34,137 nt of DNA from Bacteroidales bacterium. GTDB lineage: Bacteria; Bacteroidota; Bacteroidia; Bacteroidales; VadinHA17. The stretch is taken from positions 1 to 34,137 of the forward strand of contig DAIDJT010000003.1 in the NCBI GenBank assembly GCA_027451265.1. The letters are read 5' to 3'. Of the stretch, positions 1-34,137 are shown piece by piece; positions within the stretch are counted from its first letter, which is position 1, and every line of letters begins with the position of its first letter. Both the position numbers and the translations under genes were made by a program. The notes under the pieces are model-generated. The model did not search any database, was not told where the DNA came from, and saw only the letters and a list, made by a program, of their open reading frames with translations.

Positions 1-468
1 CCTCAGGTCCATCATGCTGGTACTGTCGGCCTGAAGGCCGATAAAGAAAATTTCGCCCATAACGCTTGACTGCGGTGCAAGGACGGGCTGGCCGACACCA
101 AGCGGCATCTGTGACGTGACGGTGATGAGCTTCTCGCTCACTATCTGACGGGCCCTGAAAATATCAGTGCCCCAGTCGAACTCAACCCATACAAATGAAT
201 AACCCTGCGATGAGGCCGACCGGACCCTTCGCACGCCGGTAGCACCGTTGACAGATGTCTCTATCGGGAATGTAACCAGTCGCTCAACCTCCTCCGAGGC
301 CATCCCGTGGGCGTCAGTCATGACAACCACCGTTGGAGCCGTCAGATCGGGAAAAACATCGATATCCATGTTCAGGGCGGTTCGCACACCGAAAACCACC
401 AGGGCCACTGAAAGGAGTATTATCAGATACTTGTTGTTCAGTGAGAACTTAATGATATTGTTTATCAT
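1..468 (-). CDS. CusA/CzcA-family heavy-metal efflux RND transporter, N-terminal part (runs off the left edge)
   Basis: Not in the ORF track. Hand translation from the ATG at 468 gives MINNIIKFSLNNKYLIILLSVALVVFGVRTALNMDIDVFPDLTAPTVVVMTDAHGMASEEVERLVTFPIETSVNGATGVRRVRSASSQGYSFVWVEFDWGTDIFRARQIVSEKL..., the typical HME-RND N-terminus (DVFPDL, EEVERLVTFPIE). Confidence 0.93.
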   Translation of the reverse strand, partial: MINNIIKFSLNNKYLIILLSVALVVFGVRTALNMDIDVFPDLTAPTVVVMTDAHGMASEEVERLVTFPIETSVNGATGVRRVRSASSQGYSFVWVEFDWGTDIFRARQIVSEKLITVTSQMPLGVGQPVLAPQSSVMGEIFFIGLQADSTSMMDLR

Positions 469-480
469 GGCTGCCGGCTT

Positions 481-1983
481 TTAATGTACGTGACCCGAAT
501 GTGCATCCAGTGCCCCGGTAGCCTGGGCAAGCTTGATAAGGATTGCACCCTTTGTCACTATGCGTTCATCATCCTTCAGGCCGCCGGTGACCTCCGTCCT
601 GATCCCGTCAGTTGCGCCGGCCTGTATCACCCTCTTCTCAAACCGTTCAGGCGTGACCTGCACAAACACGAAAAAGGCACCCTGCTCTTCAATCAATGCA
701 GTGTTTGGCACTGTAAGTGCTTCGGCATCCGAAACCGTTTTCAGCCAAAGTTCCACGAAGCTGCCCGGAACAAAACCGGCAATATTCTTAACCTGTATGC
801 TGACGGGGATAAGATAACTGTCTGCAGTGGCAGCTTTCCCGACGGAGAGAATTCTTCCTCCGAGCTCTTCGAGTGTATAGGCTTTATTATCGTCCGCACA
901 CTTAATGGTTGCTGTGGATATTGAGTTCAGAAACCGTGCATACCTTTGCTGCACTTCAGCCCGCAGCATGACAGTGCTGTTTTGTGAAATCACCATTAAC
1001 GGCTGCCCGGCCTCAACATATTGCCCGTTCTCAACCATCAGCTGCCTGACAAATCCTGTTATCGGGCTTGTCACAGTCTGCCCTGACCGGCTGAAATTCT
1101 GCTGCAGGTTCTCATAAACAGACCTGGCGTTTTCAAAACGCGTTTTTGCCTCCAGCAACTGCTTGCCAGACACTATTTTATCTGCCGCAAGAATCACCGC
1201 CCGGTCATATTCAGCCTTCGCCTGTTCATAGTTGTTTTGCGCCTCCGCGAACCTGACTCCGGAGTTGTCTTCTGCAAGACCGCTGCCCCTGATGGTAAGC
1301 AATGGCTGGCCGGATGAAACCTTTATCCCCTCCAGGATATTCTTGCCAGTAAAAGAGATTACTCCGGATGACCGTGCTGTCACCACAGATTCATTTCCCT
1401 GTGCGGGCTCCACCAGGGCAGTTGTTTTTATCACCTGGCCGAAGGGCTCACGCGAAGGATTCCCGGTTGAGAAATCTATTTTCCATGACTGCTCCTTTGT
1501 GAATGCAGTTGTGTTTACAGAGGCAGCTGCATTTTTTTCCACATCCTCCTCTGCCTCGCCGGCACCTGCATATACTGTCACCTCGGGGACAATGATCCTT
1601 GACTCTCCCGTTTCGGTTCTGATCAGGAATTCCATAGTTCCTTTCCCGGCTCCGGCCGGGGTCACATCAAAGCTGTAAATCCCCCTGCGGACGGGGTTCT
1701 CAACCGCCTCTTCCACCGTCTGCCCGTTGACTGTCAGTCTTATTGTCACAGAGCCTGATGGAAGTGGCTTGAAACCGGGAAGTGCAGTAAAGTGTGACAG
1801 AACGTTTGATGAGACGCCTGTCACAAAAGGATCAGCTTCAGCGAACAGCTCGAATTCATCACTGTAAACCGTATAATAAACCTTGAGATCTTCGTGGCTT
1901 GTCTCCGGGCTGACTGTTTTGCTGTTATTGCAGGCTGCCAGAAGCAGTAAGATAACAGGGACCATGAAATATTTAAAGTACAT
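481..1983 (-). CDS. RND efflux periplasmic adaptor (CusB/CzcB-like membrane fusion lipoprotein)
   Basis: Lipobox LLLAAC; lipoyl/barrel-sandwich motifs (VTSPITGFVRQLMVENGQYVEAGQPL); alpha-hairpin; C-terminal HSGHVH; 12 bp upstream of the CusA-like gene. Confidence 0.92.
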   Translation of the reverse strand: MYFKYFMVPVILLLLAACNNSKTVSPETSHEDLKVYYTVYSDEFELFAEADPFVTGVSSNVLSHFTALPGFKPLPSGSVTIRLTVNGQTVEEAVENPVRRGIYSFDVTPAGAGKGTMEFLIRTETGESRIIVPEVTVYAGAGEAEEDVEKNAAASVNTTAFTKEQSWKIDFSTGNPSREPFGQVIKTTALVEPAQGNESVVTARSSGVISFTGKNILEGIKVSSGQPLLTIRGSGLAEDNSGVRFAEAQNNYEQAKAEYDRAVILAADKIVSGKQLLEAKTRFENARSVYENLQQNFSRSGQTVTSPITGFVRQLMVENGQYVEAGQPLMVISQNSTVMLRAEVQQRYARFLNSISTATIKCADDNKAYTLEELGGRILSVGKAATADSYLIPVSIQVKNIAGFVPGSFVELWLKTVSDAEALTVPNTALIEEQGAFFVFVQVTPERFEKRVIQAGATDGIRTEVTGGLKDDERIVTKGAILIKLAQATGALDAHSGHVH

Positions 1984-2089
1984 TATAATTACTGTTTAAG
2001 ATTGGATTAAAAAGAATGATATCGCAGAAGTTTAATTTCCTGCAAATTGCGGCTATTCTCGGAATAAAACCTTATACAGTTGGAGGGGC

Positions 2090-2503
2090 TCAAAGCCCTG
2101 ATGAATGTGATGAAAGTGAAGAGTAGAGAAATATAGCCGGAGGCGCTGATAACGAATACAATAACTTAGTTCCCGGCGAGCCGGTTTCATTGGCCTGCAA
2201 GCCAACAAAAAGGTTTTCGCCCCATGGCTGGCTGCACTTTTTATCAATTAATTTCAAACCGGCAGTAAGCTGGTTTGAGCTCACAACCACAGGGTCTTTC
2301 AGAACACAATGACCGTCACCGTCTTCGCCATCGTGATGGTGATTATCGGGGCTGGAACCATGGTCACCTGCAGGCTCCTCACCTGTGCAGTGTGATTTTA
2401 TAAAACAGATCAGGTTACCGTGATGATGATGGGGTACAACAGCATGACCCAGGAACAGTAATCCTGCCATTAATAAAAATGATGCTGCTGTGTGTTTAAT
2501 CAT
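2090..2503 (-). CDS. His/Cys-rich small exported leader protein (DUF6769/DUF2946-like) with a C-terminal RAPP motif interrupted by TGA
   Basis: Hydrophobic N-terminus, then VVPHHHH, HC, HHHD and HC. Reading through the TGA at 2092-2090 gives GL*APPTV then TAA (2074-2072). Sits directly upstream of the metal efflux genes. Confidence 0.75.
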   Translation of the reverse strand: MIKHTAASFLLMAGLLFLGHAVVPHHHHGNLICFIKSHCTGEEPAGDHGSSPDNHHHDGEDGDGHCVLKDPVVVSSNQLTAGLKLIDKKCSQPWGENLFVGLQANETGSPGTKLLYSLSAPPAIFLYSSLSSHSSGL

Positions 2504-2580
2504 AATCTCCCCGGGAACCCGTGCAATTATAACGAAATATCAAATATCATGTTCATTCACTGCCGGCAAATTGCATTCAT

Positions 2581-3234
2581 TCACTGCATTATCAGACCGT
2601 CCTTGATCCTGATCGTCCGGTCAGACATCGATGCCAGTTGCGGGTCATGGGTCACAATGATGAATGTATGCCCGAAAGTGTCACGCAGCCTGAAGAAGAG
2701 ATTGTGAAGCTCCTTCTTGTTTTCGGTGTCAAGGTTACCGGAAGGTTCGTCTGCCAGTATCAGTGACGGACTGTTTACAATAGCCCGTGCCACGGCAACA
2801 CGCTGCTGTTCGCCTCCGCTCAGCTGTGAAGGCTTATGGTCAAGCCTGTCACTCATTCCCAGGAAATCTAGGAGTTCTGTAGCCCTGGCTGCCGCCTCGG
2901 CACGTGATTTCCCCGCAATGAGCGCCGGGATACAAACATTCTCAAGCGCTGTGAACTCAGGAAGCAACTGGTGAAACTGGAAAATAAAGCCGATGTGCTT
3001 ATTCCTGAAGGCAGCCAGGGCCCGCTGTGAAAGCTGCCCGGGATCCTGTCCGTTGATAAGGACCGTCCCTGCATCAGCCCTGTCAAGTGTTCCGATAATC
3101 TGAAGCAGTGTGGTTTTACCGGCGCCGCTGGCCCCGACAATGGCAACCACCTCTTTCTCTTCCACCTCAAGGTTAATGCCTTTGAGCACCCTGAGGTCAC
3201 CGTATGACTTCATTATGCCGGTTGCCCTTATCAT
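2581..3234 (-). CDS. lolD: ABC transporter ATP-binding protein, LolD/MacB-type
   Basis: Walker [26 protein letters not shown], signature [14 protein letters not shown], Walker [13 protein letters not shown]-loop VTHD. The lolD symbol is the best guess. Confidence 0.85.
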
Positions 3235-3593
3235 CTTGATTCCTGGTTTAGGTCGCGTGCCGTATCATTTATCTCATCAGAGAGAGGCGAGGCAGCCTCA
3301 GTAAAGTCCTTCCTCACGCTGTTAGTCACGTCATTGATATCGCGCCTCACCGAATTTGTCACATCATTGATATCGCGCCTTACCGAGCTTGTCACATCAT
3401 TGATATCTTTCCTTATATCCTCGGTACTCTCATCAAACTCCTTCTTTATTTCGTCAGTGGCTTTCCGGACCTCCCGCATCCCTTTGCCCATGGCACGAGC
3501 TATCTCCGGCAGCTTGTCAGCTCCGAAAAGCAGCAGAACCGCAATCAGAATGAAGATTATCTCCTGTCCGCTTATGAATAGCAATGTTCCCAT
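3231..3593 (-). CDS. tatA: Twin-arginine translocase TatA/TatB-family subunit
   Basis: [44 protein letters not shown] (TM helix, FG hinge, amphipathic helix); ATGA overlap with the downstream ATPase gene. Confidence 0.9.
3307..3420 (-). repeat. 33-bp (11-aa) tandem coding repeat in the TatA tail, about 3 copies
   Basis: gtcac(g/a)tcattgatatc at 3325, 3358 and 3391; protein (DINDVT[S/N]SVR[R/K])x3. Confidence 0.9.
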
Positions 3594-3615
3594 CAGGGTT
3601 GCTTTTTATGCCCGG

Positions 3616-3623
3616 CAAAGTTA
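3616..3623 (-). promoter_or_regulatory. Bacteroidota sigma-A -7 element for tatA-lolD
   Basis: TAACTTTG on the minus strand matches TAnnTTTG, 22 bp upstream of the tatA ATG. Confidence 0.65.
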
Positions 3624-3665
3624 GTAAAGAATAAGATAAGATATGAAGCAGCCGGCAATAAATGG

Positions 3666-3693
3666 CTGAGGCTGCCTTTCGGGGCAGCCTCAG
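3666..3693 (-). terminator. Strong hairpin, probable secDF terminator
   Basis: 11-bp perfect stem ctgaggctgcc / ggcagcctcag with a GAAA-containing loop on the minus strand, followed only by a weak U tract (ccatttattg). Confidence 0.65.
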
Positions 3694-3694
3694 T

Positions 3695-3810
3695 TCCGGA
3701 GCCGTTAACCGGCTATTTGTTTCTTAATTGGGTCATCGCGGTGAAAATCCGCTCCCGGGCTCTTAACCGGCTATCTTTTTCTTTTCGGTCTCACCTGGAT
3801 GAGCATCAGC
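3695..3810 (-). repeat. Degenerate 58-bp-period tandem duplication of the secDF 3' end
   Basis: 3763-3810 aligns ungapped to 3705-3752 (33/48 nt by hand count, including an exact ttaaccggctat). Confidence 0.7.
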
Positions 3811-6783
3811 TTCTCCACCTTTCTCCTTTGTTGTTTCATAGAGAACCGGGGTTGAAATGAAGAGCGATGAGTAAGTCCCGAAAACTATACCGAATAGCAG
3901 GGCAAAGATAAATCCTCTGATCACCTCCCCTCCGAATATGAAGATCACAATAAGCACGAAGATGGTTGCCATACCGGTGTTGAGTGTTCGGGCCAGCGTG
4001 CTGTTCAGGGCAAGGTTGTAAATTTCCTTCTTGGACCTCTTCCTGTATATCGGCAGATACTCCCTGACCCTGTCGAATATAACCACCGTGTCGTTCAGAG
4101 AATATCCCACCACGGTAAGTATAGCTGCAATAAACGATTGGTCAATATCCATCGAGAACGGCATCACCCCCTGAAGTATCGAATAGAGACCCAGCACAAT
4201 GATCACGTCATGAGCCAGGGCAACAATGGATCCGACTCCATATTGCCACTTGCGGAACCTGATAAAGATATAGAGGAACATCCCCACAAGTGCAAGGAGT
4301 ATGGCCCAGATAGCCTTCGAAGCCTGGTCCTTCGCAATTGTGGGACCGACAGTTTCAGAACTGACAATATTGTTCGCAATGAAACTCTGCTGGTCAACAC
4401 CCGGAACAAGATCCTTAAGACCGGTGTACAGCAGTCCGTTGACCTCGTCTGTTGCAGCAGGGTCCTCAACCTTGTACTTGGTGCTGATCTTTACCTGGTT
4501 ATCGGAACCAAAGGTCACCACCACCGGGTCTCCGCCAAGCTTGTCTGAGAGGAGGTTGGCAATCTCACCTGTATTGACGGGCTGCTCGAACCTTACAACA
4601 TAGGTACGGCCGCCGGTGAAGTCTATGCCCCTGCTCAGCCCCTTGGTTGAAAGACTGACAATGGCGAGTATCGAGAGTGAAATTGAGAAAATGTACCCGT
4701 ACTTTCTCAGGCTTACAAAGTCAATGTGCATGTTCTCAAGGAAATTCTCGGTATAGGGTGCAGAGAACTTAAGGTGAACATTTTTCTTCAGCAGCCACTC
4801 ATAAATGAGTCGTGAGACAAGCACTGCCGAGAAAAGTGAAGTAATGATACCGATAACCAGTGTTGAGGCAAAACCCTTTATAGGACCGGTACCGAAATAA
4901 TACAGAATCACACCGGTAACCAGCGTTGTCAGGTTACTGTCAATGATTGCAGAAGATGCTCCCTTGTAACCGTCAGCTATGGCCTGTTTGACCCCCTTGC
5001 CTCCGCGAAGCTCTTCCTTGATCCTCTCGAAGATAAGCACGTTGGCGTCAACCGACATACCGATCGTAAGCACTATACCGGCGATACCGGGAAGCGTCAG
5101 AACGGCGTTAAGGGAGACAAGAACTCCCATCATGAAGAAGAGGTTGACAGTCATTGCAATATCTGCCACTGTACCGGCTGACCGGCTGTAGTAGAAGATC
5201 ATGTAAATGAGCACGATGATGAAGGCAATGACGAATGATTTCATACCGCTGTTGATAGCCTCCTTGCCAAGGGAGGGACCCACAACCGTATCCTGTATGA
5301 TGTGTGCAGGAGCGGGCATCTTTCCTGACTTGAGGATATTGGCAAGGTCCTCAGCCTCCTCAAGGGTGAAGTCGCCGGTAATTTCGGTGTTTCCTCCGGC
5401 GATTTCATTCTGTACGCGCGGGTATGACCTTACATAGTCATCAAGCACAACTGCTATGCACCTGTTGATGTTGTCACGTGTCATGCGCTGCCATATCTTG
5501 GCTCCCTCGGCATTCATTGAAAAGTCAACCTTGATGTCAGAGCCTGTGACACCGGTTGAAGGACGAGCACTGGTGACGACGTCACCTGTAAGCGGTGCAC
5601 GGCCGTCACGGGTGGTTATTTTTATTGCATGGAGTTCAAACAGGGTATGCGTCGGATCCCACTTATGAGGATTCTGGCTCCAGTAGAACCTCAGTTCCCT
5701 GGGGAAGAGTGACTTGATCTGGTTCATGGCCAGGTAACCATTGACCCTTGCAGTGTCCTTGCCTGCGGCGAAGCCGACTATGCTGCTGGGCTCAGGCTGA
5801 CCTTCTGCTGAAACGTTTGGTCTGAGCAAACCGAAGAGCGGATTCTGGCGGGTAAACTCCTCGATATTGGAAGCTTCGGCTGCGGCGGAAGTGTCACTGC
5901 TTACCATATCAAGGAGTGACTTGTCGCCGGTTGTCGTGTCACGAACTGCACCGGCTGTCCCTCCTGAAGCAATGCTGTCTGTTGCGGCAGCAATTGCATC
6001 GGTTGGCATCACTGACCTCAGAAAGTCATTGGCCTGAATCAGGTAACCGATTACCTCCGGGTTTTCATATGTCTCCCAGAACTCCAGGTTGGCTGTTCCC
6101 TGCAGGAGGTCACGCACCCTCTCAGGGTCTTTCACGCCAGGAAGTTCAACGAGGATACGGCCGCGTGGCTGAAGGTGGGAAATGTTTGGCTGTACAACGC
6201 CGAAACGGTCAATCCTGTTCCTGAGAACATTAAAAGCGTTGTCTATGGCCGAGTTGGTTTCAGTCTCAAGCACCTTCTGCACATCTGCATTGGTGGAATT
6301 GAAGTTGATGCGGTCTTTCAGCTCAACAGTGCCAAAAACACCTGCAAGCCTGGCATTCGGGTCCAGTTCTTCAAAGGACCGTACAAACAGGGTAATGAAG
6401 TCCTCGTTGCTGCCTCCGCGCTGTTTCTGCTTTGCCACTGCAAGCGCCTCATTGAATGTCTTGTCTGTACTGTAGTTTGAAAGAGCCCTGACGATGTCCT
6501 CAACTGAAATCTCAAGCACCACGTTCATTCCGCCCTTGAGGTCAAGACCCAGGTTGATCTCCTTGGTCTGCACCTCCTTGTAAGTATTGCCGAGGAACCC
6601 CCACTGATCCTTTGGCAGGGAGGCAACCGAGTCAATGTATGCCACCTCCTTGTTAAGATCACCTGCTGCATATTCCCTCGCTTCCTTCTTGACCTTGAAT
6701 GAGGCCGCGGTGAAGGAGAGCTGGTAAATGCAAACAAGGGTCAGGGCAATAGCCAGAGCTGAAATTAATCCTTTGTTCTGCAT
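3763..6783 (-). CDS. secDF: Protein translocase subunit SecDF (fused)
   Basis: NLGLDLKGG, LRNRIDRFGV, LTLPGIAGIVLTIGMSVDANVLIFERIKEE, GIDFTGG, VGYSLNDTVVIFDRVRE. Confidence 0.98.
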   Translation of the reverse strand: MQNKGLISALAIALTLVCIYQLSFTAASFKVKKEAREYAAGDLNKEVAYIDSVASLPKDQWGFLGNTYKEVQTKEINLGLDLKGGMNVVLEISVEDIVRALSNYSTDKTFNEALAVAKQKQRGGSNEDFITLFVRSFEELDPNARLAGVFGTVELKDRINFNSTNADVQKVLETETNSAIDNAFNVLRNRIDRFGVVQPNISHLQPRGRILVELPGVKDPERVRDLLQGTANLEFWETYENPEVIGYLIQANDFLRSVMPTDAIAAATDSIASGGTAGAVRDTTTGDKSLLDMVSSDTSAAAEASNIEEFTRQNPLFGLLRPNVSAEGQPEPSSIVGFAAGKDTARVNGYLAMNQIKSLFPRELRFYWSQNPHKWDPTHTLFELHAIKITTRDGRAPLTGDVVTSARPSTGVTGSDIKVDFSMNAEGAKIWQRMTRDNINRCIAVVLDDYVRSYPRVQNEIAGGNTEITGDFTLEEAEDLANILKSGKMPAPAHIIQDTVVGPSLGKEAINSGMKSFVIAFIIVLIYMIFYYSRSAGTVADIAMTVNLFFMMGVLVSLNAVLTLPGIAGIVLTIGMSVDANVLIFERIKEELRGGKGVKQAIADGYKGASSAIIDSNLTTLVTGVILYYFGTGPIKGFASTLVIGIITSLFSAVLVSRLIYEWLLKKNVHLKFSAPYTENFLENMHIDFVSLRKYGYIFSISLSILAIVSLSTKGLSRGIDFTGGRTYVVRFEQPVNTGEIANLLSDKLGGDPVVVTFGSDNQVKISTKYKVEDPAATDEVNGLLYTGLKDLVPGVDQQSFIANNIVSSETVGPTIAKDQASKAIWAILLALVGMFLYIFIRFRKWQYGVGSIVALAHDVIIVLGLYSILQGVMPFSMDIDQSFIAAILTVVGYSLNDTVVIFDRVREYLPIYRKRSKKEIYNLALNSTLARTLNTGMATIFVLIVIFIFGGEVIRGFIFALLFGIVFGTYSSLFISTPVLYETTKEKGGEADAHPGETEKKKIAG

Positions 6784-6840
6784 CTGTATCCTCTTTTAAA
6801 ATTATGATTGTATGTGAAACGGTTTGATATTTACGAGGCG

Positions 6841-6848
6841 CAAATATA
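6841..6848 (-). promoter_or_regulatory. -7 promoter element for secDF
   Basis: TATATTTG followed by CGCC on the minus strand, in an AT-rich intergenic region. Confidence 0.7.
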
Positions 6849-6882
6849 AAACAATATTTTCTTAAACCATATGATTAATAAG

Positions 6883-6908
6883 CAAAACTGCCGGCGTAAA
6901 CCGGCAGT
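6883..6908 (-). terminator. Rho-independent terminator of the adaptor/permease/TolC operon
   Basis: actgccgg-N6-ccggcagt hairpin followed by TTTG on the minus strand, 20 bp after the TolC stop. Confidence 0.7.
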
Positions 6909-6928
6909 CTCATATTATCCTTTCAGGT

Positions 6929-8413
6929 TTATTCAACCAGTTTTTCGTAGTCGGTATCCAGCGGCTTGCGCGTTATGAAATCATAAAGGGTGAGCGCCCT
7001 CATATTGTAATAGTAGCTCCAGTAATTGTTAAGGGCCTGGATATAATTACGCTTGTTCTGGTCCTTCTTTGTATCTGCATTGTTTAATTCAAGGACATCA
7101 ATCTTTCCTATAAGAAAGCGCTGTTTGGTCACCTCAAACATCTTGGCAGCAACAGTATCAGACTTGGCAGCAATGACAACCTGGTCATCCTGCATGTTGA
7201 ACTGCTGCACATCAAGCAGAAGACTCTGTTCAAAATCGCTTCGCGACTGCTCGACCTGGACACGTGTAAGCTCCTCGCTCGACTTTGCCATCTTGTAACG
7301 GCCGCGCCCCTGTCCCCAGTCAAGTATCGGGAGGGAGAACGAGACCCTGATTGTCTGCTGCTGGTTGGGCTTGTCATAGGCCATGTTGAGCAAAGGGTCC
7401 TGGTCACGCAAACCATATGATGCCGTCAGGTTGGCGTTGAGACCCTTCTCAGCCTTTGCCTGTGCAACAGAACTCTGGGCCTCAACCAGCTGACGCTCCA
7501 TGGCAATCATTTCAGGATTGTTCTGTTCTGCAAGCTTCAGAACCTCACTTACCTCAACCTGAAGATCGGGAATCTTACTCGGGACGAGCAGCTCAAGGCG
7601 GACTGACTGGTTAAACCCAAGGAATGACCTGAGCTTAAGCTCACGGTCACGGAGGTTCATCTCAGACTCATTGATAGCTGTCCCGGCATTGAGATATGAC
7701 AGTTCCATCTGCAGGAGCTCATCTTCCGCGATTGTTCCCAGGTTGTAACGCCCCTTGGCAATCTGATACAGTGTATCAGCATTCTGCATGTTGGTCTCAG
7801 CTATCTCCTTGTTTATCTGTGCAAGCGCCAGGTTGAAGAAGTACTGCACGGCCATCATATGGACATTCTCCACATCCCTCAGGTATGTCTTGCGTGCCTC
7901 CTCATACTTGAGCGGCTCAATCTTCTTCTGCCATCTCAGCTCATTGTACCTGAAGAGTGGCTGTGTCAGCCTGACGTTCAGAGGAGAAGTAATATACCTC
8001 TCGCCTTCTGTCTCGAAGTTCTTCTCATAAGTCATATCAGAGTAAAGCGATATGGAACCGCCAGTAAAACCGATGTTCTGAGCCAGCGAGAGGTTGCCGG
8101 TAGTCTGAAGAACGTTTGTGGAGGCATACTCCCACTGCTGTGACACTGAGTTCCAGACCCTGTTGTAAGCCGTGCTGTAATCAGGCAGGCTGCCCGAAAG
8201 TGAAAGGATCGGCCTGTAGTCTGCTACAAATGTGCGGTACTGCCAGTAACTTGCACGGAAACGGTGCTTGGCAATCAGGGCATTGGGCGACTGCTCCGAC
8301 GCAAGCCTGACAACCTCATCAAGGGTAAGACGCTTTACCTCCTGTGGCATCGCCGGCAGGGCAATGAGTCCTGAAAATAATACTGCCAGTGAAAGTGCTT
8401 TTATGCTTTTCAT
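6929..8413 (-). CDS. TolC-family outer membrane efflux protein
   Basis: Signal peptide, LTLDEVVRLASEQSP start, two OEP repeats (RYNLGTIAEDELLQ / RFLIGKIDVLELNN), SLPILDWG. Confidence 0.93.
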   Translation of the reverse strand: MKSIKALSLAVLFSGLIALPAMPQEVKRLTLDEVVRLASEQSPNALIAKHRFRASYWQYRTFVADYRPILSLSGSLPDYSTAYNRVWNSVSQQWEYASTNVLQTTGNLSLAQNIGFTGGSISLYSDMTYEKNFETEGERYITSPLNVRLTQPLFRYNELRWQKKIEPLKYEEARKTYLRDVENVHMMAVQYFFNLALAQINKEIAETNMQNADTLYQIAKGRYNLGTIAEDELLQMELSYLNAGTAINESEMNLRDRELKLRSFLGFNQSVRLELLVPSKIPDLQVEVSEVLKLAEQNNPEMIAMERQLVEAQSSVAQAKAEKGLNANLTASYGLRDQDPLLNMAYDKPNQQQTIRVSFSLPILDWGQGRGRYKMAKSSEELTRVQVEQSRSDFEQSLLLDVQQFNMQDDQVVIAAKSDTVAAKMFEVTKQRFLIGKIDVLELNNADTKKDQNKRNYIQALNNYWSYYYNMRALTLYDFITRKPLDTDYEKLVE

Positions 8414-8422
8414 ATAATCTTA

Positions 8423-9793
8423 TTATTCATAACGAAGTGATTCAATCGGGTCTCTTTCTGAGGCTCTCTTTGCCGGCGAATAGCCGAAGATGACCCCAAC
8501 CGCGGCTGATACCCCGAAGGCAATCACAATAGAAAAGAGTGAAACAATTGTTGTTATGCCCGCTATCTTCTGTATCAGTACTGCCAGGATTATTCCGAGG
8601 AATACACCTATGAAGCCTCCAGAGACACTGATAAGCACTGCCTCTGAGAGGAACTGAACGACAATATCCATCTTCTTTGCACCGATGGCCATCCTCGTTC
8701 CTATCTCCTTAATTCTTTCCATTACAGAGGCGAACATGATATTCATGATTCCGATGCCGCCTACTATCAGGGAGATACTTGCAATTGCACCCAGCACAAT
8801 GTTGAAGATATCCTTGGTCCTCTGCTGCTGTTTCAGAAGCAGCTCCGGGACGGTTATCTCAAAGTCCTTCACGCCGGAGTGCCTCCTCAGCATCATCCTG
8901 CTGAGAACCTCGGTGGTGGGAGTTAGCTGTTCGGTCTCGGCAACCTGAACCACAATCTTGTCGAGCTGGTTATAGTTGGTCTCGGTGTTGGTGGTGGAAG
9001 CGCTCGCACCGCTGACAACCACCCTTCCATGCATGCCTCCGCCACCGAAAACCTGGACTGATGTTGCCTCAGTTGCCAGCTTGGTGTTGACAAGTGCCCT
9101 GTTCTGGTAACGCATGAGCATAGTCTTGATCGGGATATAAACGTTGTCATTGTAAACGTTTACCCCCTGTTCCTCGAACCCGGTCAGGGAAACGTTGGTC
9201 TTTTCGAGTACGCCTATCACCTTCAGCCACACATTGTCAAACTTGAGATACTGGCCGATGGGGTCAACCTGGCTGAAGAATTTGGCCCTGATGTTGGCAC
9301 CGATGATGCAAACCTGTATCCCGTATTCTTCCTGGTAGTCGTTAAAGAAGACACCCTGCGAAAGCGGGAGATTGTAAAGCTCAAAATAGTCATTCGATAC
9401 CCCTACCAGCTTGGCGGTATAGCGCATGCCGCTCAGCACTATTGTAGAGTTGAATGCAATCTCCGGGCTTATTCTCTTCACTGCGGGGATGGTGCTGCGG
9501 ATTGCCTCCACATCAAGCAGTGTCAGCCCTCTTGAGAATTTGTTCAACTGTTTCTCTCCTTCATTCTGGGAAGCATCCTTCTCCTGCACGATGGGGCTGA
9601 TGAGTATGTTGTTAACCCCTACCATCTTGATCTGGTCAAGGATCTCCTGCTGAGCACCCTTGCCTATTGCAAGCATGCTGATGACAGCCGCCACCCCGAA
9701 GATGATCCCGAGGGCGGTCAGTATCGACTTGAGCTTGTTTGAAAGAATCGACTCAAGGGCGATGCGTATGTCGTGTCCGTATCTTTTGAACAT
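8423..9793 (-). CDS. MacB/FtsX-family ABC transporter permease (no fused ATPase)
   Basis: LKSILTALGIIFGVAAVISMLAIG, large periplasmic domain, VGGIGIMNIMFASVMERIKEIGTRMAIGAK, PAKRASERDPIESLRYE. Confidence 0.95.
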   Translation of the reverse strand: MFKRYGHDIRIALESILSNKLKSILTALGIIFGVAAVISMLAIGKGAQQEILDQIKMVGVNNILISPIVQEKDASQNEGEKQLNKFSRGLTLLDVEAIRSTIPAVKRISPEIAFNSTIVLSGMRYTAKLVGVSNDYFELYNLPLSQGVFFNDYQEEYGIQVCIIGANIRAKFFSQVDPIGQYLKFDNVWLKVIGVLEKTNVSLTGFEEQGVNVYNDNVYIPIKTMLMRYQNRALVNTKLATEATSVQVFGGGGMHGRVVVSGASASTTNTETNYNQLDKIVVQVAETEQLTPTTEVLSRMMLRRHSGVKDFEITVPELLLKQQQRTKDIFNIVLGAIASISLIVGGIGIMNIMFASVMERIKEIGTRMAIGAKKMDIVVQFLSEAVLISVSGGFIGVFLGIILAVLIQKIAGITTIVSLFSIVIAFGVSAAVGVIFGYSPAKRASERDPIESLRYE

Positions 9794-9833
9794 GTTATTC
9801 CATGTTTATTTGCCTCAGAATCCTTTATCCCTG

Positions 9834-11348
9834 TTACTGGTTTGGCGTTCTTACCCTCTGCACCCTGACAGTGGTGTCACTTCCGCTTCCGGCCGGTCTG
9901 CCCTGCATCTGTCCGGGGCGTCCTGCTCCGCGCATCTGACGCATCGCCTCACGCTGCTCGGGAGTAAGGTTTTGCATGAATTCACGCATCTGCTCCGGGG
10001 TCATGTTGCCCGGCATCATGCCCGGTCGCTGGTTGCCATTCTGCTGACGCTTTGCCTCTTCGGCAGCCTGCTGCTTCTTCCTCTCCTTGATAACGCTTAT
10101 CAGCTCCTCACCGTGAAGCTTGAATTTTTCAGCGTTCTCGGGAATAGAAAGATAGAGCTTCTGGCCTTTTTCAAGACCCTGCTCCACAATTATGTCATTT
10201 TCATTAGACTCACCAAGGACAACCACCTGGCGTGACCCGTCCTTCATATAAACAAACGGGACACTGTCTGCTGTGGCGAATACTGTCTCAAGCGGAATAA
10301 ATGTCACATCGGTGAATGTTTTGGTGATTATCTGGTTTCCCGTGGTCATTGAAGGCCTGAGAATAGGATCAGAACCGTCAATCTTGGTTATAACCTCGAA
10401 TACCTTTGCATCGGTATTTGGAAGCTGCTCGCCGATATTGGCAACACTGAGCACAACACCGGTGTATGTTTTCTCAGGGAAGGCGTCAACGGTAAGCCTT
10501 ACACGCTGCCCGGCCTTTACCTTGCTTACATCAATCTCATTGACATAAGTCTTGGAGATCATTGATGCAAGGTCAGGAAGAGTGGCAACCACCGGGTCCC
10601 ACGGACTGATTTCCGAGCCAACCTTGCGTTTCGCACCGCCCCATTCCCTTTTGTATATTACCATCCCGTCAGACGGGGCTGTGATTATGAATTTCTGGAT
10701 TATCTCCTGCATCTCGGCAACTTTTCTCTGCTGCTTGGCTACCTGTAATTCAGTGTCCTTTATATCAGCCCTTGCCTGCCTGACTTTCAGGTCATAGTTG
10801 CTGAGTGACTGTTCATATGACCGCTGGGCCTTGTCAAGGGTTATCCTTGCCTGCCTGATTGTTGTAGGAGGCTCATACTTCGACTGCTCAAGGGTTATTT
10901 CGGCCTCCTCCATGTTAAACTTAAGGTTGAGGAGATCATCCCTCAGGTTACCAAGGGTTATGGTGGTATCAAGCTGCTTTTTAAGCAGGTCGGTCTGATA
11001 TGACTCCAGCCTGTCCTGTTCATCCTTTAACGTGTTGTCAACGCTTGAACGGTCAAGGGTGGCTACATAATCGCCTGCCTTCACCTCAGTACCTTCCGGC
11101 ACCAGGTCCGAGATCTTGATTGACCCGAACCTCATGTTGCGGCTGCTGAGACCCTCAGGCCCCTTGATATCTGTTGAAACCTCTGCCTGCAGTTCCCCGG
11201 TGGTTGTGACAACCACCTCAAAATCACCCTTCCGCACTTCAGTAAACAGTGTGCTAAGATCTTCCTTGCCTGTAAGTTTGCTGATGATGATCATGGCGAT
11301 TACTGCCAGCAATACAACGACTGAGGTAATGATAATAGTCCTTTTCAT
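9834..11348 (-). CDS. MacA/HlyD-family periplasmic adaptor
   Basis: N-terminal TM anchor, LVPEGTEVKAGD and ITAPSDGMV lipoyl halves, VNEIDVSKVKAGQRV beta-barrel, low-complexity C-terminal tail. Confidence 0.93.
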   Translation of the reverse strand: MKRTIIITSVVVLLAVIAMIIISKLTGKEDLSTLFTEVRKGDFEVVVTTTGELQAEVSTDIKGPEGLSSRNMRFGSIKISDLVPEGTEVKAGDYVATLDRSSVDNTLKDEQDRLESYQTDLLKKQLDTTITLGNLRDDLLNLKFNMEEAEITLEQSKYEPPTTIRQARITLDKAQRSYEQSLSNYDLKVRQARADIKDTELQVAKQQRKVAEMQEIIQKFIITAPSDGMVIYKREWGGAKRKVGSEISPWDPVVATLPDLASMISKTYVNEIDVSKVKAGQRVRLTVDAFPEKTYTGVVLSVANIGEQLPNTDAKVFEVITKIDGSDPILRPSMTTGNQIITKTFTDVTFIPLETVFATADSVPFVYMKDGSRQVVVLGESNENDIIVEQGLEKGQKLYLSIPENAEKFKLHGEELISVIKERKKQQAAEEAKRQQNGNQRPGMMPGNMTPEQMREFMQNLTPEQREAMRQMRGAGRPGQMQGRPAGSGSDTTVRVQRVRTPNQ

Positions 11349-11392
11349 CTGCCAAATTATCTGTTTGTTTTATTAAAGGCGTGAAATTATTA

Positions 11393-11444
11393 CAAATTTA
11401 GATTTATGTATTCGTTTTAAGTAAACATTAACTTTCATTAACTT
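11393..11444 (-). promoter_or_regulatory. Promoter (-7 TAAATTTG) plus tandem 9-bp direct repeat upstream of the efflux operon
   Basis: TAAATTTG at 11400-11393; cattaactt at 11426-11434 and 11436-11444 (10-bp period). Confidence 0.5.
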
Positions 11445-11509
11445 AAACCTGTTTGTAGTGCATAAAAACCGTTCAAAAAAGAGGTGTAAATAGTACCCGG
11501 GTGAAATAA

Positions 11510-12889
11510 TTATAAATTTTTAACAATGACTGTAACGCTGTCAGCCAGTCTTTCTGCCTGCTCCATTGTTTTCTCCTCGGCATAAATCCTCATTATCGGT
11601 TCGGTGTTTGATTTCCTGACCTGGACCCATCCTGAAGGCAGGTCAAGCTTAATCCCGTCACGCGTGTCACATGATGCTTCAGGATATGCCTTTACCAGGT
11701 TTTCACGAAGCTTGTCCATGTCAACAATGCCCTGGAGGTCAATCTTTTTTTTCGCAATGAAGTAGTTCGGATATTTGCTTCGCAGTTCACTGCATTTGAC
11801 TCCCTGTTTTGCGAGGTGGGTCAGGAAGAGGGCAATTCCTGCCAGTGCATCACGGCCGTAATGAAGTGCCGGATATATGACACCGCCGTTGCCTTCACCC
11901 CCAATGACGGCGCCGGTACGCTTCATCTCAGCCACAACATTGACCTCTCCCACCGGTGCGGAGGTATAGGTGCAACCATGCTTTTCACTGACATCCCGTA
12001 ACGCCCTTGTTGATGACATGTTGGATACGGTGGGTCCCTTGACATGGCCAAGCACATAATCAGAAACAGACACCAGGGTGTACTCCTCTCCGAACATTAA
12101 CCCGTCTTCGCATACAATGGCCAGCCTGTCAACGTCAGGGTCAACCACGAAGCCAAGATGGGCTCCGCTTTCCTTCACGGTTCGGGAGATATCTGAAAGA
12201 TGTTCCGGCAACGGTTCCGGGTTATGCGGAAAGAGACCGGTAGGTTCACAGTAAAGCTCAATCACATTATTTACACCCAGCGCCTTCAGAAGTGCAGGTA
12301 TTGCAATGCCTCCCACCGAGTTGACTGCATCAACGGCTATTGTAAACCCGGCCTTTCGGATAGCATCACAATCGGTCAGCTTCATCCCGGCCACCATGGC
12401 GATATGCTTTTCAGTCCAGCTGTCATCACGTGTTTCCTTTCCCAACTTATCGTAAGTCACATAGTCAAAGTCTTCCGCTGCTGCCAGGGCCAGAACCTCC
12501 CTGCCGTCAGCATCACTCAGGAACTCACCCTCTTCATTGAGGAGCTTGAGAGCATTCCACTGGGCCGGGTTATGACTCGCTGTCAGTATGATTCCTCCCC
12601 CGGCACCCAGCCCCGTCACAGCCACCTCAACCGTTGGGGTGGTGACCAGTCCGGCATCAATGACATCTATCCCTGCACTCCTGAGTGATGAGTTGACCAG
12701 CGCAGCAACCACCGGGCCGGATACCCGGGCATCACGTCCGGTTACGACACGAAGCGGTCCTCTGCCCCTTCTCCTGAGCCATGTGCCGTAAGCAGATGCA
12801 AATTTTACAATATCAACGGGTGTAAGCGACTCGCCCGGTTTCCCGCCAATTGTTCCCCTGATGCCTGAGATGGATTTGATAAGTGCCAT
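11510..12889 (-). CDS. glmM: Phosphoglucosamine mutase
   Basis: SISGIRG, catalytic TASHNP, metal loop DPDVDR, GGEGNGG, RKSNTEPIMRIYAE. Confidence 0.92.
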   Translation of the reverse strand: MALIKSISGIRGTIGGKPGESLTPVDIVKFASAYGTWLRRRGRGPLRVVTGRDARVSGPVVAALVNSSLRSAGIDVIDAGLVTTPTVEVAVTGLGAGGGIILTASHNPAQWNALKLLNEEGEFLSDADGREVLALAAAEDFDYVTYDKLGKETRDDSWTEKHIAMVAGMKLTDCDAIRKAGFTIAVDAVNSVGGIAIPALLKALGVNNVIELYCEPTGLFPHNPEPLPEHLSDISRTVKESGAHLGFVVDPDVDRLAIVCEDGLMFGEEYTLVSVSDYVLGHVKGPTVSNMSSTRALRDVSEKHGCTYTSAPVGEVNVVAEMKRTGAVIGGEGNGGVIYPALHYGRDALAGIALFLTHLAKQGVKCSELRSKYPNYFIAKKKIDLQGIVDMDKLRENLVKAYPEASCDTRDGIKLDLPSGWVQVRKSNTEPIMRIYAEEKTMEQAERLADSVTVIVKNL

Positions 12890-12955
12890 ATAATGCCAGT
12901 TTTAGTAAAATGCAAAGGTGCAAAAAAGATCGGGGATAAAACCGGTAAATAGTTG

Positions 12956-12963
12956 TAAATTTG
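12956..12963 (+). promoter_or_regulatory. -7 promoter element for the rluB-like/era/der operon
   Basis: TAAATTTG followed by CA, 15 bp upstream of ATG 12979. Confidence 0.65.
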
Positions 12964-12978
12964 CACGCTGAAAGAATA

Positions 12979-13818
12979 ATGATGGAAAAAAAGACGGCCG
13001 GGCCACGTAAAGAATTCAGAAAAAGGGAAGTGACCCCGGGGGCTGCTGCCGGGCCACGTAAAGCTTTTAAGAAAGGCAAAGGCACCCCGAAACCGGAGGC
13101 CGAACCTGTCAGGCTCAATAAATTCATAGCTAACAGCGGCGTCTGCGCAAGGCGTGAAGCTGACGAGCTGATTAAACAGGGATACATATCTGTCAATGGA
13201 AAGAAGGTGACCGATATGGGTATCAAGGTACTGCCGTCTGACAAAGTGGAGTACAGGGGTAAACTGCTTACCCCCGGGAAGAAGGTATACATACTGCTCA
13301 ACAAGCCGAAAGGATATGTAACCACAGTCAGGGATCCTCATGCCGACTTCACCGTCCTGGACCTTGTGAAGGATGCCACCACCGAACGGATCTACCCTGT
13401 GGGAAGGCTTGACAAGGCAACCACCGGCGTTCTCCTTCTGACCAATGACGGTGACCTGGCAGGAAAACTAACCCACCCCTCATACGGCGCCGGAAAGGTT
13501 TATCATGTCTTCCTCGACAGGGAGGTTACCAGAAACGATATGGAGACCATTGTCAACGGGGTGGAGCTTGAGGAGGGAAAGGTCAGCGCAGATGCCATCT
13601 CCTATGCTGACCCGGAGGATCGCACCCAGGTTGGCGTCGAAATTCACTCGGGCCAGAACAGGGTGGTAAGACGCATCTTTGAAAAACTGGGCTATAAGGT
13701 CAGAAAACTCGACCGTGTCAGCTTTGCAGGCCTGACAAAAAAGAACCTGCAACGAGGGCACTGGAGACACCTGACACCGAAGGAGATCAGCCTTCTTAAA
13801 CGGGGCAACCGGAAATAA
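12979..13818 (+). CDS. RsuA/RluB-family rRNA pseudouridine synthase with S4 domain
   Basis: VRLNKFIANSGVCARREADELI (S4), LLNKPKGYVTT, YPVGRLD with the catalytic Asp. Start moved to ATG 12979 because the TTG at 12961 lies inside the promoter element. Confidence 0.93.
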   Translation: MMEKKTAGPRKEFRKREVTPGAAAGPRKAFKKGKGTPKPEAEPVRLNKFIANSGVCARREADELIKQGYISVNGKKVTDMGIKVLPSDKVEYRGKLLTPGKKVYILLNKPKGYVTTVRDPHADFTVLDLVKDATTERIYPVGRLDKATTGVLLLTNDGDLAGKLTHPSYGAGKVYHVFLDREVTRNDMETIVNGVELEEGKVSADAISYADPEDRTQVGVEIHSGQNRVVRRIFEKLGYKVRKLDRVSFAGLTKKNLQRGHWRHLTPKEISLLKRGNRK

Positions 13819-13827
13819 CACCACCCG

Positions 13828-14706
13828 ATGGAACACAGGTCTGGCTTTGTAAATATCCTCGGAAACCCCAACGTCGGGAAATCGACGCTGATGAACGTAC
13901 TCGTCGGCCAGAAGCTTTCAGTTACCACCCCGAAGGCACAGACCACCCGCCACAGGATCATGGGTATCCTCAACGGCGAGGGATACCAGGTTGTATATTC
14001 TGACACGCCGGGCATCCTGAACCCGAAGTATAAACTGCAGTCGGCCATGATGAAATCAGTCGAGTCTGCCCTTGATGATGCTGACCTGATCCTTTACGTC
14101 ACCGACGTCGTTGAGACTGCCTCCAAGCACAGCGGGCACCTCAGCCGCATACTTGCCTCTGCCGTACAGAAGATCATTGTCATAAACAAGATTGACCTTA
14201 CAAACCAGGCAGACCTGGAAAAGCTTGTGGAGAAGTGGAATGTGATGGCTCCAGGAATCCCGGCGCTTCCCGTGTCAGCCACCAACAGGTTCAATACTGA
14301 CCTCCTGCTGAAAGAAATAATCAGCCGCCTCCCGGAAGGGCCGCCATATTTCCCGGAAGATCAGCTGACTGACCGTTATGAGCGTTTCTTTGTCACAGAG
14401 ATCATCAGGGGAAAGATATTTGAGACATACCAGAAGGAGATTCCCTATTCGGTTGAAGTTGAGATTGAGAGTTACCGCGAAGAGCCGGGCATTAACCGGA
14501 TTGCGGCGATAATTTATGTTGCCAGGGAAAGCCAGAAGGGAATCATCATAGGCCATAAAGGCTCGATGCTTAAGCGGGCAGGCACCGCAGCAAGAAAGGA
14601 AATGGAAGAGTTCCTTGGCAAAAAAGTCTTCCTGGAACTTTATGTCAGGGTGGCCCCTGAGTGGCGTGACAATCCCCGCATGCTTAAAAAATTCGGATAC
14701 CTGTAG
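13828..14706 (+). CDS. era: GTPase Era
   Basis: GNPNVGKST, QTTR, DTPG, NKID, KH domain with IIIGHKG. Confidence 0.98.
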   Translation: MEHRSGFVNILGNPNVGKSTLMNVLVGQKLSVTTPKAQTTRHRIMGILNGEGYQVVYSDTPGILNPKYKLQSAMMKSVESALDDADLILYVTDVVETASKHSGHLSRILASAVQKIIVINKIDLTNQADLEKLVEKWNVMAPGIPALPVSATNRFNTDLLLKEIISRLPEGPPYFPEDQLTDRYERFFVTEIIRGKIFETYQKEIPYSVEVEIESYREEPGINRIAAIIYVARESQKGIIIGHKGSMLKRAGTAARKEMEEFLGKKVFLELYVRVAPEWRDNPRMLKKFGYL

Positions 14707-14715
14707 CATTTGATT

Positions 14716-16020
14716 ATGAGTAAGATAGCAGCAATAGTAGGAAGACCAAATGTTGGCAAGTCAACCCTCTTCAACCGCCTGACGGAGAGTCGTGCGGCAA
14801 TCGTGAACGAGGAGAGCGGTGTGACCCGTGACAGGCATTATGGCAGGGTATCATGGAACGGGGTGGAATTTTCGGTGGTTGACACCGGAGGGTTCGTGGA
14901 AAACTCCGACGACGTCTTCGAGAGCGAGATAAACAGGCAGGTCAAACTCGCCATCAGTGAGGCTGACGTGATACTCTTCATGGTTGACGTTGAGACCGGA
15001 GTACATGAACTTGACAGGTCAGTGGCATCGCTGCTGCGCAAGGTTCAGAAAAAGGTGATCACCATCGTCAACAAGGTTGACAATAACAAGCGCCTCCTTG
15101 ATGCTGCCGAATTCTATGGGCTGGGGCTGGGCGATTACTTCCCGGTAAGCTCCGTCAACGGAAGCGGCACAGGCGAGCTCCTTGACGAGATAGTAAAACA
15201 CCTTCCGGACACCCCTGACGAGACCGGTGAGGAGATACCAAAGGTGGCGGTGGTTGGCCGTCCCAACGTTGGCAAATCATCACTGGCAAATACACTCCTT
15301 GGTGAAGAGAGAAACATTGTGACACCCGTGGCCGGCACAACACGTGACTCAATTCACAGCCTGTACAACAAATTTAACTACCGGTTCCTTCTCATTGACA
15401 CCGCCGGGCTCAGAAAAAAAGCAAAAGTGGAGGAGGATATCGAGTTCTACTCAACCCTCAGGTCAGTGAGAGCCATCGAGGAGAGCGATGTGTGCCTGCT
15501 GCTCATTGATGCCACACGCGGGATCGAATCACAGGATCTCAGCATCCTGAGCATAATCCAGAAAAACAATAAGGGACTGATCATCCTGGTAAACAAATGG
15601 GACCTGGTGGAGAAGGACCAGAACAGCACCAAGCGCTTTGAGGATGAGATCAGGTCAAAGACAGCTCCATTCACCGACTACCCTGTACTGTTTATTTCAG
15701 CAATTACCAAACAAAGGGTGCATAAGGTTCTGGAACTCATCATGACCGTCTATGAAAACAGGAGAAGAAAGATCTCCACGTCACAGCTGAATGAGGTGAT
15801 GCTCAGGATCATCGGCGAAACTCCGCCGCCGGCTACAAAGGGGAAGCATATCAAAATCAAATATGTAACCCAGCTCCCTTCAGCCTCCCCGGCCTTTGCC
15901 TTCTTCTGCAACCTGCCGCAATACATCAGGGAACCATATAAAAGGTTCGTGGAGAACAGACTGAGAGAGAACTTCCCCCTGACCGGCGCTCCCGTAAGGA
16001 TATTTTTCAGAAAAAAATAA
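14716..16020 (+). CDS. der: Ribosome biogenesis GTPase Der (EngA)
   Basis: Two GTPase domains (GRPNVGKS twice, DTGG/DTAG, NKVD/NKWD) and a KH-like C-terminus; ATG 14716 preferred over TTG 14710. Confidence 0.98.
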
Positions 16021-16064
16021 ATACATTTGGTGTGATTTTTGATGCCAGGGAGTATTGCAAGCAT

Positions 16065-16586
16065 ATGAAAAATGCACTTATCATAACGATTCTTGCAGCG
16101 ACGCTGATGATGGCCTCATGCGGACCTATCGAGACGCTTCCCCCGGAACCCAGGATCGAGTTCAGGACCTTCTCGCTTTATGATACAACGGATATTCTGG
16201 GCAATCCAGCCAAAGCCGGCAAACTTACTTTTTACTTCGAAGATGGCGATGGTGACCTTGGCCTCGATCCCCCTCTGACACCTGGTGTTGATCCTTCAAG
16301 CAACCTCTTTTTAAGGTTATTCCGCAAAACGAACGGCACTTTTGAGCTTGCGGAACCGTCAGATCCTCTTTACCCGTCTGAATACCGTATACCTTACATT
16401 GATGCAGAAGGCCAGAACAAAATACTTAAGGGAACAATAGATGTTACACTTTTCTACCTGATTTATGACCCTCAGGATACCCTGTATTACGATTTCTGGA
16501 TCAGGGACAGGGGCGGCAATGAAAGCAATACCGCTACCACCTGCGTAGTTGTCCTGGGCGAAAACGGCACCTGTCAGCCTGAGTGA
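16065..16586 (+). CDS. Hypothetical lipoprotein
   Basis: MKNALIITILAATLMMASC lipobox, FEDGDGDLG motif, WIRDRGGNESN near the C-terminus; candidate -7 element TACATTTG at 16022-16029. Confidence 0.8.
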   Translation: MKNALIITILAATLMMASCGPIETLPPEPRIEFRTFSLYDTTDILGNPAKAGKLTFYFEDGDGDLGLDPPLTPGVDPSSNLFLRLFRKTNGTFELAEPSDPLYPSEYRIPYIDAEGQNKILKGTIDVTLFYLIYDPQDTLYYDFWIRDRGGNESNTATTCVVVLGENGTCQPE

Positions 16587-19500
16587 TCAGACTCTCATCC
16601 CCATAAAGAGGACGTCATCAACCTGATCATTCTTACCCATCCATTCAAAGAAGAACTCCCTGACTTCCCTCTGCTGTCCCTCAGCGTTCAGCGGTGTTAT
16701 ATCATCAATAAGGGTTTTGAGGCGGCTGATTTTCATCTTCTTCCCGCCATGGCCTCCGAATTGGTCACAGTAGCCGTCAGTAAAGAGAAAGACCATATCT
16801 CCCTCCCTGAGGTGGTACTCCTGGTCATCATAAAACTTTTCGGTAACGGATTCACCTCCCACGGATGACCTGTTTCCCCTGACATAGTGCTGCACTCCGT
16901 CAATAACAAGTATCACGGGCCTCATTGCAGATGAGAAGACCAGCTGCCTGGTGGTGAGGTTGAACTCACACACCACGATGTCCATGCCGTCATTTGAGGC
17001 TTCCATCTCCTGGTTCTGGTTGAGTGTTGAGAATATCTGCCTGTCAAGTTCATGAAGTATCTGTGAGGGCCTGGTTATCTTCTTGACGGTAATGATATCC
17101 TGGAGGAGTGCCGTACCGATCATTGACATGAAAGCGCCAGGCACACCATGGCCCGTTGAGTCAGAGCAGACAACAATGAACCGGTCCTTATCAACCCAGT
17201 CAAACCAGTAGAAGTCACCGCTGACAATATCGCGTGGCTGGAAGAAGACGAATGCCTCCCTGAAGACTGTGCCGAGCCGCGCAGTATCAGGCAGGACACT
17301 GCTCTGGATACGCTTGGCATACTTAATGCTCTCGGTGATGTCAAGGTTTTTCTGGGCCAGCTCTTCCTTCTGTTCGTAAACCTCGGCAGTGCGCTTCTGC
17401 AGCTCATTTTCGAGGTATTCGCGCTGTATCCTGTGAGCCCTTTCGCGAAGCCTTACAATAAGATATACCACTCCCGCGATGAGCGCCAGCACAGACAGGA
17501 AAAACCACCACCTGTCAGTCACGGGTTTCTGTATGATAAGGCTGAATGATGCAGTTGTGGCACGGTCCGGATCATCCCTGGTAAGGGCTTCCACACTGAA
17601 CCGGTAATGCCCGTCACGTAGATTGTAGGTGACAGACCTGTCACCGGTCACCTCACTCCACTCCTCGTCAAAGTTGCCAAGCCTGGTGCGGTAGACAACG
17701 TTCAGCGGGTCGCGAAGGAAGATGCCAGCATAATTAACCTTCACACTGTATGATTTCCTGTAGGGAAGATTGTAACTCTCCCTGTATGGATATACGACAT
17801 CGTTGATAACCACTGAAATGATTCCTGCCTGTGGTGCTGCTGCAGAATCTGGTTCCAGTGACGGGTTGTAAACGACTATTCCTTCGGTTGTTCCTACACA
17901 GACCGTTCCGTCCGGGAGGCCGGCAATAGCATTGGGGAGACAATCACCCCTCACCCCGAATTCCGTACTGTAAGCTCTTACCGAGCCCGTTGCCGGATTG
18001 GTGATTGAAAAGCCCTTCTGATGGCCTGTCCAGACCCTTCCGTCAGAGGCAATCAGGGCACTGTAGCAGAAGTTGGTCAGCAACCCGTCAGCCTCGGTGT
18101 AATTAAGAACCGTGTCACCTGCAAAGAGAAACAGCCCGTTGCCATTTGTCCCGGCGCAGATTGTGCGGTCAGGTGCAACCGAGATGCAGCGGAGCTCGTT
18201 GACCCTGCTTCCTTCCATTATCATCCCTTCCGTGCGTACTCCTCCTGTGACATGGATGTAGCACAGCCGGTCACTCTTGGTGGCCACCAGCACCTCACCC
18301 TCACGGTTGACAACAACCTGTGAAATGTAGTTATGAGGCAGCAGGTCAAGCGTCGTATAGACAGCTTTTTGTCTTCCGGTCGCCCTGTCAAGGAGGATGA
18401 CTCCGTCACTGGTGCCGAGCCACAGGTTGTCACTTTCAACAGCCACAGAGTTGATATGGTTCTGACCGGGATTTCCGGAAAGGTAATACTGTCTGAGGCT
18501 CCCGTCTGGCTTCATGAGCCACAGGCCGTCGCTGACAGTGCCTATCCATATGTTTCCTGTATCATCCGTTGCCCATGATGCAATTCCTGAACCCCCGGTT
18601 CTGGCAGTAAGGGAGCGGAACCGCGTAAAGCTGCCGGTAAGCGGGTTAAAATCATATATCCCGCTCCTGGTGCCTGCAACCACCTGGTCTCCTGCCCGGC
18701 CGATGAAAGTGATCTCCTTGTTAGTCTCCGGTCGGTAAAATGCGAAGGCATTGGTGGTGACAGCCGCAAGTCCGTGGCTGAAAAGGCCTATCCAGAGGTT
18801 CCCCTCACGGTCTGTAAAGAGGGTGCGGACGTTATTGTCAGGGAGGCCTGAAGTGACGTCGTATCTCCCGGTGATTGTCATATCACTGAAATCCTGGCTG
18901 AATGAGGTCTTAAATGCCCCGGCATCCATGGTGGCAACGGTCAGCGACCTTCCGGGACCTGCATTGATAGCGGGGATGTTCATGTTCATAAAAAGGGTGT
19001 CACCCACAGCTGTGGCAGTCATTGTGTCACCGCTTCGCCTGATCATCCAGAGACCTTTGTCGCCGGTACCGGCAAACCATGTGTCATCATCCATCCGGAG
19101 CACCGTCTGGATCCATGTGTAGTCCAGTTCCGGGAAGGTGAGCCGGCTCACCGCACTGTCACCGGAAGCAGCGCAAAGGTGCAGGTTATCCTGAGTTGCA
19201 GCCAGGAATGTTCCGTCCCCGGCAAAGGCTATGTCAAAGAGGTTCATCTCACCGGGCATTTTCATCCGGGTGATTTTGTCACCTTCTCCTTTGCCGGCAA
19301 TAAAGATCCCACTGGTTTGTGTAATTATCCATACGTTGCCGTCAGGGCTCCCTGTGATGCGGTTGACCCTGTCAGACTCCACCAGGCTTCTCCTCTCCAT
19401 TTTGCCTCCCGGTTTCCAGGTAAAGAGGGAACCGTCACTCATCCCCACCCACATTGTACCATTTTTATCATTATACAGGGCACTCACATTGCCGCGCGGC

Positions 19501-19745
19501 ATGGTGTCAGGGAATTGCATGTGATGAAATGAGAAACCGTCATAACGGTAGAGACCTGTGTCAACCCCTGTCCAGAGCAACCCGTCACGGTCCTGCGCAA
19601 TGACGCTGAGATAGCTTCCCGGCAGGCCGGTATATTCATCATACGTACGAAAACTGTAAGTCTGTGCAGATGACACACTCGGATGCAGCACTGTTACAAG
19701 GACTAAGCACAATGCTGTCAATGGAAGTCTGAAGCTTCTGGGCAT
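16587..19745 (-). CDS. Membrane sensor: beta-propeller (Reg_prop) repeats + Y_Y_Y domain + TM + SpoIIE/PP2C phosphatase
   Basis: Signal peptide; repeats QDRDGLLWTG, TDREGNLWIG, GLPDNNVRTL; YRTRLGNFDEEW...GHYRFSVEA; TM WWFFLSVLALIAGVVYLIV; PP2C motifs VSGDFYW, DSTGHGVPGA, DGMD, FTDGYCDQFGG, QVDD. Confidence 0.93.
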   Translation of the reverse strand: MPRSFRLPLTALCLVLVTVLHPSVSSAQTYSFRTYDEYTGLPGSYLSVIAQDRDGLLWTGVDTGLYRYDGFSFHHMQFPDTMPRGNVSALYNDKNGTMWVGMSDGSLFTWKPGGKMERRSLVESDRVNRITGSPDGNVWIITQTSGIFIAGKGEGDKITRMKMPGEMNLFDIAFAGDGTFLAATQDNLHLCAASGDSAVSRLTFPELDYTWIQTVLRMDDDTWFAGTGDKGLWMIRRSGDTMTATAVGDTLFMNMNIPAINAGPGRSLTVATMDAGAFKTSFSQDFSDMTITGRYDVTSGLPDNNVRTLFTDREGNLWIGLFSHGLAAVTTNAFAFYRPETNKEITFIGRAGDQVVAGTRSGIYDFNPLTGSFTRFRSLTARTGGSGIASWATDDTGNIWIGTVSDGLWLMKPDGSLRQYYLSGNPGQNHINSVAVESDNLWLGTSDGVILLDRATGRQKAVYTTLDLLPHNYISQVVVNREGEVLVATKSDRLCYIHVTGGVRTEGMIMEGSRVNELRCISVAPDRTICAGTNGNGLFLFAGDTVLNYTEADGLLTNFCYSALIASDGRVWTGHQKGFSITNPATGSVRAYSTEFGVRGDCLPNAIAGLPDGTVCVGTTEGIVVYNPSLEPDSAAAPQAGIISVVINDVVYPYRESYNLPYRKSYSVKVNYAGIFLRDPLNVVYRTRLGNFDEEWSEVTGDRSVTYNLRDGHYRFSVEALTRDDPDRATTASFSLIIQKPVTDRWWFFLSVLALIAGVVYLIVRLRERAHRIQREYLENELQKRTAEVYEQKEELAQKNLDITESIKYAKRIQSSVLPDTARLGTVFREAFVFFQPRDIVSGDFYWFDWVDKDRFIVVCSDSTGHGVPGAFMSMIGTALLQDIITVKKITRPSQILHELDRQIFSTLNQNQEMEASNDGMDIVVCEFNLTTRQLVFSSAMRPVILVIDGVQHYVRGNRSSVGGESVTEKFYDDQEYHLREGDMVFLFTDGYCDQFGGHGGKKMKISRLKTLIDDITPLNAEGQQREVREFFFEWMGKNDQVDDVLFMGMRV

Positions 19746-19747
19746 GA

Positions 19748-20737
19748 TTATTTCTTGGGTATTACCTTTATCCGCGGCTTATAAACCGGCACTCCCCCTA
19801 TAGGGGCGCTGAAGAAGGGAAGATTCTGACCGTACTGGTTCTGAACCGATACAACCACATTATTGTTTTTTACCAGTTCTCCCTTCCTCTTGTAAAAGCG
19901 GAAGTCGAGCGATTTTCCTATCTCCCCCTCGTAGATCTCCATTTTCGATGTCTCCCATTCATCTTCGCCTGAGAGCGGGATTATCTGCCCTTTTCTCTCA
20001 ACGGATACCACCATGGAATTCCCGTCATTGTCCCAGTCGAAGTTACTCTGCTGTACCCATATACAGCCGCTGTCAATAAACGGATATATATGTGAGACAA
20101 ATGAAGTGTCATTGTTATTCCACATCCTGAAGGTATATTCATATGTGAATGCGTTGGCGCCGTCAATGGGCACGTTTGTATCTGGTCTCCTCGAGATTGC
20201 GTACCTGTAAAGATTGCCGTCATCGCCTGATACTCCGTCACAGATTATCTTGAAGATGTTGCTCAGGAACTTCGGGTAATATTCACCGTCAGCCGGGTTG
20301 AACGGCCCGAATGTAAACCAGCGCTCATCAAGCTTGTTATCCATTCCGAATGTGCGGGTTGCCAGCAGCGTTCCGCTCTTGTAATTGCCTCTAGGGTCTA
20401 TTCCGTTTGCCTCCGGATTGGTATAGCAGCCCTTACCCCCATAGATTGAGTATACCATACGGGTGTTCCAGAAGTTGTTTAGTTCATCAGTCTTGCCCCC
20501 GATGTCAGGGTCATACACCCTGATGTAAAACGGATCTTTGTAATCCTTCGGCAGGGCAAAGAAGAACGTCTGCGAAAAATCATCATCTCCCCATGAAGTG
20601 ATACCTCCTTCCCTGCCAAAGGTAATGAGGAACGGTATGTTCTCATCCGGGCCCGGTACTTCCTGGGCTCTCAACCCCGAAGGGGCTGCAGTCAGAACAA
20701 GAATAAAAAGCGGCAATATTAAGCGGGTAACTCTCAT
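19748..20737 (-). CDS. Secreted hypothetical protein
   Basis: 329-aa ORF with a Sec signal (LRA/QE), tightly packed in the operon; aromatic- and Asp-rich, probably all-beta; no family recognised. Confidence 0.8.
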   Translation of the reverse strand: MRVTRLILPLFILVLTAAPSGLRAQEVPGPDENIPFLITFGREGGITSWGDDDFSQTFFFALPKDYKDPFYIRVYDPDIGGKTDELNNFWNTRMVYSIYGGKGCYTNPEANGIDPRGNYKSGTLLATRTFGMDNKLDERWFTFGPFNPADGEYYPKFLSNIFKIICDGVSGDDGNLYRYAISRRPDTNVPIDGANAFTYEYTFRMWNNNDTSFVSHIYPFIDSGCIWVQQSNFDWDNDGNSMVVSVERKGQIIPLSGEDEWETSKMEIYEGEIGKSLDFRFYKRKGELVKNNNVVVSVQNQYGQNLPFFSAPIGGVPVYKPRIKVIPKK

Positions 20738-20759
20738 CTTCCTCCTTCAATAATCATGT

Positions 20760-22199
20760 TTAATCCCCAGATACTTCAATGTCCTTGCAGACACAGACCT
20801 CACGCACAACTCCCCCGGCGTCAGGTACTGAGCTGACTATCAACTGAATATTATATCTTCCCGGAAGGGCAAATACCTTTGATACTTCCAGTCCGGTTGC
20901 AACGGTTTCATCTCCGAAATTCCAGTAGTAACGGGCTATCTTCATCCCGGGCAGGTAGGTGGCACCCGCATTAAGGATCAACGTTTCTCCTGCCTTAATA
21001 GTATCAGGGCAGGTGATCACCGGCTGTTCGATATCCGTAATCTCAAGTTCATAGGAAGCCTGTCTCTTTTCAATGCCTTTGGTAACAAGGTTTACAATGT
21101 CAAGACTGATATCATAGACTCCGGGCCCGCTGAAGCAGTGTTCGGCAGTTATCCCTGTTGCCCTGGTACCGTCGCCAAAGTCCCACTCCCATCTGAAGCC
21201 TGTCTTGAGAGTATCCTGTTTGAGGGCATTTTCCTCAATGAATTCATAACAGTAACTGTTTTTCTGAATGCCGTCACACGCTGACCATCGTATGATGGTT
21301 GATATGAAACTGTAAATGTTATCATTGAAATTCCGGCGGTTTGAGGTGAAATAACCCTGCATGCCTCCCTGTGCAGCATAAAATGCGAAGTCGTCAGCCT
21401 CCGAATTGACCGGCTCATCCATATCTACCGGTTTCGTCCATGAGCCGTATGCAAGGCTTGAGTACCATATATCAAGTCCTCCCTTGCCTCCCGGCCTGTC
21501 TGAGGCAAAGTACAGTCTTCCGGAGCTGTGAAGGAAAGGATGTATCTCGGCTGCGCTGCTGTTGACCTCCGGACCCAGGTTCTGCGGTTTGGTCCAGTGG
21601 CCGTCAATATACTCGCACATGTAAATGTCATATCTTCCCTGGCCTCCGGACATGTCAGAGCAGAAGAAGAGATACCTGCCATCAGCTGAAACATAAGGGA
21701 AGGAGAGGTTGTAATCGGGGTTGTTGAATTCAAAGGGAGTGATATCAGTCCACTGTGAGCCTGAGCGCTTCGCGGTGAAGATACCAAGCCTGTTAGGCTG
21801 ATTTTTGCCAAGCTTTCGACCTTCGCTGTTATTGCGGGTAAACCAGAGCGTGTTGCCGTCAGTTGTCACAGAGGCCGGTCCGATGTTTGCATCCCTGACA
21901 AGGTTTGGCGCAAACCTCACAGGCGAAACAGGCTTACCGTCTCCGTTGAACGGGGCATAATAAAGCTCATAAAGCCTGACGCCTTCAAGGTTCTTTTTGG
22001 TCAGGAAGGGATTGGTTTTCCTGTTCGAGCAGAACAGGATACCGTCACTCATAATTACAGGGGCCATATCATCCGATGAGGAAGAGATGCCCGGGATATT
22101 CGTTACCTCAAAGGTTCCCTTCGCCTGCCCGTTAAGGAGAGCAAAATGGCCCGACAATAAGACCAGCGCGACTGCGATATGTTTCAGAATGCTCCTCAT
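20760..22199 (-). CDS. PD40 (WD40-like) repeat + two PKD-domain secreted protein
   Basis: PD40 motifs (FPYVSADGRYLFFCSDMSGGQGRYDIY, LYFASDRPGGKGGLDIW) and PKD motifs (WEWDFGDG, YYWNFGDE). Start set at ATG 22199, which begins the signal peptide 4 bp after the porP stop. Confidence 0.88.
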   Translation of the reverse strand: MRSILKHIAVALVLLSGHFALLNGQAKGTFEVTNIPGISSSSDDMAPVIMSDGILFCSNRKTNPFLTKKNLEGVRLYELYYAPFNGDGKPVSPVRFAPNLVRDANIGPASVTTDGNTLWFTRNNSEGRKLGKNQPNRLGIFTAKRSGSQWTDITPFEFNNPDYNLSFPYVSADGRYLFFCSDMSGGQGRYDIYMCEYIDGHWTKPQNLGPEVNSSAAEIHPFLHSSGRLYFASDRPGGKGGLDIWYSSLAYGSWTKPVDMDEPVNSEADDFAFYAAQGGMQGYFTSNRRNFNDNIYSFISTIIRWSACDGIQKNSYCYEFIEENALKQDTLKTGFRWEWDFGDGTRATGITAEHCFSGPGVYDISLDIVNLVTKGIEKRQASYELEITDIEQPVITCPDTIKAGETLILNAGATYLPGMKIARYYWNFGDETVATGLEVSKVFALPGRYNIQLIVSSVPDAGGVVREVCVCKDIEVSGD

Positions 22200-22203
22200 C
22201 TTG

Positions 22204-23133
22204 TCAGAAATACCTTGGCGATGTTGCACTTACGGCAAAGGCAAATTCGTATCTCAGTGACACTTCATGCGTCCCTGATGTATATTTGTTCAGATGCCCC
22301 AGCTGATAGTCAAACGAATACCCCACCTTGAGCTGAGGGGTGACCTGCAAATCAAGCAAAGCCACAGCTGCCTGCTCGGCAATCCTGTATGATCCTCCGA
22401 CCCAGAGCATATCGGCAAAAATGAAGTTGGCATTGAGGTCAACCTCCAGTGGCTCACGCATTGCGTACCGCACCAGCACCGAGGGCTTTACCTTGAAGGC
22501 ATCAGTAAACCTTATCAGCGTGCCGGCGGTCAGATATGTCCTGAACATGGAATAGTCAGGACTGACCCTGAACTGGTCCGTCTCGTCCCTCTTGTATGTC
22601 AGTAGTGAGGGGACGGACAGTCCGGCAAAATACCTGTCAGTGTAGTAGTAGAACCCGACTCCCATGTTGGGCAGAGTGTATTTCATGTTTCCTGTAAGCA
22701 ATGGATCAGCCGGGTTGCCGTCAGGGAATTGCAGGTTGTTGTAGTTGGTGTTGCTGAGGTCAATCCCTCCCTTCAGTCCCATGGAAAGCCTGCCCTGTCC
22801 AATCCTGACGCTGTAGGCGTAAAAGGCATATATGCCCACATCCTTCGTCACCCCGTAGGTGAGGTAGTCAGCCATCAGGCCGAGGGAGACCTTTTCCTTA
22901 TTATTAACCGGGCTATGCAGTGAAAGAGTCTGGAACTGGGGAGCGCCGTTTATGCGGGCCCACTGCTTGCGGTATGAGAGGTTGGCGCTCAGTGCTTCGC
23001 GTGTACCTGCATACGCAGGATTGATCACCAATCCGTTTGTAAGGTACTGGCTGGTAATGGGAACCTGCTGAGCATCTACAGACAGTGTCAGCACAAAGGC
23101 GAGGAGAACTGATATGTACAGGCTTCCTTTCAT
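22204..23133 (-). CDS. T9SS membrane protein, PorP/SprF family
   Basis: QQVPITSQYLTNGLVINPAYAG, YRKQWARINGAP, KVGYSFDY, GTHEVSLRY, terminal SPRYF. Confidence 0.95.
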   Translation of the reverse strand: MKGSLYISVLLAFVLTLSVDAQQVPITSQYLTNGLVINPAYAGTREALSANLSYRKQWARINGAPQFQTLSLHSPVNNKEKVSLGLMADYLTYGVTKDVGIYAFYAYSVRIGQGRLSMGLKGGIDLSNTNYNNLQFPDGNPADPLLTGNMKYTLPNMGVGFYYYTDRYFAGLSVPSLLTYKRDETDQFRVSPDYSMFRTYLTAGTLIRFTDAFKVKPSVLVRYAMREPLEVDLNANFIFADMLWVGGSYRIAEQAAVALLDLQVTPQLKVGYSFDYQLGHLNKYTSGTHEVSLRYEFAFAVSATSPRYF

Positions 23134-23134
23134 C

Positions 23135-26100
23135 TTATCTCCTGAGAATGATAAATCCGCTTATATGAGCCGAATATTCAGGAACGTCAAGATCCTGGGC
23201 CCCGTTGATGGTGAGAAGGTAATAATATGTTCCGTCAGGTACTTCCCTGCCGTTCAGATCGAGGCCGTTCCAGGCACCCAGCGGATCATTGCTGCGGTAA
23301 TCAGCAGCCCTGTATACTACAGCGCCTGCGGTGTTAATTATTACAAGTTCATTGCGGGTGAATTCCAGACCCTCCACGTTGAAGAAGTCATTTATGCCAT
23401 CATTGTTTGGCGTCAAACCCTGGGGTATGGTCAGATCAGGCACCGTCAGGGTCACTGACACCTCAGGTGCTATGCATGCTCCGTTTGAGACTGCGAAAAT
23501 AAAAGTATTGTCTCCGAACTCCAGCTTCCTCACCTCGGTAGTCTTTTCAAGGGGAGTTGCCAGGACCGGCTCTGCGTTGCCACTGCCGAAATCATAGCTC
23601 CATACAGATGTTCCTGCACCGTCAAAACTGCCCGCAAGAACGGCAGCAAACTGGTAGGGAAGCAATATCCTGCTGGCTCCGGCACTGATATTCAGAGGCA
23701 TGATGTCAACCGTCACGGTTACCGGTGCCGAAACGGATACACAGCAGTTATTTTCACCGGAAAAAACACTTCTCCTGAACTGTGTGGTTTCCTCAAGCAT
23801 CGGGGGCTGATATGTTGCGGCATTGTTCGAACCGGATGCTGTTACCCAGCCGGGAGACTGGCTATCCATTCTTTCCCATAGGTACCGGAATCTGCCGTCA
23901 CCGCCGGAAAGTGTACCGCCGTTAAGGGCTGCAGCCGTATTGGTGTTGCAGATGGTCTGGTTTGCCGTTATGACATTGCCGGTTATCTGTGGCAGCACTG
24001 TAATGGTGAAAACCGAACTCTCCGTGCAGGCACCTGAAGTGACCGTTCTCCGGAACCATGTGGTTGCCGTAAGGTTGCCCGGCTGGTATGAATTGCCTGT
24101 TTCAGACAGAGGTGTAAAGGTTGTGTTATCTGTTGATGAGGCCCAGGCATAGGTAAACGCACCCAGTCCGCCGCCGGGGGTACCCGAGAGGAGGGCCGGT
24201 GCTGTTCCGGTACAGATTGTATCATGTCCCTGCGCCGGAAGGCTTATTGCAAACCCTGTTATGCGCGGATCAACAGTGATATGAACATTATTGCTGGTGC
24301 TGGTGCAGGCTGATGATGTCACCACGCGCCTGTACCATATGCCGCTTGTAAGAGTTGCACCGGGAAGATCTTCAGACGAAGCGCCGGTGATATTGCTGAA
24401 TGACAACCCGTTGGTGCTGCTCATCCACTGGTATGTATAGGTACCTGCCCCTGCCCCGTCACCAGGAACGGTACCGTCAATGGTGGCCGGAGAAGTTCCC
24501 TCACAAATTGTCTGGTCAGCTGCAACCACATTGTTGGTGATTGAAGGGTGACATACAAGAGTGACGGTGTTGCTCACTGACTGGCAGGTATTCAACGGAC
24601 CACTGTAGACTGTGCGCCTGTAGTATGTTGTTGAAGGTGCGTCATTCTGGGGATCGTAGCCAATCCCGTTATTGGTACCGGCAGCAGCTGACCAGTTGGT
24701 GTTGTCAATGCTGCTCATCCACTGGTAGGTGAATGATGGTGCAGCTCCGCCTGCGGGAGTGCTGCCTGAAAGGTTGCTGAAGAGGGTGCCCTGGCAGATT
24801 GTCTGGTCTGCAGTTACGCTGTTGCCGGATATTGCCGGAAGTATTGTCACTGTTACCGGTATACTTATACTGGTGCAGGCTCCGGAGCTGACTATTCTTT
24901 GATAGTGCATTGTTGAAATCAGGGCCTGGGGGTTATAAACCGCGGCAGTACCGGCGCCGGCAGCATTGACCCATGTGACGTTGTCAGCGCTCTCCTCCCA
25001 CCGGTATGAATACAGGCCATTTCCGCCTGACGGACCTGAGTTCAGCGGGTAAAGCTCCTCCGGATCCATATTGTAACACAGGGTGGTGTCAGAGCCTATG
25101 ATATTTCCGGTTATGCGCGGGTGGACTATTATCCTTACCGGGAGGCTCCGGTCAATGATGCCTGCGCCGTCACTGACCACCCTTCTGAACCAGACGGTAG
25201 CTGATTCAGTTCCAGTTGGCGTATATTCAATGGAAGTGCCGGTCAGGTCTGACCAGGTATTATTGTCATAGCTTCTCTGCCACTGGTAGGTGTAGGTGCC
25301 GCTGCCTCCTGCCGGACGTGTGCCGGTGAGTTTCGGGGGAATCATCCCCTCGCAGATGGAGTCAAGCTGGCTCAGATTGTAGGCTATGTAAATCTCATTA
25401 AAGAGAAATCCGTTCAGCGGCAGGTTGAGATTGCTGCGGACCAGTCCGGGTGAGCCGTCGCGGTTTGGATCGCCACCGCTGTGGATGCCGCCTTGGCCGC
25501 CGGCAACGGTTGCCGTTCCGGCAAAGGGTCCTGTTGTCCAGATCAGGCCGCCGCCACCGCCGCCACCCGCACCATTCTGGTTTACGTTATTGCCTCCCTT
25601 GCCACCATCGGCAGAGAGTACCGGGGTTGAGAGGAAATGTCTTGTGCTTATTATCACTGAGCCGCCTGCACCGCCACCGCCTGCACCGGCATTTGCTGCT
25701 GAATTATTGATTGCGGCGGCGCCACTTGCTGTGATTATCCTGCCGTTACCCACAATGGTGTCAGCATGGATGATCACAATACCCCCGCCGTTTGCACCGG
25801 CAGAGGTCGTAGGCGTGGTCAGGTATACAGAAGCGCCGCCGCCGCTGCCCATATAAACACCTGAATTCAATGTCGAAAAGCCTGCCACGGAAAACCCGCC
25901 ACGGCCACCGGGCATTAGCCCTCCGCACAGATCAGGAGCCATCTCCTGGTCACCCTGGCTGCCGGCACCGTAGTTCGCTCCGCCGCCACCGCCTGAATAA
26001 CGCCCGTTGCCGCCACCGCCACCGGTCATGTTGGCTCCCTTGCCCTTCATAAAACCTGGATTGAGCGGCAGACCAGTCGCAGTTTCAAAGGCAATTCCCT

Positions 26101-26746
26101 CACCCTTGTACCCGGCTGCATATGACCCGATGCTATATGATTCCCAACTGATTGTGTCATCGGATCTCTGGCATGAACCGCTGCCCTGCGAGACAATCCC
26201 TCCCCTGAATCCCGCGCCAGAGACATTAATGTTCTCATTAAGTGTCAGCACACCCTTGACCATGAAAACCAGCACACCACCGGTGACCGAGGCAGAATCC
26301 CATTGCTGACATGAGAGCTGGGTATTTACAACCGCATCACGGTACGTCCTCACCTTCACAAGCTGTACCTTCGCCGCGGGATCATACGCGTTTAGTAAAA
26401 CACGGGTGAAATCAATCCGTCGGGTACCGGTATTGACTGTTGACACGATGATTATTTCATACTTTCCCGGAGTGCCAATTGTATTCTGGTAGTTGCCCTC
26501 AAGAGCGGCGCCGGCATTGATCCCCACGCCATTCATCTGCATGACCATCACGGTATCATTTGCAGCAAAGCCGGTGGCGTCATCAACTATAACGTAACCT
26601 GCGCCAACTGCATTGACCCTGGCGTACCTGTTGACCTGGCCGGTGAGGAGGGGTGTCTGCCCTGATACATAAATACAACCGAATGCTATCATCTGAATAA
26701 CAATCAGAAGATAAATCCTGGCTCTGTGACTGGTAGCAAAGGGCAT
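23135..26746 (-). CDS. T9SS cargo with type-B CTD (gliding-motility-associated C-terminal domain): Gly-rich head plus six Ig-like repeats; putative adhesin
   Basis: C-terminal IPQGLTPNNDGINDFF...WNG...VPDGTYYYLL...GFIILRR; repeats xQTICxG...GGxGxYTYQW...RRxVxSG; 1 bp upstream of porP/sprF. Confidence 0.92.
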   Translation of the reverse strand: MPFATSHRARIYLLIVIQMIAFGCIYVSGQTPLLTGQVNRYARVNAVGAGYVIVDDATGFAANDTVMVMQMNGVGINAGAALEGNYQNTIGTPGKYEIIIVSTVNTGTRRIDFTRVLLNAYDPAAKVQLVKVRTYRDAVVNTQLSCQQWDSASVTGGVLVFMVKGVLTLNENINVSGAGFRGGIVSQGSGSCQRSDDTISWESYSIGSYAAGYKGEGIAFETATGLPLNPGFMKGKGANMTGGGGGNGRYSGGGGGANYGAGSQGDQEMAPDLCGGLMPGGRGGFSVAGFSTLNSGVYMGSGGGASVYLTTPTTSAGANGGGIVIIHADTIVGNGRIITASGAAAINNSAANAGAGGGGAGGSVIISTRHFLSTPVLSADGGKGGNNVNQNGAGGGGGGGLIWTTGPFAGTATVAGGQGGIHSGGDPNRDGSPGLVRSNLNLPLNGFLFNEIYIAYNLSQLDSICEGMIPPKLTGTRPAGGSGTYTYQWQRSYDNNTWSDLTGTSIEYTPTGTESATVWFRRVVSDGAGIIDRSLPVRIIVHPRITGNIIGSDTTLCYNMDPEELYPLNSGPSGGNGLYSYRWEESADNVTWVNAAGAGTAAVYNPQALISTMHYQRIVSSGACTSISIPVTVTILPAISGNSVTADQTICQGTLFSNLSGSTPAGGAAPSFTYQWMSSIDNTNWSAAAGTNNGIGYDPQNDAPSTTYYRRTVYSGPLNTCQSVSNTVTLVCHPSITNNVVAADQTICEGTSPATIDGTVPGDGAGAGTYTYQWMSSTNGLSFSNITGASSEDLPGATLTSGIWYRRVVTSSACTSTSNNVHITVDPRITGFAISLPAQGHDTICTGTAPALLSGTPGGGLGAFTYAWASSTDNTTFTPLSETGNSYQPGNLTATTWFRRTVTSGACTESSVFTITVLPQITGNVITANQTICNTNTAAALNGGTLSGGDGRFRYLWERMDSQSPGWVTASGSNNAATYQPPMLEETTQFRRSVFSGENNCCVSVSAPVTVTVDIMPLNISAGASRILLPYQFAAVLAGSFDGAGTSVWSYDFGSGNAEPVLATPLEKTTEVRKLEFGDNTFIFAVSNGACIAPEVSVTLTVPDLTIPQGLTPNNDGINDFFNVEGLEFTRNELVIINTAGAVVYRAADYRSNDPLGAWNGLDLNGREVPDGTYYYLLTINGAQDLDVPEYSAHISGFIILRR

Positions 26747-26828
26747 ATTGCGGTATTTGTTTGCTGAAATACTTTTAATTAAACTGATAATCGGGCAGAT
26801 TATTTTAGGAGCCCTGTGTTTATTGAGG

Positions 26829-29800
26829 CTAAACAGTGTAGAGAAGCGGAAACTCCACGGTAAATACCGTCCCTTTGTCCTGCTCCGTTGTAAACCAGAT
26901 TTTGCCTCCTGCTCCTTCTACATACCGCTTGACTATTGACAGACCGAGCCCCATTCCTGAAGATTTGGTAGTGAAATTGGGTGTGAACATTTTGGGAATA
27001 AGTTCACCCGGAATGCCTGTCCCGTTGTCTATAAATTTTACCCTGACGTGGGTATTATCAGCCGAAAGGACTATCCTGATCACGCCGTTTTTCCCGGAAG
27101 GGACAGACTGAATGGCATTCTTGAGTAGGTTGGAGAAGATACTGTTCAGATGTTCCCTGTCAGCCATCACCACTGCCTTATTGATTTTTCCGCTCTCAAG
27201 CGTAATGGTTGTGTTTTCGGCTTGGCCGAACATGGCAACAGTAGTATTGAGCTGGGCAAGTATATCAACCTCGGCCGGTTCTGCTACCGGCAGCTTGGCG
27301 AAGGAGGAGAAGGCGGACGCAATGTTTGACAGGTTCTCTATGTATTCAATCTGGTTGTCCGTAAAGTTCCTGATTCTCCTGTCGAAATCTGGCACCTTGT
27401 CGCTCCATGACTTTAACAATTGCTGCACATTCAGCTTCATCGGGGTGAGAGGGTTCTTGATCTCATGGGCAATCTGCCTGGCCATCTCGCGCCAGGCCAT
27501 CTCACGTTCTGTTTGGGCAAGCTTGCTTGCGCTCTCCTCCAGCTCATCAGTCATGCGGTTGTACTGCCGCACCAGCTCACCTACCTCATCACGGCTGTTA
27601 TAACTGATATGCTCGTTTTTCTTACCGTAGGCTACCGAGGCCATCGCCTGCTGAAGCATATTGAGCGGGCTGGTTATTCTCTCGCTGAGGAACACCGCCA
27701 CCCACATCATTATCAGCAGGAACAGCAGAGCAAAGTTGACAAGGGTAACAAGCAGGTTTGTCGTCTCCCGGGTCAGCAGGTTCTGCATTGTAAAATATGG
27801 TATGTTGAGATATGCAAGGAGCTTGTTGTCTTCATTGTAGAATGGAAGGTAGGCAGAAAGGAAATTCATTGTGCCTATGCTCTCAACGCCAATGTACTCT
27901 TCCCTGCCACCTGATGTAAGCATGCCATAGGCCACAGGATCAATCATACTTCCCTCAAGCTTGCGCGAAAAAACTTCGGGTCTCGATGTGGCTATCAGCC
28001 TGCCTGACGGCGAATAGAGATTGATGTCAGTAAAAAATACGTTTGAGAATTTGACCAGGAGATGGTTCAGTGTGGGATAATCAGGCGCCTGCCACCCTTT
28101 CTCCAGCGTCTCCTCCGAGGCAAGCTTGTGCTCCAGCTCTATTGAAAGTGAAGTGGCCTTCTCGCGTATGATCCTCGTATGATTGTTGCGGAATTGCCTT
28201 GTGCTGAGCATAAGTGCACCTGTTATCACTATAATGAAGACCACAGTAAGTACGGCTGCAAAGGAAAGCTGCAGACGCCTGCGGAAGGTATCAGTCTTCA
28301 AAATCTCCGCGGGCTTAAGTGTGAAGACAACCAGTAAGGTGAACACATAAATAAGTGTGACAATGAAGAGATAGGCAAATGTGATGATCCTGTCAAGCAG
28401 CTTAACTTTGGCAGTGGAAATTGCCAGGGTCATGTCACCAAGAGTATAATACAAATGCCGGTAATCACGGGTATCTTCAAACCTGAACTCTTCCCTCTCT
28501 GACTGACCTTCGGCAATTGATGTTTCATAGGGGTATTCCCCCGACCTCAGAACAAGGGTGCCCCGGCTGTACTTGGCATAAGAAATATCCTTAAGCATCG
28601 GGAAACGCTGATGGCCCCCGTCAAGAAGCAGCTCAGGGTATCCCGCCAGGAAGGTTTCAATATGACTGACGAGCTCAATAAAGAGCCCGTTGGTCACCCC
28701 GGGCGAGAGCTCATAAACGAGCTTTGACATGTACCACGCCCTGCCGGTCCGGTTACGCATGAAATAAAAACCAGTCTGTGTAATGGTGTCACCCTCATTC
28801 CTGATCCGGTTGTCAAACCAGTCAAAACAGCTTTTCGCTTCCGTACCCGTTGATCCCAGGCTGAGAGGAGAGTCATTGCGGCAGATCACGATGTTGATAT
28901 CGTAGTTCTCCCAGTAACCGTAGAAATACCCGTCTTCAAGATACCTGTAAACACCATTTATATCACCGGGAGTGATGATTTCCTTTTTGACCAGCCCCTC
29001 CAGGACGGTATCACCCTCCAGCGCCGGCCACATGTCAATAATCATCCCTTCTGCCACCATATCATTGTCGCTGGCCAGGGAGACGGCCATGACTTTCATG
29101 TTCCTCTCCTCCTTGAGGACCGAGTACCTGATGATCAGGGCTGTGGCAAGCAAGGCGGTGACTACTGAAAAAATAAGGGTTAGCGAAACCTCGGAATAGG
29201 CTTTTCTCTGCCAGATCAGTATGGCAGCAACCATTACAATGACCCACAGGATGCTCCATCCGCTGCAGTCGCTTCCCAGGAAACAGGCCAGCGGAAGCAG
29301 TATCAGTGAGCCGCCGGTAATGGCAATGGTTTCCCGCAGAGACCAGCCCTGTATCATCCGGAATGCACGCATGAAGAGTATCACCGGTACCGTCAGAAGC
29401 AGCATCACTGAGACAATCCCGGCAAGGCTCATGAAAGTCATGTCAAGAATCCTGAATGCTTCGAAGCTGATTGCCGAATTCACCACCAGGTCCCTGAAAT
29501 ATGCCTCCCCCAGGAGGAAGAGAACAAATCCCGATGCCAGCATCAGCAACGGGACCAGCGGCCTGAGCAGGCCCTTTCCGGTCCACGGGAGGTTGAACCT
29601 CCCGCTCCTGAAGGAGAACCTGATACCTGACAGGATCAGGATGCCGAGAAGCAACACATGGCCAACCGTCGGCATCAGCCGGCCTGCTGACCAGTTAAAT
29701 GGTGAAAACAGTTCCATGGAGGTCACCGAATGAGGCAGCCCCGTCAGGAGAAGAACAATGTAAACAGCCAGCAGGGCGAGAAAGGCCACGGCAATGCCAG

Positions 29801-30518
29801 ATGGCGGTTTCGCTTTCCGGTCAACCATGAGAGCGATCAGAACCACACACCTGACAACCAGGAAGAACACAATCATCCAGAGCAAAACAGGAATGGCGAT
29901 GAATATTGTGTTGGGCTTTTTATCAGGGAAAACCAGGCCGAAATGATACTCCTTCTCCGATCCAAACACCCTGAAACCAGAGGCAGAAGGATCAAAGGTG
30001 ATCCTGGTCTCATCCGGCAGATGAAATGTCTCAGGATAACCCGTCTTCAGAATATTGTTGACTATCGGATATTGCCTGTAAACCTTTATCAGTGCCAGCA
30101 TCTCATACCCCGGAAACCCCAGGTGCACCGGGATGAACCATCCGTTGCTGTAGAATACCGGCTTGTGCGTGTCAAAATGTTCCTCATAGATTACCGGGAA
30201 GGCAATGCTGTTGTCAGACCAGTAAGCAATATGTCCCTCCTGATAAACCAGCAGGGTTATTCCTTTCCTGTGTGCAGTGCTGCCCAGAGAACTGCGGAAC
30301 AAGGCTGCAGGATCACCGGTATCCGTGATCTCCTGCTCTGCCATGCGGAGAAGATTCCCGGCTTCATTCTCCAGCGATATAAGCCTGGCATCAACACGGG
30401 CCGTGCGGAACCGCCACTCAAGATCACTGAAATAAACCATGTCGGCAACTGCTGCCAGGGTAAAGGCAACCAGCAGGGCAACTCCTGCAGTCCTGATATT
30501 CTTCAGTCTCTCAGCCAT
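26829..30518 (-). CDS. Large multi-TM sensor histidine kinase (HAMP, NtrY-like HisKA, HATPase)
   Basis: HAMP RDEVGELVRQYNRM, H-box MARQIAHEIKNPLTPMKL, N-box NLLKNAIQ, DNGTGI, FTTKSSGMGLGL; start set at ATG 30518 just after the rlmH stop. Confidence 0.93.
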   Translation of the reverse strand: MAERLKNIRTAGVALLVAFTLAAVADMVYFSDLEWRFRTARVDARLISLENEAGNLLRMAEQEITDTGDPAALFRSSLGSTAHRKGITLLVYQEGHIAYWSDNSIAFPVIYEEHFDTHKPVFYSNGWFIPVHLGFPGYEMLALIKVYRQYPIVNNILKTGYPETFHLPDETRITFDPSASGFRVFGSEKEYHFGLVFPDKKPNTIFIAIPVLLWMIVFFLVVRCVVLIALMVDRKAKPPSGIAVAFLALLAVYIVLLLTGLPHSVTSMELFSPFNWSAGRLMPTVGHVLLLGILILSGIRFSFRSGRFNLPWTGKGLLRPLVPLLMLASGFVLFLLGEAYFRDLVVNSAISFEAFRILDMTFMSLAGIVSVMLLLTVPVILFMRAFRMIQGWSLRETIAITGGSLILLPLACFLGSDCSGWSILWVIVMVAAILIWQRKAYSEVSLTLIFSVVTALLATALIIRYSVLKEERNMKVMAVSLASDNDMVAEGMIIDMWPALEGDTVLEGLVKKEIITPGDINGVYRYLEDGYFYGYWENYDINIVICRNDSPLSLGSTGTEAKSCFDWFDNRIRNEGDTITQTGFYFMRNRTGRAWYMSKLVYELSPGVTNGLFIELVSHIETFLAGYPELLLDGGHQRFPMLKDISYAKYSRGTLVLRSGEYPYETSIAEGQSEREEFRFEDTRDYRHLYYTLGDMTLAISTAKVKLLDRIITFAYLFIVTLIYVFTLLVVFTLKPAEILKTDTFRRRLQLSFAAVLTVVFIIVITGALMLSTRQFRNNHTRIIREKATSLSIELEHKLASEETLEKGWQAPDYPTLNHLLVKFSNVFFTDINLYSPSGRLIATSRPEVFSRKLEGSMIDPVAYGMLTSGGREEYIGVESIGTMNFLSAYLPFYNEDNKLLAYLNIPYFTMQNLLTRETTNLLVTLVNFALLFLLIMMWVAVFLSERITSPLNMLQQAMASVAYGKKNEHISYNSRDEVGELVRQYNRMTDELEESASKLAQTEREMAWREMARQIAHEIKNPLTPMKLNVQQLLKSWSDKVPDFDRRIRNFTDNQIEYIENLSNIASAFSSFAKLPVAEPAEVDILAQLNTTVAMFGQAENTTITLESGKINKAVVMADREHLNSIFSNLLKNAIQSVPSGKNGVIRIVLSADNTHVRVKFIDNGTGIPGELIPKMFTPNFTTKSSGMGLGLSIVKRYVEGAGGKIWFTTEQDKGTVFTVEFPLLYTV

Positions 30519-30522
30519 AAGA

Positions 30523-30996
30523 CTATTCATGATGATAAGGATCCCCGGCATTGACCGAAAGCACCCTGTATAGTTGTTCCGCGAACAATAATCGTACCAC
30601 CTGGTGCGAGAAGGTGAGCCTCGAGAGCGAAAGCATATGGTCTGCCCTGGCTGTCACCGATGGGTCAAAGCCGTAAGGGCCTCCCACAACAAACACTATT
30701 CTTTTGGACTGTAGCATCATCAGTTTGCGCATCCATTCAGCCATCTCAAGAGTTGAATACAATTTCCCCCGTTCATCAAGCAGAACCACATGATCATCAA
30801 CCCGGAACTGTGCAAGCATCTTCTCCGCCTCCCTGGCTTTCACCCATTCTGCAGGACGGCTGCCCGGATTTTTGACATCAGGCAGGGTGATGATCTCCAG
30901 GCGACAATATTTTGAGATTCTCTTCTCATATTCCGCCACGCCGTCACTTATCCATGACTTATCAGTCTTTCCCGCCAGCAGCAGCGCTATCTTCAT
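30523..30996 (-). CDS. rlmH: 23S rRNA (pseudouridine-1915-N3)-methyltransferase
   Basis: LLDERGK, FVVGGPYGF, LSLSRLTFSHQVVRLLFAEQLYR, terminal PYHHE. Confidence 0.97.
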   Translation of the reverse strand: MKIALLLAGKTDKSWISDGVAEYEKRISKYCRLEIITLPDVKNPGSRPAEWVKAREAEKMLAQFRVDDHVVLLDERGKLYSTLEMAEWMRKLMMLQSKRIVFVVGGPYGFDPSVTARADHMLSLSRLTFSHQVVRLLFAEQLYRVLSVNAGDPYHHE

Positions 30997-31023
30997 CACT
31001 CGCCCGTTTTATATCGGGTATGG

Positions 31024-31110
31024 CAAATATAGCAATTAAGCCCTTTAATGCAGGTGCGGCGCCGGGATAATTAAAAGTGGTTCGGTTTTTGATATATTTG
31101 GTTAAATTTG
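31024..31110. promoter_or_regulatory. Divergent Bacteroidota promoters
   Basis: TATATTTG on the minus strand (31031-31024) for rlmH; TATATTTG (31093-31100) and TAAATTTG (31103-31110) on the plus strand for DUF4783-nadC. Confidence 0.6.
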
Positions 31111-31145
31111 CTTTGTCCTTACAGGGAAAGCATAAAGGAAACAAA

Positions 31146-31547
31146 ATGAGAAAGAAGATTATGGCAACGACGGGGCTGCTGCTCACCATTGCATTCCTGC
31201 TTGCTGCCCAGGATCAGCCAGGTGTACCCGCAGGTATCGCAATCGCGTTCCGGACCGGGAGCGCTTCCGGACTCTCCCAATACCTTAACAAAACCGTTGA
31301 GCTCGTTCTTCCGGGGAAAGAGGATTTCTACAGCAAGAGCGTTGCCGAGACCATACTGAAGGATTTCTTCACCCGCTATCGCTCACGCGAATTTGTCATC
31401 AAGCACCAGGGTGCAAGGGGCGATGCCCAGTATGCCATAGCAAACCTGGAGACTGACAAGGGTAAATTCAGAGTTTACTTCCTGCTGAAAAAGGTTGACG
31501 GCAATCCGCTGATACACCAGATAAGGATTGAGACTGACAATGAATGA
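31146..31547 (+). CDS. DUF4783-family secreted protein
   Basis: Signal peptide from ATG 31146; YSKSVAETILKDFF, KFRVYFLLK, IHQIRIE; usual position upstream of nadC in Bacteroidota. Confidence 0.8.
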   Translation: MRKKIMATTGLLLTIAFLLAAQDQPGVPAGIAIAFRTGSASGLSQYLNKTVELVLPGKEDFYSKSVAETILKDFFTRYRSREFVIKHQGARGDAQYAIANLETDKGKFRVYFLLKKVDGNPLIHQIRIETDNE

Positions 31548-32382
31548 TAAGCAGCTGCGGTCATTTATAATCAATGCCCTCGCCGAAGACACCGGCGATG
31601 GCGATCACAGTTCCCTTGCTTCAGTCCCTGCCACTTCAACGGGCCGCGCCAGGCTCATAATCAAGGAAAACGGCATCATCTCAGGGCTTCGCGTGGCACG
31701 CGAGGTTTTCAGTATTACCGACCCATCCCTTCTTGTTGAGATCCTGCTTAGCGACGGTGACAGGGTTCAGTATGGCGACATTGCCCTGACAGTGGCAGGG
31801 AAGGCTCAGTCAATCCTGCGGGCCGAGAGACTGGTTCTGAACATAATGCAGAGAATGAGCGGTATTGCCACCAGCACAGCCCTTTATACTGAAAAAATCA
31901 GTGACACTCATTCAAAAATCACTGACACCCGTAAAACAACCCCCGGCATGCGGGCACTGGAAAAGGAGGCTGTACGCACAGGAGGAGGAGTAAACCACCG
32001 GATGGGCCTCTATGACATGATCATGCTGAAGGACAACCATATAGATTACGCAGGGGGAATAGCATCAGCAATCAGGGGCACTAAAAAATACCTTCGTGAG
32101 AAACGGCTTGACCTCAGAATAGAGGTGGAAGCCCGCAACCTGAAAGAGGTCAGGGAAATACTGGAAGCAGGAGACGTTGACCGCATCATGCTTGACAACT
32201 TCAGTACTGCCGACACGATGGAAGCAGTGGCTCTCATCGCCGGGAGAACGGAGACGGAATCATCGGGAGGCATCACCCTCGAAAACGTGAGGGATTATGC
32301 CCTGTGCGGCGTCGATTACATTTCAATAGGGGCTCTGACCCATCACATAAAAAGCCTTGATATGAGCCTGAAAGCCTATTGA
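31540..32382 (+). CDS. nadC: Nicotinate-nucleotide diphosphorylase (carboxylating)
   Basis: ALAED, ERLVLNIMQRMSGIAT, DTRKTTPG, HRMGLYD, LKDNH, IMLDNF, SGGITLEN. Confidence 0.97.
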   Translation: MNDKQLRSFIINALAEDTGDGDHSSLASVPATSTGRARLIIKENGIISGLRVAREVFSITDPSLLVEILLSDGDRVQYGDIALTVAGKAQSILRAERLVLNIMQRMSGIATSTALYTEKISDTHSKITDTRKTTPGMRALEKEAVRTGGGVNHRMGLYDMIMLKDNHIDYAGGIASAIRGTKKYLREKRLDLRIEVEARNLKEVREILEAGDVDRIMLDNFSTADTMEAVALIAGRTETESSGGITLENVRDYALCGVDYISIGALTHHIKSLDMSLKAY

Positions 32383-32392
32383 AACCTATTTT

Positions 32393-33349
32393 ATGAGCGC
32401 CAGGGAAACGCTGATCGCAAAAACCAACGGGATTAGAAAAGCCGTACTGCCCGGCTTTGACGGAGCACCACTTGAACTGGTGGCAAAACTTATTGTAAAG
32501 GGACTCTTCGGCCGCGGAGTGCTTGTAACCAGGGCCTCCTCAATAGCCTTTAACATGCTGATGGCACTGCTCCCGGCAACAATTTTCCTCTTCACACTGA
32601 TACCGTTTGTGCCTATCCCGAACTTCCAGTCTGAGCTGGTAAAACTCTTTGAGAACTTCCTGCCGGTTTCAGCATACAACCTTTTCGAAACAACAATCAT
32701 CGATGTAATTACCAGAAGAAGCGGCACCCTTCTGGTAGTGATGTTCTTCGCAACGATCATCTTCTCAACCAACGGCATTCATGCGCTGATGCATGCATTC
32801 AACGTGTCGGTGCACGACTTCGCAAGCCGGTCATGGGTACAGCAGAGGAAGATTGCAGTATTCCTTCTCGTCTTTATCCTTATCATGTTCTCAGCTGCCG
32901 GTGCCCTGATCATTCTGAGCAGGCTGGTTGTAAACAGGCTTGTGGATATCGGAGTGCTGGAGATGAACCTGGTCTTCTACATCGTGATGACCTTCAAGTG
33001 GATACTCATCATTGTGATGCTGTTCTTTGCCATCTCTACCCTCTACTATCTTGTTCCGGCCCGCAGGAAGGACTTCAGATACATTTCCCCCGGGTCAATC
33101 CTCGCCACCAGTCTGTTCATCATCACCTCCCTTGCATTCTCGGCCTATGTAAACAATTTCGGCCAGTACAACAAGCTTTATGGCTCGATAGGGACCCTGA
33201 TAGTGATACTTATCTGGCTGTATCTCAACTCGGTGGCATTGCTTGTGGGTTTTGAGCTTAATGTCAGCATCAGGGCCGCCACCTGTAACCATGGAAACGG
33301 ATGCCGGCCGGAACCTCAGCACCCACAGCCTGCCGAAGTTCACGGCTGA
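32393..33349 (+). CDS. YihY/BrkB-family membrane protein
   Basis: RASSIAFNMLMALLP, multiple TM helices, YNKLYGSIGTLIVILIWLYL...GFELN. Confidence 0.93.
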   Translation: MSARETLIAKTNGIRKAVLPGFDGAPLELVAKLIVKGLFGRGVLVTRASSIAFNMLMALLPATIFLFTLIPFVPIPNFQSELVKLFENFLPVSAYNLFETTIIDVITRRSGTLLVVMFFATIIFSTNGIHALMHAFNVSVHDFASRSWVQQRKIAVFLLVFILIMFSAAGALIILSRLVVNRLVDIGVLEMNLVFYIVMTFKWILIIVMLFFAISTLYYLVPARRKDFRYISPGSILATSLFIITSLAFSAYVNNFGQYNKLYGSIGTLIVILIWLYLNSVALLVGFELNVSIRAATCNHGNGCRPEPQHPQPAEVHG

Positions 33350-33457
33350 GTATTGCTAGGCCACAGGGAAAAGAGCGACCGGCGGGCTGCCGAAGTTCAC
33401 AGTTGAGCAATCATATGGAAAAGGGCTGCCGGCGGGCTGCCGAAATTCACCACTGAG
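33330..33457 (+). repeat. Three imperfect direct repeats spanning the yihY stop codon
   Basis: ctgccgaa(g/a)ttcacNNNtgag at 33330, 33387 and 33437; copies 2 and 3 share a 41-bp unit starting ggaaaag (33367, 33417). Confidence 0.85.
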
Positions 33458-33488
33458 CTGTCCGCGGGGCAACGGATAAAAGCAGTCC

Positions 33489-34137
33489 TTAATTTCTCTG
33501 CGCCCTGTTCAGATATATCCTCCTCTGATCACTGCTGGCAGCCTTGTTAAGGAATGCGAACAGTTCCCTGGCCCTGTCTCCCGTATAGATACCCTTCCTG
33601 AGGCTCAGCTTCCTCCTGAAAAGGAGAGATCCGTCATTCAGAGTCTCAACAGTGTATCTGTATGATCCGTACGGACCCTCCGCATACACTGGTGACGGGA
33701 TATATTCCGCCCTGTATTCAGCCGGGAATCTGTAGACAATGGAATCTACTATGTCTTCAACCTCATAAATCCTGACTGAAATTGTATCAAAGGGCTGACG
33801 CCGGAAGCCGTTGAGACAGGGGTTGAAGTGTATCCTTGTCCCGGCAACTACAGCAAAATCATTAAGAGTAAGATCAAATGACAGCTCTGAGACAGGATCA
33901 CCCTCCGTTACCTCATTGTATGATGCAGTGTCAGCATTGAATGTGCCGAGGGCCATCCCCTGGTTTATCAGTCTCTTCATCTCAGTGACACTTTTGCCGC
34001 TGAAGATCCGGTTCTTGTCAAATCCGAGTCCCCCGGAGGTCATTGTCAAAGATCCCCTGGCCGGCCCCCTCCTGCCCACGGTGATTATACCTGTGCTCTT
34101 CCTGTAACTGTTGCTGAACTGCGGCGTGCGCACCAGT
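33489..34137 (-). CDS. C-terminal part of a DUF3857/transglutaminase-like protein (runs off the right edge)
   Basis: Frame open to the window edge (...LVRTP...); DSIVYRFPAEYRAEYIP, YGSY, RRKLSLRKGIY, LFAFL pattern typical of the C-terminal DUF3858-like region. Confidence 0.7.
   Translation of the reverse strand, partial: LVRTPQFSNSYRKSTGIITVGRRGPARGSLTMTSGGLGFDKNRIFSGKSVTEMKRLINQGMALGTFNADTASYNEVTEGDPVSELSFDLTLNDFAVVAGTRIHFNPCLNGFRRQPFDTISVRIYEVEDIVDSIVYRFPAEYRAEYIPSPVYAEGPYGSYRYTVETLNDGSLLFRRKLSLRKGIYTGDRARELFAFLNKAASSDQRRIYLNRAQRN

Follow-up and report, generated by a model that had tools for sequence, protein, structure and literature searches.

A predicted DUF6769 leader with a C-terminal RAPP module upstream of a putative CzcBA-type pump operon, interrupted by an assembly-private stop codon at its arginine position

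Genes and features at the locus

The DNA analyzed here (the window) is the 34,137-nucleotide stretch at positions 1 to 34,137 of contig DAIDJT010000003.1, from the assembly GCA_027451265.1 of a Bacteroidales bacterium of the VadinHA17 lineage. The genes and features that concern us lie near its beginning, on the minus strand:

1..468, minus strand: start of an RND pump gene (N-terminal 156 aa; the contig ends within it), closest to the model TIGR00914 (CusA/CzcA family) with 116.5 bits for this fragment
481..1983, minus strand: lipoprotein RND periplasmic adaptor (CzcB/CusB-like), the proposed regulated gene; TIGR01730, HlyD_D23 and HlyD_3
1991..2003, minus strand: 3' strand of a long-range helix, AAUCUUA.ACAGU, 8 to 20 nt before the adaptor AUG (MFE fold, partner test, pair counts)
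2022..2045, minus strand: inner hairpin enclosed by the helix, terminator-like in a simple scan (8 pairs, 3 of them G-C)
2068..2080, minus strand: 5' strand of the helix, ACUGU.UAAGGUU, made of the last two leader codons, the stop and 6 nt beyond (MFE fold, pair counts)
2072..2089, minus strand: cut-off tail, with Ala-Pro-Pro at 2089..2081 (GCC CCT CCA), Thr-Val at 2080..2075 (ACT GTA) and TAA at 2074..2072
2072..2503, minus strand: leader frame at full length, 143 codons and TAA, the form seen in all relatives (143-144 aa)
2090..2092, minus strand: TGA replacing the conserved Arg codon of the RAPP module (sequence; 60 distinct loci)
2092..2093: two adjacent assembly-private bases, A A on the plus strand of the window and G C in the others (minus strand, CTT TGA versus CTG CGA)
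2090..2503, minus strand: leader open reading frame in its window form, 137 aa, DUF6769
Within 2090..2503, minus strand: N-terminal hydrophobic helix, then PHHHHGN-ICF-KSHC, HHHD and C66 (conserved columns; AlphaFold helix)

Positions 2101..2072 of the minus strand read TCA GGG CTT TGA GCC CCT CCA ACT GTA TAA, which encodes S G L and, after a stop, A P P T V and a second stop. A preliminary description of this DNA had given the same reading at 2072..2101, and a fresh reading from the reverse complement of 1900..2700 found its sequence and coordinates to be correct. A motif of the form R-A/G-P-P/G near the C terminus is therefore absent from the leader as the window has it, with TGA for the Arg codon; it is present in the conspecific full-length form.

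The leader sits directly upstream of the adaptor gene on the same strand, with a gap of 88 nt to the adaptor ATG, and this gap measures 74-123 nt across 47 distinct intergenic regions. The adaptor passes the cutoff of TIGR01730 with 129 bits and scores 108.9 bits against the CzcB/NccB model, under that model's cutoff of 319. When 53 proteins encoded downstream of related leaders were scanned, the next gene was an HlyD-type adaptor in 47. These neighbors, along with the CusA/CzcA-family pump fragment, agree with the earlier proposal that the leader heads a heavy-metal RND operon. Upstream of the leader lie LolD-like, TatA-like and SecDF-like genes. A promoter scan returned 2 sigma-70-like matches, versus 2.1 expected, and thus supplied no evidence of a promoter.

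The leader family and its C-terminal motif

The 137-aa protein matches the Pfam family DUF6769 (PF20558) with 28.3 bits (cutoff, 27) over residues 6-56 only, which is its N-terminal part; a six-frame search for the same model gave 26.8 bits, slightly below the cutoff, and no NCBIfam model matches the leader. All 14 close homologs match the DUF6769 model (best E value, 6.6e-09). Across a phylum-wide draw of 301 genomes, the model was found in at least 7, with 3 above the cutoff; as the model barely detects this subgroup, these counts are a lower bound and not a distribution. Among the control genomes, Bacteroides thetaiotaomicron also carries the family.

A word-indexed search provided a homolog set of 16 proteins of 143-171 aa. 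Fifteen end in GLRAPP plus two or three residues (14 in GLRAPPxV and one, P0011, in GLRAPPAAV). The remaining protein, P0007, comes from a sister species and ends in GLRAPSTA (5 member sequences, 2 contigs), versus GLRAPPTA in genome G033. One homolog of 143 aa, P0002, is 100% identical across the 137 aa and ends in SGLRAPPTV. The 90% cluster contains 11 distinct sequences; 10 are full length and end without exception in GLRAPPTV, and the sole short one is that of the window. The preliminary description had asked whether homologs stop at GL or continue into the motif: relatives extend for six more residues to end in GLRAPPxV, and the refuting outcome, homologs that end at GL without RAPP, did not materialize.

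To this set we added a profile search of 1.84 billion representative sequences, which retrieved 923 proteins at an E value of ≤0.001; the best 150 of the 923 were scored for the motif. RAPP, RGPP or RSPP occurs within the last 12 residues in 144 of these best 150 (RAPP in 131, RGPP in 11 and RSPP in 2), and exactly two residues follow the motif in 136 of the 144. The other 6 of the best 150 end in RPPP, KAPP, RAPL or RVPP or are truncated. In the same best 150 of 923, 133 representatives have both the HHH and the Arg motifs, and the spacing between the two is 108-114 residues in most of them.

At the nucleotide level, 18 of 61 genomes (the source genome and 60 relatives) yielded a match. The profile aligns with the leader over positions 1-144 with one internal TGA solely in the source assembly, and all 17 other genomes encode Arg at this site. 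Over 60 distinct leader 3' ends, representing 67 loci, the position is occupied by CGG (18), AGA (11), CGT (10), AGG (7), CGC (7), CGA (6) and TGA (1). An Arg codon is therefore found in 59 of the 60 distinct loci, with the window's TGA as the sole exception, and all six Arg codons are used, which implies that selection acts on the amino acid. Two residues follow the motif in 46 of these 60 loci. The idea that a RAPP module lies behind the stop is thus upheld by both collections (144 of the best 150 of 923; 59 of 60 loci), and the six codons represent what is left of a conserved RAPP module at the C terminus.

Conservation elsewhere in the protein is sparse. In an alignment of 148 sequences (∼30% identity), the conserved columns are L18, P24, H25-H28, C33, C66, L68 and the terminal G136-L137-R138-(A)-P140-P141; outside the N-terminal helix, PHHHH, C33, C66 and GLRAPP, the leader is variable, with low pLDDT. 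Conserved residues of the metal-binding type are H25-H28, C33, C39 and C66, and CXXC is absent. An N-terminal membrane or signal segment is indicated by a hydrophobic stretch after K3 and a predicted helix at residues 2-22. AlphaFold, supplied with the 148 sequences, returned a mean pLDDT of 65.8 and a pTM of 0.29 and was confident only for helix 2-22 (pLDDT 92-94) and a short hairpin at 25-34. Low confidence outside the helix and hairpin is as expected for a leader peptide.

Origin of the stop codon

All 7 conspecific sequences read CTG CGA (Leu-Arg) where the window has CTT TGA. The preliminary description had placed the TGA one base away from an Arg codon; the conspecific codon is indeed CGA, but the window departs from it by two adjacent bases (2092 and 2093) rather than one. 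The 7 sequences comprise DNA-run contigs from three studies (X1, X2 and X8), one RNA-library contig (X15) and three JGI contigs (L002, L003 and L004; 99.4-99.8% identity). On the plus strand, all of them have G at 2092 and C at 2093. The run contigs were compared over 1500..3200 for 3 of 14 candidate DNA runs and 1 of 6 RNA runs. In these 1,701 bases, just three positions (1573, 2092 and 2093) distinguish the window from X1, X2 and X8. Position 1573 is polymorphic among the other sequences as well (L002 differs, and L004 is the same), and the pair 2092/2093 is the only window-private change in the 7.5 kb compared. Contigs from the RNA run X15 cover 1894-2146 and 2602-3200 and not the 5' part of the leader; their gaps are uninformative, and DNA may be present in that library.

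In database terms, the 137-aa form occurs on 1 contig, and the full-length P0002 occurs on 38. Each of the 14 best-matching DNA runs has a word share of 0.97, and none reaches 1.00, from which we infer that none of them has the window's words at the site. A chimeric or template path for the variant was considered and rejected: the variant 14-mer occurs once in the source genome, even when 1 mismatch is allowed.

The local context of the change is GGGCT GC GAGCCC in conspecifics and GGGCT TT GAGCCC in the window, so that both bases became the preceding base. They stand after GGC, in the loop of a 5-bp inverted repeat. Sequence-specific Illumina errors are described as beginning after GGC or at inverted repeats and as including consecutive miscalls, which in most cases repeat the one or two bases before them and give rise to false single-nucleotide polymorphisms (Nakamura et al., PMC3141275). 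The GGC, the inverted repeat and the consecutive changes to the preceding base all fit this published context. The error model was described for early Illumina chemistry. The source assembly is fragmented (395 contigs; 79.9% completeness), which is compatible with low depth.

A long-range helix at the leader end

In the MFE fold of the window's spacer, 2080..2068 pairs with 2003..1991 and encloses the hairpin at 2045..2022, with the adaptor AUG at 1983. A simple scan identified 2 terminator-like sites, versus 0.9 expected, and one of them is this hairpin. For comparison, the 67 loci were reduced to 47 distinct spacers by removal of 2 without a downstream open reading frame, 12 with a spacer outside 60-130 nt and 6 duplicates. 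The MFE folds of 38 of these 47 contain at least 6 pairs (typically 13-21) between the leader end and the start region, and those of 8 have no such pairs. In 26 of the 47, the observed number of pairs was reached by at most 10 of 100 dinucleotide shuffles. The sequence of the helix varies by clade, and its complementarity is kept (e.g., loci L012, L014, L015, L070 and L071).

When the two strands were exchanged among loci, pairing with a strand's own partner averaged −10.67 kcal/mol, versus −6.74 kcal/mol with swapped partners, and 0 of 10,000 permutations reached the own-partner value. Pair counts were made for a named helix of 14 pairs after 35 of the 47 spacers had been aligned with MAFFT. 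In this alignment, 74.2% of cells are paired, versus 31-56% when the partner is slid by 1-3 columns; both partners vary in 11 of the 14 pairs, and covariation scores 0.214, versus 0.127 in shuffles, with 0 of 500 shuffles reaching it. The shuffle figures overstate the helix signal, because the loci are related to one another and member sequences were the source of the helix. RNAalifold, run on the same alignment of 35 spacers, did not recover the long-range helix and returned 3 pairs, all within the Arg-Ala-Pro codons. The helix is therefore supported by single-sequence folds, the partner swap and counts on a named structure.

The leader terminates in Val in 38 of 60 loci, and 47 of 60 use TAA as the stop, preferences that we attribute to pairing of GTT TAA and the next bases with TTAAAC before the start. 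The adaptor start region masked by the helix is A/U-rich at −20 to −8 and has no visible Shine-Dalgarno sequence. When the first Pro codon occupies the P site, nt +7 to +15 correspond to 2080..2072, which includes 8 of the 12 pairs of the window's helix. This placement assumes the usual length of a ribosome footprint.

Proposed switch and competing explanations

By analogy with the metal-sensing leaders CutF and CruR, the DUF6769 protein is a predicted RAPP leader of a CzcBA-type pump. The reading that we put forward, which as a whole has about an even chance of being right, is that the site is the Arg codon of a C-terminal RAPP arrest module in a membrane-targeted, His/Cys-rich leader that switches a CzcB/CzcA-type operon, and that the stop lies outside this design and is slightly likelier to be a miscall. 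In the intact leader, the stalled ribosome would carry peptidyl-RAP-tRNA at the first of the two Pro codons (2086..2084) and Pro-tRNA at the next. A ribosome held there would cover ∼15 nt from the first Pro codon, as far as the TAA, and would thus sit on the 5' strand of the helix (2080..2068). The stall would open the helix and free the A/U-rich initiation region of the adaptor, and the pump would be switched on when metal binding to the PHHHH/Cys part, by then exported, lengthens the stall. The metal-on direction is drawn from exporter logic and the CutF analogy only. We found no report of arrest, metal response or pump regulation for DUF6769 in the literature as covered, which included supplements only in part; the DUF6769 name occurs in one other paper, in connection with an unrelated topic.

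Two other explanations were considered. The preliminary description had raised the possibility that the UGA is a readthrough site that makes stalling probabilistic, in other words, a designed recoding event (a leaky stop, selenocysteine or a suppressor) by which a fraction of ribosomes reach the APP codons and stall. The frame does remain open for five sense codons past the UGA, up to the family's usual TAA, and a small hairpin, GGGCU UUG AGCCC, has the UGA in its loop. That hairpin, however, is a consequence of the Gly and Pro codons, and the CGA form has it too. A stop occupies this site in 0 of 17 other genomes and 0 of 59 other distinct loci, and conspecifics read CGA. In the source genome, TGA is the commonest ordinary stop, closing 472 of 1,083 long frames. 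The 27 tRNAs found include neither one with a UCA anticodon nor tRNA-Sec, an argument that is weak alone in a genome of ∼80% completeness. An alternative genetic code, a suppressor and selenocysteine were each rejected on this basis (TGA as an ordinary stop; 27 tRNAs, ∼80% completeness). Ordinary misreading of UGA inserts Trp. Such a product would not restore stalling, because all 19 replacements of the Arg lift arrest in ApcA (PMC12992588, as far as accessible), and the arrest needs Arg. With Arg in 59 of 60 loci as well, we consider readthrough very improbable and do not retain it: the stop is a private two-base change, either an artifact or a rare arrest-dead allele, and not a designed readthrough site. 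The other explanation denies that the RAPP tail is an arrest module. On that view, the DUF6769 protein would serve the pump as a metal-binding partner in the periplasm or membrane, in the manner of CzcI or CusF; its tail would have another role, such as sorting or docking, and the helix would be an attenuator, a terminator or a processing site. This account can draw on the terminator-like score of the inner hairpin at 2022..2045 and on the existence of CutF-like proteins that work differently, such as CzcI, which has no proline motif (PMC9973294, accessible portion). It is at odds with the report, in the accessible passages of PMC12992588, that RAPP and RGPP are the most robust arresting motifs and are depleted from proteomes. 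A fixed distance from motif to stop is needed by an arrest switch and not by a docking peptide, and the helix begins within the footprint of the stalled ribosome, as an arrest switch needs; the stretch linking sensor and tail lacks conservation and has a disordered prediction. A tail without an arrest function is thus improbable, if less so than readthrough.

Under the arrest-switch reading, what has to be weighed is whether the stop is an artifact or a real change. As an artifact, it would be a sequence-specific miscall in a low-coverage assembly, for which the chances are about evenly balanced. As a real change, it would be a recent allele in which a single tandem mutation, GC to TT, removed only the six-residue arrest module in the strain of the source sample; this is a serious contender with a little less than an even chance. 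Short-read assemblers normally follow paths present in several reads, and the contig is otherwise clean: the window is base-identical to widespread conspecific contigs except at 1573, 2092 and 2093, and as only 3 of 1,701 bases differ, with 1573 polymorphic elsewhere, the contig is not generally error-ridden. The variant 14-mer has no second copy in the source genome that could give a chimeric path. Motif-breaking alleles do occur, as in the comparable within-species loss in P0007 of the sister species (RAPS versus RAPP), and ∼4 of the best 150 of 923 representatives have the degraded motifs KAPP, RAPL, RVPP and RPPP. Against a real allele stand its presence on 1 contig only, versus 38 for the identical full-length form, its absence from all 7 conspecific sequences (0 of 7), and the word share of 1.00 that no indexed run reaches. 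The change consists, moreover, of two adjacent substitutions, the first of them synonymous and unnecessary, in the GGC/inverted-repeat context that is a known miscall pattern. That it hits the key codon is no argument for either side, because the site was chosen for that reason. We therefore regard the artifact as slightly more likely than the real allele.

If the allele is real, the sensor part would still be made and the ribosome would terminate before the helix, leaving pump translation no longer inducible by the switch. [quoted passage not shown] Such an allele might reflect neutral drift in a metal-poor reactor, or it might have been selected. The most far-reaching version, which we think rather unlikely, is a genuine arrest-dead, natural separation-of-function allele, in which a helix masking a Shine-Dalgarno-less start is locked shut and the DUF6769 switch was built independently of DUF2946. 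If this were true, the TGA allele and the RAPS allele of the sister species would together imply that Bacteroidales in wastewater adjust their metal efflux through the loss or retention of arrest motifs, and DUF6769 would be a Bacteroidota-specific version of a stall-and-unmask switch.

Implications

To our knowledge, nascent-chain metal sensing has been demonstrated only in two proteobacterial proteins, CutF and CruR, both from one Pfam family. DUF6769 would carry the principle into another family and another phylum, into RND metal pumps and into organisms that initiate translation without a Shine-Dalgarno sequence. The conserved helix provides a directly testable wiring diagram, and the proposed switch can be tested in Bacteroides thetaiotaomicron, which carries the family. 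If the stop is an error, it illustrates that a single miscall can keep gene callers from seeing a regulatory module; a real stop would be a ready-made natural control in which the sensor is intact and the arrest module is gone.

Comparison with known systems

In the SecM-secA system of Escherichia coli, RAGP arrest at the 3' end of the upstream open reading frame holds the ribosome on the strand of a helix that hides the next start. SecM differs from the DUF6769 leader in that it senses secretion activity rather than metal and unmasks a Shine-Dalgarno sequence.

The published systems are compared below on the basis of the accessible parts of each paper. CutF, from the cutFOG operon of Rhodobacter capsulatus, is like the DUF6769 leader a small exported protein with a Cys/His metal motif and a C-terminal proline stalling motif, encoded immediately upstream of a metal-resistance gene. 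[quoted passage not shown] The switch proposed for DUF6769 would follow the same order, in which an intergenic RNA structure masks the next initiation region, a stalled ribosome opens it, and metal leads through the stall to expression. The features of CutF-like proteins that we find in the DUF6769 leader are the N-terminal helix, the Cys/His motif, the C-terminal proline motif and the adjoining metal-pump gene. The two differ in that CutF belongs to DUF2946 and has a CXXXC motif and an EF-P-dependent PPP, whereas DUF6769 has PHHHH, three conserved Cys residues and a strict GLRAPPxV. Unlike in CutF, the masked element is an A/U-rich leader at −20 to −8 without a visible Shine-Dalgarno sequence. 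CutF regulates a multicopper oxidase, and the DUF6769 leader precedes an RND adaptor. The 2023 mBio survey of CutF-like proteins by Ozturk et al. counts many members from Bacteroidota and lists HlyD_D23 (CusB/CzcB) neighbors (PMC9973294).

CruR (Bp2923) of Bordetella pertussis, another DUF2946 protein, requires its RAPP motif for expression of the downstream gene, and nonsense as well as RA-to-AS changes abolish that expression (PMC9426467). In contrast to the switch proposed here, copper relieves the stall on CruR, with Rho-dependent termination upstream of an importer as the output (PMC9426467). DUF2946 has no Pfam relation to DUF6769, and the DUF6769 leader is without CXXC. Membership in DUF2946 (PF11162) was examined and rejected, as the model matches 1 of 14 members, with an E value of 0.45, and neither CXXC nor CXXXC is found at ∼45 residues from the RAPP. 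The comparison with CruR made in the preliminary description is thus apt with regard to design and does not extend to family membership (1 of 14; E = 0.45).

The closest parallels in the arrest module itself are ApdA, ApdP and ApcA, which share both the module and its near-C-terminal placement in a small membrane or secreted protein (PMC10951233; PMC12992588); the Arg of RAPP-type arrest motifs is critical (PMC10951233). The tested peptides of this type precede Sec/YidC or Streptomyces genes, and the accessible parts of PMC12992588 include no DUF6769 member among them. The source data of Fujiwara et al. (2025) do list RAPP-bearing DUF6769 proteins upstream of RND adaptors, with the name appearing at least 45 times, and their RND-adaptor neighbor class has 620 RAPP versus 148 control cases (PMC12992588). 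The word "efflux" has 0 occurrences in the main text of that paper as accessible, and the helix of the DUF6769 leader was not found described in its accessible passages, where supplement coverage is partial (PMC12992588). The kind of element is therefore already catalogued in print, and the DUF6769 element underlying the window's locus is a new predicted member of it. What the present analysis adds to what is known is the conserved, covarying helix that masks the start of the adaptor gene.

Sequence variation at the arrest motif

Folding of the leader (the DUF6769 ORF) predicts a 5-bp hairpin, GGGCU NNN AGCCC, formed by the Gly-Leu-Arg-Ala-Pro codons at 2085-2097 (-) and common to the window sequence and to the CGA form, the conspecific sequence reading CTG CGA in place of CTT TGA. 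The hairpin is probably a consequence of how Gly (GGN) and Pro (CCN) are encoded, and it may render the site prone to miscalls or mutation.

Another variant that breaks the motif was observed within one species. The DUF6769 homolog P0007, from a sister species, ends in GLRAPSTA (5 member sequences on 2 contigs), versus GLRAPPTA at locus L005 of genome G033, which belongs to the same lineage. A further Tyr/Cys change separates the two, 14 residues upstream.

Leaders with other downstream genes

DUF6769-like leaders with an RGPP ending were found at two loci in genomes of the same order:

L020 (1420-2412), leader C-terminus NRGPPALV
L021 (1414-2375), leader C-terminus FRGPPTLV

At both, the next gene encodes a protein of 145-155 aa with a YHS metal-binding domain rather than the adaptor, and the helix (the proposed long-range pairing of the leader 3' end with the region before the adaptor AUG) is not seen in folds of these spacers. 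At a third locus, L062 (269-1606), the leader C-terminus is GLRAPPAC with stop codon TGA, and the ORF 51 nt past the leader matches ACR_tran over only its last 220 positions; this operon looks rearranged or decayed.

Adaptor and pump genes

In many adaptors, including those of L014, L026, L047, L054, L064, L066, L068, and others, His-rich runs (e.g., CHHHDHNHDHDHD) lie directly behind the lipobox cysteine, where they probably serve as a metal-binding arm. The window adaptor carries only a weak version of this run.

When the window was compared by BLAST with the conspecific JGI metagenome contig L004, 37 of 51 mismatches fell within the first 460 bases (46-460), in the 5'-terminal part of the CzcA-like pump gene, and the other 8 kb were nearly identical. 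The pump N-terminus looks recombined or mosaic between strains.

Upstream neighbors of the leader

In the pump operon of the window, the leader and the adaptor gene are not separated by an outer-membrane gene. Two genes upstream of the leader are as follows:

6929-8413 (-), TolC-family outer-membrane protein, 4.4 kb upstream of the leader, past SecDF, TatA, and LolD
3231-3593 (-), TatA/E-like protein, 120 aa

The C-terminal tail of the TatA/E-like protein contains three near-identical tandem units of ~11 residues each, of the form ...DINDVT.SVRR..., and such a tail is unusual for TatA.
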